A stretch of DNA of 64,000 nucleotides, from NCBI GenBank assembly GCA_963848295.1, contig CAWKDB010000010.1, positions 2,720,001-2,784,000 on the forward strand, read 5' to 3'. Positions within the stretch are counted from its first letter, which is position 1. Each line of letters opens with the position of its first letter. The translations under genes and the position numbers were made by a program. The notes below the pieces were generated by a model, which did no database searches, was not told where the DNA came from, and was given only the letters and a program-made list of their open reading frames with translations. Positions 1 to 64,000 of the stretch are shown one piece after another. This DNA comes from an uncultured delta proteobacterium (GTDB lineage Bacteria > Myxococcota_A > Polyangia > Haliangiales > Haliangiaceae).

Positions 1-207
1 CCGATCGTCGCGCACCATCCGCGCGAGGCCGAGCCGACCGCGCCCGACAACTTCGATCGCCCGAAGGCGAGCCGCGTCAGCGAACCGCAGGTCGCGGGCT
101 TTCAGGGCGGCCGCCCGCGGTCCGCGCTGCGCCCGTGGATGCTGATCGTCGGCGCGCTCGTGATCGCGGCGATCGCGTTCGCGGTGACCCGCGCCGTGCT
201 GCACTAG
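1..207 (+). CDS. 3' end of a membrane-anchored protein (partial, starts before the window)
   Basis: Frame 1 is open from base 1 to TAG at 205-207 and reads ...RSALRPWMLIVGALVIAAIAFAVTRAVLH*, a C-terminal TM helix. Confidence 0.7.
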   Translation, partial: PIVAHHPREAEPTAPDNFDRPKASRVSEPQVAGFQGGRPRSALRPWMLIVGALVIAAIAFAVTRAVLH

Positions 208-282
208 CGGCGGACGTGAGACGGGCTCGGGCTCGGGCTCGGGAAAACTGATCGCCCGAGGGCCTCGTGCGTTTGTAGCGGG

Positions 283-942
283 ATGGCAACGATCCAGGGC
301 AGTTGCGAGTTTCCGCACAAAGCTGGTCACGAACCGACGGCTGCTCCGCACATGGGAGGCGAGATGCAGGCCCAAGCCGCGGCGGTGACGATGTCCGAAG
401 CGGTGACGATCGACCCGATCGCGGCGCTGATCACCGCCGGCAAGCATCGCGACGCGGTCGCCGAGTGCGCGCGCAGCCATCGCATGGTGCTCGGCCGACT
501 GTGCATCGCGCTGCTCGGCTCGCAGGCCGATGCCGACGAAGCCGTGCAAGAGACGTTGCTGCGCGCGCATCGCGCGATGGCGACGTATCGCGGCGAGGGC
601 TCGATCAAGGCGTGGTTGTGCGGCATCGCGCGCCACGTCTGCGCCCACGCGCTCGAGACCCGGCGCAAAGGCCGCGAGCTGCTCGAGATCGTGCCGGACG
701 CACCCGACGCGAGCGACGCGCGCGAGGCATTCGAGAAGCGCCGCAGCGCGCGCGTGATCCGCGACGCGATGACGAAGTTGAAACCCAGCGAGCGCGAGGC
801 GCTCGTGTTGCGTTACGTCGCCGACCTCAGCCACCGCGAGATCGCGGAGGTGATCGGGCTCGACGAAACGAGCGCGCGCAAGCGGACGAGCCGTGCGCTC
901 GCCCGGCTGCGCGTCGTGATCCCGCCAGACGCGATCGATTGA
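283..942 (+). CDS. ECF-type RNA polymerase sigma factor (true start may be 364 or 391)
   Basis: Region 2 (DADEAVQETLLRA...YRGEGSIKAWLCGIARH) and region 4 (LKPSEREALVLRYVADLSHREIAEVIG...RTSRALARLR). Confidence 0.93.
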   Translation: MATIQGSCEFPHKAGHEPTAAPHMGGEMQAQAAAVTMSEAVTIDPIAALITAGKHRDAVAECARSHRMVLGRLCIALLGSQADADEAVQETLLRAHRAMATYRGEGSIKAWLCGIARHVCAHALETRRKGRELLEIVPDAPDASDAREAFEKRRSARVIRDAMTKLKPSEREALVLRYVADLSHREIAEVIGLDETSARKRTSRALARLRVVIPPDAID

Positions 943-953
943 GGAGAACGAAT

Positions 954-3900
954 ATGTCGACGCCATGTGACCAAGTAAGTGATGACCTGTCCGCCCTCGT
1001 CGATGGCGACCGCGACGCGATCGCGCGCCACGCCGACCACCTCGCGAGCTGCGATCACTGCCGCGACGCTCGCCACGAAGCCACGCTGCTCGCAGACCGC
1101 GTCACCGCGTCGGGTGCCGACTACGTCGCGACCGGCGACCTCGTCGGCCAGCTGATGGCGCAAATCCCCGCCCCCGCGCCCGTACCCGAGCCCGTACCCG
1201 TTCCTGCTTCCACGCCGAGCAAACCCGCGCGCCGCGCTCGCCCGATCGCATGGGTTGCGGTCGGCGCCGCGCTCGCGGCATCGGCCGCCGGCATCTACGT
1301 CAAGCTCGATCATCGCCACAGCAAGGGCGCGATCGCGGCAGGCGGGCACGCCTTGCCGGAAGGCGCGATCGGCTCGATGACGTCGACCACCCGCGCGGCC
1401 GCCGATCGCGATGCCGGTGTCTCGATCAAGGTCGGCTCCGGCGACTGGCGACCGCTGCACGCTCACGATCCGCTCGCCGGCGGCGCGACGGTGCGCACCG
1501 ACGAACGGACGCGCGCGACGTTCGATCTCGCAGACGGCACGCACCTCGTGCTCGATCACCAGACCGAGCTCGCGTTCGACGCGAACGAGCCGCGCCACCT
1601 GCGCGTCACCGCCGGTCGATTGCTCGCCGACGTCACGCACCTCGACGGCCATCCCGCGCAGGTCGCGACGCCGCTGGGCCAGATCGATGTCGTCGGCACG
1701 CGGTTCGTCGTCACCGCCGCCGCAAACCTCACCGCGGTGCAAGTCGTGCGCGGCCAGGTCGTGGTGCGCGACGCCGCCGGCGATCACCAAGAGGTTCGCG
1801 CGGGCGAAGAAGGCTCGATCGATGGCGGTGCGATCAGCGTCGCGCCGGTGCCGTCGCTCGCGCGCGATGTCGAATGGGCGGAGCAGCCGCTGCCCAAGTC
1901 CGATGACATCACCGCCGGCGTCGGCTCGCTGCGCGCGTACAAACCGGGCGAGACGCGCGATCGCGACTGGAACCTCGCGCTCGCGAACCACGACGTCAAG
2001 GTCCGCATCGTCGGACCGATCGCGCGCACCGAGATCACCGAGACGTTCCGCAACGACTCGGCGGCCGAGCTCGAAGGCGTCTATCAGTTCCCGCTGCCCG
2101 CCGACGCCCAGATCGACGGGCTCGCGCTCGATCAGAAGGGCGCGCCGGACGGCTTCGCCGATGGCGCGTTCGTCGACAAGGAGCGCGGCGCGAAGATCTG
2201 GAAAGGCGTGATCCAGAAAGCGGCGCCGCAACAGATCGCGTCGAATAACTCCGAGATCATCTGGGTGCCCGGCTCGTGGCGCGACCCGGCGTTGCTCGAC
2301 TGGAAGCGCGGCGGCCGATTCGAGCTCCGCGTATTCCCGATCCCCGCGCACGGCCAGCGCACGATCAAGCTCGCGTACACCGAGGTCGTCGCGCCGCACG
2401 GCACCTGGCGCCAGTACGTCTATCCATTGCCGCACTCGAACGACGGCTCGACCGTCGCCGATCGATTCTCGGTCGACGTCGAGGTCCGCGGCGCCGCGCC
2501 AGGCCTCGTCCGAGCGGCGGGCTACGACCTCAAGGCCGATCCGGCGCGCCAAGCGGTCGGCGCGCCTGCGTGTTCGAGCAGGGCGGGTTCGTGCCGCGCG
2601 GCGACCTCGTGATCGACGTATCGCCCGGCCGATGCCGGCGCCGAGCTGCGCGCCTGGACGTTCGCCGGCGGCGCGGCGGTCGCGCCCGACGACAAGCTCG
2701 CCGAAAAGCACGGCGTCGGGATCGACCCGCTCGTCGTCGCCGCGCAACGCGCCGAGGCCGCCGATACCCGCGCGACCGCGGTGCTCGCGATCACGCCGAA
2801 GCTGCCGCACTGGCAGGACGCGAAGCCGCGCGACTACATGATCGTGCTCGACGCGAGCCAGTCGATGACCGGCGAGCGCTGGACGCGCGCGAAGGAGCTC
2901 GCGAGCGCGATCGTCACCGACATGGATCGCCGCGATCGGTTCTCGCTGATGACGTGCGATAGCGACTGCCGCAAGTTCGGCGACGTGCGCTCGCCATCGC
3001 CGACCTCGGAGCGCGACGCGCGAGCGTGGCTCGAGGCGCAGACCGCCGGTGGCGCGACCGACGTCGTCGAATCGATCCGCTCCGCTCAAGCCGCGCTCGC
3101 AGACGGCGACCGCGACCGCTGGGTGCTGTACATCGGCGACGGCTTTGCGTCGACCGGGTTTCGCCGGCCGGCCGATGTCGCGCATGCGATCGGCGGCGCG
3201 GTCAACGTCTCGACGATCGGGATCGGCGGCGATGCCGACGCCCTGCTGCTCCAGGCCGCGGCGCGCGGCGGCGGCGGCAGCTATCTCGCGTGGACGCCGG
3301 GCGAACGGGTCGGCACCGCGGCGCTCGCGGCGCTCGACTCGACGTACGGTGCCGCGCTCGAGCACGCGACGGTCGAGCTCCCCGCCGGGCTCGCCGATGT
3401 CGCGCCGTCGACACTGCCGACCGTGCGCGCCGGCGACGAGGTGCTGCTCGCGGCGCGGACCGAGGGCTCGGTACAAGGCGATGTGATCGTGCGCGGCACG
3501 GTCGCGGGCCAGCCGTTCGAGCAACGCTATCCGCTCAAGCTCGACGTCTCGACGAAGAGCGGCAACGGCTTCGTGCCGCGGCTGTGGGCGTCGCTCGCGA
3601 TCGATCAGCTCGAAGCTGCCGGCACCGGCGAAGACCGCGCGAAGATCGTCGCGCTGTCGCAGGCGTACGGCGTGATGTCGCGCGAGACGTCGTTGCTCGT
3701 GCTCGAATCGCCGGCGATGTTCGATGCGTTCGGCGTCGATCGCCACGTACCGGCCGCGAAGTGGACCGGCGAGGACGATCTCGACGAGGTCGCGAGCTCG
3801 AGCCCGCACCTACAAGCGAACAGGACCGGGACGTTGATGGCAGGTGCGAGCGCCGCCGCGGGCGACAAGAAAGCGTCGGATCCCGACGACGATGCCGCCG

Positions 3901-5300
3901 CCACGAAGGTGCCAGCGGTCGCCGCGAGCCCGGTGATGGCGCAGGCGGAGGCCAGGCCGGTCGCGACCGTGCCCGCGAAGGACAGGGCCACCGTCGGACA
4001 TGATCTGGCCGAGCGTCGCTTCGGCATGGGTGCCGGCGGCGGCCGCGGCGGCTATGGCGACGACATGGTCGCGCTGCGCCGGACCTGGATCCGCGTGCCG
4101 GCGATCTCGGCGTACGGCTCGGTCTCGCCGAGCATCGCCCAGGCGATGGGCGACGCGGAACGCGCGCTCCAGCAGAACCCCGACAGCCGCGAGAAACATC
4201 GCGCGTTGGTCCAGACGCTGGCGTTCGCCGGCGAGCTCGACCGCGCGAGAGAGGTCACCGCGAAGTGGATCGATCGCGACCAGCTCGATCCGCAGGCCCT
4301 CGGCTACGAGGCCGATCTGCTGGGCCGCGCCGGCGACCGCGACCAGGCGTTGCGGACGCTCGCCGGGCTCGTCGACCTCGATGCCGATCGCCCCGCGCTA
4401 CACGAGCGGATGATCCGCGCCTACGAGCAGATCGGCAAGCTGTCGCAAGCGTGTAGCCATCGCATCGCGCTCGCCGCGATCTCGCCGAAGGACGCGAAGG
4501 TTGCCGCGAACGCGCTGCGCTGCCTGCGCGACCTCGGTCGCCACGACGATGCCGAGCTGATCGCGAGCGCCTTGCCGGACGACGCGACCCGCGCCGCCGC
4601 CGAGAAGGCTGCGTTGGTCGCTCCGGTCGTTGCGAAGTCAGGCGACCTGGTCGTCGACGCGCACTGGGACCACGGCGCCGATCTCGACATCTCGTTGATC
4701 GCGCCCGACGGCAGCCGCGTGTCGTGGATGGGCGCGTCGGGACGCAGCGACGCGACGGTCAGCGATGCGACCAGCACCGAGCACGAGCGCCTCGTCGTCG
4801 GTTCTCTGCGCAGGGGCAACTACCTCGTCGAGGTGACGCGCGCGTCCGCGGCCTCGACGTCGGGCTCGATCCGCGGCACGCTCGAGGTCACCGCGCTCGG
4901 TAGCAAGCGCTCGTTGCCGTTCGAGCTGCGCGGTGCTCACGCGATCATCGGCCGGATCGCGATCTCGCTCGAAGAGCACCTCGAAGAGATCGGTAGCAAT
5001 GATGCGCACGTCGGCTTCGGCCACATCGCGGACCAACAACTCGGCCGCGTGATGATGGCGCGCTCGGTGTCGCTGCGGCAATGCTACGAGACGGCGGTCG
5101 GCGCGAACCCGAGGCTCGGTGCCGGCCGCATCACGTTGACGGTCGCGATCACCCAATACGGCGGCGTGCAGCTCGCGACCTCGGCGTCAGCCGGCTTCGC
5201 AGGCGTCGCGGAGTGCGTCAAGCAGGAGCTGTCGACGATGCACACGAGCTCGAGCGCCGCGGGCACGACGTTCCGCGTCGGACTCGCGTTCACGCGATAG
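954..5300 (+). CDS. Giant putative anti-sigma factor: ZAS (zf-HC2) + TM + FecR + VIT + vWA + TPR + AgmX/PglI-type (TonB_C-like) C-terminal domain; two frameshifts near 2560-2620
   Basis: GAGGAG precedes ATG 954. HLASCDHC = HxxxCxxC; TM IAWVAVGAALAASAAGIYV; FecR motifs (LADGTHLVL, VATPLGQIDVVGTRFVV); VIT motifs (ARTEITETFRN..ELEGVYQFPLP, FELRVFPIP); vWA MIDAS LDASQS and IGDG; C-terminal LRQCYE...PRLGAGRITLTVAI...CV. Joins ORFs 303..2612, part of 2276..2962 and 2781..5300. Confidence 0.82.
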
Positions 5301-5303
5301 TCG

Positions 5304-5861
5304 CTACTCCCAGCGCAGGTCGAGCTGGCAGACGTCGTCGCCGCGCGTCCGGCACTTGGTCTCGTCGACCGTCGCGCGATGGCCGCCCGAGAGCTCGACC
5401 GAGCGTTCGGCCCAGCCCGCGACCGAGAGGCAATGCGCGACGTGTGGCGACGCGAACCCGCGGATCCGCGCGACCGCGCCCTTGGGCCCGCGGGTCATGA
5501 CCTCGAGGTAACCGGAGTCGTAGTGCGCGCTCCACAGCCGGACCGCGCGGCCCAGGATCCAGTGCACGGTGCCGACCTTGAAGAACAGGCGGTAGATCGT
5601 CGTGAGGTTCGCATCGGCGCCGTGGCGGCCGAGCATGCGCACGAGCTCGAGATCGCCACGGCCGAACAGCCGATCGATCACGAGGTTGAGCTCGATGAAC
5701 TGGTCGAACGGATACCACCGCGCCTTTTCGATGCCACCGGTGATCACGGCGCGCAGCTCCGGCGAGCACTGGGCGATCAGCCGATCGGTGCCGGCGGCGC
5801 CGTGCCCGAGCTGCACCCACAGCACGCGAGATGACAGCGCGCTTCCCTTCACATTCGCCAT
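5304..5861 (-). CDS. DUF2378/TIGR02265-like Myxococcota protein (V4R/H-NOX-like fold)
   Basis: VKG N-terminus, WYP motif, LW..HYDSG, C-terminal C..RGD..C...LRW. Confidence 0.65.
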
Positions 5862-5991
5862 GCGCCTCTGCCTTTCAGGCAGCCGCTCCTCCGGGGCGTC
5901 GCCGCTTCGCGTCGGGGCGCGAGCGACGTTCGCTCGGGGAACGCTCCTTCGTCGCTTCCCTCGTCATGGGCCACGCCTCTACTATACGCGC

Positions 5992-7554
<1,563 letters not shown>

Positions 7555-7579
7555 AGATGCGATCGAACGAGATCAGATC

Positions 7580-9454
7580 GTGTACGAGTACGTGACACGT
7601 GGCACGTGCACGTTCACGTCCACGACCTTTGTCGTCGTCGCGTTCCTCGCCGCTTGCCATCCCCATGAGGTCTCGCTCGCGCCGCTGCCACCCGTCGCGA
7701 CCGCGCGTTACCTCGAAGGCCGGCTCGCGGCGTATCGCGGTGACTGGCCGACCGCAGCGAGCGCGCTCGCCGATGCCGCGGCTGCCGCGCCCGATCAGCC
7801 GATGATCGCGATCGCGCTCGCCCATGCGCTCGCGAAAGCCAAGCGCGAGCCGGCCGCCCGCGACGTGCTCGCCTCGGCGCGCGCGCGCTGGCCGGATCAT
7901 CCTCAAGTCTGGCTCGCGTCGGGCGACCTGCTGGCGAGCGCGCTGCCGATCGATGGAACCGCGCCGTCCTCCGGCGGCGCTGCCGGCGATGGACGAGCCA
8001 CCGCCGTCGATGGAACCGCGCCGTCCTCCGGCGGCGCTGCCGGCGATGGACAAGCCACCGCCGTCGATGGAACCGCGCCGTCCTCCGGCGGCGTTGCCGG
8101 CGATGGACAAGCCACCGCCGTCGATGGAACCGCGCCGTCCTCCGGCGGCGCTGCCGGCGATGGACAAGCCACCGCCGTCGATGGAACCGCGCCGTCCTCC
8201 GGCGGCGCACGAGCCACCGCCGAGGCTGCCGCCGCCTATCGCCGGGCGATCTCGCTCGCGCCCGACAACGAGCGCGGTTATCTCGGCCTCGCGCGCGTCT
8301 TGCTCGCGGGTCATCACGAGCGAGCCGCCGAGGACACGCTGCGTTCGCTCATCGCGCACGTCCCGGCGTCGGTCGACGGTCACTTCCGACTCGCGCAGCG
8401 CCTCGCCGACCGCGACGACCTCGCCGGCGCCGCGAAGGAGCTGCGCGCCGTGCTCGAGCGCGACCCCGACCACATCGACGCGCGGATGGCGCTCGCGCGC
8501 GCCGAACGCCGGCTCGGCGATCTGACCGATGCGATCGCGCAGACCCGCAGCGCATTCGATCGCGCGGCACAACCGATCGACCTCGCGCAAGAGCTGTTCT
8601 TCTTGTTGTGCGAGGCGGGCGACATCACGGCCGCGAAAGATCTCCTGACGCTGCTCGACGATGATCGCAGCGATCCCGACACGCTCGGCTTGGTCGCGCG
8701 GCTCGAGCTCGGGCTCGGCGCGGTCGATGTAGCGCACGTGATCGCGAGCCAGCTCGCGAGCATCGATGCCGATGCCGCGGCGCTCGTCGAGATCGAGATC
8801 GCAGCCGGTACCCACGATCTCGACGCGGCCGAGCGCCTCGCCCTCGCCCTGCCGGCTGACTCGCCGGTGTACGGCGCCGGCCGCCGGGTCGCCGCCGACG
8901 CGATCCGCGCGAGTCACGGCGCTCCCGCGCGCGCGTTCGCACTCGTCGAGCCGGCGTGGCGAGCCCGACCCGGCGATCTCGATCTCGCGCTGTCCGCCGC
9001 GCTCGCGCTCGCCGGGTTGCATCGCGGTGACGAGGCTCGCGCCGCGCTCGCCGCGGTCAAGGCCGCCCCGGCGCTCGAGCTCGCCCGCGCGCGGCTCGAC
9101 GACGCGCTCGGCGATGACAAAGCCGCGATCGCTCGAGTCGAGGCGCTGATCCGCGCGCACCCCGACGACGCCGCCGCGCTCAACTTCGCGGGCTACCTCA
9201 TGGTCGACACGGGCGCGCGACTCGAGGTCGCCGCGCGCTACTTGAAGACCGCGCGCGAGCTGCAACCCGGCGATCCCGCGATCATCGACAGCTGGGGCTG
9301 GCTGTTGCTGCGCCGCGGCGATCGCGAGGGCGCGCTAGCCGCGCTCGAGCTCGCCGCCGCGCTCGCGCCGCTCGATCGAGACATCGCGCTCCACCTGCGC
9401 GCGGCCCGCGCCCCCACCACGAGCGGCCAGCTGGTGGTACCATCTAAGCCATGA
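7580..9454 (+). CDS. TPR-repeat lipoprotein with an internal low-complexity repeat
   Basis: Lipobox-like FLAAC; Ala-rich TPR helices; conserved ALNFAGY...IIDSWGW motif. Start codon uncertain. Confidence 0.82.
7952..8208 (+). repeat. 57-bp in-frame tandem repeat, ~4.5 copies ([19 protein letters not shown])
   Basis: gatggaaccgcgccgtcctccggcggc recurs at 7952, 8009, 8066, 8123 and 8180. Confidence 0.97.
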
Positions 9455-9777
9455 GCGGCCGGATCCTCGTCGCAGTTGTCGCGTTCATCGCGCTCGCCGC
9501 GCCGGGCTGCAAGAACGGTCCGTCCGACGACCAATGCAAGAAGTTGCTCGACCACATGGTCGACCTCGAGTTCAAGAAGGGCGGCGCGGTCGCGAGCAAC
9601 GATCAGATGAAGGCCGAGCTGCTGAAGCAGAAGCAGGCGGCGCTCGTCGGCAAATCCGCCGACGAGTTCATGAAGACGTGCACGTCGTCGTTCTCGAAGG
9701 AGCGCGTCGAGTGCGCGCTCGACAAGACCGAGCTCGACGGCGATAACGGCGTCGCGAAGTGCGACGAGAGCAAGTAG
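9451..9777 (+). CDS. Small Cys-rich helical lipoprotein
   Basis: Signal peptide ending APGC; four further Cys; ATGA overlap with the upstream gene. Confidence 0.8.
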   Translation: MSGRILVAVVAFIALAAPGCKNGPSDDQCKKLLDHMVDLEFKKGGAVASNDQMKAELLKQKQAALVGKSADEFMKTCTSSFSKERVECALDKTELDGDNGVAKCDESK

Positions 9778-9781
9778 TCGG

Positions 9782-10825
9782 CTAGGCCAGCGTCCCGTTC
9801 AGCGTCTGGAACACGACCTCCGCGACCCGCTCGCCGACGGCGGTCGACGCGGTCGCGCCATGACCGCCGAGGCCGGCGGCCCAGACGAGCCAAGGCCGCG
9901 TGCGATCCGAGACGATTCGCATCCGCAGGTCCGGCGTGAAGCAGCGCTGACATGCCCAGCGGCCGACCACCGTCGCGCCGGCGAGCGCGCTCTTGCCGAG
10001 TCGGGTCGCCAGCGCTGCATCGCCTTCGGCGTCGGCTTCTTGATGGCCGGCCGCCACCGGCACGCCATCGCACGGCGAGACCAACACGCCGTCGGCCGCG
10101 GCGCGCACGTACAGCTCCTGCTCGCCGAGATGCCACAACCAGGGCGCGCGATCGACGACCCCGCCGCCGACGATGTAGACGTGCCGTTTGAGCGCGACCA
10201 ACGGCGGCGCCCCGACGAGGCGACCGGCCCACGCGCCCGAAGCGTCGACGACGACCCGCGCCTCGAGCTCGCCGAGCGCGGTCGTCAGCCGGGCGCCGAC
10301 CCCGTCGGGCTCGACCGCGGTGACCCCGGCGTTGCGGGCGATCTGCGCGCCACCGGCCCGCGCACCGGCGGCCAGCGCCGCGAGTAAGCCCGCGATATCG
10401 ATCACGCCGTCGCTCGGCACGTGCAGCGCCGCGGCGATCGAGAGATCGGGGAGATCCGGCCACCACGCCGCGACCGCGGTCGTCGCGACCGGCTCGACCG
10501 CGATCGAGAAGCGCTTCGCGCGCTCGACGTACGCCTCGGCATCGACGGCGTTGTCGAACGTCAGGACTCCGCCGCTCTCGCGCCACACGCCGCCGAGCTC
10601 GCGCAGCAAACGCGCGCCGCGCACGGTGAGCGCGGTGGTCTCGTCGTCGTCGACGAGCTGGCGGCCGAGCCCGGCGCTGCGCCCGCTCGCGAACTTGCCG
10701 AGCTCGGCCTCGCGCTCGAGCACGATGCTCGCGATCCCGCGGCGGGCGAGCGCCCATGCGGTGGCGACGCCGGCAAATCCGCCGCCGATGATAGCAACAT
10801 CGGTCGTGGCCGGCAGCTCGCTCAC
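9782..10825 (-). CDS. FAD-dependent oxidoreductase, DAO/glycine oxidase family
   Basis: DVAIIGGGFAG, ASGRSAG, VVDASGAW, FTPD, GLGGHG; GTG start at 10825. Confidence 0.9.
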   Translation of the reverse strand: MSELPATTDVAIIGGGFAGVATAWALARRGIASIVLEREAELGKFASGRSAGLGRQLVDDDETTALTVRGARLLRELGGVWRESGGVLTFDNAVDAEAYVERAKRFSIAVEPVATTAVAAWWPDLPDLSIAAALHVPSDGVIDIAGLLAALAAGARAGGAQIARNAGVTAVEPDGVGARLTTALGELEARVVVDASGAWAGRLVGAPPLVALKRHVYIVGGGVVDRAPWLWHLGEQELYVRAAADGVLVSPCDGVPVAAGHQEADAEGDAALATRLGKSALAGATVVGRWACQRCFTPDLRMRIVSDRTRPWLVWAAGLGGHGATASTAVGERVAEVVFQTLNGTLA

Positions 10826-10885
10826 GGTGGGCTTGTAGCACGTTGCCGGTTGACCGCGCCGTCTTCGTCTAGGCAGACTCGATCC

Positions 10886-11116
10886 ATGCCGAAGCTGATC
10901 CGTCTGGATACCGGTGCCGAGATCGGAGAGATCAGCGATGCGCACCTGCAATTCCTCGTCGATCACCTCGAGGAAGAGAACGACGACGACAAGGACTACT
11001 TCATCGATCGCGAGACGATCGAGCTGTTGTCCGACAACGGCGGCGACCCCGAGCTGCTCGCGATGCTGGAGAAGGCGATCGGGCGCGATGAAGACATGAC
11101 GATCGCCTGGGAGTGA
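10886..11116 (+). CDS. Small acidic conserved protein (76 aa)
   Basis: MPKLIRLDTGAEIGEISDAHLQFLVDHLEEENDDDKDYFID...IAWE resembles a widespread small acidic family; codon usage is typical. Confidence 0.8.
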   Translation: MPKLIRLDTGAEIGEISDAHLQFLVDHLEEENDDDKDYFIDRETIELLSDNGGDPELLAMLEKAIGRDEDMTIAWE

Positions 11117-11166
11117 GTGGCTCCCGGGCATTGGCGGACGCGAGCCGGGCTCGATATGATCGCGGT

Positions 11167-12249
11167 ATGGGCCGGGTCGTCTCGCTTGGGCTGCTCGCAC
11201 TCGCCGCGTGCGCACATGGCGGCAAGCCGCCGAACGACCCGGCGACCGCGCACGAGCGGATCGTGTCTGCGGCCAAGCGCCACGACGCTGCGGCGATCGC
11301 GAGCCTGTTGCGGGCACCGCTCAGCTACGGCGGCTTGTGGTTCGCCGATCGCGGCTGCGCGGCGAAGTTTCCGACCGCGACCACGCTCGGCGCCGATCAG
11401 CTGCCGGCGTTCGCGAAGTGCCTCGCCGCGCTCAAGCTCGAGACCAGCCCGCGCAGGTCGGCGCTCGCCGACGCCGTGATCCTGACCTACGACCCCGGCA
11501 TCGAGATCGAGCTCCGGTTCGGCGTCGACGACAACGGGGCGTGGCTGTCGTCGATCGGCTACCTCGGACGGCGCGAGCCGGGCGATCCCGAGCCGACAAT
11601 CTCGCCGTCCGCGCTCGAGCTGCGCCGAGAGGCCGGGATGCGCGAGCCCGAGCTCGATGCCGATGCGCACACCAAGCTCGACAACGACATCAACGTCAGC
11701 GGCAACACCTACGCGTACGCTTGGCTGCGGGTGTGTGTCGATCCGAACGGCGCGGTCACGGCCTCGCCGCGCGACGGCTCGTCGCAAGCCGCCGAGGAGG
11801 TCTTCGCCGCGGCGGTCAGCGACTGGCGGTTCCGACCGTTCAACGCAGGCGGCTCGGCGATCACGGTGTGTACGCTCAAGCGCTTCACCTACGGCACGAG
11901 CCCGACCGACGAGGTCTTGCCCCTGCCGCAGATTCCCGGGCCGCCGCGAACCGTGACCCCCGACGCGCTCGGCAAGCGCATCGTCGGCGATCCCCAGGTC
12001 GCTCCGACGGAGGCGATCAAGCTCGACCTCGCCAAGCACCACAACCCCGCACTACTCGGCGTGTTCCGGTTTTGTCTCGCCGAGACCGGCGCGGTCGACA
12101 ACGTCACGACCGTGCTGTCGAGCGGCAACACCGACTACGACGCGTTGATCAAGCATGCGATCCTCGCGTGGCGCTACAAGCCGTACGTCAACGGCGGCAG
12201 ACCGACCGCGGTGTGCAGCGAGGTCGTCTACTCGTACCGCCAGTCCTAG
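11167..12249 (+). CDS. Lipoprotein with two TonB_C-like domains
   Basis: Lipobox LAAC; two repeats of xCV..nG.V....SSG....D...A...WRF/YxPf...G....VC. Confidence 0.75.
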   Translation: MGRVVSLGLLALAACAHGGKPPNDPATAHERIVSAAKRHDAAAIASLLRAPLSYGGLWFADRGCAAKFPTATTLGADQLPAFAKCLAALKLETSPRRSALADAVILTYDPGIEIELRFGVDDNGAWLSSIGYLGRREPGDPEPTISPSALELRREAGMREPELDADAHTKLDNDINVSGNTYAYAWLRVCVDPNGAVTASPRDGSSQAAEEVFAAAVSDWRFRPFNAGGSAITVCTLKRFTYGTSPTDEVLPLPQIPGPPRTVTPDALGKRIVGDPQVAPTEAIKLDLAKHHNPALLGVFRFCLAETGAVDNVTTVLSSGNTDYDALIKHAILAWRYKPYVNGGRPTAVCSEVVYSYRQS

Positions 12250-12306
12250 CCGTATCACCACGCGTGGCAGCTGCGCCGGCGCGGCGAGCTTGCGGCGGGC
12301 TGACTA

Positions 12307-12597
12307 CTACTTCTTCGCCGCTTCCTGGCAGGCGTCGAGCTGCTTCATCGTCGGGTCACTGCCGAGCGCGTTGATGCAATCGAGGCCCTTCTGGGTCTCG
12401 GGGTGCTTCTTGAGCTCGTCGCGGCATTCCTTGACCGCCTCTTCCTTCATCTTGTCGACGCCGTACTCCGCGCCGCCTTTGGGCATGTCCTTCATCATCA
12501 GCGGCGCGATCTTGTCCATCGCGCGAGTGCAGTCGTCTTTGCTCGAGCAAGCGGCGAGGGAACCGAACAGCGCGAGGGCGATAGCAATGGTCTTCAT
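12307..12597 (-). CDS. Small Cys-rich lipoprotein, paralog 1 of 3
   Basis: LAACSSKDDC...ECR.ELKKHPE...LDCI...C. Confidence 0.82.
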   Translation of the reverse strand: MKTIAIALALFGSLAACSSKDDCTRAMDKIAPLMMKDMPKGGAEYGVDKMKEEAVKECRDELKKHPETQKGLDCINALGSDPTMKQLDACQEAAKK

Positions 12598-12645
12598 GGG
12601 GTCCGGCATCTTACTCGACGATGCGACCCGCAGTGAACCGCGAAG

Positions 12646-12990
12646 TCACGGCGTGTGACCGCTGTCGACGGTCTCGGGCCGGCGGTCGTGGACCGAGTGC
12701 CTCGGTGGAATTTTCTCGAACGGCGGGCAGGCCGCGATCTGGACGTCGGTGGGCGCATCGGGCAGCGCGATCAGGCACGCGAGCGTCGCCTTCGCGCGCT
12801 CGGGGTCCTTCGCGACCGAGGCGTGGCACTTCTCGACGCCTAGCTTCATCCGATCGGCGTTCGCGGAGCCGGAACCGCCGGCTCTGGCCCACGCATCGCT
12901 CGACGCGATCTTCGCGACCGCGAGCGCGCAGTCGTCGTGCTTCGAGCAGGCCGCGAGCGCGAGCGCCGCGAGGATGGCGAGCTTGGTCAT
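12646..12990 (-). CDS. Small Cys-rich lipoprotein, paralog 2 of 3
   Basis: LAACSKHDDC...KCH.SVAKDPE...LACL...C (3' part of ORF 12646..13272). Confidence 0.78.
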   Translation of the reverse strand: MTKLAILAALALAACSKHDDCALAVAKIASSDAWARAGGSGSANADRMKLGVEKCHASVAKDPERAKATLACLIALPDAPTDVQIAACPPFEKIPPRHSVHDRRPETVDSGHTP

Positions 12991-13034
12991 GGCTGCTGCA
13001 TGTCGATCTTCGGGTTCACGCCGCGAATCGTAAC

Positions 13035-13313
13035 TCAGTGGCCCGGCGGTTTCGTGGTGCATTCGCCGACTTTGGCGATCGTGACCTCGCCGCTGATCGC
13101 GAGGATGCACTCGAGCTGCGTTGCGCGCTCGGGATGCTTCGCGAGATCCGCGCGGCACGAGGCGAGCACCTGATCCTTGACGTTGCCGATCGACTGCTCG
13201 GACGGGCGATTGCCGTCGAGCATCGCCGCGGTCTTGTCGTAGACCCGCTCGCACACGTCCGGCTTCGAGCACGCGGCGATGGCGACGAGCGCGAACGCGA
13301 GTACGAGCTTCAT
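13035..13313 (-). CDS. Small Cys-rich lipoprotein, paralog 3 of 3
   Basis: IAACSKPDVC...SCRADLAKHPE...LECI...C (3' part of ORF 13035..14033). Confidence 0.8.
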   Translation of the reverse strand: MKLVLAFALVAIAACSKPDVCERVYDKTAAMLDGNRPSEQSIGNVKDQVLASCRADLAKHPERATQLECILAISGEVTIAKVGECTTKPPGH

Positions 13314-14326
13314 GGCGTGATTGTAGGCCGCGCGCGCCCGCCGCGAAACACCGTGAAGTGAAGCGCGAGCAAGCTGACGTTGACCGCCGCGATCGCGGCG
13401 CCGTGCCCGACGACCCAGTACGGAAAGCCGGCGAGGCACGCGATCATCCACACGAACACGTACGTGTCGCGGCGGCCGAACGAGCGCAGCCACGTGATCG
13501 GCGAGGTCGGATCGTAGACGTCGTCGGCGGTCGCCTTGCCCGACTCGAACCACCAGCGAAACGCGAAGATGTCGCCGGTGCCGGTGCGACGATAGACCGA
13601 GACGTACGTGACGATCGAGACGAGTAGGCGACCGCACGCCGCCGCGAGCCCGATCCATCGCCAGATCCCGCCGAGGCCGAACCCGCACGCGGCGATGAAA
13701 GCGTTGTCGACGATGTCGTCCGACAGGTTGTCGAGCCACTGGCCGAGCTTGCTGTACTGGTAGCGCAGGCGCGCGAGCTCGCCGTCGCACGAGTCGAGGA
13801 TCGAGTTGACTTCGAGCAAGACGCCAGCGATCGCGGTCGTGACGTAGTGACCGCGGCTCGCGAGGTAGGTCGCGAACAGGCCGACGACGATCGCGACGAT
13901 CGTGACGTGGTTCGGCGTCACCGCGAGCGAGCGATGCGACAGCACGCGCGTGATCCGCATCGAGAACCGCCAGTTGATCAGCGCGTCGACCGGGCCTTCG
14001 AACGACTTGTTCATCCGGCGGATCAGCGCCCACTCCGCGCGCGCGCGGGCCGCGTCGTCGACGAGCTCGACCCCGGCGATCACGTCGGCGCGCTCGCGCC
14101 GCGCGTCGGCCGGAGGCTCGCTACCCGGTGCGACGAACTCGATCGGAATCGGCAACGGGCGAGAGAGCTCGACCGGCGCCGCCGCGATCACGGCGCGCGT
14201 CGCACCTGCCTTGGCGACCTCGCGGATCCGGCGCTCGAGCGCGGTCAGGCCGCCGACCACTTCGAGATGGCGCGCGCCGGTGGTCTCGAGAAACGCGACA
14301 GTCTCCACGCGCGCGCACGCTAGCAC
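13310..14326 (-). CDS. CDP-alcohol phosphatidyltransferase family protein with a degenerate N-terminal NTP-transferase-like region
   Basis: TPNHVT and signature LDSCDGELARLRYQYSKLGQWLDNLSD; several TM helices. Confidence 0.9.
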   Translation of the reverse strand: MLACARVETVAFLETTGARHLEVVGGLTALERRIREVAKAGATRAVIAAAPVELSRPLPIPIEFVAPGSEPPADARRERADVIAGVELVDDAARARAEWALIRRMNKSFEGPVDALINWRFSMRITRVLSHRSLAVTPNHVTIVAIVVGLFATYLASRGHYVTTAIAGVLLEVNSILDSCDGELARLRYQYSKLGQWLDNLSDDIVDNAFIAACGFGLGGIWRWIGLAAACGRLLVSIVTYVSVYRRTGTGDIFAFRWWFESGKATADDVYDPTSPITWLRSFGRRDTYVFVWMIACLAGFPYWVVGHGAAIAAVNVSLLALHFTVFRGGRARPTITP

Positions 14327-14362
14327 CTGCGACCGCGGCCCGCGAGCCGGTCGCGGCGCGAG

Positions 14363-15220
14363 CTAGGTCGATGGGCCGGGCACGACCTGCGTGATCGTGA
14401 TCGTGCCTTCGGCGTTCGCGGTGCCAGCCTTCTTGTAGGCCGTCACGGTATGCGCGGTCGTCGGGAACGTCGTCGTGCCGAGCGTCGCCGAGACCTGGGT
14501 GTCTCCGTCGGGGACGTTGAACACGAAGAAGAAGCCGGCGGCCTGGGCCGCCAAGGTTCCGAGGTCGAACTGCGTGCCGACATCGGCACCATTCTGCTGC
14601 ACGCTCAGCGTCGCGCCCTTGATCGCCACGCCGCCGCAGTCTTGCACCTGCACGAACATCGAGCCGTTGGTCGAGTCGTCCTGCGTCGCCATGACGAATG
14701 ACGCGAGCTCTCCGAAGGTGGCGTCGTCGACCACCGGCATCAGCACGCCGGCGGCGGACGCGTGCAGCAGGTTCGGCGGATAAACATAGCTGATCCGGTA
14801 CGTCGTCGCGCCGTTCTTCGGCGTGACCGCCTTGACGAATGCATCGAGCGGCGTGCCCGAGGTCGTGAGCGACACCGAGAACGTGCCGTCGATGGCGCTC
14901 GTCGTGTTCGCGATCGACACCGTCGGTGCGGATACGAGGTAGGCGTCGAGCACGACGCCCGCCTGGGCCGTGAGACCGCCGCCGGCGATGCTGATCGCGT
15001 CCGCGGTGCCCGCGTAGGTCAGCGTGTCGGGAGCCATCGTCGGCTGCGGGTTGGTCAGACACGAGAAGTCGTAGAGCGACGCATCGACGCTGGGCGCGTC
15101 GATCGCCTCGGCGTCGATCGCGGCGTCGATCAGCTTGGGCGCGTCGACGACAGTGCCGTGGTCGTTACCGCATGCAGCGAGGCCGGCGGCGAGGGCAAAA
15201 CAAGCGCGGAGATTCCCCAT
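14363..15220 (-). CDS. Lipoprotein with beta-sandwich (carboxypeptidase-regulatory-like) domains
   Basis: MGNLRACFALAAGLAAC; DAAIDA linker; Thr-rich beta strands (3' part of ORF 14363..16321). Confidence 0.75.
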   Translation of the reverse strand: MGNLRACFALAAGLAACGNDHGTVVDAPKLIDAAIDAEAIDAPSVDASLYDFSCLTNPQPTMAPDTLTYAGTADAISIAGGGLTAQAGVVLDAYLVSAPTVSIANTTSAIDGTFSVSLTTSGTPLDAFVKAVTPKNGATTYRISYVYPPNLLHASAAGVLMPVVDDATFGELASFVMATQDDSTNGSMFVQVQDCGGVAIKGATLSVQQNGADVGTQFDLGTLAAQAAGFFFVFNVPDGDTQVSATLGTTTFPTTAHTVTAYKKAGTANAEGTITITQVVPGPST

Positions 15221-15228
15221 AGGCGGGT

Positions 15229-15256
15229 TTCGTACACCCGTTCGCCGCGCGGTTCC
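15229..15256 (-). promoter_or_regulatory. Possible ECF-sigma promoter for the lipoprotein gene
   Basis: Minus strand GGAACC-N15-GTACGAA just upstream of the ATG at 15220. Confidence 0.3.
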
Positions 15257-15300
15257 ATGCAAATGCGGTGACCGAACGCGAGACGCTGGAGCCGCAACTT

Positions 15301-16569
15301 CTATGCGGGTGTGCGGCGCAGCACTACGATGTGCTCGGCCTTCGGCCGGTCGCCGAACGCGTTGCGCTCGACCGGGCCGTGCATCGGCCGGTGCTGGCTC
15401 GCCCACGCGAGCACGACGAGCTCGTCGCCCAGCACCTCGCGCAGATCGTCGAGGGCATAGATCGCGCGACCGCGCGCGACCGAATCTCCGACGACGAGCG
15501 CCACTTCGCGCCCCGGCCGCAGCGCATGCGCGATCGCCGCGATGACCTCGCCGAATTGGCCGAGCCACTTCGTATGGGGCTGTTCGCCCGCTTCGAAGCT
15601 GCGCCGCGAACCGATCTCGCCGGCATCGAGCACGCGATGACGCAGTGCGAGAAAATCGAACCGCAGCTTCTGGTGGTCGGCGTAGTCGTACGTGCCCGCG
15701 TACGGCGGTGACGTCACGATGCCGGCGGCAGATCCGGCCGCGACGACCTCCCCGAGCGTGCGTGCATCGCGTTCGAACACCTCCGGGGGCGCGCCCGGCG
15801 TGCCCGACAGCTCGTCGAGACCGGCGACCAACAAGTCGACGCGCTTCGCGAATAACCGCGCCGGCAGCCCGCGGCCGATCGTGCGCTCGATCCACGTGTC
15901 GTCGGTATCGGAGGCGCGCGAGCTGACCTTGTAGAGGATCGACGACAAGCACGCGTAGAGCACGTCGCCGATCTGCGTGTCGCGCTCGCGCAGCGCTTCG
16001 ATCGCGCTCGCCATGAACTCGAGCTCGCGCCGCACGTGCGGCTGAAACCACGACAGCAGCTTGCGATCGCGAGCGTTCGGATCGAACCCCTTCGGCTTGC
16101 GCGTACCGACCGCCTCGCCGCCCGAGCGCCGCGCCGCCTTTCCGGCGGCGAGCGCGTTGCCCGCGATCGCGTGACCGGCCTCGCGCAACTGGCTGCGCCG
16201 GCGCGGCGTCTGCGTCCACGTCTTGGCGCGCGCGATCAGCGTCGCGAGCGGATTGAGATCGATGCCGATCGCTCGCCGGCCCGCTGCGCGCGCTTCGACC
16301 AGCACCGTGCCCGAGCCGCAAAACGGATCCACGATCGGCGCGGTCCGCGGCGCGCCCTCCCCGACCAGCCCCACGAGCACCCGCGCCGTCGCCGGATGCA
16401 TCCGCGCCGGATACGTATGAAAAGGATGCGTGAATTCCGTCGCCGCCTCATGATCCACCGTCGGTGCGCGCAAAGCCCGCACCAGCACCTCCGCCGTCTC
16501 CCGATCCCCGTCCGCCTCGATCCGCCCCGGCGCGCGAGTCATCGACAACGAGCGGCGCTCCTGAGCCAT
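15301..16569 (-). CDS. Orphan DNA methyltransferase (N4-cytosine/N6-adenine type)
   Basis: THPFHTYPARMHP; motif I IVDPFCGSGT; motif IV IVTSPPY; LVVGD. No restriction gene adjacent. Confidence 0.85.
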   Translation of the reverse strand: MAQERRSLSMTRAPGRIEADGDRETAEVLVRALRAPTVDHEAATEFTHPFHTYPARMHPATARVLVGLVGEGAPRTAPIVDPFCGSGTVLVEARAAGRRAIGIDLNPLATLIARAKTWTQTPRRRSQLREAGHAIAGNALAAGKAARRSGGEAVGTRKPKGFDPNARDRKLLSWFQPHVRRELEFMASAIEALRERDTQIGDVLYACLSSILYKVSSRASDTDDTWIERTIGRGLPARLFAKRVDLLVAGLDELSGTPGAPPEVFERDARTLGEVVAAGSAAGIVTSPPYAGTYDYADHQKLRFDFLALRHRVLDAGEIGSRRSFEAGEQPHTKWLGQFGEVIAAIAHALRPGREVALVVGDSVARGRAIYALDDLREVLGDELVVLAWASQHRPMHGPVERNAFGDRPKAEHIVVLRRTPA

Positions 16570-16581
16570 CGCCGCACCATC

Positions 16582-16875
16582 GGGGACGCTGTCTCTATTG
16601 TCAACTTGCGGTCCGGGCCCGCCGCTCCAACACCCCGTGATCGCTGCGGAAGCGCTGGGGACGCTGTCTCTATTGTCACTTTGCTGGCCTTGCTTACGCA
16701 CCGTGCCTCGACTTGCGAACCTGATCACGAGGTTCGGCCGGCAAGACCTTCTCCGAACGGCTCCGAACAGGTGGCAAAGTGACAATAGAGACAGCGTCCC
16801 CAAATAACGTCAACGATCGTCAGCAGATCGCCGCCGTGGGTGCGCAAGCAAGTTGACAAAAGAGACAGCGTCACC
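16582..16875. repeat. Nested inverted-repeat element (REP/REPIN- or MITE-like), four copies of GGGGACGCTGTCTCTATTGTCA
   Basis: Inner pair 16656-16684 / 16774-16802 is a perfect 29-bp inverted repeat; outer pair 16582-16609 / 16848-16875 matches at 26/28. Confidence 0.9.
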
Positions 16876-16887
16876 TTTGCTGGGGCC

Positions 16888-17175
16888 ATGCCCATGCCTC
16901 TCGAGATCATTGGCCTCGGAAAACCTGAGGTCCGGTTCGTGTGGGACGACGGACTCGAGGATGTCTGGCAGACTCGCGAGCTGCGGATCCTGTGCACGTG
17001 CGCGAATTGTCAGTCGGAGGCGACGGGGGAGCGCTTGCTCGATCCCAAGACGGTGCCGGCGGGCATCACGGTGAGCGAGATGCAGCTGATGGGGAATTAT
17101 GGGGTCGGGATCCATTTCTCCGACGGGCACACCACCGGCATCTTTCGGTTTCGCAATCTGCGGAGACCGAGGTGA
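16888..17175 (+). CDS. DUF971 / gamma-butyrobetaine hydroxylase N-terminal-like zinc-binding protein
   Basis: W.DG...[10 protein letters not shown]...[18 protein letters not shown]. Confidence 0.88.
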
Positions 17176-17837
17176 TCGCAGAGCTCGAGCAGCTGTGGGC
17201 GAAGCGGCGAAGCATCCGCGGCTTTCGCAAGGAGCCGATCGCCGAGGCCGAGCTGCAGCGCATGTTCGCGGCGTCGCAGCGCGCTCCGAGCTGGTGCAAT
17301 GTCCAGCCGTGGCGGGTCGCGGTCACGATGCCGCCGAAGACCGAGGCGCTCGCCGGCGCGATGGTCGATGCGGCGAAGAGCGGGTTGCCGCAGGCCGAGG
17401 TCCCGTTTCCGCTCGCGTATCCCGACCCGTACCAGGGCCTGCGGATCGCGTGCGGGGTCGCGCTGTATCGCGCCTTGGGCATCGCTCGCGATGACAAGGC
17501 CGCGCGCTATGACGCCTGGCTCCGCAACTACGAGTTCTTCGGCGCACCGCATGTCGCCATCGTCGCGTGCGATCGCCGGCTCGGGCCGTACGCGTACGTC
17601 GACGTCGGCGTCTGGCTCGGGTACGTGCTGACCGCCGCGGATGCACTCGGCATCGCGACGTGCCCGATGGCCTCGGTCGCGGCTTACCCCGCCGCGTTGC
17701 GCGCGCAGCTGCCGATCGCCGAGACCGATGTGATCCTGTTCGGGCTCGCGCTCGGTCGCGCCGACGATGCCGCGCCGGCGAATGGATATCGCACCGGCCG
17801 CGAGCCCGTCGCGACCAACGTCGCGTTCGTCGTGTGA
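17172..17837 (+). CDS. Nitroreductase family protein
   Basis: [38 protein letters not shown] overlap. Confidence 0.92.
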
Positions 17838-17862
17838 TAAGCTATTCGGCCTCGGGGAGATC

Positions 17863-19326
17863 ATGAGATCACGGGCTTTTTTCGTTATTTGGTTCGCGAT
17901 CACGGCGCTCGCCGCCCCGCTCGCGTCCGCGCAGTCCGCCGACGCGCTCAAGAAAGCGCAAGCGAGCTTCGACCAAGCGCAGGTCGATTATCTGCAGGGC
18001 AAGTACGACGAAGCCGCGAAGGGCTTCCAGGAGGCGTACGCCGCGCGCCCGTTCCCGCAGTTCCTCTACAACATCGGCGCGAGCTTCCACATGAAGGGGA
18101 AGAAGGGCTCGGACCTCGAGTCGTACGAGAAGGCGGTCGAGTTCTACAAGAAGTACCTCGACGAAGATCAGCAGGCCTCCGATCGCGCGAAGGTCGAGAA
18201 GACGGTCGGCGTGCTCGAAGCCGAGATCGCGCGCCTGAAGACACCGGCGAACGCGGGCTCGGGCTCGGCCGCGATCGCCGCGACGCCGTCGCAAGAAGTC
18301 CAGCAACTCGGCGACGTGAAGGTGCACGGCCTCGTCATCATCGAGAGCGAGCCGGCCGGCGCGACGATCTATCAAGACGACAAGAAGAACGGCAAGTTCA
18401 ACGTGACGCCGTGGTCGGGCACGCTCGACGGCGAGCACAAGATCATCCTCGAGAAGCGCGGCTACAAGGTCGCCGAGACCACGATCACCGCCGACCCGTC
18501 GAAGCTGTTCGTGCTGCGCGTCGTGATGTCGCAAGACGGCTACCTCGGCTGGGTCGACATCACGTCGAACGTGCCGGGCTCGGAAATCTTCATCGACGAC
18601 AAGGCGCAAGGCGCGATCGGCAAGACGCCGCTGTCGCAGAACATCAAGCCGGGCAAGCACACGTTCTGGATCACGGCCGAGGGCTACGACGAGTACAAAG
18701 AGTCGGCCGACATCGAGCAAGGCGAGACCCACGAGATCAAGGCGCAGCTCAAAGGCTCGCCGGTCGGCAAGCTCTACGTCGTCGGGCTCGGCATCGAAGA
18801 CTCGGTGATCATCGTCGACGGCAAGGTGCTGTGCGAGCGCGGACCGTGCCTCAAGCCGCTGCAAGAAGGGCCGCATACGCTGACCGTGCGCCGGCCCGGG
18901 TTCAAGCCGTACAGCGAGCGGATCACGATCCAGGCGAAGACCCAGACCCAGATCAAGATCAACCTCGCGCCCCAGCCGAGCCGCAGCGACGCGGTGGTCG
19001 CGTACGTGCTCGCCGCCGGGTTCGGCGGCGGCGGCGTGTTCCTCGGCCTGCAAGCGAACAGCATCCGCGACGAGCTCAAGAAGGGGATCGCGGCCGGCCA
19101 GCCGCCGGTCGATTCGAACGATCCGCGGTTCTTGAAAGGCAAGCTCTACGCGATCGGCGCCGATGCCGCGTTCGCGGTCGCGGGCATCACGCTCGTCACC
19201 GCGATCTACTACACGCTCCGCGACAAGGGCGCGCCGACCACCGGGTTGATCGATGTCCGCGCACTCGCGCTCGAGCCCGCGATCGGCCCGGGCTTCGCCG
19301 GTCTCGCGATGGGAGGGCAGTTCTGA
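17863..19326 (+). CDS. Secreted TPR + multi-PEGA domain protein with C-terminal hydrophobic segments
   Basis: Signal peptide; TPR (YDEAAKGFQEAY...FLYNIG); PEGA repeats (IESEPAGATI, ITSNVPGSEIFID..IGKTP, GPHTLTVRRPGF). Confidence 0.88.
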   Translation: MRSRAFFVIWFAITALAAPLASAQSADALKKAQASFDQAQVDYLQGKYDEAAKGFQEAYAARPFPQFLYNIGASFHMKGKKGSDLESYEKAVEFYKKYLDEDQQASDRAKVEKTVGVLEAEIARLKTPANAGSGSAAIAATPSQEVQQLGDVKVHGLVIIESEPAGATIYQDDKKNGKFNVTPWSGTLDGEHKIILEKRGYKVAETTITADPSKLFVLRVVMSQDGYLGWVDITSNVPGSEIFIDDKAQGAIGKTPLSQNIKPGKHTFWITAEGYDEYKESADIEQGETHEIKAQLKGSPVGKLYVVGLGIEDSVIIVDGKVLCERGPCLKPLQEGPHTLTVRRPGFKPYSERITIQAKTQTQIKINLAPQPSRSDAVVAYVLAAGFGGGGVFLGLQANSIRDELKKGIAAGQPPVDSNDPRFLKGKLYAIGADAAFAVAGITLVTAIYYTLRDKGAPTTGLIDVRALALEPAIGPGFAGLAMGGQF

Positions 19327-20594
19327 TGCGGACTCTCGCGATCACGGTCGCGCTCGGCGGCCTCGCCGCGTGCAACTGGACGACGTTCGATGATCTGTCG
19401 AACCAGACGTGGGTCAACTCGACCCAGAAGCCGGATCAGAAGTCGTCGGACTGGGGCGTCGCGATCCAACGCGGCTCGCTGAACGGTACGCCCGGCCGAC
19501 TCGCGGTGCTCGGCACGAACAGCACCGTGTACACCGCGCTGTCGTTCGGCACCGACGGCAAGTCCGAGCTCGACGCTGGCGTCGTCGACGATCAGCTCAA
19601 CGGCGAGGCGCTCCTGCAAGATCAGCCGATCCTGCTCGCCGATCCCACGACCGACAACCTGTCGCTCGTCACGCCGACGCAGGACAGCGGCGCGGTCGCG
19701 TTCACCGGCACGACCTCGCTCCAGGTCGTGCAGTTCGCCGCCGGCACGATCCCGACCGGTGCGGCCTACATGAGACTGTCGAACTCGGCGACCGCGGTGT
19801 TGTTCGTCGCGATCGGCGACCTCGTGCTGCCGAACATCGGCTGTCCGAGCTTCAAGCCACCGCAGCTCACGCTCGAAGACGAGGACACCGCCGCCGATAA
19901 CCCCGTGATGGTCGCGGCGATGGCCGGCGTGCCGATCAGCTCGGCGATGCACGACGACCTCGTCGTGTGGGCGACCGACGGCAAGCTCTACGTCTATCCC
20001 GACTTCGACTCCGCGGCTTCTCCGATCAACGACATCAGCTGCCCGATCAACCTCGACCAGACGCTGCACGCCGCGACCGTCACCGACACCGGCTTCCTGC
20101 CCGGCACCGGCGCGCAGCTGCTCGTCGACGGCACGCTCGTGGTCGCGACCGGCGAGAAGGTCGGCAGCTCGACCACCACGAACTCGCCCGAGAGCTTGCT
20201 CGCGGTCTACGACGTGTCGACCGGTACGCCGACGCTCGCCGGCGCCCCGATCGATCGCAACGACGGCGTCGGCCTGCACGCCGCGGTGATCCAGGCCTAC
20301 GACGGTCAGAGCTACTTGTTCGCGGGCTTCCCGACCGCGCCGGTCAATTCGCTGACGACCGGCGTCGTCGAGGTGTTCTCGTACGACGCGGCGAACGGCA
20401 TCGATTCCCAGCCGGTGCAGACGCTGTACGACGCGCAGCCCGACGACAACGAGCTGTTCGGCCGGTCGCTCGCGATCATGCCGTACGAGGGCGCGAACGT
20501 CCTCGCGGTCGGCGCGAGCAACGAAGTGTTCGCGTACTACCAGATCGTCGACAGCAGTGGCACGCCGATCTACGAAGACCCGCGGACACACTGA
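19326..20594 (+). CDS. Lipoprotein, FG-GAP/beta-propeller-like
   Basis: MRTLAITVALGGLAAC; FGRSLA...LAVGA; TGATG coupling (3' part of ORF 17889..20594). Confidence 0.75.
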   Translation: MRTLAITVALGGLAACNWTTFDDLSNQTWVNSTQKPDQKSSDWGVAIQRGSLNGTPGRLAVLGTNSTVYTALSFGTDGKSELDAGVVDDQLNGEALLQDQPILLADPTTDNLSLVTPTQDSGAVAFTGTTSLQVVQFAAGTIPTGAAYMRLSNSATAVLFVAIGDLVLPNIGCPSFKPPQLTLEDEDTAADNPVMVAAMAGVPISSAMHDDLVVWATDGKLYVYPDFDSAASPINDISCPINLDQTLHAATVTDTGFLPGTGAQLLVDGTLVVATGEKVGSSTTTNSPESLLAVYDVSTGTPTLAGAPIDRNDGVGLHAAVIQAYDGQSYLFAGFPTAPVNSLTTGVVEVFSYDAANGIDSQPVQTLYDAQPDDNELFGRSLAIMPYEGANVLAVGASNEVFAYYQIVDSSGTPIYEDPRTH

Positions 20595-20606
20595 TCGCGA
20601 GCACGA

Positions 20607-22470
20607 GTGAAGCGCACCTGCCCGGCGTGTCAACGAGAGTTCGACGAAGCCGGGTTTTGCCCGTTCGACGGCACGGCGCTCCGGGAGCCCGACGTCAGTA
20701 AGCCCACCGTGCTGTCGGCGTTCGTCGACGCGCAGATGCCCCCGGCCGACACGAAGCTGCCGACCGAGCCCGATCTGCGCCGAGATCAGGACCCGACCAA
20801 CCGCGTCCGCGCGATCTCCGCGGCGGCCGCGACTCAAGACGCGCTCGACAGCATGCGCAAGCGCACCGAGTACGACTCGCTCGTCGGTGACACGCTCGAC
20901 GGCCGCTACTTCATCAAGGCGAAGATCGGCGAGGGCGGCATGGGCGTCGTGTTCGCCGCGCGCCACGCCGTGATCGAGCGGCCGCTCGCGATCAAGGTGC
21001 TGAAGCGCGAGGTGATGCGCGACACCGCGACGATCCGCCGCTTCGTACAAGAGGCGAAGGCGGCATCGCGGATCGGCCACCCGAACATCGTTGATGTCAC
21101 CGACTTCGGGACGACCCCCGAGGGCATGACCTACTCCGTGATGGAGTTCGTCGACGGCACGACGCTGGCGAAGGCGATCAAGCACGGCGCGCCTTTTCCC
21201 GCCGAACGCGCGATCCGGATCGCGTCGCAGATCGCACGGGCGCTCGGCGCGGCGCACGACAAGGGCATCGTCCACCGCGATCTCAAGCCGGAGAACGTGT
21301 TCTTGATCGACCGCGAGGGCCGCACCGACTTCGTCAAGATCGTCGACTTCGGCATCGCGAAGGTCACGCCGCTCGACGGCCAGAGCGATGGCCCGCGCCT
21401 CACCCGCGTCGGCTCGGTGTTCGGCACGCCGGAGTACATGGCGCCCGAGCAAGCGGCCGGGCGCAGCGACACCGACGGCCGGGTCGATATCTACGCGCTC
21501 GGCACGATCCTCTACGAGATGTTGTGCGGTCGCGTGCCGCACAAGAGCGACAGCATGGTCCGCACGATCGCGATGCAGATGCTCGACGAGATTCCGCTGC
21601 TGAGCGGAGCACATCCCGAGATCGAGATCGCGCCCGAGCTCGAAGACGTCGTGATGCGCGCGCTCGCCAAGAAGCGCGAGGACCGCTACCAGACGATGGC
21701 GGAGCTGCTGTCCGCGCTCGAGCGGGTCTACGACTCGATCACCGCGCCGCCGACCCGCGAGGAGCTGCTCAAGTCGTTACCGCCGTTGCCGCCCGGCGCC
21801 GATCCGATCCCGCTCGCGACCGACGGGCTCGCGACCGCCGCGACCGCCGCGCCGACCGTGCGCCGGATCCGACACGAGCCGCAGTTCGTGACCTCGGATC
21901 GCCCGATCGCGTTCGATCACCTGCTCGCCGACCAGAGCCAGCCGGTCCGCCGTGGTCGCTGGCCGATCGCGCTCGCCGTGCTCGTGGTAGCCGGCGGCGG
22001 CGCGGTCGCCGCGATCCTATTGATGCGCGGTCACGGCGACACCGTCGCGATCGTCGAGCGCGATGCCGCGCTCGCCCAGCGACGCCGCGCTCGCCCACGA
22101 CGCCGCGCTCGATGGTTCGCTCGTCGTGCTCGCCGCCGACGCCGCGATCGCGCCGCGGCCTGTGCCCGACGCCGGCCTGGTCGTCATCGACACGCCGAAC
22201 CATCGCGGCACGATCGACGTCCAGGTGTTCACGAAGCCCGACACCGCGCAGATCTACGTCGCCGGGCACTTGCGCGGCGAGAACGGCACCCACGTCGAAG
22301 AGCCGTACGGGACACGGCTCGCGATCGAGTGTCGCCAACCGGGTTACCGGGCCGGCTCGGTCGTCGTGGTGTTCGACGGCCGGCAGGAGAAGGTCCAGTG
22401 CGAGCTCGCGCGGATCAAGCGCTGCGTGCCCGGGATCAAGAACCCGTTCGACGACTGCCCACCCGACTAG
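20607..22470 (+). CDS. Membrane Ser/Thr protein kinase; frameshift near 22079; extracytoplasmic PEGA-like C-terminus
   Basis: IGEGGMG, AIK, HRDLKPEN, DFG, GTPEYMAPE; N-terminal CPAC..CPFDG zinc ribbon; TM WPIALAVLVVAGGG. C-terminus lies in ORF 22063..22470 ending IKNPFDDCPPD. An extra G sits in an 18-bp DAALAH repeat. Confidence 0.92.
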
Positions 22471-22500
22471 CGAGAACCGGGTGGGCCGACCCGCGACTGC

Positions 22501-22822
22501 TCAGTGCGCGAGGTCTTGCTCGAGCTGCTTGACCTTGTCGTCGACGTTCTTGTCGTCGATGTCCTTCTTGGCCTGAGCCTCGAAGTCGACCTCGGTGGGC
22601 ACGTCGGCCTGCGCCGCCGAGCCCGAGCCGCTGCCCGCGTTGGCTGCCGAGCCCGAGCCGCTGCCCGCGTTGGGCATGGTCGCCGAGCCCGAGCCGGCGG
22701 AATCCCGCGGCAGCCGAGCCGCTGCCCATCGCCGGAGCGGGTGCGGGTGCTTCCTTCGCCTTCTTCTTGCAACCCGAGACGGCGAGCAACGAGACAAATG
22801 CGATGACGAACGTCGACTTCAT
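22501..22822 (-). CDS. Small lipoprotein with GSGS linker; frameshift near 22705
   Basis: MKSTFVIAFVSLLAVSGCKKK joins ...VPTEVDFEAQAKKDIDDKNVDDKVKQLEQDL; 30-bp repeat at 22616-22673. Confidence 0.75.
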
Positions 22823-23898
22823 GGCGTGGCTCCCTTCGCGCCGAACCCGGCTTTGAGCGCGGTCATCCGTTGGTCGTGACGATCGTTCTCGCGGCTCGTC
22901 GCGACATCGACGCGCACCGCGAGCTTGCCGTCGGCCTTGAGCTCGGCGACCTCCTTGGCGCGCGCCAGCTCGGCCACGCGCTGCGCGTGCAGGGTCAGCT
23001 CGGCCTGGGTGTCTGGATCGGCGAGGAACGCCGCATCCCACTTCGCGCGCAGCTCGGCGATGCGGGCTTCGCGACGTTGCTCGCGCGTCGTGTCGAGCTC
23101 CTGGTCTTGCTTCACCTCGGCGGCCTCGCGGGCCGCGCGATCCTTCGCGAGCTCGTGCTGGCGTGCGGCCCACTCCTGCTCGGCCTGCTTGTGCCGTTCG
23201 TCGTCGAGCTTGCGCGCCTCGGCCTCGGGATCGCCGGTGGCCACGACCTCGAACTGGCCGACCGGGAGGGCGCGACCGTGCTCGCGATGCAACACGATCT
23301 CGCCGGTCGCGGCGCCCGCCGGGATGTCGAACACGATCTCCTCGGGCTTGATCTTCGCGGCCGCGACGTGCGTCCCGGCCCACATCACTTCGATGTCGGG
23401 GGGGAAATTGCGGCCGCGGATGACGACGTGCGCGCCGGGCTTGCCGCGCGCTGGCCAGTAGCTGCTCACGACCGGCCGGTCGATCTTCCATTCGTGATGA
23501 TGATCCTCGCCGGGCGGCGACATTGGTCCGGGCGGTCCGCCCACCGGTGGTGGTGGCGCTCCCGCGGCCGCCCACTCACCTTCGACGTAGGCCCAGGTCG
23601 CGCCGCGCGCCTCCCAGCGGCCCTCGCGCCAGTGCTGGCCGGGGTGCTCCTTCTCCCACCGACCGCGGGTCCACGCCCACTTCTCCGCCTTCCAGTCCCA
23701 GCGACCGGGGATCCACTCGAAGCCGGCCTTGACCCCGTGGTTCTCGGCTTGTGGCGCCGGAGGCGCGAGCCGAGGTCCGTGATCGTCGTGGTGTCCGCGA
23801 TCGTGGTCTTTGTCCTTGTCGTGGTCGTGCGGTTGCGCCAGCGCCGGTGCACTCACCAGCGCGAACGCACCGATCAGCGCCGCTCTCGTCAATCCCAT
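22819..23898 (-). CDS. Secreted protein: YXWGXW repeats + IPT/TIG domain + coiled coil
   Basis: Signal peptide; WIPGRWDW/WTRGRW/WREGRW; PVVSSYWPARGKPGAHVVIRGRNF; SD AGGAGG. Confidence 0.85.
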   Translation of the reverse strand: MGLTRAALIGAFALVSAPALAQPHDHDKDKDHDRGHHDDHGPRLAPPAPQAENHGVKAGFEWIPGRWDWKAEKWAWTRGRWEKEHPGQHWREGRWEARGATWAYVEGEWAAAGAPPPPVGGPPGPMSPPGEDHHHEWKIDRPVVSSYWPARGKPGAHVVIRGRNFPPDIEVMWAGTHVAAAKIKPEEIVFDIPAGAATGEIVLHREHGRALPVGQFEVVATGDPEAEARKLDDERHKQAEQEWAARQHELAKDRAAREAAEVKQDQELDTTREQRREARIAELRAKWDAAFLADPDTQAELTLHAQRVAELARAKEVAELKADGKLAVRVDVATSRENDRHDQRMTALKAGFGAKGATP

Positions 23899-23973
23899 GT
23901 GGTCCTCCTTTTTGGAGGCCCGAGCGTACCGGAAACAACTTTGAGAACCAACGATCTGGGCGCGATCCTGCGT

Positions 23974-25095
23974 TTATGGGCGATTCGAGAAGTGCTGGAC
24001 CGGGAACGGATCGGCGGTCTCGCGCGTGTTGAGCTCGTTGTCATCGGGCAGCGGCTGGACCGGGATCCCGAGCGCCATCAACCCGGCGACGTCGTTGTAG
24101 CGCAGCTCCGCGATCGCGATCGGGCGATCCGTCGCACGCACGAACCGGGTCCACTGCGCGGCCGAGTAGCGCTGCTCGCCGAACTGCGTGCCGAGGCCGA
24201 GCCGACCGGTCGACGGCGCCTCGTCCTTCGCGACCTCGTCATCGCCACCGTAGTCCGCGGCGGTCGCACGACCGGCGTGATACGCGCCGCCTGCGCCTTG
24301 CCCGTTCGCGGCCGGAGCGGCCGTCACCGTCGGAGCCGGCGCCATCTTCTCCGCCGGTTCGTACCCGCGCGGCGGCGGCGGGGGAGCCGGCTGGTCAGCC
24401 GACGCGGTCGTCTTGTCGGCGTCGTAGTGATGGCCGCTGCCCTTGGCGGCGCCGCCGTTGGTGTACGTCGGCGCGGTACCGCGGCGGCTGTCGAGATCAT
24501 CTTTGTAGTCGTAGTGATGGTTCGGGTCTTTCGCCGACGCGTCGACGTTGACATCGTCGGGGGCGACCATCTGCGGTTGACCCTGCTCTTCGAAGATCGC
24601 GACCGCGATCACGCCGACGTTGCGCGCCTTGCCCTTCTGGCCGGCGTACGAGCCGTCGACCGACGAGAATCGGAACGTCGCGACGTTGTCGGTCGAGGTG
24701 CGAAAGCCTTCGATCCGGGTCTCGCCGTACGCCGGCACGACATAGCCGCGCTTGTGGAGGTCGCCGTCTTCGCCATCGATGACGTCGAGACCATCGACCG
24801 TGACGACCGCCTCGACGCGGTTCGGCGTCGGGTTCGTCACGCGGATCGTGTAGCGCTCGCTCGCGCTGCCCTGGACGTAGAACCGATCCTTGAACGCGTA
24901 CGTCGGCTCGGTCGAGCCGTCTTCGCGGATGACCTGGACGTCGTAAGGCGCGCGGACCTTCGCGTTCGCGATCGCGAGCGCGGTGCGCGGTGCGGCGATC
25001 TGCTGACCGGGCGGGCCGGGGTTGAGATCGGCGTAGGCCGACGAGCAAGCGGCGGCGAACAGGAGCGACGCGAGGACGGTGCGGAGGCTCGACAT
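23974..25095 (-). CDS. Conserved secreted hypothetical protein
   Basis: Signal peptide; ERYTIRVTN...VTVDGLDVIDG...GYVV...IEGFR...NVGVIAVAIFEE; LGTQFGE. Confidence 0.8.
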   Translation of the reverse strand: MSSLRTVLASLLFAAACSSAYADLNPGPPGQQIAAPRTALAIANAKVRAPYDVQVIREDGSTEPTYAFKDRFYVQGSASERYTIRVTNPTPNRVEAVVTVDGLDVIDGEDGDLHKRGYVVPAYGETRIEGFRTSTDNVATFRFSSVDGSYAGQKGKARNVGVIAVAIFEEQGQPQMVAPDDVNVDASAKDPNHHYDYKDDLDSRRGTAPTYTNGGAAKGSGHHYDADKTTASADQPAPPPPPRGYEPAEKMAPAPTVTAAPAANGQGAGGAYHAGRATAADYGGDDEVAKDEAPSTGRLGLGTQFGEQRYSAAQWTRFVRATDRPIAIAELRYNDVAGLMALGIPVQPLPDDNELNTRETADPFPVQHFSNRP

Positions 25096-25190
25096 GGGTC
25101 ATGAAGACGCACGAGCTAGCCGCTTCGATCTAAGACGATTGGGGCTGTGATCTCGACTAGATAGCCGGCGCCGTGTGTATAGTGCCCGAC

Positions 25191-25853
25191 ATGGCGCCGA
25201 AGCAAGCTCGGGGTAAGTCCAAGCCGGCGCGCGGCTCGATCGAACCGCGCCGCCCTTCGGCGGTGCGTGGCTCGGCCAAGCCGACGAAAGCCGCGCGCAG
25301 GGGGCCACCCGACGTCGTGCTGTCCGATCCGACGTTGTTCGACCCGTTGACCCCGGGCGAGACCGCCGATGCGCTGCGCACGCTCACCGAGGATCGCCGC
25401 GTCGCCACGATGGCGAAGGTCGGCCGCTACCGCGTGATCTGCACCGAGCCGCTCGTCGTCAAGCCGCCGCACTGGATGGCCGGACATCGGCTCGCGCGCG
25501 TCGTCGCATACGACTACGCGTCGGATCGCGCGGTCGATGCGTGCGTCGATCTCGATGCCGGCGTCGTCGCGCACCTCGAGCTGACTCGAGCGCAGCCGAT
25601 GTTGTCGCGCGAAGAAGAAGCGCTCGCCGTTTCGATCGCGACGCTCGACGAGCGCGTGCGCGATCGCCTGCAGCTCGGCGATGCGCCGCAGGCGACGATG
25701 CATCATTGGGGACGCCTCCCCGGCGATCTCGCGTTCGAGCGCCGCTCCGCCGCGGTCGTGTTCGGTCGCAACGATGGCCACGCGACGTTGATCGCGGTCG
25801 TCGATCTCCTCGATCAGATGGTGACGCAGGTCGTCCCCGCCGGGATGTGGTGA
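25191..25853 (+). CDS. Hypothetical protein resembling the N-terminal (N2/N3) domains of copper amine oxidases
   Basis: FDPLTPGE..A; VAYDY...VDL...V; QPMLSREE; ends VVDL....V; co-transcribed with the next gene. Confidence 0.55.
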   Translation: MAPKQARGKSKPARGSIEPRRPSAVRGSAKPTKAARRGPPDVVLSDPTLFDPLTPGETADALRTLTEDRRVATMAKVGRYRVICTEPLVVKPPHWMAGHRLARVVAYDYASDRAVDACVDLDAGVVAHLELTRAQPMLSREEEALAVSIATLDERVRDRLQLGDAPQATMHHWGRLPGDLAFERRSAAVVFGRNDGHATLIAVVDLLDQMVTQVVPAGMW

Positions 25854-25856
25854 GCG

Positions 25857-26661
25857 ATGAGTAACCAGATCTCCGAAGCGAACTGGAAGTTCAACTGGCG
25901 GCTCACCGAGTCCGCCGGGATCATGATCTACCTCGCCGACTTCAAGGGCCGGCGCGTGTTGTGGGAAGGCTCGCTGCCGTTCGTCACCGTCGATCATCAG
26001 CACGAGACGCTCGATGTCGACAGCGATCCGGGCGAGGTCCACGGCCCGTGGTGGGTGCCGCTCGGCGCTCGCACGTTGAACGGCCCGGTCCGCGTCCAGT
26101 CGTTCCGCGGCGGCGTCGAGCTGTCGGCGAGCTTCGCGGCGGGGCCGTATCACTACACCCAGCTGTGGCGGTTCCACGACGACGGTCGGATCTCGCCGTG
26201 GCTGACGATCTTCGGGCCCGGCGTGCACGACCAGCACACGTATCACCCGCACTTCCGGTTCGACTTCGATCTCGACGGCGCGCGCGACGATGCGTTCGAG
26301 CGCTACGAAGACGGCCGCTGGCAGCGCGTCGAGCACGAGGGCTGGTTTCCGTATTCCGGCGAGGCCGACGATCACGGCAACGTGTGGCGCCAGGTCGATT
26401 TCGGCTCGCGCGCGGCGATCAACATCCGGCCCGCACACCTGGGACGACGCCGAGATGTTCGCGATCCGCTATCACGACGGCGAATGGGCGCCGTTCTCGC
26501 CGCGCAGCGCCGCGGGCAGCCAGCCGTTTCCAGCCGCGTACGTCGGCGACGAGCCGCTCGACGGCGATGACGTCACGCTGTGGTACGTCGCGCACGTCCA
26601 CTTCGATCAATCGTTTCCGTACACCGCGGGTCCGTGGATCCGCGTCGAGTGGCCGAAGTAA
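25857..26661 (+). CDS. Truncated copper-amine-oxidase catalytic-domain-like protein; frameshift near 26432
   Basis: WKFNWRL...GI...VLWEGSLP; GPYHYTQLWRFHDDGRI; HTYHPHFRFDFDLDG; EPLDGDDVTLWYVAHVH (ORFs 25857..26570 + 26290..26661). Confidence 0.65.
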
Positions 26662-26673
26662 TCAGCGCGTCGC
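26640..26673 (+). repeat. Left copy of a 34-bp perfect direct repeat flanking the ParE-type TA module
   Basis: ccgcgtcgagtggccgaagtaatcagcgcgtcgc, identical to 27268-27301. Confidence 0.97.
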
Positions 26674-26730
26674 CGGGCTCGCGAGGGTGGCTGTGGATCG
26701 GCCTGTCGCGGAGGTGCTATGGTTGTATTG

Positions 26731-26958
26731 ATGCTGGTCATCAAGACCACCGTTCGCAACGGGCGGATCGTCGTCGACGAGCCGACGAGCCTCCCGGACG
26801 GTCGCGAGGTCGAGCTGTGCGTCGTGAACGACGACGGCATGAAGGAAGACGAGCGCGCTCGGTTGCACGCCTCGATCGCCCGCGGTCTTGCAGATGGCCG
26901 CGCCGGTCGCGAGGCCGACCTCGGAGCGTTTCTGGATCAGCTCGACGACGAATCGTGA
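26731..26958 (+). CDS. Putative type II antitoxin
   Basis: Small acidic protein (VRNGRIVVDEPTSLPDG..., SIARGLADGRAGR) overlapping a RelE/ParE toxin gene; leaderless extended -10 TGcTATGGT. Confidence 0.75.
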   Translation: MLVIKTTVRNGRIVVDEPTSLPDGREVELCVVNDDGMKEDERARLHASIARGLADGRAGREADLGAFLDQLDDES

Positions 26959-27260
26959 AGGTCGTCCTGACCGAGGAAGCGCAGCGCCAGGCGCGCGCCG
27001 AGCGGCGGTGGTGGCGCGAGCACCGCGACGCCAAGCAGCTGTTCACCGCCGAACTGCGTAACGCGCGCGAGCTGCTCGCCAACGCGCCGAAGCACGAGGT
27101 CTACGGCTCCTTCGACGGCCAGCCCGTTCGGCGGTTGTTACTGGCGAAGACGCGTTGCCATGTCTACTACTACGTCGTCGAGCGCGAGCAGCTGGTCCGC
27201 ATCGTCGCCATCTGGGGCTCGACTCGCGGTTCGGACCCGAGCAAGGTCGAGCCGCGGTGA
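26955..27260 (+). CDS. RelE/ParE-family toxin
   Basis: VKVVLTEEAQRQ...WW...VRRLLL..TRCHVYY...VRIVAIWG..RG; GTGA overlap. Confidence 0.82.
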   Translation: MKVVLTEEAQRQARAERRWWREHRDAKQLFTAELRNARELLANAPKHEVYGSFDGQPVRRLLLAKTRCHVYYYVVEREQLVRIVAIWGSTRGSDPSKVEPR

Positions 27261-27267
27261 GCGCGCC

Positions 27268-27301
27268 CCGCGTCGAGTGGCCGAAGTAATCAGCGCGTCG
27301 C
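27268..27301 (+). repeat. Right copy of the 34-bp direct repeat
   Basis: Identical to 26640-26673; supplies the stop codon of the downstream minus-strand gene. Confidence 0.97.
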
Positions 27302-27947
27302 GTCGAACGCGGCCGAGTGCAGCCCGAACATCACCGCGATCGCGCGGTCGTCCGGATCGATCAGATCGACGCGGCCCTGCACGGCGACCGTGACGAACGG
27401 CGTGAGCCACACGCTCGCTCGGGCGCGAGCATCGATGACGCCATCGAGGTCGATGTCGGCCGGGCCCTGACTCGCGTCGAGCGCGAACACGCGTAGGCCA
27501 CCCGCGAGATCGCCGCCGAGCATGAAGCGCCCGAACGTGATCTGCTTGCCGATCGCGAGCGTGTTGCGCAAGAACGTGCCGGTCGCCGCGCTCGCTGGAC
27601 CGGTCATGTCGAGCGCGAGCACGAAGTCGTCTGCGAAGTACCAGACCGTGCGGCAGCCCGAGGTGCCAGCCGAATTCGAGGCCGCGGCCGTCGAGCTCTC
27701 CGGCCATCGGCGATCCCGTCGCGGTCCGCGCAGCCACGGGCATCGACGCCAGCGCACCTTCGACCATCGCGCGATCGGCGGTGATCGTCGTGATCCCGAG
27801 GTCGAGGCCGAGCGAGATCGGCAGTCGCCACATCCCGAACCGATGACAGTGGCGATAGCCGACGACCTTCGAGACTTCGTGACAGCTCGAGTGCGCCTCG
27901 GCGAGGTGCGGCACGAGCAGCGCGAGGACGAGCAATGCAGCCTTCAT
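27290..27947 (-). CDS. Small outer-membrane beta-barrel-like protein, array copy 1 (frameshift near 27650)
   Basis: MKAALLVL..AEA signal; CHEVSKVVGYRHCHRFGMW; DARARASVWLTPFVTV; ends LHSAAFDATR. Confidence 0.7.
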
Positions 27948-28411
27948 GGCGGACCTCCGCGCACACAGCCAGCGCTGGGCGGTGGCCGCGCCCGGCTCGA
28001 TCGCGCCGATGTCGACGCAGACCTCCGCGAACTGCGCCGCCGGCGTATCGCGACCGTCGCGATATTCGATGAGCTCCTGGCCGTGGCCGAGCGCGAGGAT
28101 CAGGCGCGACCGCGATCTCTTGGCCCGGATCGTACGGACGGAGCGGGACCTCGCCGCCATCGAGCCCGCGCGCGACGACCGGCAGGTTCGCGAGGTCGAC
28201 GTTCACGCGATGCTCGCAGCGATTGCCGAACGTGTAGCCGATCGACCGGGCCCATCGTGTAGCCCTGGTCGTCGCGGGTCACCGCGAGATCGAGGCAGCT
28301 CGTCGTCGCGCGTTGGCCGGGAAAACGGATCCGCCACAGGTAGTCAAACGAGCCGGCGTGGTAGCCGCAGCCGGCGACGAGCGCGACGGCGAGCGCGAGC
28401 GGGCGAGTCAT
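27944..28411 (-). CDS. Cys-rich lipoprotein, array copy 1 (several frameshifts)
   Basis: VAGCGYHAGSF, CLDLAV, GNRCEH.V.VDLANL, VCVDIG, W.C; spread over ORFs 28100..28420, 27604..28206 and 27138..28160. Confidence 0.68.
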
Positions 28412-28501
28412 GCTCGACATGATCGCTACGATCGCGCCGCGACTTGCTAAGGCCGCGTGAAGGCTTCGTGGCTCAGGAAGTCTTAACGGTCGCGCCCGCG
28501 G

Positions 28502-29143
28502 TCAGCGCGTCGCGTCGAACGCGCGCAAGTGCGCGCCGAACATGACCGCGACCGCGGCGTCGTGACTGTCGAGCAGATCGACGCGGCCCTGGACGCCGAG
28601 CGTGATCCACGGCGTCAGCCAGACATCGGCCTGCGCGCGTGCATCGATGACGCCGTCGAGCGCGACCTGATCGTGCGCGACCGCGCCGGGCGGCGCGAAG
28701 TCGGTGAACCGAAACCCGCCGGCGAGATCGCCGCCGATCGTGAGTCGCCCGAACGTGTGCTGCATGCCGACGCCGAAGTCATCGCGACCGGTCGCGACGC
28801 TATCGCCGGTCAGCGGATCCGTGATCCCGAGCGCGAGCGTCAAGTCGTTGCTGACGTACCAGCCGTGCGGCAGCGAGAACCGATAGCCGAACATGAAGCC
28901 GTGCGCGTCGAGTGACCCGGACACCGGTTCCCCGGTCGCCTCGCGCGCGATCGCCATCCCGGTCGGCCGCTCGACCGCGAGCGTCGTGATCCCGAGCTCG
29001 AGCGACATCGATATCGGCACCGACCACATGCCGAACCGCCCGCAGCGGGGATAACCGACCACCTTCGCGACCTCGTGGCAGGTCGGCTCCGCCTCGGCGA
29101 GCTGCGGCACGAGCAGCGCGACGACGACCACCGCCGCCTTCAT
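28502..29143 (-). CDS. Small outer-membrane beta-barrel-like protein, array copy 2
   Basis: Signal peptide; CHEVAKVVGYPRCGRFGMW; alternating amphipathic strands; ends AHLRAFDATR. Confidence 0.78.
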   Translation of the reverse strand: MKAAVVVVALLVPQLAEAEPTCHEVAKVVGYPRCGRFGMWSVPISMSLELGITTLAVERPTGMAIAREATGEPVSGSLDAHGFMFGYRFSLPHGWYVSNDLTLALGITDPLTGDSVATGRDDFGVGMQHTFGRLTIGGDLAGGFRFTDFAPPGAVAHDQVALDGVIDARAQADVWLTPWITLGVQGRVDLLDSHDAAVAVMFGAHLRAFDATR

Positions 29144-29604
29144 CGCGGACCTCCGACGCACACCCAGCGTTCGCTGCGCCGGCTCTCCGGCTCGAGCGCG
29201 CCGACATCGACGCAGACATCTGCGGTGTGCGCCGCGGGCGTGCCGGCCGAGTCGCGATACTCGATCTCCTCCTGACCTTCGCCGAGCGCGACGATCGCCG
29301 CGGGCCGGAGCTCGGCGTCCGGATCGTACGCGTGCAACGGCGTGACCGCGCCATCGATCCCGCGAGCGACGACGCGCAGGTTCGCGAGGTCGACCATCAC
29401 GCGGTGCTCGCAGCGATTGCCGAACGTGTAGTCGATCACCGGCCCGAGCGTGTAGCCCTGATCATCGCGGCCGACGCCGAGATCGAGACACGCACCGGCG
29501 ACGCGTTGACCGACGAACGGATGCCAGTAGTAGTCGAACGAGCTCGGCTTGTAGCTACAGCCGGCGACGACGAGCGGGGCGAGCCAGATAAGTCGATGAG
29601 CCAT
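29140..29604 (-). CDS. Cys-rich lipoprotein, array copy 2
   Basis: VAGCSYKPSSF, CLDLGV, FGNRCEH, VCVDVG, WVC; ATGA coupling to the barrel gene. Confidence 0.82.
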   Translation of the reverse strand: MAHRLIWLAPLVVAGCSYKPSSFDYYWHPFVGQRVAGACLDLGVGRDDQGYTLGPVIDYTFGNRCEHRVMVDLANLRVVARGIDGAVTPLHAYDPDAELRPAAIVALGEGQEEIEYRDSAGTPAAHTADVCVDVGALEPESRRSERWVCVGGPR

Positions 29605-29712
29605 GACTCATGTTGGCCCGCTCGCGGATCAAAGCCACGACGCTCGGGAAATACTATCGGCCGTAAATATTAAGCGCGTTAACATCGCGTGCGCGCGAGT
29701 GTGAAGCGCGAA

Positions 29713-29919
29713 ACATGTCGCTCTGTCGACGTCGAGCTGCGCCATCAGAATTTGCGCCAGCCGTCGCTGAAGACGCCGTGCCGGTAGACCCGAGCGTTAT
29801 ACGCGTCGATCGCGTCACGATTATCGGCGAGCCAAGCCCCGCGGTCCGCCGTGCGGATCGCGACCTCTTCGCGCGCCCACCAGGTCGGCTCTCACCGACA
29901 GATCGATCGGCGTCTTCAT
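29713..29919 (-). pseudogene. ccdA: Degraded ccdA-ccdB toxin-antitoxin locus (ccdA with internal deletion/frameshift; only the first codons of ccdB remain)
   Basis: Minus strand reads MKTPIDLSVRADLV, then in a shifted frame EEVAIRTADRGAWLADNRDAIDAYNARVYRHGVFSDGWRKF* (CcdA C-terminal signature). A TGATG overlap leads into MAQLDVDR, like the CcdB start MAQFDVY. Confidence 0.8.
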
Positions 29920-29957
29920 ACGCATCATCATAATATGCGCAGGCTCTCCGGGGATGC

Positions 29958-30632
29958 TCAACGATCGCGCCCGAACGCGCGGGTATGCAGCGCGAAGTAC
30001 AAGCCGCTCGACCAGCTGCCCGCGTCGATCACGCTCGCGCCCGCGTCCGCGCCGACCGCGATCCACGGGTTCAGCCATAGCTCGCCGCGAACGCGCGCTT
30101 CGACGATGGGAACCGCGAGGCCCGTCGCGGCGGTCGCGGGATCGAACGAGACAACGCCCACACCGCCCTCGAGCTCGACCGACAACGACGCGCGGCCGGC
30201 GCGATGCCGCACACCGAGCACGCCGCCGAGCCCGACGTACGTATACGGATCCGGCGTCGTCGAGCCGCCCGACACGATGCCATCGACCGACGTCTCGATC
30301 GCGAAGTACAGATGATGCGGCAGGCCGACACCGAGTCGATCGGTGGCGCCGATCGCGAGCAAGCCAGTGCGGCGCCCCCCGGACGTCATGCCCGCGGTGC
30401 GAGCGGCGGGCGCGAACGGCACGTCGAGCTCGAGGTGCCTGACCTCCGTGCCGAGCTCGATGATCAGGTCCGGGAACCGCGCGCTGATCGACCAGACGCC
30501 AAACGGATTGCACGCCGAGAACCCGACGACCTCGCATGGGCACCGCGGCCCGACCGCGAACCCGCCGTTATCGGCACGAGCCGCGCCGGCGATCGCCGCG
30601 AGCCCGCTCGCGATGGCGACAGCGCGAATCAC
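29958..30632 (-). CDS. Small outer-membrane beta-barrel-like protein, array copy 3
   Basis: Signal peptide; CPCEVVGFSACNPFGVW; EARVRGELWLNPW; ends LHTRAFGRDR. Confidence 0.78.
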   Translation of the reverse strand: MIRAVAIASGLAAIAGAARADNGGFAVGPRCPCEVVGFSACNPFGVWSISARFPDLIIELGTEVRHLELDVPFAPAARTAGMTSGGRRTGLLAIGATDRLGVGLPHHLYFAIETSVDGIVSGGSTTPDPYTYVGLGGVLGVRHRAGRASLSVELEGGVGVVSFDPATAATGLAVPIVEARVRGELWLNPWIAVGADAGASVIDAGSWSSGLYFALHTRAFGRDR

Positions 30633-31078
30633 GGCGTCACCGCCAGGCGGCCATCGCCGAAGCACATCCATTGCGCAGCCGTCGCGTGCGCGATCGGCGC
30701 GACGTCGACGCACACCGCAGCGAGCTCGCCCGGCCCGGCGTCGTACGCGATCACCTCGCGCCCGGCCATTCGACCGTCGATCGGCAGCGCGCGCAGCTCG
30801 TTCCGGAGATCGACCGGCGCCATCGCGAGCTCACGACCATCGCCGGTCCGGCCAACCACGTGCACCGCGGCGAGATCGACGACGGTCGGATGATCGCAAC
30901 GATTGCCGAAGTCGTACTCGAGCTCGGCGATCCCATCGCGCTCGCTCCGCCCGGCGACCGAAACATCGAGGCAGCCCAGCGTCGCGCGCTGCCCCGGGAA
31001 ATCGATGGCGAGCCGGCGGAACGATCCGGGCTGGTAGGCACAACCGGTGATCGCGACGAGCGAGACGACGCAGCGCAT
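30629..31078 (-). CDS. Cys-rich lipoprotein, array copy 3
   Basis: ITGCAYQPGSF, CLDVSV, FGNRCDH, VCVDVA, WMC; GTGA coupling. Confidence 0.82.
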   Translation of the reverse strand: MRCVVSLVAITGCAYQPGSFRRLAIDFPGQRATLGCLDVSVAGRSERDGIAELEYDFGNRCDHPTVVDLAAVHVVGRTGDGRELAMAPVDLRNELRALPIDGRMAGREVIAYDAGPGELAAVCVDVAPIAHATAAQWMCFGDGRLAVTP

Positions 31079-31088
31079 ACCCGCCGCA

Positions 31089-31106
31089 TAGCAAGACGTC
31101 GGCCGA
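31089..31106 (-). promoter_or_regulatory. Putative sigma-54 promoter
   Basis: Minus strand TCGGCCGACGTCTTGCTA (GG-N10-GC with TTGC), 13 nt upstream of ATG 31078. Confidence 0.5.
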
Positions 31107-31237
31107 CCGCGAACCGCTCGATTGCCGTGCGATGGCGCGGACCTGCCTCATCGTGCCGCGTCGCTGACGCAACACCGTCATCGGGTTGCAACAACGTCGC
31201 GCTTGCGGTGCGCAGCGCCGAGCATGATGGTCCGGCG

Positions 31238-32311
31238 ATGCCGCGTTTGTCCGTCGTCCTGGTCCTCGCCGCGTGTACGTCGAAGACCACGGCGCTGCCC
31301 GACGCACCTCCTCCCGTTCCGGTCGCGACCGGCGCGGTCGGTGCCTGGCAAACCGCGCCCGCGCTGCCGATCGCGCGCGCGAACCTGTGCGCCGCCTCGA
31401 TCGACAACTGGGTGCTCGCGATCGGCGGCAACCACGCCGATGCCGCCGGCGACTTCGTCAAGACCGCCGAGATCGACGCGGCTCAGCTCTCCGACGACGG
31501 CACCCTCGGGCCGTGGCAAGTCGCGGGCATGCTGCCGAGCCCGGTCAGCGAATGCGTCGCGACGAGCGATAGCAATCATCTCTACGTGATCGACGGCCTG
31601 TACGACGACGCCGCCGACGCCGGCCAGGTCTTCACCGCCGACCTCGACGCGACCGGCCACCTCGGCACGCTGACCTCCGCCGGCACCCTGCCGAGCGGCG
31701 ATGTCGTGATCTCGCAGAGCGCGTTCGTCCGCGACGGCACCCTCGCCGTGATGAACCCCGAGCTCGCCGACCCCGGCTCCGCCACCGACCCCGCGAACAC
31801 CGTGCAGACGATCCGCACCGCGATGACCGCGCCGTTCGCGTGGAGCGTCGACGGCTGGAACATCACGTGGCGCGACCAAGCGCAGTACGCCTTCGCCGAC
31901 GGCTTCGCCTACGTCATTGGCGGCTACGGCGAAGACGACGCGAACACCGTCACGACCGACGTCTACATGGCGCCGATCGGCGCGAGCGCCGCGATCGGTG
32001 CGAGCGCGCTCACCACGCCGCTGCCGGTTGCGACCGCGTTCGGCCAAGGCGTCGCGGTCGACGACTGGATCTTCGTCGTCGGCGGCCGCGGCGCCGTATT
32101 CGGCGGCACCGCGACCACCGCGGTGTGGGCCGCGCAAATCGGCAGCGACGGCACCCTCGGCGCGTGGCAAACGCAAACGCCGTTGAGCCAACCGCGCACG
32201 AACCAGGCGATGGTGCTCGTCGGCAGCTACCTCGTCTCGGTCGGCGGCGCCGATGCCGCCGGCGGCGACACGACCGTGCTCGCCGCGCAGGTGCGCTACC
32301 CGCCGCAGTAA
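31238..32311 (+). CDS. Kelch-like beta-propeller lipoprotein
   Basis: LAAC lipobox; repeats LAIGG, YVIDG, YVIGG, FVVGG, VSVGG with DGTLG.W....LP.P. Confidence 0.85.
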   Translation: MPRLSVVLVLAACTSKTTALPDAPPPVPVATGAVGAWQTAPALPIARANLCAASIDNWVLAIGGNHADAAGDFVKTAEIDAAQLSDDGTLGPWQVAGMLPSPVSECVATSDSNHLYVIDGLYDDAADAGQVFTADLDATGHLGTLTSAGTLPSGDVVISQSAFVRDGTLAVMNPELADPGSATDPANTVQTIRTAMTAPFAWSVDGWNITWRDQAQYAFADGFAYVIGGYGEDDANTVTTDVYMAPIGASAAIGASALTTPLPVATAFGQGVAVDDWIFVVGGRGAVFGGTATTAVWAAQIGSDGTLGAWQTQTPLSQPRTNQAMVLVGSYLVSVGGADAAGGDTTVLAAQVRYPPQ

Positions 32312-32369
32312 CGCCCCGCTCGGCCGGAACGCCGTTGTCGTGCCGGCCAAAACCTCGCTACGCTTGGCC

Positions 32370-32690
32370 ATGGTCGCGGTCGCCCTTCCGCCCGGCGTGC
32401 TCGAGCGCATCGTCGAGGTGCTCGCGCCGGAAGAGGTATGGCTGTTCGGGAGTCGTGCGAGACAAACGCACGGGCCCGATAGCGACTGGGACCTCATGGC
32501 CGTGCTGCCGGATACCGCCCCGGACCGCGATCTCGATCTCGCCACCGTGTGGAGCAACCTTCGCGAGCTGCGGCGGATGCGCATCGAGGTGATCCCGATC
32601 CGTCGCCGCGACTTCGATGAAAGCCGGACCACGCTGGGCGAGCTCGCAGAGGCGGTCGCACGCGAGGGTCACGTCGTCTATGGACGCTGA
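32370..32690 (+). CDS. Minimal nucleotidyltransferase (MNT) antitoxin
   Basis: VWLFGSRAR....DSDWDL (GS-x10-DxD); REG.VVYG C-terminus. Confidence 0.88.
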   Translation: MVAVALPPGVLERIVEVLAPEEVWLFGSRARQTHGPDSDWDLMAVLPDTAPDRDLDLATVWSNLRELRRMRIEVIPIRRRDFDESRTTLGELAEAVAREGHVVYGR

Positions 32691-33112
32691 CCGGGGACGC
32701 TGACCGGAAGGGAGCGAACAAACCGATCGCGAAGCTGCTCGCCGCTGCGAATCTCGATCTCGACGCGGCTCGACGCCTGCTCCTCGAGCCACCGAACGTG
32801 CTCGCTGCCAACCATCTGCAGCAAGCCGCCGAGAAGATCCTCGGCGCCGTCCGACTGCATCGCGGCCTGCTCAACACCAAGGATCACGACCTCGTGATCC
32901 TGATCGATGGCCGTCCGGGCGCAGAGCCACGAGCGCTCCCGGCCGGCGACCCATGGCGCGAACGCTTCCGCCCGCTCGAGCCGCTGTCCGCGTACGCGAC
33001 GACGTCTCGCTACAGCCTCACCCCGACGCCGAAGATGGACGACCTTCGGCAGATGCTCGCGACGTTGACCTCGCTCCACGAGGTCGCGAGGACCGAGCTG
33101 CTCACCAGCTAG
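32680..33112 (+). pseudogene. HEPN-domain toxin, 5' end disrupted by a 13-bp tandem duplication
   Basis: HLQQAAEK, KDHDL..L and YATTSRY motifs. ATG 32680 is in frame only if one copy of ggacgctgaccgg is removed. Confidence 0.75.
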
Positions 33113-33190
33113 CCGCTCGTTCACGAGTGCTGCACGGGCTCGTCAACGTTGGTGCTCCGGTAGAGTGCGCGACCCGCCGGAGTACGTGGC

Positions 33191-34288
33191 ATGGTCGGCG
33201 CCGTGGCTGATCCGGTGCCGTTCTTTGACATGCGAGCCGAGCTCCGGCCGATCCGGGCCGAGCTCGATGCCGCGATCGCCCGCGTGCTCGACAGCGGCGT
33301 GTTGATCGGCGGCACCGAGGTCACCGCGTTCGAGCGCGAGCTCGCGATCGCCACCGGCGCCGCGCGCGCGATCGGCACGAGCTCGGGCACGGATGCGCTG
33401 CTCGCGATCTTGATGGCGCTCGGCATCGACCGCGACGCCGAGGTCGTCACGACGCCGCTGACCTTCTTCGCGACTGCCGGCGCACCCGCACGGCTCGGCG
33501 CGCGCGTCGTGTTCGCCGACATCGATGACGCGACCCTCGGCCTCGATCCGGCCGCCGCGCTCGCCGCTTGCACGCCGCGAACGCGCGCGATCGTCCCGGT
33601 CAACCTGTTCGGCTTGCCGGCGGCGCTGTCCGCGAGCGCGCCATGCCCGATCGTCGAGGATTCGGCGCAGAGCATCCTCGCGGCGCCGGTGCGCGGGATC
33701 GCAGCCGCGCTATCGCTGTTCCCGACCAAGAACCTCGGCGCGCTTGGCGATGCCGGCGCAGTGCTCACCGACGACGCGGCGCTCGCCGATCGCATCGCGC
33801 TGCTCCGCAACCACGGCGCCCAGCCGAAATATCATCATGCGGTCGTCGGCGGAAACTTCCGACTCGATGCGCTCCAAGCCGCCGTGCTGCGCGTGAAATT
33901 GCCGCATCTCGCGCGATGGACCGCCGCTCGGCGCTCCCACGCCGCCCACTATCGCGCGCTGTTCGCCGCCGCGCGCCTCCCCGCCGAGCTGCGCTTGCCG
34001 CCCGACGACGCGGCGCACGTCTACCACCAGTTCTCGATCCGCGCGCCGCGGCGTGACGCGCTGCGTGCGCATCTCGCGACCGCGGGCATCGAGACCGCGA
34101 TCTACTATCCCGAACCGCTCCATCTCCAGCCGTGCTTCGCCTCGCTGGGCTATCGCGCGGGTTCGCTGCCGCGCGCCGAACGCGCGTGCACCGAGCTGCT
34201 CGCCTTGCCGATCCAGCCGGCGCTCGAGCCCGATGGCCGGGCTCGCGTGGTCGACGCGATCGTTGCGTTCTACGGTCGCCGACTGTGA
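33191..34288 (+). CDS. DegT/DnrJ/EryC1/StrS-family sugar aminotransferase
   Basis: SSGTDAL, TPLTFFATA, IVEDSAQS, SLFPTKNLGALGDAG, NFRLDALQAAVL. Confidence 0.93.
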   Translation: MVGAVADPVPFFDMRAELRPIRAELDAAIARVLDSGVLIGGTEVTAFERELAIATGAARAIGTSSGTDALLAILMALGIDRDAEVVTTPLTFFATAGAPARLGARVVFADIDDATLGLDPAAALAACTPRTRAIVPVNLFGLPAALSASAPCPIVEDSAQSILAAPVRGIAAALSLFPTKNLGALGDAGAVLTDDAALADRIALLRNHGAQPKYHHAVVGGNFRLDALQAAVLRVKLPHLARWTAARRSHAAHYRALFAAARLPAELRLPPDDAAHVYHQFSIRAPRRDALRAHLATAGIETAIYYPEPLHLQPCFASLGYRAGSLPRAERACTELLALPIQPALEPDGRARVVDAIVAFYGRRL

Positions 34289-34304
34289 TAGCGCTAGGGC
34301 TGCG

Positions 34305-35330
34305 ATGAAAGTCCGCGTAGCGGTCCTCGGTGCGGGCAGCTGGGGCATCAACCACGTCCGCGTGCTCGCCGGCGAGCCGCGGTGCGAGCTGGTTTCGATC
34401 GTCGAGCCCGATCGCGCGAAGCACGGCGCGATTACATCGCTCGCCCCCCAGGCGCAGATCCTCGAGTCCGCGGATGCGGCGCTGGGCGCAGCGAACGTCG
34501 ATGCGCTCGTGATCGCGACGCCCGCGTCGACCCACGTCGAGCTCGCGCTCGCTGCGCTCGCCGCCGGCAAACATGTGCTGATCGAGAAGCCGGTCGCACG
34601 CTCGCTCGCCGATGCGGTCCGGCTCGGCGATGCCGCCAGGCACGCGCGCCGGACCGCGATGGTCGGCCACCTGATGGTCTATCACCCAGCGGTCCGCCGA
34701 CTGCGCGAGCTGCTGCGCAGCGGAGCGCTCGGCACGCCGTACTACATCCACGCGACGCGCGTGAACCTAGGCCGGTTGCGCAGCGACGAGACCGCGCTGT
34801 GGTGCTTCGGCCCGCACGATCTGTCGATGATCGACTACATCACCGGCGAAACGCCGACGACCGTCTCGGCGTGCGGCCAATCGGTGCTGCAGCCCGGGAT
34901 CGAGGATGTCGTGTTCATGACCCTGCGCTACGCGAGCGGCCTCGTCGCGAACTTGCACCTGTCGTGGCTGCATCCGCGCAAAGAACGCCGGCTCACGCTC
35001 GTGTGCTCGCAAAAAATGGTCGAGTTCGACGATCAGATTCGCGAGAAGTTGCGGATCTACGACAAGGGCTACGACCGGCCGCCCGACTTCAAGGAGTTCG
35101 GAGAGTTCCTGACGCTGCGCGACGGCGATGTCCACATCCCTCACTTGTCGATGGAGGAGCCGCTGCGAGCCGAAATCCGCCACTTCCTCGACTGTGTCGC
35201 GACCGGGGCCACGCCCGATACCGACCTCGCCGGCGGCGCCCGCGTCACCGCGATCCTCGAGGCCGCGGATTTGTCACTCGGGCGGGGTGGTATGCCAATC
35301 GCGATCAGTCTTGCAGCTACGAGCCGCTAG
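34305..35330 (+). CDS. Gfo/Idh/MocA-family oxidoreductase (nucleotide-sugar dehydrogenase-like)
   Basis: VAVLGAGSWG, ATPASTH, GKHVLIEKP, PHDLS, SWLHPRKERR, EEPL. Confidence 0.92.
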   Translation: MKVRVAVLGAGSWGINHVRVLAGEPRCELVSIVEPDRAKHGAITSLAPQAQILESADAALGAANVDALVIATPASTHVELALAALAAGKHVLIEKPVARSLADAVRLGDAARHARRTAMVGHLMVYHPAVRRLRELLRSGALGTPYYIHATRVNLGRLRSDETALWCFGPHDLSMIDYITGETPTTVSACGQSVLQPGIEDVVFMTLRYASGLVANLHLSWLHPRKERRLTLVCSQKMVEFDDQIREKLRIYDKGYDRPPDFKEFGEFLTLRDGDVHIPHLSMEEPLRAEIRHFLDCVATGATPDTDLAGGARVTAILEAADLSLGRGGMPIAISLAATSR

Positions 35331-36411
35331 GAACGACCGCTAGCGAGTTGATCGTGCCGTCGACGGTCATCGTACCCAACGGCGTGAAATTGTCCTGACC
35401 GTCGATCTCGAATTCCGCTAGCTCGGACGTCGAGGCATCGACCGCCCGCCCGGTCACGACGAACCGACCGTCTCTCGATACCGCCATAGCGGTGACTCGC
35501 GATGCGAACGACGGCCCCGCTGTCCAACTTGGCGTACCCGCCCCGAGCGTGAGCAGTTGAAGCGAGGCGGACGAGCTCACGGCGGCGAGCGCACGATCGT
35601 GAGGCAGGGCGACCACGCGATCGATCGCCCCCAGCGTGCCGACCAATGCATCGAATGCAAATGGGGAACGGGTGTACCGCCAGACGTTGTCGTCGTCGGA
35701 ACAGAATGCGAGCACGCTGTCGCCGCTCAGCACGAGGTCCGTCGGGGCGGCGCACGACGCTGCCTGTTCGTACGCAGACGAGAAATCGAGACCCGCGATC
35801 AGCGCGAAATCCGCGACCTGGCTCGTGCCGCCGATGTAGAGATGCGCCCCGCTGCCGTCGAGTGCCATCGCCCCGGACCCGGTGGGTGCGGCCGCCGAGT
35901 CGAGCACGGTCGGCGTCCCATCGCTGCCGGCCTCGAACCGGTACACACCGGTCGTGCCCGTACCATCGATCGTAAAGAAGCCAACCGACGACGGCGCGTC
36001 GAACCGGATGCGCTGAACCGTTCGCGGCACTCCGAGATCGGGAAACGTCGTCGACGTGACCTGCGCGCATGAGACCGCGATGCCCTCGAACCTGGATTCG
36101 ATGGCGTAGACGTACGGCAGCGACGGATGCGCGACGAGATCGTTGTAGCGGTCGACCGCAGCGGTCAGTGGACACGGAGCGCCGAGGCCCGTGTCGTCGA
36201 ATGGAAAGACCTGTAGCGCCGAGCCCGAGGTGCTGGAAATCGAGGCTACCGCCCAGTTGTGGGTCGAGGCCGGCGCGTCTGGTGAAGCGTCGATCGCGGC
36301 GTCGCTGGCATCACCACCGATCGTGGCATCGTGGTCGGTCGCTGGGCGCGTATTGTCCCCGCAGGCAGTGACCACGAGCAAAGCGAGGAGCGATAAGCTA
36401 GTGCGCAGCAA
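35317..36411 (-). CDS. Lipoprotein, beta-propeller (lactonase-like)
   Basis: VTACGDN lipobox; DAAIDA linker; propeller-like repeats (HPSLPYVY, ALDGSGAHLY, AVSRDGRFV). Confidence 0.7.
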   Translation of the reverse strand: MLRTSLSLLALLVVTACGDNTRPATDHDATIGGDASDAAIDASPDAPASTHNWAVASISSTSGSALQVFPFDDTGLGAPCPLTAAVDRYNDLVAHPSLPYVYAIESRFEGIAVSCAQVTSTTFPDLGVPRTVQRIRFDAPSSVGFFTIDGTGTTGVYRFEAGSDGTPTVLDSAAAPTGSGAMALDGSGAHLYIGGTSQVADFALIAGLDFSSAYEQAASCAAPTDLVLSGDSVLAFCSDDDNVWRYTRSPFAFDALVGTLGAIDRVVALPHDRALAAVSSSASLQLLTLGAGTPSWTAGPSFASRVTAMAVSRDGRFVVTGRAVDASTSELAEFEIDGQDNFTPLGTMTVDGTINSLAVVPSGS

Positions 36412-36434
36412 GGCGGCCTCCGGAATGATACGGC

Positions 36435-39071
36435 TTAGTTGCGGAGCGGCGAGTGAGCAAGCGGATTGTCGATCGCTTGCGCCGGTGGGGCATCATGCCC
36501 GGTCGGGCTCGCTGGTGCATCGGAGTGAACCGTCGGCAGCGCCGGTAACTGCTCATGCATGGCGTCGTCGACCGCGCGAAGCTTGAGCTCGCCCGAATGG
36601 CGATCACTGATCAGCTGGATGCGCCGCGATAATTCGAGTCGTTTGTCGAGTGGGACGATTCCCGCCCCATCGAGTCTATGTAGACATTGGAGTGCGTGAT
36701 CGAGATCGTTCTGAGCAGAGAAGCTGTCGCACAGCAACATCCAAGCCTCCGACTGTTCGTCGACGCGCGTATGCCACGACGCGACGTCAGCGAGGTCAGC
36801 GAGTACGGGAGCGTAGTCCTTCCGCAACACCTCGACACGCGCGAGCATGAGGCGCGACGAGAATGTGTGCGCGAGCTCGAGCCGGCGTTGCGCTGCCCGA
36901 TACGCCGCCTCAAGATCGCCGCGATTCATCGCAAGGTGATAGAGGTCGTCGATGGTCTGAATGTCCGCATCCGGGCTTTGGATCACGCGCGACAACCACG
37001 CGACAACGACATCCTCTCGGTGAAGCTCCTTGAGCGAGGTGAGGATCGCTTCCTTGGGCTCCCAATCCGGCGGGATCGCCCGGGCGGCCAACGATGCATC
37101 CGGAAGCGTACCGAGGATCTCGATCAGCACTGGCTTCGGCATCGCCGTCCCGTGGAGTGCTAGCGAATATTCGATCGCAGCTTGCTCCGGGCGCCGGTCC
37201 ATCACGAGCATGCGCGCAGCAAGTCGGTGCAGTCCTGCGTGAGTCGGGTGCAAGATCAGCGCATAGTTAAGGAAATCGACTGCGTGCTTATCGCCGATGC
37301 TCAGCATCAGATCGGCCGTCTTGGCAAAGCCGAAATAGTCGATCGGATGGCGCTGGATCTCGTCGTGAAAGTCCGCGAGGGTCGCGCCGTCATCGCTCGA
37401 AAGATCGTCGTGGTCCTCCTCGATGCTACGACCGATCCCGGTGGCGAGTAGCGCACCAGAGACAACGAGCGCGGTGATGAGACCGGCGCGAGCGAGCTTG
37501 GTCTTGGAGGTCGCCTGGCGTAGCGAAACCGGCACCAACGTCGCCGCGATAATGGTCACCGGGACCGCGACGCCGAGCATCTCGATCCCGAAATCGACGC
37601 TGCTTTGAAACATCACCGCCGACATTGCGCCGAACGCGCCCGCGGCCAGCGGGCCGTCACGCCAGCGTCGCGCGGCAGCGACCACGCATGCTGCGAGAAG
37701 GAGCGCCATGATCACCGATGCCGGGATCCCCCACTCGACGACGCCGGAGACGTACTCGTTCTCGAGGTGAGAGAACGTCGCAAACGAGCTCGCCGGGTGA
37801 ACCCGCGTGAGGCTGGGCTCGATGGCGCCGCGGCCGATCCCGAACCATGGAGCCTCCTCGACGAGGCTCATCGACGACTTCCACGCCTCGAACTTGCTCA
37901 GCGGATGGTTGAGCTCGGACAACGAGGTGTTTTCGAGCTGATCGACAACCTTGCCGGCGCTCGTCACGAGCGCGACGGTCAGCGAGATCCCGACGACGAT
38001 CGCGATCGGCAGATCGCGGCTCACCGCGCGACGGCGTCGTAACGTCTTGGATGCCTCCGAGCCGCTCGATGAGGCACGGCGCGCGAACAGCAGCGTGCCG
38101 GTAATCGAAGCGCCGAGCACGAGGCCGATCGCCGCACCGCGCGACGTCGAGCCAAGCACGACGAGTGCGCAACCGATCGCGATCACGAGCCATAGAACTC
38201 GAAGTTGGGTAGCCTGACTTTGGTAGAACACGAGCCCGATCGCGAGCGACATCCCAAACGCCATCAGGCAGCCGAGGTGGTTCGTGTTGAGCAACGGGCC
38301 GAGGATCGGCGGCGTCGCGTGATGGAGATCGTAGATCCCGTAAAGGCTATCGGCGCTCAGCAGAACGTGGAGTCCAGTGACCATCGCCGCCGCGCCGCAG
38401 GTCAGGACCACAGCGGCGACGAGCAGGTACTTGCCGCGCTCGGAAGCCGCGAACCGCGCGCACAGTGTGGCGACGCCAAGCAACGTCAGGAAGAACGTGA
38501 GCGCTCGGAGCGTGCCCGGTGGATCCATCGAGATGCACGGCCACGGCGACGTCCCCGCCAACTGAGCGCCGCCGTCGCGGAGCTCCATTCCTTGACCGTC
38601 CAACATCGAGAGCAGACCGTGTGGAAGCGGGACTAACTGGAACGCGGTGATCACTGTCGCCGCACCGAGGAAAAGCACGACAGGCGACATCTTCAATGGC
38701 GCTCGGCGAGAAGTGAGATGAATGATCATCGCGAGAGCGACGAGGCCGGCGACCAGCACCTGGGTCCACCGCATCGCGCCGCCCACCACGAGGACCGAGG
38801 TGGCAAGCGCCGCCGCGCCGATCCAAAGCACGGTCCAATCGGACAAGGTGGGGCGCGAGCCACCACCACGCCGACGCGAGGATCTACGAAGCTGCGGCTG
38901 AGGCGAGACCTCGCGGCTCTGCTCCGTCGCCGGTCCAACGTCGTAGCCAGCGATTTTGTCACCGGCTACCTCGTCATCGCCGAGCGCATCGGCCGAAACG
39001 TCGGAGGATTCATCCCCCAGCGCGTTCGAGTCTTCGGACTCGAACCACGGATCATCGAGGGATGAGCTCAC
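36435..39071 (-). CDS. O-antigen ligase/Wzy_C family membrane protein with C-terminal TPR region
   Basis: Many TMs; GPLLNTNHLG, TSRGA, PWFGIGRGA, HLENEY. Confidence 0.85.
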   Translation of the reverse strand: MSSSLDDPWFESEDSNALGDESSDVSADALGDDEVAGDKIAGYDVGPATEQSREVSPQPQLRRSSRRRGGGSRPTLSDWTVLWIGAAALATSVLVVGGAMRWTQVLVAGLVALAMIIHLTSRRAPLKMSPVVLFLGAATVITAFQLVPLPHGLLSMLDGQGMELRDGGAQLAGTSPWPCISMDPPGTLRALTFFLTLLGVATLCARFAASERGKYLLVAAVVLTCGAAAMVTGLHVLLSADSLYGIYDLHHATPPILGPLLNTNHLGCLMAFGMSLAIGLVFYQSQATQLRVLWLVIAIGCALVVLGSTSRGAAIGLVLGASITGTLLFARRASSSGSEASKTLRRRRAVSRDLPIAIVVGISLTVALVTSAGKVVDQLENTSLSELNHPLSKFEAWKSSMSLVEEAPWFGIGRGAIEPSLTRVHPASSFATFSHLENEYVSGVVEWGIPASVIMALLLAACVVAAARRWRDGPLAAGAFGAMSAVMFQSSVDFGIEMLGVAVPVTIIAATLVPVSLRQATSKTKLARAGLITALVVSGALLATGIGRSIEEDHDDLSSDDGATLADFHDEIQRHPIDYFGFAKTADLMLSIGDKHAVDFLNYALILHPTHAGLHRLAARMLVMDRRPEQAAIEYSLALHGTAMPKPVLIEILGTLPDASLAARAIPPDWEPKEAILTSLKELHREDVVVAWLSRVIQSPDADIQTIDDLYHLAMNRGDLEAAYRAAQRRLELAHTFSSRLMLARVEVLRKDYAPVLADLADVASWHTRVDEQSEAWMLLCDSFSAQNDLDHALQCLHRLDGAGIVPLDKRLELSRRIQLISDRHSGELKLRAVDDAMHEQLPALPTVHSDAPASPTGHDAPPAQAIDNPLAHSPLRN

Positions 39072-39090
39072 TTAGGTTCCTGTCGCGCGG

Positions 39091-39675
39091 CTACCAGGAC
39101 CGCTCAGGTACGAACACCTCGTCACCGGGCATCATCGGAAACGTTGGCCGTTCGCCCTCGGCCATCTTCTCGACCGGCAGCTTATAAGTCTGCTTCGCCC
39201 CGTTCACGGTGCGCGTGACCTTCACCATGTTCTTGCGCGCCAGCGGGGTAAAACCACCGCTCTGAGCGACCGCATCTACGACACTCATCCCGGGAGTGAA
39301 CTTCATGTTGCCGGTCCGCGCGACCATCCCCGAGACGGAAATACTTAACGAATTTAGCTCCGTAATCGTGAGTGAGACAATTGGATCGACGAGGAACCCG
39401 TCGGCGAGGCGCTTCTGGATCTCGGTCCGGACGTCACCCAGCGTCTTGCCACCAGCCGTCACCGTGCCGATGTACTGGACTGAAATCAGCCCCGACCCAT
39501 CCAACGTGTATTGCGCGTTCACCGAGTGGGAGCCGTAGTAGATCGTCAGCGCCAGCTTGTCGCCTGTGCCTAGATGCAACTTGTCCATGTCCACCGTCGC
39601 TACCGTGGGGTATGCGAGAGGTGGGTCGTCGTGACACGCGACCAACAACAAGAGAATACAAAGAAAACGCTGCAT
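39091..39675 (-). CDS. wza: Short polysaccharide export (OPX/Wza-family) lipoprotein
   Basis: LVAC lipobox; LGTGDKL, G.ISVQYIG.V...GKT, GGFTPLA, MPGDEVFVPERSW; no C-terminal OM helix. Confidence 0.88.
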   Translation of the reverse strand: MQRFLCILLLLVACHDDPPLAYPTVATVDMDKLHLGTGDKLALTIYYGSHSVNAQYTLDGSGLISVQYIGTVTAGGKTLGDVRTEIQKRLADGFLVDPIVSLTITELNSLSISVSGMVARTGNMKFTPGMSVVDAVAQSGGFTPLARKNMVKVTRTVNGAKQTYKLPVEKMAEGERPTFPMMPGDEVFVPERSW

Positions 39676-39777
39676 GGCTCCAAATCCGCGTCGAGGATGA
39701 GTTGTCATCTACGCCGAGAAGGTTCAAGCGGGCAAGCGTGAACCTTTGGATCCCGCCCGGCGACAAACTGCGGTAGA

Positions 39778-39807
39778 TTGACAGGCGGCAGTCAACGCGG
39801 CTAGGCT
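39778..39807 (+). promoter_or_regulatory. Sigma-70-type promoter overlapping a TTGAC-N8-GTCAA palindrome
   Basis: TTGACA(39778)-N18-TAGGCT(39802); palindrome at 39778-39795; second inverted repeat aaggttca/tgaacctt at 39719-39746. Confidence 0.5.
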
Positions 39808-39823
39808 CCTGGTCGTCGACGGA

Positions 39824-40348
39824 ATGGTGAACTGGATGAAATCGCTGCTAAAGCTTGGACTGATCGGCGCGCTTGCAGGCGTGGGTGCCACGCTGCTTTA
39901 CGCGGCTCCGGAAGCGACGCCTCCCGACGCGCAGCTGAACGACTTGCTCGGTCAGGCCGATCTCGTCCATAGCAGCGCCACCGCTGACATGCAGCACGTC
40001 GTCCAGCTCCAGGAGACGGCTCGGAAGTCCAAGGACATCATCAAGCTCAACTGCGTCAACGACAAGCTGGTGCAGATGAAGCCCCAGATGAACGTGCTCG
40101 AGCAGATGCAGAACGAGATGCGCTCCAGCCAAAACGTTGCGGCTGCGGCGGCCCAGGTTACCCAGGCCGGTCAGAACATGCGGCAGCTGCGCGATGGCGC
40201 TGATCAATGTGCCGGTGAGTCGATCATCGAATCGGAGTCGGCGAACTCCTACACCGGCCCGAACCACCCAGATCTGCCGTATGGCAATCCGTGGGAGAAC
40301 GGCAGCAGCGTCGTCGAGCCGCCGAACTACGCCTCACCCTACGACTGA
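39824..40348 (+). CDS. Secreted helical hypothetical protein
   Basis: Signal peptide; ARKSKDIIKLNCVNDKL...ADQCAGE; ends ASPYD. Confidence 0.8.
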   Translation: MVNWMKSLLKLGLIGALAGVGATLLYAAPEATPPDAQLNDLLGQADLVHSSATADMQHVVQLQETARKSKDIIKLNCVNDKLVQMKPQMNVLEQMQNEMRSSQNVAAAAAQVTQAGQNMRQLRDGADQCAGESIIESESANSYTGPNHPDLPYGNPWENGSSVVEPPNYASPYD

Positions 40349-40369
40349 AGCTCTTACGACTGAAGCTCT
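40340..40369 (+). repeat. 15-bp tandem duplication spanning a stop codon
   Basis: tacgactgaagctct x2. Confidence 0.92.
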
Positions 40370-40371
40370 AA

Positions 40372-41611
40372 GGGCCCGCGTTTGAACAAGTCGATCGAAG
40401 TCGGTCGATTTGGGATCGACAGGATCGCGCCGACGTGATCTACGTTCGTGGTGGACGCCGAGCAGCTGGTCCGGCGGAAATGGCGCCTGCTCACGGCGAC
40501 GATGGATGAGCGCGCACGTCGCCTGTGGGCTGGTGCTGAGGCCGACGCGATGGGATGGGGCGGGATTGCCGGCGTAGCTCGTGCGACCGGGCTGGCGATC
40601 AGCACGGTGACTCTCGGTCGTGCAGAAGTGCGTGCGGGCGCGCGCACGGACGATGTGGTGAAGGTTCGACGAAAGGGCGGTGGACGCCGACGCCACGAAG
40701 CCGTGCATCCAGAACTTGCTCCGGCGCTCGAAAAGCTTGTCGCCCCGGCGACGCGCGGCGACCCGGAATCGGCGCTGCGCTGGACGAACAAGAGCACGCA
40801 CGCGCTGTCCGCTGAGATGTTCTCCGAGTACGGGATCCGCGTCGGGGACAAGACTGTGGCTCGGTTGCTGCGCAAGAGCGGCTACAGTCTTCAGGCGCCG
40901 AGCAAGACCGTGGAAGGCAAGCAGCATCCGGATCGGAACGCGCAGTTCGAGCACATCAACGCGCAGGCAATGGACTGCCTCAAGCGCGGCATTCCGTTCA
41001 TCTCTGTCGACACCAAGAAGAAGGAACTGGTCGGCAACTTCAAGAACGGCGGCCGCGAATGGCAGCCTCAGGATGAGCCAGAGCTCGTCGACGTTCATGA
41101 TTTCCCGAGCGACGCGATCGGCAAAGCGATTCCGTACGGCGTCTACGACGTTGCCGCCAACAACGCGTTCGTCAGCGTCGGTACGGACCACGACACGCCG
41201 ATGTTCGCGGTCACCTCGATCGAAGCTTGGTGGAAGCGGATGGGTGCCGAGCGCTACCCGGAGGCGACGAAGCTCTTTATCACCGCCGATGCTGGCGGCA
41301 GCAACGCGTATCGATCACGCGTGTGGAAAGCGGAGCTTCAACGGCTCGCCGACAAGATCGGGATCACGATCCACGTCAGCCACTTTCCGCCGGGCACCAG
41401 CAAGTGGAACAAGATCGAGCACCGGCTGTTCTCGTTTATCTCGATCAACTGGCGCGGGCGGCCGCTACGCACGTACGAAACGGTCGTGAATCTCATCGGC
41501 GGTACGACGACCCGTGGAGGTCTTGTCGTGCGAGCAAGACTCGATCGACGTAGCTATCCGATCGGTCGCAAGGTCTCGGTCAAGGAGATGCGCGCTTTTG
41601 GTGGGCTGTGA
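40372..41611 (+). mobile_element. ISAzo13-family insertion sequence, apparently 3'-truncated (transposase 40448..41611); boundaries approximate
   Basis: DERARRLWAG, TRGDPES.LRWT.KS, HPDRNAQF, ISVDTKKKELVGNFKN, DHDT, DAGGSN, PPGTSKWNKIEHRLFS; the expected terminal ...H.EWNY motif is absent. Confidence 0.9.
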
Positions 41612-41634
41612 GAGAGTGGCGATTCGCTACCGTG

Positions 41635-43797
41635 TCATGCAGCGGGCTGGCGCTGGTTGACGCCGTCTTCGCCGGGGCCGTAGCCACCGTAGTAGTAGTA
41701 GTACGCGCCGCGCTCCGCACTGTTGAACTCGTTCACGATGACGCCGAAGATCGAGCCGCCGACGTCGCGGATCTGTTCACAGGCGATCTTGAGCTCGTCG
41801 CGCATCGTCTTGCTCGCGCGCACGACGAGGATAATCCCATCGGCGCGGCGCGAAAGCACCACGGCGTCCGTCACTGCTTGGATCGGCGGCGAATCGAGGA
41901 TGATGCGATCGAATTGCGTAGATAGCTCGCGCAGGACGGTATCGAACCGATTCGTCATCAGGAGCTCGGCTGGATTCGGCGGCAGCGGGCCGCACGGCAG
42001 CACGAACAGGTTCGGGACTTCCGTCGGACGAATGACCTCGTCGTAATTGCCGTCGCCGAGGATGAGGTTCGACAGCCCCGGCTGGCGCGACACGCCCGTC
42101 GACGAGTGCAGACGTGGCCGGCGCATGTCGGTATCCATCAGCAGAACGCGCTGGCCGCTCTGCGCCATGGTGGTGCCCAAGTAGATCACGCTCGTGGTCT
42201 TACCCTCTCGCGGATTCGCGCTCGACACGACCAGCGTCTTGCACGAGCGGTCGGTGGCACTGAACAAGATATTCGTTCGCAGCGAGCGACAGCACTCAGC
42301 AACCCGCGAGGCCGGATGCTCGTGAACGTACATATCGCGCGAGCGATCGTTTGCGTTCTCGAGGTCGCTCTCGTCGATCATCGGAATCACGCCGAGGATG
42401 GGCGCGCCCGACGCCTGTGTCGCATCTGCCGTGCTCTTGATCGTGCGATCGAAGAACACCAACAGGAATACGACGCCGACTGCGAGCATGAACGCGAGTA
42501 CCCCGGAGATCAGCACGTTCAGGGGCATACTCGGCCACGCAGGCTTGTACGGAATCATTGCTGGATCGAGCGGACGCACGTTTGACAAGATGCCGCTCAT
42601 GCCGTTTGTCATCAGCGTGGTCGATAGCCGCGTGCGCAGGATATTGTAGGAGTCTTCGAGATCCTTCTTTTGGCGAACCAGGTCGTTGTAGACGACGATC
42701 TTCGGGCTCAGCGCCTTCGCTTCGGCCTTGTATTTGTCGAGCTCGCCGGTAAGCCCGCGCGTATCGGTGAGCGCGGCGTCGTGCAGATCCTTGGTGCCTT
42801 CGATCAGGATCGAGACCTCGCCCTTGAGCGCGTTGTATAGCTCCTCGACCTTCTGTTTCTGCGCGAGGTAATCGCTGTTGCGCGGGCCAAGATCCTTCTC
42901 GAGCTCGACGAGATGGTTCTTCTCGGTGAAGTACTGAGTACGGAGCGTCTGATAAGATGGGTTGTCGCCCATCATGATGATCGGCGTCGTCAGGACGTCC
43001 TTGTCAGACTCCTTCGTCATCTCGCCGAGCTTCGAGCTCACCTCGATCTCGTGCGCACGTTCGTCGTTGATCTTCTGGCTGAATGACAAAATATTCTGCG
43101 CGACGAGGTTTTGACGCTCTTCGAGCGTCACCGCGATCATGTCGTTGTCCGCTTGGAACTGGTAGACCTTCTGCTCTGCCGCGCGGAGCTTGGATTCCGC
43201 ATCGTTGAACTCCGCCTGCAGCGCATTCGATGCGGTGTTCGTGTCGAGCGTCAGCAGACCCTTGGCATAGCTGTAGTAGGTGTCGGCATGCGCGTTCGCT
43301 AGCGTCTGCGCTAGCTGCGGGTTGGGATCGCGGACAGAGACATAGAAGATACGGTCGTCGTCCGGATACTTGACCGTGATCGCCTTGCGAAGCTTCTCGG
43401 TCGCGTAGTCGACCTGCTCGTCGTGCGACATGGCCTTGCGCTGGTGCTCGTCGAGCAGCTTGGTGACGAGATCGTTCTGCAGCACCGTCTGCTTGGCAAG
43501 CGTGTAGCTCGATAGGACCTTCTTCTGCTGGCGGTAATACTCGGCGCTGTTCGCCCCGGCAGCTGCGACGTTGAAGATGTCGCCGGTCCCGAGCAGGTCA
43601 GGCAGTCGCGGTTCGATCTGGATCGACGCTTGTGCCTCGTACAGCGGCGTGAGCCGCAACGTGTATAGGACCGCGCCGCCGATCGCCAGCGCGACGATCG
43701 CGGCGACCAGCCAGAAGTAGCGGCGAAGTCCGGCGAGGTACCGCGCGTAGTCGAAGGTTTCGGCCCCCTCGCTCGATGTGTCGAAATCTGATTCCAC
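41635..43797 (-). CDS. wzc: Polysaccharide co-polymerase / BY-kinase (Wzc)
   Basis: Two TMs with a coiled coil between; Walker A NPREGKTT; DTDMRRP; ILDSPP; C-terminal Tyr cluster AYYYYYGGY. Confidence 0.93.
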   Translation of the reverse strand: MESDFDTSSEGAETFDYARYLAGLRRYFWLVAAIVALAIGGAVLYTLRLTPLYEAQASIQIEPRLPDLLGTGDIFNVAAAGANSAEYYRQQKKVLSSYTLAKQTVLQNDLVTKLLDEHQRKAMSHDEQVDYATEKLRKAITVKYPDDDRIFYVSVRDPNPQLAQTLANAHADTYYSYAKGLLTLDTNTASNALQAEFNDAESKLRAAEQKVYQFQADNDMIAVTLEERQNLVAQNILSFSQKINDERAHEIEVSSKLGEMTKESDKDVLTTPIIMMGDNPSYQTLRTQYFTEKNHLVELEKDLGPRNSDYLAQKQKVEELYNALKGEVSILIEGTKDLHDAALTDTRGLTGELDKYKAEAKALSPKIVVYNDLVRQKKDLEDSYNILRTRLSTTLMTNGMSGILSNVRPLDPAMIPYKPAWPSMPLNVLISGVLAFMLAVGVVFLLVFFDRTIKSTADATQASGAPILGVIPMIDESDLENANDRSRDMYVHEHPASRVAECCRSLRTNILFSATDRSCKTLVVSSANPREGKTTSVIYLGTTMAQSGQRVLLMDTDMRRPRLHSSTGVSRQPGLSNLILGDGNYDEVIRPTEVPNLFVLPCGPLPPNPAELLMTNRFDTVLRELSTQFDRIILDSPPIQAVTDAVVLSRRADGIILVVRASKTMRDELKIACEQIRDVGGSIFGVIVNEFNSAERGAYYYYYGGYGPGEDGVNQRQPAA

Positions 43798-43854
43798 GGC
43801 AGACCTTCTCGCTTAGACGCGGCTTTATAGCTCGACGTTCACGCGAGCAGACAA

Positions 43855-45219
43855 CTACAAAGCGCCGCGAACTCCAAGCATTAACTCCTGCCGGACGTAG
43901 CTCGGGTCGGGTTGGGCAACGCCGTTGACCGAGTACATGAAGTCGGTCTGGTCGGACGCGAGGCTGTATTCTAGCGTGGCGGCGAGCCAATCGCGGAAGT
44001 TATAGCGGACGCCGGCGAGGACATCGAGGATGGTGTCGTTGCGGGTCGGAGTGCTCGCCGTAACCATCGGCAGCAGGCCGTCGTACTCGCGGAACCGAAC
44101 CTCCGGGCGGACGAACACCCAAACCGGCATGATCTGATGTTCGACCGTGAGCTGGATGATGTGATCGCGATAGTAGTTTGCGTTAATCGAGTCCTGGTGC
44201 TCGTAGCTGTACATGAGCAACGCGCGACCACGTGGGCTGTAGCGATAACCGAGCTCTAAGCCACCAACAGCTGCCGAGTAACTGGGACCGCTTGCGTAGA
44301 ACCCGTTCGTGTAGCCGGCGCGCGCGTTGAGCGTGACGTTAATCGCGAGCGACGTCATGATGCCGGCAAGTGCGGTGAACGGATAAGAAGACACCTTCTC
44401 GGAGCTGGCGCCGACACCGTTGAACACACCGGCCGAAACGTCGACGTAGGCGCGCGTCAAGGGCAGTAGCTGCCAGTTCACACGTAGCCCGAACGTGTTG
44501 TCGAACCGATCGGCGAACTGCTGGGAGTCTGACTCGAACAGATCGAGAGTGTCGCTGTAGTAGACGTAGCCTCCCAACGACCGGCCCGTAGGCTGGTAGT
44601 TGAAGCGGAGCGTCAGCATGTTGATATCGCGATCGGTATTGAGGTTCGACTCGAAGTTGGTCGGACGTAGCAAACGCTCGTAATGGTCGAGCACGCTGAC
44701 GAAGAACGGATGCTCTGCGTTGATCAAGCCGCGTAGAACGAGCCCGCCCTCGACCCCACTCTGATCGCGCACGTCGGCGTTATCGGAGAGGTATTGATTG
44801 TAGGCGGCGTACAGGTCGGCATGGCCTTGGAAGACACCGTGCTCCTTGCCCTCTTGGTTCGCGATCGGAGCGCCCTCGGTCTCGTTCGAAAACCGAGTCT
44901 GCGAGAGCGAGCCGACACCGACCTCCCCGAGCACGCGCAATACACCGGACGCGATCGCGTCCTGATCGGTGTAGAACATGTTCGAAACGAAGCCGGTCTC
45001 GAGGCCGAGAACCGGATAGAGTGACGTGGTCTCGCCAAGTTGGACGCCGTTGCCCTGAACGATCGACATCGGCGAAACCGCCATCGCGGCCGGATCTCCG
45101 TTCGAGATCGCACCCATCGTCGCGGCGTCTTGAGACGACCCGTCGTCGTTGCTCCCACCGTCCGCGCGCGCCACTCCCCCGGCCGCGATTAGGATCCCGA
45201 AAATAGCCCACTGACGCAT
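43855..45219 (-). CDS. Outer-membrane beta-barrel of the polysaccharide export system (EpsX/BBP2-like)
   Basis: Signal peptide; many amphipathic aromatic strands; upstream of wzc in a locus with a short OPX. Confidence 0.75.
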   Translation of the reverse strand: MRQWAIFGILIAAGGVARADGGSNDDGSSQDAATMGAISNGDPAAMAVSPMSIVQGNGVQLGETTSLYPVLGLETGFVSNMFYTDQDAIASGVLRVLGEVGVGSLSQTRFSNETEGAPIANQEGKEHGVFQGHADLYAAYNQYLSDNADVRDQSGVEGGLVLRGLINAEHPFFVSVLDHYERLLRPTNFESNLNTDRDINMLTLRFNYQPTGRSLGGYVYYSDTLDLFESDSQQFADRFDNTFGLRVNWQLLPLTRAYVDVSAGVFNGVGASSEKVSSYPFTALAGIMTSLAINVTLNARAGYTNGFYASGPSYSAAVGGLELGYRYSPRGRALLMYSYEHQDSINANYYRDHIIQLTVEHQIMPVWVFVRPEVRFREYDGLLPMVTASTPTRNDTILDVLAGVRYNFRDWLAATLEYSLASDQTDFMYSVNGVAQPDPSYVRQELMLGVRGAL

Positions 45220-45375
45220 GAGTTAGGTCGCCTTCGCAGGTGCCGGAGCGCTACGTTCTCTCATTTCACACGGCGACGTCAACCAATGAGCCGGGTAAGA
45301 TGCGCGGCGTCATGCGACCGTTCACGGTCTTGCGCGTGAACATCATCCTAAGCGATTACGTCTAGTTGTAGATCT

Positions 45376-46185
45376 ATGAAGCGCGATATTCTACGCGAGA
45401 ACATTGACTGCTATGTCGGGAGCGGAGCAGTTCGCGACTGGAGCGCGGACGCGGGGCTCTACACGTTCGAGCGCGCAATCATCGAGCGCCACTTTCCACA
45501 ACCGCCGGCGCGCGTGATCGATCTCGGCTGTGGCGCGGGCCGGACGACCATCGGACTAGAGGCGATCGGGTACGACGTGGATGCCCTCGACCTGGCAGAC
45601 GACCTGGTGGGCGAGGCACGCAGGCGCGTCAAGCGAGGCCGAGTGCACGCAATGGATGCGCGCGCGCTCACTTTCGCCGATGGTTCGTTCCAGGCGGCGT
45701 TGTTCTCGTTCAATGGCCTCGACTGCGTCTACCCGTCGAACGAACGCGACCGAGTGCTCACGGAAGTCCATCGCGTCCTCGCGCCGGGCGGTGTGTTTTA
45801 CTACTCGGGCCACAACGGGCTCGCCGCGTGGCTGCCGCGACCCGGCGATTCGTTAGCGAAGGTGATGCGTCGCAATCTACGGCTGCTGAGCGCGCAGACG
45901 CATCCGTTTTCCGAGCGAACGCGTTATCTCGCCTATCCTGAGTTGCACGGCACTCAAGTGCTCTATTCCGCTTCCCCGCGTGTTCATATTCGCGCGCTCA
46001 CGGCCGCCGGGTTCGATTCGGTCGCGGTGTACGGCGTCGCCGGCTCGAGCTATCGCCGCGGTTCCGAGGAGCTAATGCCCATCACCGTCGCTGATGGAAT
46101 TGCCGGAGCGATCCGCGGGCTGGCGATGACGTTTCCTCACGTGCATTACGTCGCGAGAAAGCCGAGCCCGCCGCGTGCCGCGTGA
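45376..46185 (+). CDS. Class I SAM-dependent methyltransferase
   Basis: VIDLGCGAGR, MDARALTFADGSF, VHRVLAPGG. Confidence 0.9.
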   Translation: MKRDILRENIDCYVGSGAVRDWSADAGLYTFERAIIERHFPQPPARVIDLGCGAGRTTIGLEAIGYDVDALDLADDLVGEARRRVKRGRVHAMDARALTFADGSFQAALFSFNGLDCVYPSNERDRVLTEVHRVLAPGGVFYYSGHNGLAAWLPRPGDSLAKVMRRNLRLLSAQTHPFSERTRYLAYPELHGTQVLYSASPRVHIRALTAAGFDSVAVYGVAGSSYRRGSEELMPITVADGIAGAIRGLAMTFPHVHYVARKPSPPRAA

Positions 46186-47281
46186 CCGCGACGTCCGGTT
46201 TGAAGTACTGACGACGGACCGGGAACTCGAACAGATCAGACCATCGTGGGTCGAGTGGTACGCGCGGGGCGACGTCTCGCCGTTCACCTCACCGGCGTTC
46301 TTCGACGCTTGGCATCGCGCATTCTCCGGCGAGAAAGCTCGCTTCGTGATCGCAGCGCGCGTCGATAGAGAGCTCGCCTGGCTGCTGCCGATGTGGCACC
46401 ACACGGGACGGCGCGACGATTGGTTCGCGATGGGCTCGTTTCGCTCGGATTACACCGAGGCGATCTCGGCTAGCGATGATCGCGGGATGCACGATGCGTT
46501 TTGGCGGTGGCTCGAACGCGACGCCCCATGTCGGTCAGCGAAGCTCGATCGCATCCCGACCGATACCGACTTCGGGCGCTCGGTCCCGGCCACCGCATTC
46601 GATCGCCGTCGACGCCTAGTGCGCGCTGCGCTCAACACCCTGGTGACCAGACGAGTGCGCTACGTGTCCGCCGAGGTGCAGCGCCAGCATCCGTACGCCG
46701 ACCCTGCGGCGATCTCCGAGGGCGCCGACCGACTCGACGCGAAGTGGATGCGGCGCAACATCAAGATGCTCCAGAAAACCGGCGCAGTGACGTACTCTAT
46801 CGTCGTCGATCAAACCGCGATCGCGGCGCTCCTCCCCGCGTTCTTCGCGATGCACGTCGCGTACTTCGCCGACACCGGGCGGCGGTCGCAGTTCGAATCC
46901 GAGCCCGACCGCTCGTTCTTCACGTCGCTCGCGACTCACCCCGACCTCGCCGGCACCGTTTACTTCGACGTCCTTGCGACAGGCGACAGACCGTGCGCAC
47001 TTCACTTAGGATTCCACCACCGTGATCGGATCTACTATTATAAGCCCGCGTTCGATCACACACTCGGCAAGACGAGCCCCGGCAAGATCATGCTCGCATA
47101 CTTATTCGAGCGCGCTCGGCAACAACGTGCGGAGCGGGTGGATCTGTTGAAAGGCACCGAGGCTTATAAGGCCGATTGGGCCAATCACTCGCGAGAGACC
47201 GTCACGGCGACGCTAGTGACTCGGCGGCTAGATGAGCTCGCTCGGCGAGCGGTCGGGCGACACAGGAACCTGCGACCGTGA
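46175..47281 (+). CDS. GNAT acetyltransferase, CelD/BcsL (Acetyltransf_6) type
   Basis: SDYT, YYKPAFD...SPG, DLLKGTEAYKADWA. Confidence 0.85.
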   Translation: MPRDRDVRFEVLTTDRELEQIRPSWVEWYARGDVSPFTSPAFFDAWHRAFSGEKARFVIAARVDRELAWLLPMWHHTGRRDDWFAMGSFRSDYTEAISASDDRGMHDAFWRWLERDAPCRSAKLDRIPTDTDFGRSVPATAFDRRRRLVRAALNTLVTRRVRYVSAEVQRQHPYADPAAISEGADRLDAKWMRRNIKMLQKTGAVTYSIVVDQTAIAALLPAFFAMHVAYFADTGRRSQFESEPDRSFFTSLATHPDLAGTVYFDVLATGDRPCALHLGFHHRDRIYYYKPAFDHTLGKTSPGKIMLAYLFERARQQRAERVDLLKGTEAYKADWANHSRETVTATLVTRRLDELARRAVGRHRNLRP

Positions 47282-48225
47282 ACGCGGCCAAGGCCGCTCT
47301 AGAGCTCGCCCGCGGCATCCGCCGCCGTCGGGGATTCGAACGTGGCGTGCGGATCCTGACGTACCACGGGGTGGTCGATCGCGTCGTCGACCGACGGGTC
47401 GAGGATAGCTTCCACACGGTCGCGGACTTCCGGGCCCACGTCGCGCTGCTGCGGCGGTGCGCCGTCGTGCGGTTGGAGGAACTCGAGCCTGCCTTGACCG
47501 TGCCGAGGCGGTGGCCAGCGGTCGCGATCACGTTCGATGATGGGTTTCGGAACAACCTGATCGCGGCCGAGCTACTCGCGGCCGCCAAGCTCCCGGCGAC
47601 CGTGTTTCTGGCGACCGACAATGTGCGGAGTGGTCAGCCGATCTGGCCGACGGTGCTCCGTCTTATTCTCGCTCGCGGTTCGGCTAGGACCCTCGTGCTC
47701 GCCGGGGAGTCGTTCGATCTCGACCAAGATCCAGCAGCATTCGATCGCGCGCGCACCCTGTTCAAGCGCGCGACGACAGAGGAGCGCGCCCCTCTGTGGA
47801 GCTCGCTGCTGGCGCATCTCGGTACGGATGAGCTACCCGAATTGGTCGCAGGCTTTCCCTCGATCGCAATGCTCGCGCCCAAGGAAGTAGCGCAGCTCCT
47901 GGCAGCAGGGATCGATCTCGGTAGCCACGGCGCGTTGCACGAATTGCACCACGAGCGTCAGCCGCCAGCGTTACGCCGCCACGAGCTCGTCGCATCGAAG
48001 CACCACGTCGAACAGCTCGCGCAACGCGAATGTGCGCTATTCGCATTTCCGAACGGTGCTACGTGCTCCGACTCTGCTGACGAGGCCCGAGCGGCCGGGT
48101 ATCGATATGCCTTTACGATGGTCTCGCATGCGGCGAGTTACCTCGACGACCGCATGTTGCTCCCTCGTTTGATGCCCGGCGGCTCGGCCGAGAAGCTCTC
48201 GGCCAAGCTGGTGTTCGGCAACTGA
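47278..48225 (+). CDS. Polysaccharide deacetylase (CE4)
   Basis: ILTYHGV, ITFDDGF, LGSHG..H, FAFPNG, LPRL. Confidence 0.9.
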   Translation: MNAAKAALELARGIRRRRGFERGVRILTYHGVVDRVVDRRVEDSFHTVADFRAHVALLRRCAVVRLEELEPALTVPRRWPAVAITFDDGFRNNLIAAELLAAAKLPATVFLATDNVRSGQPIWPTVLRLILARGSARTLVLAGESFDLDQDPAAFDRARTLFKRATTEERAPLWSSLLAHLGTDELPELVAGFPSIAMLAPKEVAQLLAAGIDLGSHGALHELHHERQPPALRRHELVASKHHVEQLAQRECALFAFPNGATCSDSADEARAAGYRYAFTMVSHAASYLDDRMLLPRLMPGGSAEKLSAKLVFGN

Positions 48226-48233
48226 CGGCTCGA

Positions 48234-50258
48234 CTACATCCCCGCGCAATTATGCGCGAAGTCGATCACCGTCCACGGAATCGTCGCGCTCGAGCTCGAC
48301 GGTGTGCGTTGGATGGTGACGCCCCCTGCGCTCGTTGCGAGAGAAACCGTACCTTCGCCGACGAGATCCTGAAGCGACCCATTGTACGTGGTCGTGCCGC
48401 CGGATTGACCGAGGATCGCTTGACCGCTCGCGACGGCCACGCTCGATGCCATGGCGATGTTCGCGACCCCCGGGCTCGCAGATGTTTCACCCACCGCGAA
48501 CGTCGTGACGCCGGAGTGCGTCGCGAACGGCAGCGAGATCGCTTCCCAACCGACGACGAGGTTCGAACCGCCTTGTTCGCGCTTCATGTCGACCGTGGTC
48601 GAGTTGGTGAGCGTCGCCTGGAGCATGAGCGCGGCTGCCGCGAGGCTGCCAGCATTGTCTGACGTATAGGTCGCCAGCACGAAACTGCCAGAGGGAACTG
48701 CGGAGATCGTCGCGGTCTTCTCGACATCAGCGGTTGCGAAGCTCACCGAGCCGCGCTGCACGCTCGAGCCGACCATCTGAACTACTTGCCACGAGATCTT
48801 CGAGCCACCGACGAACGTTTGGATGTTCAACGTGGAGCCGTCGACGATATTCGCTTTGACGAACTCGTTGCTGCCCCACCCGGTCCCACCGGTTTGAATT
48901 CCGTTTAACAGCACGAAGCTCTGAGTCGGGTCGATCGCGGTTCCGAGCGTCACCGTCGTGGGATCAGTGGTACCCGTGTTTGCGTCGCCGCGCTGGACGA
49001 GCACGCCGGAGCTAAACGTGACGACCGTCCAGTGCACGGTGATCGTGCCATCGCTGCCCGGATTGTCGGTGCCGAGGTTGTTCCGATGACAAGTCACTCC
49101 GGCGGGCACGGGATTACTGCCCGTGATGGCGGCGTGCAGGTCGCAGATCGTAGCCCCGAAGTCGGGCGACCCTTCGTTCTCGCGTAGCGAGGTGATGAGG
49201 AAGCTCTGCGTGAGATCGACCGTCAGCGGCGCGGTCGCGGTCTGAGAGTTCGCCGCGATCGTCAGGTCACCCGACTGCTCCCCGCTGAACACCGGCGAGG
49301 TTGGCGGGATCGTGCACGTCGATCCGCCGACGGTGAATGGCGCCGACCGCGTCAAAAGATTATACGTGTTCTTTGGATACGCGCGCGCCTCGTAGGTGCC
49401 CGCGGCGAGTCCGGTGAAGTTCATCGTGCCGCTCGTGCCGCCGCCGGTGTAGTGCCATTGGACGTACTGAGTCGTCGCCGAGCCGTAGTTCGCGATGCTG
49501 ATCCAGTCGTTCGTGTTTCCCGGGAGCCCGCTGTAAGTCACTTGGACCGTGGCACCGACCGGATAGCTCGACGCATCGGTAGTGAGCGTGGCGTTCGACA
49601 CCGAGAACTGGTGGCGCGCGAGCACCGTCGACGTGTTGTTGAGATAGGCACGGGCTTCGTAGTTACCCGCCGGCAAGCCGGTAAACGGTTGTGTCCCGTT
49701 GACGGCGCCGTTGGTGAAGAATCGCTGCAGTGTCGAGGTATCAGCCGAGCCCGCCGTCGACACAGCAACGTAATCCATCATGTTCCCCGGCATGCCGGTA
49801 TACGAAACCGTAATGGTCTGCCCAGGGATATAGGCTTGCTTGTCCGTCGTAACCGCCGGCGCGGGAACGACCGTGAACGGCGAGCTCCCGAGGAGCGTGA
49901 ATGTGTCGTTCGAGTAGATCCGCGCTTCGTAGTTGCCGACGGCCATCGCAGGGAACGTCTGCGAACCCATCACTTGGCCGTTCGTAAACGCGAATCGGAT
50001 GTAGGACGTGCTCGGCGAGCCGGCTACCGCGACCGAGACCCAGTCATACATATTGCCGGGCATGTTGCTGTAGTTGACGACGATCGGTTGCGCCGTGTTG
50101 TACGACGGTGCACTGGTCGTCACGGTCGGGGTGCCCACGGCTTGTTCGCTTGACCCCAAACCCACGTCTGACGCGTCGGAGCAGCCGACACCTAGGGCCA
50201 CCATCGCGGTCAGGGCGGTCATAGCAATGCCGATGCGACGAGCTGCTGTGTATTTCAT
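48234..50258 (-). CDS. Large lipoprotein with three tandem Ig-like repeats and a beta-rich C-terminal region
   Basis: LGVGC lipobox; three ~90-aa repeats (TT....Y..G.TI.V.Y.G.PGN..DW......G...F.....G.YEAR.Y). Confidence 0.8.
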   Translation of the reverse strand: MKYTAARRIGIAMTALTAMVALGVGCSDASDVGLGSSEQAVGTPTVTTSAPSYNTAQPIVVNYSNMPGNMYDWVSVAVAGSPSTSYIRFAFTNGQVMGSQTFPAMAVGNYEARIYSNDTFTLLGSSPFTVVPAPAVTTDKQAYIPGQTITVSYTGMPGNMMDYVAVSTAGSADTSTLQRFFTNGAVNGTQPFTGLPAGNYEARAYLNNTSTVLARHQFSVSNATLTTDASSYPVGATVQVTYSGLPGNTNDWISIANYGSATTQYVQWHYTGGGTSGTMNFTGLAAGTYEARAYPKNTYNLLTRSAPFTVGGSTCTIPPTSPVFSGEQSGDLTIAANSQTATAPLTVDLTQSFLITSLRENEGSPDFGATICDLHAAITGSNPVPAGVTCHRNNLGTDNPGSDGTITVHWTVVTFSSGVLVQRGDANTGTTDPTTVTLGTAIDPTQSFVLLNGIQTGGTGWGSNEFVKANIVDGSTLNIQTFVGGSKISWQVVQMVGSSVQRGSVSFATADVEKTATISAVPSGSFVLATYTSDNAGSLAAAALMLQATLTNSTTVDMKREQGGSNLVVGWEAISLPFATHSGVTTFAVGETSASPGVANIAMASSVAVASGQAILGQSGGTTTYNGSLQDLVGEGTVSLATSAGGVTIQRTPSSSSATIPWTVIDFAHNCAGM

Positions 50259-50337
50259 ACGGGCCCCCTTGACATATCGGTGTCAGATTAACGAAGTCCG
50301 CAGCGTTATTCAACGCTTAAGCGTGGAGAATACCGCG

Positions 50338-50353
50338 CGCAGCGAACGTGCCC
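50338..50353 (-). promoter_or_regulatory. Putative sigma-54 promoter for the Ig-repeat lipoprotein gene
   Basis: Minus strand GGGCACGTTCGCTGCG versus consensus TGGCACG-N4-TTGC; TGACA-N6-TGTCA palindrome at ~50270-50285. Confidence 0.4.
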
Positions 50354-50438
50354 GGGTTGGTGTCCAAACGGCGGATGCAGGTTCATCACTACGATCGGTT
50401 TTGTTCGCAAGGGTAGCTACCGGTGCTATGGCTCGGCA

Positions 50439-51299
50439 GTGAGGCGCTTCTTCCATCGGTACGACGAGCTGTCGATCTTGGAAAAGCTTGTTCTACGCAC
50501 GTGCTGCTACCTGCCGCCTCGGATCGGCCGCGATGAGGAGCCCGATGAAGGGCTCGACAGCTCAACCTTTGATTCACTAGAGCCGTACAGGCGCACGCTC
50601 CGGCGCGCGTTCGGCGCGGACATCTTCGAAATCGTGGACGGCAAACGCGTGCTCGATTTCGGATGCGGCGAAGGCGGTTACGTGCTCGCCCTCGCCGGGT
50701 CCCAATGTGCCTCGGTCGACGGCATCGATCTCCAACCGATCATCGAGAGGGCCGCGAGCTTTGCGCGTGATCGCGGCGTGTCGAACGTCACGTTCATTCG
50801 CGGCCACTCCTCTGAGATGCTCGCGGCCGAGACCTACGATGTCGTGTTGTCTCACGACTCGTTCGAGCACTTCGAGCATCCGGACGAGATCTTGGCCGAG
50901 ATGGTACGCGTGACCAAGCCCGGCGGACGGGTCCTCATCAAGTTCGGGCCGTCCTGGCGCGGTCCATACGGGCGCCACATGATGGGTACGTTCCGCCGAG
51001 ATCGTCCGTGGCTACATCTCGTGCTGCCAGAGCGCACGATGATGCGAGTCCACTCGGCGTATCACAACAAGCCGGTGTTGCTCGACGAGTACAAGGACCT
51101 CCCAGGCGGCCTTAACAAGATGACGATCGAACGCAGCCGCGCGCTGATCGAGCTGTGTCGTGACCTCGTGATCGATCGGACAGTCGTGTTCCCGCTGCCG
51201 CGAATCAAAGGGCTGGCCAAGCTCCCAATGATCGGCGAATATTTCGCGAGCGGGGTATGCTTCGCGTGCACGAAGATCGTCACGAAGCGCGCCGCTTGA
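50439..51299 (+). CDS. Class I SAM-dependent methyltransferase
   Basis: VLDFGCGEG, YDVVLSHDSFEH, RVTKPGG, PYGRH. Confidence 0.9.
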   Translation: MRRFFHRYDELSILEKLVLRTCCYLPPRIGRDEEPDEGLDSSTFDSLEPYRRTLRRAFGADIFEIVDGKRVLDFGCGEGGYVLALAGSQCASVDGIDLQPIIERAASFARDRGVSNVTFIRGHSSEMLAAETYDVVLSHDSFEHFEHPDEILAEMVRVTKPGGRVLIKFGPSWRGPYGRHMMGTFRRDRPWLHLVLPERTMMRVHSAYHNKPVLLDEYKDLPGGLNKMTIERSRALIELCRDLVIDRTVVFPLPRIKGLAKLPMIGEYFASGVCFACTKIVTKRAA

Positions 51300-52155
51300 A
51301 GGTCCGCAGCCGACTGCGGGCAAGAGCTCGGAGCCGCATTAGCTCGCCATAGCGGCGGTTCGCGAAGCGAAACCAAGCCAGCTCGCGCGCAAACGATGGA
51401 CCGAGCTCACGCACCTCGCGCTCGAGTCGCTGTTTCGCGGTGGCATATAACTCGAGATCGAGGAGATTCGCGCTCTCGATGCGTCTGACGATGTTGGCCG
51501 GGACTTCGTGCCGACTCGGCCGATGTGAGGTTACGTTCGTCTTCACATAGTACGGTGCCCCCCATCCGAGCCTGCGCTTAAGCAGCATCAGGCTTTCGTC
51601 GAAGCGCTCGGTCAGCCCTACGACTGCGACGTTCTCGCGCAGGTTGCGCTGCGCGGCCTCGAGCAGGCTTGCATCATCGCGCGCAGACTGCGTCTCCGGA
51701 TCCCAGCCAAGCATCTCGCCTGCGAGCAACTTGGTCTGGCCATTGCGAGCATCTGCCGAACTCGCATGCGAGACGTACTCGTCGAGCGTCATGCTCGCAG
51801 CTTCCTGCAACCACGTTCGACCGGACAGATTGCCACCGCGCTCGATGTAGCCGCGCACGTAGTAGTAATGCGAGATCAACCTCTCGATCGGGTCGCGCAA
51901 CATTGTGATGTACGTCGCGGGCTGCCGCAGGTACACGTGCAAGCCGAATCCAAAGTGCCCACGCAACAGCTGGATCCGATCGCGCCGTTCTGCGGGTAGC
52001 GCTCGAAACTCTTCGATCGAAGCGGCCTGGTGCTCGGCGTGGATTTCGTAGATCGCCTCAGCGGGGTATTGTGACTCGATGACCTTCGCGAGCGTCTTAC
52101 CCGCCGTCTTCGGAATGTGAATAAAGACGACCGGTCGGCTGCGCGTCTCGCTCAT
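51280..52155 (-). CDS. Sulfotransferase (Sulfotransfer_2 / Gal-3-O-sulfotransferase-like)
   Basis: 5'-PSB FIHIPKTAGKT; 3'-PB LRDPIERLISHY; VGLTERFDES; LDLELY. Confidence 0.9.
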   Translation of the reverse strand: MSETRSRPVVFIHIPKTAGKTLAKVIESQYPAEAIYEIHAEHQAASIEEFRALPAERRDRIQLLRGHFGFGLHVYLRQPATYITMLRDPIERLISHYYYVRGYIERGGNLSGRTWLQEAASMTLDEYVSHASSADARNGQTKLLAGEMLGWDPETQSARDDASLLEAAQRNLRENVAVVGLTERFDESLMLLKRRLGWGAPYYVKTNVTSHRPSRHEVPANIVRRIESANLLDLELYATAKQRLEREVRELGPSFARELAWFRFANRRYGELMRLRALARSRLRTFKRRAS

Positions 52156-53309
52156 AGAGCAATCCTTGCAGCGCTGCGGCCCGCGAGCCTGCTCAGCACG
52201 TCGTCGTAAGCGCGTGCCCGTTGGGCCCAGGTCTGCTCGGTCGAAGCGATCTGTCGCGCCGCCGCGCCCATCACGGCGCGACGCACAGGATCGCATAGCA
52301 ACGCGATGATCCCTCGCGCAGTGTCCTCGGGGTCCTCGAGCTTGACCACGATGCCGGTGACGCCGTCGACAACCGCCTCCGCGAGGCCCGAGCTCCCCGA
52401 GACGACCGAAGGCTTGCCGCACAGCGCTGCTTCGACGACGGCGATCCCGAACCCTTCGAACTCGTCGGCAGTGTGCCGGCTCGTCATGATGTGGACGTCG
52501 CATAGACACAGCAACTCGCGCAACCTCTCCGCGCTGACCTGACCGACGAAATGCACGCGATCGGCAACACCGAGACGACGCGCGAGCTCATGGTATTCCG
52601 CTGCTCGCGTGGGCTTGCCAACGACGATATAGCGAGCATCGGGAACCGCGCGCGCGATCGCCGGCATCGCGGCGATCGCGATGTCTTGGCCTTTACGCTC
52701 GGACACGTGGCCGACAGAGACGACCAAGGGACCGTCCGCGATGCCGAGCTCGGTCAGAACGCGCACGCGGTCGGGTGCCGGGTCGATCGCGAAATGCCCT
52801 GGATCGGCACCGTTCGGAATTATGCTCGCCTCGCGCGGCTGGACACCGAGCTCAAGCAGCCGCTGCAACGAGTAGCGACTGACCGCTACGACCGACGCCG
52901 CACGCCCGAACGCCCAACGTTTCACTCGTCGCTCCCATCGCGGCGTGGGAGCTCGACCGTGCTCGATCGCGAGCCATGGGCTGCGACCCAACACCATCGC
53001 CGCAGCGTAGATCTCGCGATCGCCGCTGACCATCGTGACATCAGGCCGCCACGTACGTCGGACCGAGGTGATCAAGGCGCCGCGATACACCAGCTTCGCG
53101 ACCGGGGTCGGCAGCCGAAGCACACGTTCGATGGCGAACGGTTGGCGACTTGTAAACGCGTCGATCGCGCTTTCGGCCGCATAGTCCTGACTCGCGATCA
53201 CACGAAGCTCGTGACCGCGGCACACGAGCTGAACCGCGATCTGGTGCGCGTGCGTTCCGATCCCGCCAGGACCGGGTGGAAACTCGCTGGCCACGAGCAT
53301 GATCCGCAC
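52152..53309 (-). CDS. Glycosyltransferase family 4
   Basis: FPPGPGGI, ERKG, EGFGIAVVEA. Confidence 0.92.
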   Translation of the reverse strand: MRIMLVASEFPPGPGGIGTHAHQIAVQLVCRGHELRVIASQDYAAESAIDAFTSRQPFAIERVLRLPTPVAKLVYRGALITSVRRTWRPDVTMVSGDREIYAAAMVLGRSPWLAIEHGRAPTPRWERRVKRWAFGRAASVVAVSRYSLQRLLELGVQPREASIIPNGADPGHFAIDPAPDRVRVLTELGIADGPLVVSVGHVSERKGQDIAIAAMPAIARAVPDARYIVVGKPTRAAEYHELARRLGVADRVHFVGQVSAERLRELLCLCDVHIMTSRHTADEFEGFGIAVVEAALCGKPSVVSGSSGLAEAVVDGVTGIVVKLEDPEDTARGIIALLCDPVRRAVMGAAARQIASTEQTWAQRARAYDDVLSRLAGRSAARIAL

Positions 53310-53312
53310 GGG

Positions 53313-54449
53313 TTACCCGGCCTCACGCAGCTCGGCGATCAAGCGATCGACGCGTTCGAGGTACGCGCTGTAAGAGAACCGTTCCGCTGCATCGACTGCG
53401 CGCGTCGATTCCGAGCGCCACTTCGTGGCGGTGTAGCTCGCGATCGCAGAGGCAAACGCTTCAACGTCGCGCACAGGCAGCGCAACCCCGCAGCCAAGCT
53501 CGCGCAACTGCGCGGGGATCGCACTGACCGCGCTCGCGATAGGAACCGCGCCGTAAGCCATGCCTTCGCTGAGCACCTTCGGCCAGCCCTCGGTCTCCGA
53601 CGGGAGCACCACGAAATGTGCGCGCGCGTAGAGCGCACCGAGCTCCTGCTTCGCAAGCCAGCCGTGAGTGCGCACTCGAGATGACAACCCGAGTGCGTCG
53701 ATCCGCGCCTCGACCGCGGCGCGTTGCGGACCATCGCCCGCGAGATCGAGCTCGACGTCGACCTGGCGCGCCCGGAGTTGCGCGACGACCTCGACCGCCC
53801 GCTCGGCGCCCTTGGATCTGGCGAGTGTCCCCGCGAACACCAAACGAATCGGGGCCTCGAACCGCTTCGTCGCGGCGCTCTCTCGCCCCGCCGCGAGCTC
53901 GCGATCATCGAGCGACGGATTCAAGAACGTGCGCACCCATGGCTGGTCGGAGGCCGCAGCTCCATTGATCGTCACGACGCCTCGATGCCAGCGGTGGCCC
54001 AGTAACCAACGCTGCAACCGATAGCTTCGCGGGACGGCCTCCGACCGCCAATCGCCGGCGTATTTGAACCAACGAGCATACGGTCGGCGCCGGATCATCA
54101 ACCATGCGACCGACAGCAACGCGATATTCGCCGGTGCTCGCACGTGCACGAGATCGGCGCCTCCGAGCTCGTTATCGACGACGCGGAGATACTCGGGCAC
54201 AGCACGCAGCCCGCCTAACTTGCCTGCCAGGTCGTCACCGCCCGATGGTGATACCGGCACGAGCACCACGTTCGAAGCCTGGTAGCGCATCGCGCTGTCG
54301 GGCGGTTGGCCGGGCCATAGACACGCGACGTGTCGCACGGACTCGAATCGCGTCGCGAGCTGATCGATTTCGCGCACGGTCGGCCCCCAGCCATAGATCT
54401 CACCGCGGCGCTGGTAGTGGGGCGTGTGGGAGATGACCAGCAGCCGCAT
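53313..54449 (-). CDS. Glycosyltransferase family 4
   Basis: FAGTLARSKG, LPSETEGWPKVLSEGM. Confidence 0.9.
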   Translation of the reverse strand: MRLLVISHTPHYQRRGEIYGWGPTVREIDQLATRFESVRHVACLWPGQPPDSAMRYQASNVVLVPVSPSGGDDLAGKLGGLRAVPEYLRVVDNELGGADLVHVRAPANIALLSVAWLMIRRRPYARWFKYAGDWRSEAVPRSYRLQRWLLGHRWHRGVVTINGAAASDQPWVRTFLNPSLDDRELAAGRESAATKRFEAPIRLVFAGTLARSKGAERAVEVVAQLRARQVDVELDLAGDGPQRAAVEARIDALGLSSRVRTHGWLAKQELGALYARAHFVVLPSETEGWPKVLSEGMAYGAVPIASAVSAIPAQLRELGCGVALPVRDVEAFASAIASYTATKWRSESTRAVDAAERFSYSAYLERVDRLIAELREAG

Positions 54450-54455
54450 GCACAC

Positions 54456-54737
54456 CTACCGACGTTCGGACACGAACTTGAAACTCTGCGATTTCGGCAT
54501 CGGATACATGAAGCGGAAGTCCTCCGGCGCGGGTCGATCAGACCCGACCGCGAACGGCGTGGTGCGCTGGATCGGGCGGCGCAGCCTGAGATCGGGGCGG
54601 CCGTCGGTGAAACGGAAACTCGGCTTCGCAGGCTCGGCACGCGCAGGCAGACGGACCCCGGCGAGAGCGCCGCTGCAGTACGGGCAGCGCAGGATGGTGC
54701 TGATGTCGTCGGACAACGAATGCATGGTCGGCTTCAC
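54456..54737 (-). pseudogene. Trm112-like N-terminal fragment, probably of a deleted methyltransferase
   Basis: ILRCPYCSGAL...F.FTDGRPDL; 93 aa, no catalytic domain follows. Confidence 0.45.
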
Positions 54738-55597
54738 AAGGTCTGGAGATCGCGACGCGAAGCGAGTGACTCGTACAACTGATACATCGTTTGGGTGGTT
54801 TGCGATCGGCGGAGCACACCGAGCCTACGCTCGACGCGCGGACCGCGACCGAGCGCCTGGCTAAGTCGAAATTTCCATGAGATCTGACGGCGACTCGCAA
54901 CGTCGCGAACCTCGGCGGTGTCGAGCTCGTACGGATGCACGTAGACGATGGCCGGGCGTCGCGCCACAGCCGCCTGCCACAGCGCGACGCGGTGATAGAG
55001 CATTGGAAACAGTCGCAAGTAACCGCCGCCTAACGCCGGAAGTCGTTTACCGAGCCACGCAGTCGCGAGCGGAAACTCGACCAATCCTTCGCGCAGTCGG
55101 AACGGACCCGCCGGTGCGTTCGTCACGCCGTAGCGCGAGGTCCGCGCTGGGACGATGCTGCTGTCGTAGCTGAAAGCCGCGTCTGCGAGCACTGTGAACA
55201 CTTTGCGATCGAGCTCGCCGAGATCGTCACAAGGTGCGCCGATGCTGAAGTCGGGTGCGCGAAAGCCGCGGACCGGGCCGCCGATCGCATCTTCGATCGC
55301 GTGCTTGCCGGTGCGGATCTCGTCGCGCAGCTCCGCGACGGACATCGAGAACAGCGGGCGATGCGTATGCGCGTGACACGCGACCTCGTGGCCGCGGTTC
55401 GCGATCTCGGCGACGAGCGCGGGATAGCGTTTCGCGACGAGGCCTTGCACGAACCACGTCCCGCGCAGCCCGAGCCGATCGAACACCTCCAACATCTCGC
55501 GGGTGTTGTCGACACACCGCTCGGTGAGCTCGGCATCGAAGTCCACAGACGACTGCAGCCAGTCCTCCACGTCGACGGTGCAACACAACGGCGACAT
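54734..55597 (-). CDS. Polysaccharide deacetylase (DUF3473-type, XrtA-system-like)
   Basis: TVDVEDW, GHEVACHAHTH, GFRAPDFSI, YDSSI, GGGYLRLFP, YVHPYELD. Confidence 0.9.
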   Translation of the reverse strand: MSPLCCTVDVEDWLQSSVDFDAELTERCVDNTREMLEVFDRLGLRGTWFVQGLVAKRYPALVAEIANRGHEVACHAHTHRPLFSMSVAELRDEIRTGKHAIEDAIGGPVRGFRAPDFSIGAPCDDLGELDRKVFTVLADAAFSYDSSIVPARTSRYGVTNAPAGPFRLREGLVEFPLATAWLGKRLPALGGGYLRLFPMLYHRVALWQAAVARRPAIVYVHPYELDTAEVRDVASRRQISWKFRLSQALGRGPRVERRLGVLRRSQTTQTMYQLYESLASRRDLQTL

Positions 55598-55602
55598 GAG
55601 CC

Positions 55603-56262
55603 CTAGCGGCAGACCACGTGGAAGTCTTGGCCAGCACCTCGGATCTTCTCGATCGCAATCGGCGTGAGCTTCGCGCTCGCGAGCACGCGCTCGATGTCTT
55701 CGCGGCAGTAGAGATAGATCGGGCAGTTGCGCAGCTTGTAGCGCGCTTCGCGAATAGGCGACCGCAACCAATGCCGGCTAGGGAACGAGATCGCGGCGTT
55801 GCCACCGCCGAGCTCGGAGCGTAACCCCGAGAGAAACGCGACCGGATCGGCGATGTAGTCCATGACGCCCATCACGATCGCGGCATCGGCTTTCGCATGC
55901 GGAAGCGTCGTCGGGTAGTTCGCGCACACGAGCTCGACCTGATCCGGACGGGAGACGGGTGCGAGCCGGTGCCGGGTGAGCTCGAGCATGCGTTCCGCCG
56001 GATCGATGCCGATTACCTTGGCCGCGCCGCGGGTGAGTGCTTCGCGCATGTAGACGCCCGAGCCGCAGCCGATATCGAGGACGGCTTTGCCTTCGAGCGG
56101 GCCAAGTCGTTCAAACGTGAGCTCGAAGCGCAGCACGATGTCTCGCCGAAACTGCGAATCGATCAGTCGCCAGATCGGTCCGCGACGACCGTCGTACAGC
56201 GAATCGAATGTGTCGGCGAACCGGTGGAAGAACTGGCCAGCGCGTTCGTCGGTCGCGCTCAT
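55603..56262 (-). CDS. Class I SAM-dependent methyltransferase
   Basis: VLDIGCGSG, GIDPAERML, MGVMDY. Confidence 0.88.
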   Translation of the reverse strand: MSATDERAGQFFHRFADTFDSLYDGRRGPIWRLIDSQFRRDIVLRFELTFERLGPLEGKAVLDIGCGSGVYMREALTRGAAKVIGIDPAERMLELTRHRLAPVSRPDQVELVCANYPTTLPHAKADAAIVMGVMDYIADPVAFLSGLRSELGGGNAAISFPSRHWLRSPIREARYKLRNCPIYLYCREDIERVLASAKLTPIAIEKIRGAGQDFHVVCR

Positions 56263-57308
56263 CGAGTGATCCTTTCCATCGCGCCTCTCAGGCGAGCGTA
56301 GCGTCCGGCTGGGGCTACGATGCCGAGCAGGGTCCCGACGCCGTACGAGACGTGCATGATCGCGGTCGCCGCGGTGGCGGCTACCGCGACCCGAACGCTT
56401 CGCTCGCGGTGGAGTGCGGCCCCGAAGGCTGCAGCGAGCAGCGCGCCGTAGCTCGCGAAAGGCAGCAACGCGAGCCCCGAAATCGGCGGTGGCGCGAACA
56501 CGACGGCGAACGCGCTCGCGAGCGAGCCCACGACGAACACCATGGGTGCGACGTGTCGGACCGAGAAGACCCGGCGATGCTTGCGGAATACCGCGACCTT
56601 CCAATACGCGTACTGCATGTATTGCCGTGCGAGTCCGCTTGGAGTCTCGCGCACGAAGTACTCGTGTTTCACCCGCGGCGAGATGTAGATCGACCCACCG
56701 CTCGATGTGATCCGGAAGTTGAACTCATCGTCCTGATTGCGCACGAGCGCTTCGTCGAACATGCCGACCCGCGCGAATACGTCGCGACGAAACGCCGGAA
56801 ACACGGCGCCCTCCGCATAGCCTTCGTAATCCTCGCGCCGATGAGCGGCACCGCCGATGCCGAGCCGGCTCGACATCGCGGCTGCGACGCCGCGAGCGAA
56901 TGTGGTCTTACCGCGATGCGCGATCGGCCCACCGACCGACCAGGCTTCCGCATGCTCGCGCAGCAGATCGAGGTTCGCGCGAATGAAATCGGGCGCGACT
57001 CTCGTATGGCCGTCGACGCGCACGATCACTTCACCCGACGATCCGCGAATCCCAAGATTGAGCGCGGACGACACGATCCGCCCCGGGTTGTCGAGCATGC
57101 GCACCCGGGCATCGCTCGCAGCTAGCCGGCTCACGATCTCGCGGGTGCCGTCCTCCGACATGCCATCGACCACGAGCACGTCGTACCGCGCCGGGATCCG
57201 CTCCTGCGCCAGCAACGCGCGCAAACATTCCTCGATGAACCCACACTCGTTGCGGACCGGAACGATAACGCTGACCGAAGGATCGTGCGCTGAGGTTTCC
57301 GGGGACAT
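56259..57308 (-). CDS. Glycosyltransferase family 2 (ExoA-like)
   Basis: SVIVPVRNE, VDGMSEDGT, VRVDGH, FDEALVRNQDDEFN; C-terminal TMs. Confidence 0.92.
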   Translation of the reverse strand: MSPETSAHDPSVSVIVPVRNECGFIEECLRALLAQERIPARYDVLVVDGMSEDGTREIVSRLAASDARVRMLDNPGRIVSSALNLGIRGSSGEVIVRVDGHTRVAPDFIRANLDLLREHAEAWSVGGPIAHRGKTTFARGVAAAMSSRLGIGGAAHRREDYEGYAEGAVFPAFRRDVFARVGMFDEALVRNQDDEFNFRITSSGGSIYISPRVKHEYFVRETPSGLARQYMQYAYWKVAVFRKHRRVFSVRHVAPMVFVVGSLASAFAVVFAPPPISGLALLPFASYGALLAAAFGAALHRERSVRVAVAATAATAIMHVSYGVGTLLGIVAPAGRYARLRGAMERITR

Positions 57309-57361
57309 AACTAGCGGACGGGAATCCTAGATGCGGCGGCGGGTATACCAGCTGGGTTTAG

Positions 57362-59524
57362 TTGTCGCTACGGCCGTCGATGTTCACGCCGGTCACCGTC
57401 GAGGTACGGGCGTGCTGCCTAGCAGGTCGAGTCCTCGTGGCGTACGCTGCCGGGAATCGTATGTGCGCTGCTTCGGGAGGTCACGCGCTGGCTGCGATGG
57501 CATTTGGGGCAGCGTCGTGCCTCGGGTGTCACCACGACATCGCGGCCGTGCCGACGACGGCCAGTGCGGGTCCAGCGGCCCCTGTGGTCGTGTACCACAA
57601 CGACCCGAAGCACCCGCTGCAGACCGAGTGGCTCGCCACACCCGTGCGCGCGTCTCGCGCATGGTCGACCGCGCTTGCCCCGAACGCGCGTGGCGGATGG
57701 AATTTCATTACGCAGGTGTTCGAGTTTCGGTCCGGAAGTCCGTCCGAGTTCGTGGTCCTGGACCTCGAGACAGGGAAGTCTACGACGTTCGAAGGTCCCA
57801 CCGAGATCTATACGAACAACAACTATCAAATCGCGAATGAAGTTCGCGCCAAGAATGGTCGAATCTTTTTCCCCGAGCTCGAGACCAACGTCGCCTACTA
57901 CGACCCGACCGACGAGTCAGTGAAACAACTCGGTCGTATGGTCGACCCAGTGGGGGCGAACAAGTCGATCTACAAGCTGGTGTTCGACCACGCGGGTAAG
58001 CTGTACGGCGCCACGCTCAGTACGGCACGGCCGACGGTATTCGAGCTCGATCCCGACACGCTCGCACATCGCGTGATCGGAGAGGTCGGCGATGATCGGC
58101 TGACGTATTCGTACGGTTACTTCCTTGCGATCGATTCACCGTGGGCCTACTGCGCCGTCGGCGAACGGCCATGGGAGCTCGCGGCGTTGAATCTGCTAAC
58201 GGGTCGCTCGCAGGTCCTTGCAACCCGTAGCGACGAGCCCTTTATGCACCTCGAGCACCGCAAAGAGGGCGTGCGCGCAAAGTTGGTCACGGGGTTGAAG
58301 AAGCGCGACGAGCGGGACGACTACGTGTGGTGTGTCGACGGCAAGGCGATCCCGACGACCGAAACCTACGATCCTGGCAAGCTGCCGTTCAAATCCCGCG
58401 ACATCCAGCCGTACGCGAATCCGCTCGTCGACCCGCCGGAGATCGACAGCTCGAACCTCAACCCCGACGCAGATGGCATCGGCCATGTCGCATGGCGCCC
58501 GCACGGTTCCACCGGCGCGTGGATCGATCGCACGTTCAAGGTGAAGTACACGGGACCTGTCGAGCTCGAGTCCCTAGTCGCGCTACCAGACGGGAGCCTG
58601 TTCGGAAACGCGGCGCAGTATCACGGGTTCTTCCGCTACGACCCGGCGCACAAGGCAACGCAGTTCTTCGGCCCCCACGGCCCGAGCCGCGGACCGCGAA
58701 TTGTCGTCGACGGCAAGGTGTACATCGCCGGTTACCCAAACGGACTGCTATACGAATACGATCCGACCCGACCGTGGACATCGTCGATCCGGGCGGAGGC
58801 CAAAGGAGCCACCGGGTTGAACCCGCGCAAGCTCGGGTTGTTCGCCGATGCAGGCGCTCACTACGCGCATTCGCTAGTCGCTTCATCGAACGGGCGGTTG
58901 TACTACTCCGGCCGGCGCGAACGAGATGGCGTCGGCTCGGGCGTCGGGTCGTACGACCTCGCGACCAACGCCTTTGCCGGACACCACAAGGACCTCAGTT
59001 TCTATGACCCCGAGGGGCTTATCGCGCTCGACGCCTTGAAGCGCGTGGTGTTCTCGGGATCGCTACACGACGATCCCGGACTGCCCGGGAAAACGCCGCC
59101 CGAAGCACAGCTGGTCGTATTCGATCAAGATCTCCGCGAGATCAACCGGCTCGAGGTCAAGCCAGGACTCTCCGCGACGGGCACGCTCTACCCGTCGAAT
59201 GATGGCAACACGATCCTCGGGGTCATTAAGGACGTCGATGGCAAGCGTGGTGCGGTCTATCGATTCGACGTCGCCGCCGGCAAGCTGCTCGATTGGCGCG
59301 ACCTCGACGCGGTCGCCGGAACCTCGACCCAGCGTCCCGAGGATAAGTCGGTGTGGATCGTCGTCGGCAAGAGGCTCGTGCGCGTCGATCCGACGACGTT
59401 GGAAGTGACCACGGTGGGGACGCTCTTCGACGTCGCGGCCGAGATCACTCGGCTCGTCTGGCAACAAGGGGAGCTGTACTCGACAGCCGGGCCCGAGTTA
59501 CGACGGGTAGCCCTCCCGCGATGA
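57362..59524 (+). CDS. Large secreted beta-propeller protein (probable lipoprotein; real start likely ~57497)
   Basis: CLGC lipobox-like segment; repeated YDP/LDL blade motifs; ATGA overlap with wzm. Confidence 0.7.
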   Translation: MSLRPSMFTPVTVEVRACCLAGRVLVAYAAGNRMCAASGGHALAAMAFGAASCLGCHHDIAAVPTTASAGPAAPVVVYHNDPKHPLQTEWLATPVRASRAWSTALAPNARGGWNFITQVFEFRSGSPSEFVVLDLETGKSTTFEGPTEIYTNNNYQIANEVRAKNGRIFFPELETNVAYYDPTDESVKQLGRMVDPVGANKSIYKLVFDHAGKLYGATLSTARPTVFELDPDTLAHRVIGEVGDDRLTYSYGYFLAIDSPWAYCAVGERPWELAALNLLTGRSQVLATRSDEPFMHLEHRKEGVRAKLVTGLKKRDERDDYVWCVDGKAIPTTETYDPGKLPFKSRDIQPYANPLVDPPEIDSSNLNPDADGIGHVAWRPHGSTGAWIDRTFKVKYTGPVELESLVALPDGSLFGNAAQYHGFFRYDPAHKATQFFGPHGPSRGPRIVVDGKVYIAGYPNGLLYEYDPTRPWTSSIRAEAKGATGLNPRKLGLFADAGAHYAHSLVASSNGRLYYSGRRERDGVGSGVGSYDLATNAFAGHHKDLSFYDPEGLIALDALKRVVFSGSLHDDPGLPGKTPPEAQLVVFDQDLREINRLEVKPGLSATGTLYPSNDGNTILGVIKDVDGKRGAVYRFDVAAGKLLDWRDLDAVAGTSTQRPEDKSVWIVVGKRLVRVDPTTLEVTTVGTLFDVAAEITRLVWQQGELYSTAGPELRRVALPR

Positions 59525-60381
59525 CCGAGCTCGCACGAACAAATGTGCCGCCCCCCGAGGTCAGACTCGTGCGGATCGAGCCGCATCGTGGTTGGGTTTC
59601 ACTCAAGCTCGGTGAGCTGTGGACGGCGCGCGAGCTGGTGATGTTCCTCGTCTGGCGCGACATCAAGGTTCGTTACAAACAGACCGCGCTCGGCGCTGCG
59701 TGGGCGGTGCTGCAACCGATCATGACGATGGTGGTGTTCAGCATCTTCTTCGGAAAGCTCGCCAAGCTGCCGTCCGATGGCGTGCCCTACCCGGTGTTCA
59801 CGTTTGCCGCGCTGCTCCCATGGAACATGTTCGCCACCGGACTGACGAATGCGTCAGCCAGTCTCGTCGGCAACACCTCGTTGCTGAAAAAGGTATACGT
59901 CGCGCGACTCGCGATCCCGGTGTCAGCGGTGCTCGGCTGCGTCGTCGACTTTGCGATCGCATTGGTCGTGCTGTTCGTCCTGATGGCGGGATACGGCATC
60001 GCACCGTCGATCGAGGTGATCTATGTCGTGCCGCTCGCACTCCTCGCGCTCGCGACGGCACTGGGCACGGGCATCTGGCTCGCAGCGCTCAACGTGCGTT
60101 ACCGCGATGTCAAGTACGTCGTCTCGTACCTCGTTCAGCTCTGGATGTTCGCCACCCCGATCGCTTATTCGAGCTCGCTGATCACCAAGCCATGGTTGCA
60201 CACGGTGTTCGCGATCAACCCGATGGTGGGCGTCGTCGATGGGTTTCGCTGGGCGTTGTTAGGGACAGCTGCGCCGCGCGCGCTGCCGCTCTTGACATCG
60301 ATCGGCGTGTCGCTCCTGATGCTGTTGAGCGGCATCATCTACTTCCGGAATACGGAGCGAACGTTCGCCGATGTCCTCTGA
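59521..60381 (+). CDS. wzm: ABC-2 polysaccharide transporter permease
   Basis: RDIKVRYKQTALGAAWAVLQP, YRDV, ATPIAY, INPM, FADVL. Confidence 0.93.
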   Translation: MTELARTNVPPPEVRLVRIEPHRGWVSLKLGELWTARELVMFLVWRDIKVRYKQTALGAAWAVLQPIMTMVVFSIFFGKLAKLPSDGVPYPVFTFAALLPWNMFATGLTNASASLVGNTSLLKKVYVARLAIPVSAVLGCVVDFAIALVVLFVLMAGYGIAPSIEVIYVVPLALLALATALGTGIWLAALNVRYRDVKYVVSYLVQLWMFATPIAYSSSLITKPWLHTVFAINPMVGVVDGFRWALLGTAAPRALPLLTSIGVSLLMLLSGIIYFRNTERTFADVL

Positions 60382-61600
60382 CGCCACCGCTATCCGGGTC
60401 GAGGGGCTGTCGAAGTCGTACACCGTCGGCGTACAACGCAAGCGCCACGACTTGTTATCCAAGCGCATCTTGGAAGGTTTGCGCGGCGTGTTGCGTCGCA
60501 GCCGGTCGAGCGAAGCATCCACGCACTGGGCGCTGCGCGACATCTCGCTCGAGATCAAGCAAGGCGACGTCGTCGCTCTGATCGGCCACAACGGTGCGGG
60601 CAAGAGCACCCTGCTGAAGATCCTCGCGAACATCACCGAGCCGACGTCGGGTTTTGCCGAGTTGCGCGGCCGCGTCGGCTCGCTCCTCGAGGTCGGCACC
60701 GGCTTTCACCCCGAGCTCACAGGGCGCGAAAACGTATATCTCAACGGCGCAATCCTCGGCATGTCCCGGGTCGAGATCGCTCGCGACTTCGACGAGATCG
60801 TTGCATTTGCGGAGGTCGAGAAATTCATCGACACCCCAGTCAAACACTACTCGAGTGGCATGCACATGCGACTCGCGTTCTCCGTCGCGACGCAGCTGCG
60901 CCCAGAGATCCTATTGATCGACGAAGTGCTCGCGGTCGGTGATGCATATTTTCAGCGAAAATGCCTCCAACGCATTCAGGACGTCGGGCGCAGTGATCGG
61001 ACGATCATCTTCGTCAGCCACAATATGGCGGCGATACGTTCGATCTGTCGCACCGCGATCGAGCTCCAAGGCGGCGAGATCGTGGCGCGCGGCGAGGTGG
61101 CATCGGTGGTCGATGCCTACCTATCACGCCAGCACGCGACAAGTATTGCAGTGCAGACCGCCGAATCCGATAGCTTCCGGCTCGAGAACGTCGAGCTGCG
61201 CGCGCCCGACGGAGCGATCATCAAGCCGTTCGAAGTGATGCAGATCCGCGTCCGCCTCGTCGCGAGGCGTGATGTCGCGGAGCCGGGCCTCGTGGCAAAA
61301 CTGCTTACCGCAAATCACGAGAGGATCACCGGTCTAGACTTCTGGAACTTCGGCTCGATCGGTCCTATGAGCGCCGGTGAAACGCGCGACATCGGCTTCG
61401 ACATCGAGGCGCTGCCGCTCCTACCCGGGACGTACTTCGTCGAGTTCGAGGTCAAGACGAAGGCGCGTGCGACCGAGCAGATGTCGCAGCTATTCCCGTT
61501 CGAGGTCGCGGAGACTCCTGTGTTCGGAACGCGCAAGCCTCAAGCGAAGCACGGCAGTATCGCGCTCAGGGTCCGCGTCGTCGGAGGGCGCTCGGATTGA
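60371..61600 (+). CDS. wzt: ABC polysaccharide transporter ATPase with Wzt_C domain
   Basis: GHNGAGKST, GFHPELTGREN, YSSGM, IDEVLAVGD. Confidence 0.94.
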   Translation: MSSDATAIRVEGLSKSYTVGVQRKRHDLLSKRILEGLRGVLRRSRSSEASTHWALRDISLEIKQGDVVALIGHNGAGKSTLLKILANITEPTSGFAELRGRVGSLLEVGTGFHPELTGRENVYLNGAILGMSRVEIARDFDEIVAFAEVEKFIDTPVKHYSSGMHMRLAFSVATQLRPEILLIDEVLAVGDAYFQRKCLQRIQDVGRSDRTIIFVSHNMAAIRSICRTAIELQGGEIVARGEVASVVDAYLSRQHATSIAVQTAESDSFRLENVELRAPDGAIIKPFEVMQIRVRLVARRDVAEPGLVAKLLTANHERITGLDFWNFGSIGPMSAGETRDIGFDIEALPLLPGTYFVEFEVKTKARATEQMSQLFPFEVAETPVFGTRKPQAKHGSIALRVRVVGGRSD

Positions 61601-62790
61601 AGCGTCTCGCACTGCTCGTCGTGGGTGTGAAATGGCCCCCGGAGTCTTTCATCTGGCGACGCCTCGTCCAACTCTCGGCGAAGGGAGTCGAGGTCTCGGT
61701 CGCGACACCGACTCCCGGAGCGCGGCCGATCTCGACGGCTCCGGATGTGCGACCGATCCCGATTCCCGATTACCGCGCTTCGATCGCGAGCACGGTGCCT
61801 CGGTTGGTCGCACAAGGTGTTGCCAGTGCGGTCCGTTCGGCGCGAGGACGCAGCTGGATGGCCAGCGCGCTCCGCCGGGGCCCGACTCGCGCAAACTATA
61901 GCGAGCTGCGTCGATTCTTACCGCTGATCGACCGTCGGCCCGACGTCGTCCACTTCGAGTGGATCACCGCCGCTATCGACCATCTGCCGCTGTGGTCGGT
62001 ATGGAATGTGCCGGTCGTCGTCAGCTGTCGCGGCACGCAAGTCAACGTCCGCGCACTCGCCGAGCCCGAGCTCGCGATGCGGATGCGCGATGTGTTCGCA
62101 CGCGCGACTGCCGTACATTGTGTGTCCCGCGCGATCCGCGACGTCGCGGTTCCTTTGGGCCTCGAGCCCGCGAAAGCAGTCGTGATCCCTCCGGCGGTCG
62201 ACCCCTCGGTTTTCTCGCCGGCGAGCGCCCCGCGTCGGCCCGACGGAGTGTTTCGGATCGCAGCGATCGGGTCGTGGACGTGGCCCAAGGGCCACGAGTA
62301 CATGCTGCTCGCGATACGCGGTCTACTCGATCGCGGCATCCGAGCGAAGGTCGTGATCGTCGGAACCGGGCCCGACCACCAACGGCTGCGCTTCACGATC
62401 AACGATCTCGGCCTCGATGATCATGTCGAGCTCGTCGGCGCGCTCGCTCCGAAGGACGTCGTCGCGACGCTACGTACGTGTGATGCACTGGTCCTAGCGA
62501 GCGTGTCCGAGGGAATCTCCAATGCGGTGCTCGAAGCGATGGCCTGCGGTCTCCCTGTCGTGACAACCGATTGCGGCGGCATGCGCGAGGTCGTCGACGA
62601 CGGCGTCGAGGGTTACGTCGTCCCGGTGCGAGATCCGCACGCGATGACAGGCGCGCTCGAACGCCTAGCGGCCGAGCCGCGAGCCAGGGCAGAGATGGGG
62701 AACGCCGGCCGCCGGCGGATCGAGTCGGCGCACATGCTCTCCGCTCAGACCGAGCAGTTCCTGCAGCTCTACGATCGGATTCGCGCGTGA
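61597..62790 (+). CDS. Glycosyltransferase family 4
   Basis: WPPESFI, PKG, SEGISNAVLEAMACG. Confidence 0.92.
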   Translation: MKRLALLVVGVKWPPESFIWRRLVQLSAKGVEVSVATPTPGARPISTAPDVRPIPIPDYRASIASTVPRLVAQGVASAVRSARGRSWMASALRRGPTRANYSELRRFLPLIDRRPDVVHFEWITAAIDHLPLWSVWNVPVVVSCRGTQVNVRALAEPELAMRMRDVFARATAVHCVSRAIRDVAVPLGLEPAKAVVIPPAVDPSVFSPASAPRRPDGVFRIAAIGSWTWPKGHEYMLLAIRGLLDRGIRAKVVIVGTGPDHQRLRFTINDLGLDDHVELVGALAPKDVVATLRTCDALVLASVSEGISNAVLEAMACGLPVVTTDCGGMREVVDDGVEGYVVPVRDPHAMTGALERLAAEPRARAEMGNAGRRRIESAHMLSAQTEQFLQLYDRIRA

Positions 62791-64000
62791 CGCGGATCGC
62801 GATGATCGTGCCTTCGTTCCCGCGACTTTCGGAGACGTTCATCGTCAACAAGCTGCTCGGGTTGCTGGACCGCGGCTACGACGCTCACATCGTTTGCCAC
62901 GCGAGCGAGGAACGTGAATGGCGACGGTTCCCTCAGCTCACCAGCCGCGAGTTGCGGAACCGGGTACACCTGACGTGGCCGATCGCACCGCGCTGGCGCG
63001 TACCGATGTCCGCGGTCGCCGCGGCGTGGTCGATCGGCGGGCGCGAACTGCGAGTCGCGACCCGATATGCGCGTCGGGCGTGGAAGACGTTCGGGCTCGC
63101 CGCGGCCAAGTCGCTCCTGCTCGAGGCTCGGCTGCTCGAGCTCGAGCCGGAGCTGCTCCATTTCGAGTTCGGCTCGGCCGCCCGGCAGCGAATCGTCATC
63201 AAGGATGTGATCGGAGCGCGAGTCATCGTGAGCTTTCGCGGTCACGATCTCAACTTCGTCGGACTCGACGATCCGCACCACTACGAGTCCGTCTGGCAAC
63301 GCGCCGACGCGATTCACTGTCTCGGCGAGGATCTCTGGCGACAGGCGATCCTGCGCGGTTGTCCACCTACGATGAAGCATGCGCTGATCTCGCCCGCGGT
63401 AGACCTCGCGCGGTTCTCGTCGTTGTCTCCGCGCGACCCGGGCGAGGTCGGAACCGCAGGTCGGCCCCTGCGTGTCATCTGCATCGGGCGGCTCGACTGG
63501 ACGAAAGGCTACGAGTACGCGCTGTCGGCTTTGCGTCGCGTGCTCGATGCAGGTGTCGCGTGCGAGCTACGCGTCATCGGCGGCGGTGAATTTCGCCCTG
63601 CTGTCGAGCACGCTCGCGCTCAGCTCGGCCTCGGAGCCGAGGTACAGCTGCTGGATGCCCTCGCGCCGGACGCGATCACGCAGCACCTCGGTTGGGCCGA
63701 CGTGATGCTTCATCTGGCCGTTACCGAGGGGTTTTGCAACGCGGTGATCGAGGCCCAGGCATCGGGGATTCCGGTGGTTTGCTCGGACGCCGGTGGCTTA
63801 CCGGAGAACGTCTCGCACGGTGAGACTGCCTTTGTCGTGGCGCGGCGCGACCCTCGCGCGGCGGCACATCATCTGGTCGCGCTCGCGGGCGACGGACAAC
63901 TCCGTCACCGGTTAGGAGCGGCCGGCCAGCAACGCGCCCGCGTGCGCTATCGGCTTGACGACCAAATTGACTCCTTCGATCGGCTGTATCGAGAGGTCTT
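62787..64000 (+). CDS. Glycosyltransferase family 4 (runs off the window end; absent from the ORF track)
   Basis: GTG 62787: VTRIAMIVPSFPRLSETFI...SFRGHD...GRLDWTKG...TEGFCNAVIEAQASG. Confidence 0.9.
   Translation, partial: MTRIAMIVPSFPRLSETFIVNKLLGLLDRGYDAHIVCHASEEREWRRFPQLTSRELRNRVHLTWPIAPRWRVPMSAVAAAWSIGGRELRVATRYARRAWKTFGLAAAKSLLLEARLLELEPELLHFEFGSAARQRIVIKDVIGARVIVSFRGHDLNFVGLDDPHHYESVWQRADAIHCLGEDLWRQAILRGCPPTMKHALISPAVDLARFSSLSPRDPGEVGTAGRPLRVICIGRLDWTKGYEYALSALRRVLDAGVACELRVIGGGEFRPAVEHARAQLGLGAEVQLLDALAPDAITQHLGWADVMLHLAVTEGFCNAVIEAQASGIPVVCSDAGGLPENVSHGETAFVVARRDPRAAAHHLVALAGDGQLRHRLGAAGQQRARVRYRLDDQIDSFDRLYREV

What the first reader, a model, noticed from the sequence alone, without database searches (positions are those of the whole stretch)
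26640..33184. Three unrelated TA modules, each inserted after a host stop codon and bracketed by a duplication of that gene's 3' end: candidate transposase-free TA cassette mobility
Seen: the ParE-type, CcdAB-relic and MNT-HEPN loci lie within 6.5 kb. Each is co-oriented with and just downstream of a host gene, each has its own leaderless -10 promoter, and each is followed by a second copy of the upstream gene's last 20-35 bp. The repeats are a perfect 34/34, 18/20, and a decayed 18/21 core. Repeat decay tracks cassette decay: intact, toxin disrupted, relic. The three repeats share no sequence, and there is no integrase, attC-like hairpin, terminal inverted repeat or transposase. Established: IS target-site duplications are usually only 2-14 bp, and integron cassettes need attC and IntI. 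Inference: a recurring, sequence-independent route places TA cassettes at gene ends with long duplications, for example staggered-break or target-primed insertion, or microhomology-driven integration of small circles.
Basis: partly seen in the sequence, partly recalled or inferred. Interest (0 to 1): 0.85.

Follow-up and report, generated by a model that had tools for sequence, protein, structure and literature searches.

The report
Toxin-antitoxin inserts duplicating host gene ends
Three small toxin-antitoxin gene pairs in a soil bacterium each sit between two copies of a neighbouring gene's end and are missing at the same spot in relatives; they likely came in by ordinary recombination with a relative's DNA, a pattern already described for restriction genes, and likely not through a new jumping enzyme.

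Summary
The three repeats are 34/34, 18/20 and 18/21, and all three sites are empty, with one repeat copy, in relatives. Two more TA modules in this genome show the same pattern with empty sites: HicAB (34/34) and ParE (195/211).

The interpretation needs three corrections.
1. It is not TA-specific. ilvE and other genes carry non-TA cargo the same way, and only 3 of 176 TA loci in relatives show a clean gene-end duplication.
2. Where it can be tested, the two copies look like different alleles. At the 211-bp case the stranded copy matches the empty-site relative at 9 of 12 sites, so the cargo likely brought a foreign gene end.
3. The MNT-HEPN cassette does carry a mobility trace: 41 bp of the attachment arm of tRNA-Ala/tmRNA integrase islands, ending where the duplication begins.

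Best reading: 'insertion with long target duplication', known for restriction-modification genes, likely by single crossover at short homology. Tested for TA modules here; I found no paper on that. This scan noted the same pattern earlier on other DNA. Three perfect 34-bp duplications remain unexplained.

The parts
26290..26661 (+). 3' part of host gene A (starts at 25857; copper-amine-oxidase-like domain); its last 22 bp are part of repeat 1
   Evidence: conserved in relatives; the frame break near 26433 is likely an assembly slip, since an independent contig lacks that base
26640..26673 (+). repeat 1, left copy: end of gene A with its stop, plus the last 12 bp of the convergent gene
   Evidence: 34/34; one copy in G113
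26674..27267 (+). 594-bp insert 1: -10-like hexamer, antitoxin, ParE-type toxin
   Evidence: absent in G113; left junction matched exactly by an independent contig
26731..26958 (+). 75-aa antitoxin-position gene, no Pfam family; relatives often precede ParE-like genes, several at tRNA island ends
26955..27260 (+). ParE-type toxin, intact
   Evidence: PF05016 8e-5
27268..27301 (+). repeat 1, right copy; holds the working stop of the convergent gene
27290..28500 (-). extra diverged copy of a two-gene unit with its spacer and an 18-bp tail of the 29958 gene (28483-28500); likely a fourth import of the same type
   Evidence: one unit in G113 and two here; 72% against 86% identity to G113
29679..29723 (-). 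repeat 2, stranded copy (core 29692-29712)
   Evidence: 18/21 core; agrees with G113 at 3 of 3 polarisable sites, read by eye
29724..29745 (-). CcdB stub, 7 codons
   Evidence: alignment to intact CcdAB on contig C3
29745..29934 (-). CcdA relic with an internal deletion
   Evidence: PF07362 1e-8; 29683-29899 matched exactly by an independent contig
29958..30007 (-). repeat 2, working copy: 3' end of the host gene 29958-30632
32291..32311 (+). repeat 3, working copy: 3' end of a Kelch-repeat gene; resembles a tmRNA T-arm (13 of 17)
32370..32690 (+). minimal nucleotidyltransferase (MNT) antitoxin
   Evidence: PF01909, PF18765
32680..33112 (+). HEPN toxin, frameshifted near its start
   Evidence: PF05168 3e-8; sequence
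33125..33165 (+). inner attachment arm of tRNA-Ala/tmRNA-targeting integrase islands; the outer ~76 bp are deleted; it ends where the RNA-gene core normally starts
33165..33184 (+). repeat 3, stranded copy
   Evidence: 18/20; one copy on contig C3

Best explanation
The three modules are insertions, each bracketed by two copies of a host gene end and absent at the same site in a relative, and they likely entered by a single crossover between the chromosome and a circular piece of related DNA that held the cargo plus a short stretch of the same gene end. The crossover would leave the incoming gene end in use and strand the old end behind the cargo. Only events that keep the neighbouring genes intact would survive, which would explain why the copies include the stop codon. 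TA pairs are likely over-represented because they are short, carry their own promoter and would punish loss by loop-out between the repeats. One source of cassettes is the cargo end of tRNA/tmRNA integrase islands: locus 3 still carries such an arm, and an island integrase likely made or primed its right junction.

Shown: insertion, duplication, empty sites, allele differences, the arm. Inferred: the circle, the crossover, the enzyme and the selection filter.
For: Empty sites with one copy at 5 of 5 TA loci tested: loci 1 and 2 in G113, locus 3 on contig C3, HicAB in G113, G067 and G066, and the contig-C2 ParE in G113.

At the 211-bp case the stranded copy agrees with G113 at 9 of 12 polarisable sites (3 more match neither) and runs on into G113's downstream sequence. 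p=4e-5 if both copies began identical and the working one changed only silently; p=0.07 against an even split.

At ilvE (non-TA, 2-kb insert, empty in most relatives listed) the two copies read HADWLSFI* and HEQWLMYV*. Both fall within the variation of relatives' ilvE ends.

L121 has 4 internal differences, all synonymous. The TetR/aldo-keto-reductase insert has 4 synonymous codon differences, read by eye. Hand-trimmed total over 7 pairs: 25 synonymous against 15 replacement changes, p=0.003 against the 0.40 expected.

The duplications end at or within a few bases of the stop, where similarity between alleles would end. Their lengths run from about 20 to over 200 bp with no shared sequence. 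The 5 cassette ends compared by eye share nothing, and the multicopy IS elements here have exact duplications of 12 bp or less.
Against: Locus 1, HicAB and L141 are perfect 34-mers, so they show no foreign allele, and a single length is not expected from free crossover. Locus 1 spans two convergent stops, so a donor would already need a duplication there.

The synonymous bias disappears in the untrimmed automatic count (37 against 44, p=0.19), which includes non-homologous edges and a whole-gene duplicate. Locus 3, L073 and L075 look like neutral decay. The polarisation rests mainly on one locus and one outgroup, and at locus 2 the derived states are shared with contig C3, so they may be shared ancestry.

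No circle has been seen. The pattern is rare in relatives: 3 clean cases of 176 loci; any repeat at score 30 in 16 of 176 against 18 of 400 control tiles, p=0.04.
Confidence: 0.55

Rival explanations
1. Each cassette is what is left of, or was moved by, an integrase island that targets a gene's 3' end and carries a replacement end. The interior was then deleted except for the TA pair.
For: Locus 3 ends in the island arm exactly at the core boundary. All 8 outside matches to the arm motif are followed by a tRNA-Ala-type core (two of the 8 repeat loci already held). An MNT-HEPN pair that aligns to locus 3 over both genes lies before the full arm, core and an integrase gene in L184. In L209 the arm ends in the same letters as the window and is followed by a tmRNA core, which the Kelch end matches at 13 of 17. 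In this genome MazF sits between 64/64 tRNA-Sec copies that start at the anticodon loop, and three cassettes are stacked between tRNA-Ala 3' copies. A replacement end would also be a foreign allele.
Against: Locus 1 has only 57 bp before and 7 bp after the TA genes and a perfect repeat, so two exact deletions would be needed with no decay. I saw no arm or shared end in loci 1, 2, HicAB or the C2 ParE. Every target differs, and 108-211-bp protein-gene duplications are long for att cores (recalled). A tRNA T-arm motif is no commoner near the relatives' ParE, HicA, PIN, CcdB and PemK loci (2 of 127) than in controls (3 of 200).
Confidence: 0.22
2. An enzyme makes a staggered cut about 34 bp wide, or two sister chromosomes break at offset positions, and the cassette is joined in. 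Both copies start identical.
For: Three independent perfect 34-mers in three toxin families and two genomes, plus a 28/33 case. At locus 1 and HicAB both copies carry this strain's variant rather than G113's. This is the kind of mechanism discussed for restriction genes (PMC2853133, discussion passages).
Against: It cannot give a foreign working copy or two natural alleles at ilvE. Lengths also include about 20, 108 and 211 bp. The three 34-mers share no motif or symmetry (by eye). No CRISPR array and no Cas1 or Ku motif was found, by crude patterns in an 85%-complete assembly.
Confidence: 0.17
3. The weak repeats are chance matches or leftovers of the local paralog array, and only locus 1 is real.
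For: 57 of 500 small genes reach locus 3's score in an open search. The region holds tandem paralogs with similar ends.
Against: Both weak copies stand exactly at the insertion boundary defined by empty sites. The position-fixed null gives 4 and 7 of 2,497. The Kelch gene has no local paralog.
Confidence: 0.03

Closest known systems
Insertion with long target duplication of restriction-modification genes (Nobusato et al. 2000, seen only as a reference; Furuta, Abe and Kobayashi 2010, PMC2853133, passages plus sections 12 and 13 read; Mruk and Kobayashi, PMC3874152, passages read)
   Same: An addictive gene pair is inserted with no transposase or integrase, flanked by a unique direct repeat of variable length (25-423 bp in their Table 3), with an empty site in relatives. 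Some of their repeats overlap gene 3' ends, and one makes a gene fusion, as the TetR/aldo-keto-reductase case does here.
   Different: The cargo is type II TA pairs and ordinary genes, with no restriction nuclease to supply the break. The repeats stop at the stop codon. There is allele polarity, which I did not see discussed in the parts read. One cassette carries an island arm.
Integrase islands at tRNA/tmRNA/gene 3' ends and their integrase-less derivatives (cis-mobilizable elements; PMC5704250 seen as a search listing only, details recalled)
   Same: They duplicate the target's 3' end and restore the gene. Locus 3 carries such an arm, and the tRNA-Sec, tRNA-His and tRNA-Ala TA cassettes of this genome fit directly.
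   Different: At locus 3 the repeat is a protein-gene end, not the RNA core, and no core remnant lies at the left junction. The other protein-gene cases have no arm.
IS elements with long variable target duplications (IS1630, 19-26 bp, in the Figure 1 legend of PMC2853133; IS1634 and IS1549 recalled)
   Same: Long direct repeats of unrelated sequence.
   Different: No terminal inverted repeats or transposase in the cassettes. Multicopy IS elements here duplicate 12 bp or less. The 31-bp repeat at an IS30 site belongs to a small host repeat unit.
Chromosomal TA islets such as ccdO157 (Van Melderen and Saavedra De Bast 2009, PMC2654758, passages read)
   Same: Stand-alone TA pairs between core genes, patchy among strains, that decay by drift.
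   Different: The passages read give no insertion footprint. Here the footprint and the empty sites are visible.

Membership tests
Insertion with long target duplication (Furuta 2010 criteria) | Empty site with one repeat copy in a related genome | tested here: met
   loci 1 and 2, locus 3, HicAB, C2 ParE
Insertion with long target duplication (Furuta 2010 criteria) | Duplication over 30 bp (genome comparison) or over 20 bp (repeat screen) | tested here: met
   locus 1 is 34 bp; loci 2 and 3 reach only 20-21 bp cores, so they are borderline
Insertion with long target duplication (Furuta 2010 criteria) | Repeat not multicopy, insert under 20 kb, no mobility gene inside | tested here: met
   34-mer occurs twice only; inserts 241-853 bp; no integrase match in the window
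Insertion with long target duplication (Furuta 2010 criteria) | Cargo is a restriction-modification pair | tested here: not met
   cargo is TA; it works like that class but is not a member in the narrow sense
Integrase island or its remnant | Integrase gene within the element | tested here: not met
   15 PF00589 matches in the genome, none in the window
Integrase island or its remnant | Attachment arm next to the repeat | tested here: inconclusive
   met for locus 3; none seen for loci 1 and 2 (by eye)
Integrase island or its remnant | Repeat equals the element's att core | tested here: not met
   locus 3's right copy matches the host end at 18 of 20 and the tmRNA core only partly
Integrase island or its remnant | Excision as a circle by the integrase | not testable with these tools
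   only low-depth contigs were available
IS or MITE | Terminal inverted repeats and shared ends | tested here: not met
   no such pair among the 25 longest of 459 inverted repeats; the ends of 5 cassettes are unlike each other and unlike IS30 (by eye)
Integron cassette | attC hairpin and intI | tested here: inconclusive
   no integrase match in the window; no Rfam match at E 0.1 in 24000-36000; no attC model was run
Type II TA systems | Toxin and antitoxin family domains in a two-gene operon | tested here: met
   ParE, MNT plus HEPN, CcdA; CcdB by alignment to C3; the locus-1 antitoxin is assigned by position only
Type II TA systems | Toxicity and neutralisation | not testable with these tools
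   needs expression tests

The most novel reading that the evidence does not exclude
Integrases of tRNA/tmRNA islands act in trans to launch arm-tagged TA mini-cassettes onto protein-gene ends that mimic a tRNA T-arm, and a recombination function with a ruler of about 34 bp fixes them there. The repeats then serve as a reusable homology handle that moves the cassette to the same site in relatives. This would be a transposase-free life cycle for chromosomal TA systems.
Probability: 0.15. Interest if true: 0.75.

Novelty: new variant of a known kind. Interest (0 to 1): 0.45.

Why it matters
How stand-alone chromosomal TA pairs get into genomes is still open. These loci keep the footprint: matched filled and empty sites, an age series, allele polarity, and one cassette traceable to an integrase island. 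They give defined substrates (a 594-bp cassette with a 34-bp end; an arm plus a look-alike target) for testing an insertion route that has been inferred for restriction genes since 2000. The 2010 paper states it had no experimental evidence for the release or reinfection steps. The value is limited because the pattern is published for other cargo, is not TA-specific, and covers only a few percent of TA loci in the genus.

Tried and rejected
- Bulk scan of 6,759 called gene ends (my own gene caller): no overall excess of downstream 3'-end copies over four controls (51 at score 30, against 51, 83, 47 and 41). Paralog arrays dominate. The signal appears only after curation.
- A long-duplication IS as the agent: exact duplications of 12 bp or less at multicopy IS copies. 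The IS30 31-bp case was dropped because the repeat belongs to a small host unit and the second IS30 copy lacks it.
- CRISPR/Cas1, Ku and competence genes: no array with spacers and no motif hits. These are crude recalled patterns on an 85%-complete assembly, so weak.
- Excised circles: three runs held only low-depth contigs, with no joint at any cassette boundary; uninformative. No RNA holder listed.
- Glyoxalase as a control family: my threshold was too strict and gave 1 locus. It was replaced by 400 tiles from 20 relatives.
- Gp49, BrnT and HigB-like toxins: none found in this assembly.
- MNT relatives in viral contigs: none confirmed.
- Promoter scan and Rfam: nothing.
- Rows set aside. Of 16 relatives' hits at score 30, 3 are clean gene-end cases (L121, L141, L164); 4 are internal pieces of a neighbour (L049 doubtful, L073, L075, L095); 4 are tRNA/att type (L097, L214, L248, L249); 2 are long gene duplicates (L247, L258); 1 is a duplicated antitoxin end (L072); 1 is low complexity (L041); 1 was not inspected (L227). 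L247 and L258 and alignment edges were left out of the trimmed synonymous count.
- The 176 loci are the best-scoring ones returned, not all matches (for example 29 of about 140 ParE rows). Some have short flanks, the 20 MNT loci used a 1,300-bp right flank, and about half of the PemK set may be one conserved gene.
- Literature: searches of the open-access library found no paper on TA modules with long target duplications. Subscription papers and supplements were not seen.


Full report
Setting. The window is contig C10:2720001-2784000 of a 7.8-Mb, 68% GC assembly in 11 contigs, 85% complete. Records that share the island arm described below are titled Kofleriaceae, Myxococcales or Deltaproteobacteria, so the host is likely a myxobacterium; I did not determine this directly. 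No claim here rests on the unpublished genomes G010 or G074.

Observation. The genes are a ParE-type pair, a CcdAB relic and an MNT-HEPN pair with a frameshifted toxin. The two weak repeats would not stand out in an open search (57 of 500 small genes reach score 25). They do when position is fixed (4 and 7 of 2,497).

Empty sites. Contig C3 of the same assembly is 83-85% identical to this region and likely comes from a sister lineage. It lacks MNT-HEPN, has one copy of the Kelch end there, and has an intact CcdAB at locus 2. G113 has one copy at locus 1 and no CcdAB. Independent contigs match the left junction of locus 1 and the CcdA relic exactly.

Rest of the genome. With 13 TA-type loci found by Pfam searches, 4 have a flanking repeat at score 30 within 800 bp, against 16 of 500 small genes (p=0.001). 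Three of the 4 lie outside the finding: HicAB with a perfect 34-bp copy of a convergent gene's end, ParE on C2 with 195/211 of a permease end, and MazF with 64/64 of tRNA-Sec. HicAB and the C2 ParE have empty sites in G113. A bulk scan of all gene ends shows no excess over controls, because paralogs dominate. Curated non-TA cases exist: a 569-aa gene behind ilvE, TetR plus aldo-keto reductase, a PDZ protein, a 102-aa gene and two repeat clusters. Only ilvE was checked for empty sites; most relatives listed lack the insert.

Relatives. I tested 176 TA loci from the genus. Sixteen have a repeat at score 30, against 18 of 400 control tiles (p=0.04). Three are clean gene-end duplications: CcdAB 34/34 (L141), CcdAB 28/33 (L121) and MazEF 106/108 (L164). 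Seventeen of the 18 control hits lie inside long reading frames away from stops, and one is unclear. The pattern is therefore real across the genus but accounts for a few percent of TA loci. Short-read assemblies may hide some cases.

Are the copies twins? A staggered cut makes identical copies, after which the stranded one should change most. At the 211-bp site the opposite holds. The stranded copy agrees with G113 at 9 of 12 polarisable sites and continues into G113's downstream sequence, while the working gene has a new tail read into the cassette. Within the repeat the working copy differs from G113 at 25 of 203 bases and the stranded copy at 19 of 204; further upstream the gene differs at 3-15 per 104. 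At ilvE both copies look like natural alleles of the family. L121's four internal differences are all synonymous. Trimmed by hand over 7 pairs, the count is 25 synonymous to 15 replacement (p=0.003 against 0.40). The untrimmed automatic count is 37 to 44 (p=0.19), and locus 3, L073 and L075 look neutral. The perfect 34-mers carry no information on this. So a foreign gene end is supported at some sites, not all.

The arm at locus 3. The 41 bp before the right repeat match the inner attachment arm of tRNA-Ala islands in this genome and G013. All 8 outside matches to the arm motif are followed by a tRNA-Ala-type 3' core; two of them repeat loci I already held. L184 has a closely related MNT-HEPN, then the full arm, the core and an integrase gene. 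L209 has a 92%-identical MNT, an arm ending in the same letters as the window, and a tmRNA core. The Kelch end matches that core at 13 of 17 bases. The window's junction falls at the arm/core boundary. The cassette therefore came from an island end (shown), and the integrase likely acted at a look-alike site (inferred). A plain off-target integration would leave RNA-core sequence at the left junction, and none is there. Either a one-sided exchange or an earlier retargeting followed by deletion is needed; both ideas are recalled from phage work, not tested. Loci 1 and 2 show no arm, although relatives of the locus-1 pair often sit between tRNA fragments and one does so in this genome.

Mechanism. 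The simplest account of variable length, unrelated sequence, boundaries at the stop codon, foreign working copies and non-TA cargo is single crossover of a circularised fragment at short homology, filtered by the need to keep neighbours intact. The extra paralog unit at 27290-28500, which carries a tail of the 29958 gene and is absent from G113, fits the same route, making four imports in 6.5 kb. Phage annealing proteins could work at about 30 bp (recalled). I put this at 0.55, island remnants at 0.22 overall (higher for locus 3), and a 34-bp cutting or break-joining process at 0.17.

Known comparison. [quoted passage not shown] PMC3874152 (passages) ascribes it to restriction systems and gives no TA example in those passages. 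PMC3457768 (passages) extends it to other DNAs. PMC2654758 (passages) describes TA islets and says it is not yet understood how they become fixed. Eight searches found no paper on TA modules with this footprint. Earlier notes of this scan report the same class for Fic, DUF4143 and other cargo. I had reached that reading before seeing them and did not check their DNA.

Verdict. Real, well supported by empty sites, and a new variant of a known kind. The allele polarity, the island arm and the recurring 34 bp are the parts worth following. Interest 0.45.

Noticed in passing
L262:459-3869 (G000:C10, about 2841960-2845370): Behind tRNA-Ala(CGC) stand four copies of the tRNA's 3' half plus terminator (95-230 bp, 86-100% alike). 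They separate three ~1.1-kb cassettes: a nucleotidyltransferase-like gene, a ParE-type pair of the locus-1 family, and a PIN-like pair, labelled by eye. No integrase match lies between them. Similar stacks appear in L245, L248, L249, L258 and L180/L181. It looks like a TA cassette array built by tandem accretion.
   Followed up: partly
G000:C10:112775-113592: MazF-type pair between 64/64 copies of tRNA-Sec that start at the anticodon loop; 754 bp, no integrase.
   Followed up: partly
L287:1445-3480 (G000:C10:1077945-1079975): A 569-aa gene with no Pfam match is inserted behind ilvE with a stranded second allele of the gene end; most relatives listed lack it.
   Followed up: yes
L288:1823-3460 (G000:C10:790123-791760): TetR plus aldo-keto reductase (62% GC) sits between 33-bp copies of a gene end; the second copy now forms the reductase's C-terminus.
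   Followed up: partly
window 27290-29604: Two diverged copies of a lipoprotein plus barrel-like two-gene unit, where G113 has one; a third paralog lies at 29958-31078. No Pfam family.
   Followed up: partly
G000 contigs C3, C8, C9: These match parts of C10, C7 or C11 at about 79-92% and are likely from sister lineages binned in.
   Followed up: partly
G000:C10:20811-22069, 189822-191080, 3450500-3450620: An IS30-family element is inserted twice in a ~90-bp host repeat unit that also occurs empty.
   Followed up: partly
G000:C10:4231900-4260580: A 28-kb island at tRNA-Ala(GGC) with a truncated integrase, a repeated arm and an AbiEii-like pair (labelled by eye) at its far end.
   Followed up: partly
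window 26433: One extra base splits gene A; an independent contig lacks it, so it is likely an assembly error.
   Followed up: yes
window 40817-41611: ISAzo13-family transposase (PF07592) beside a polysaccharide gene cluster.
   Followed up: no
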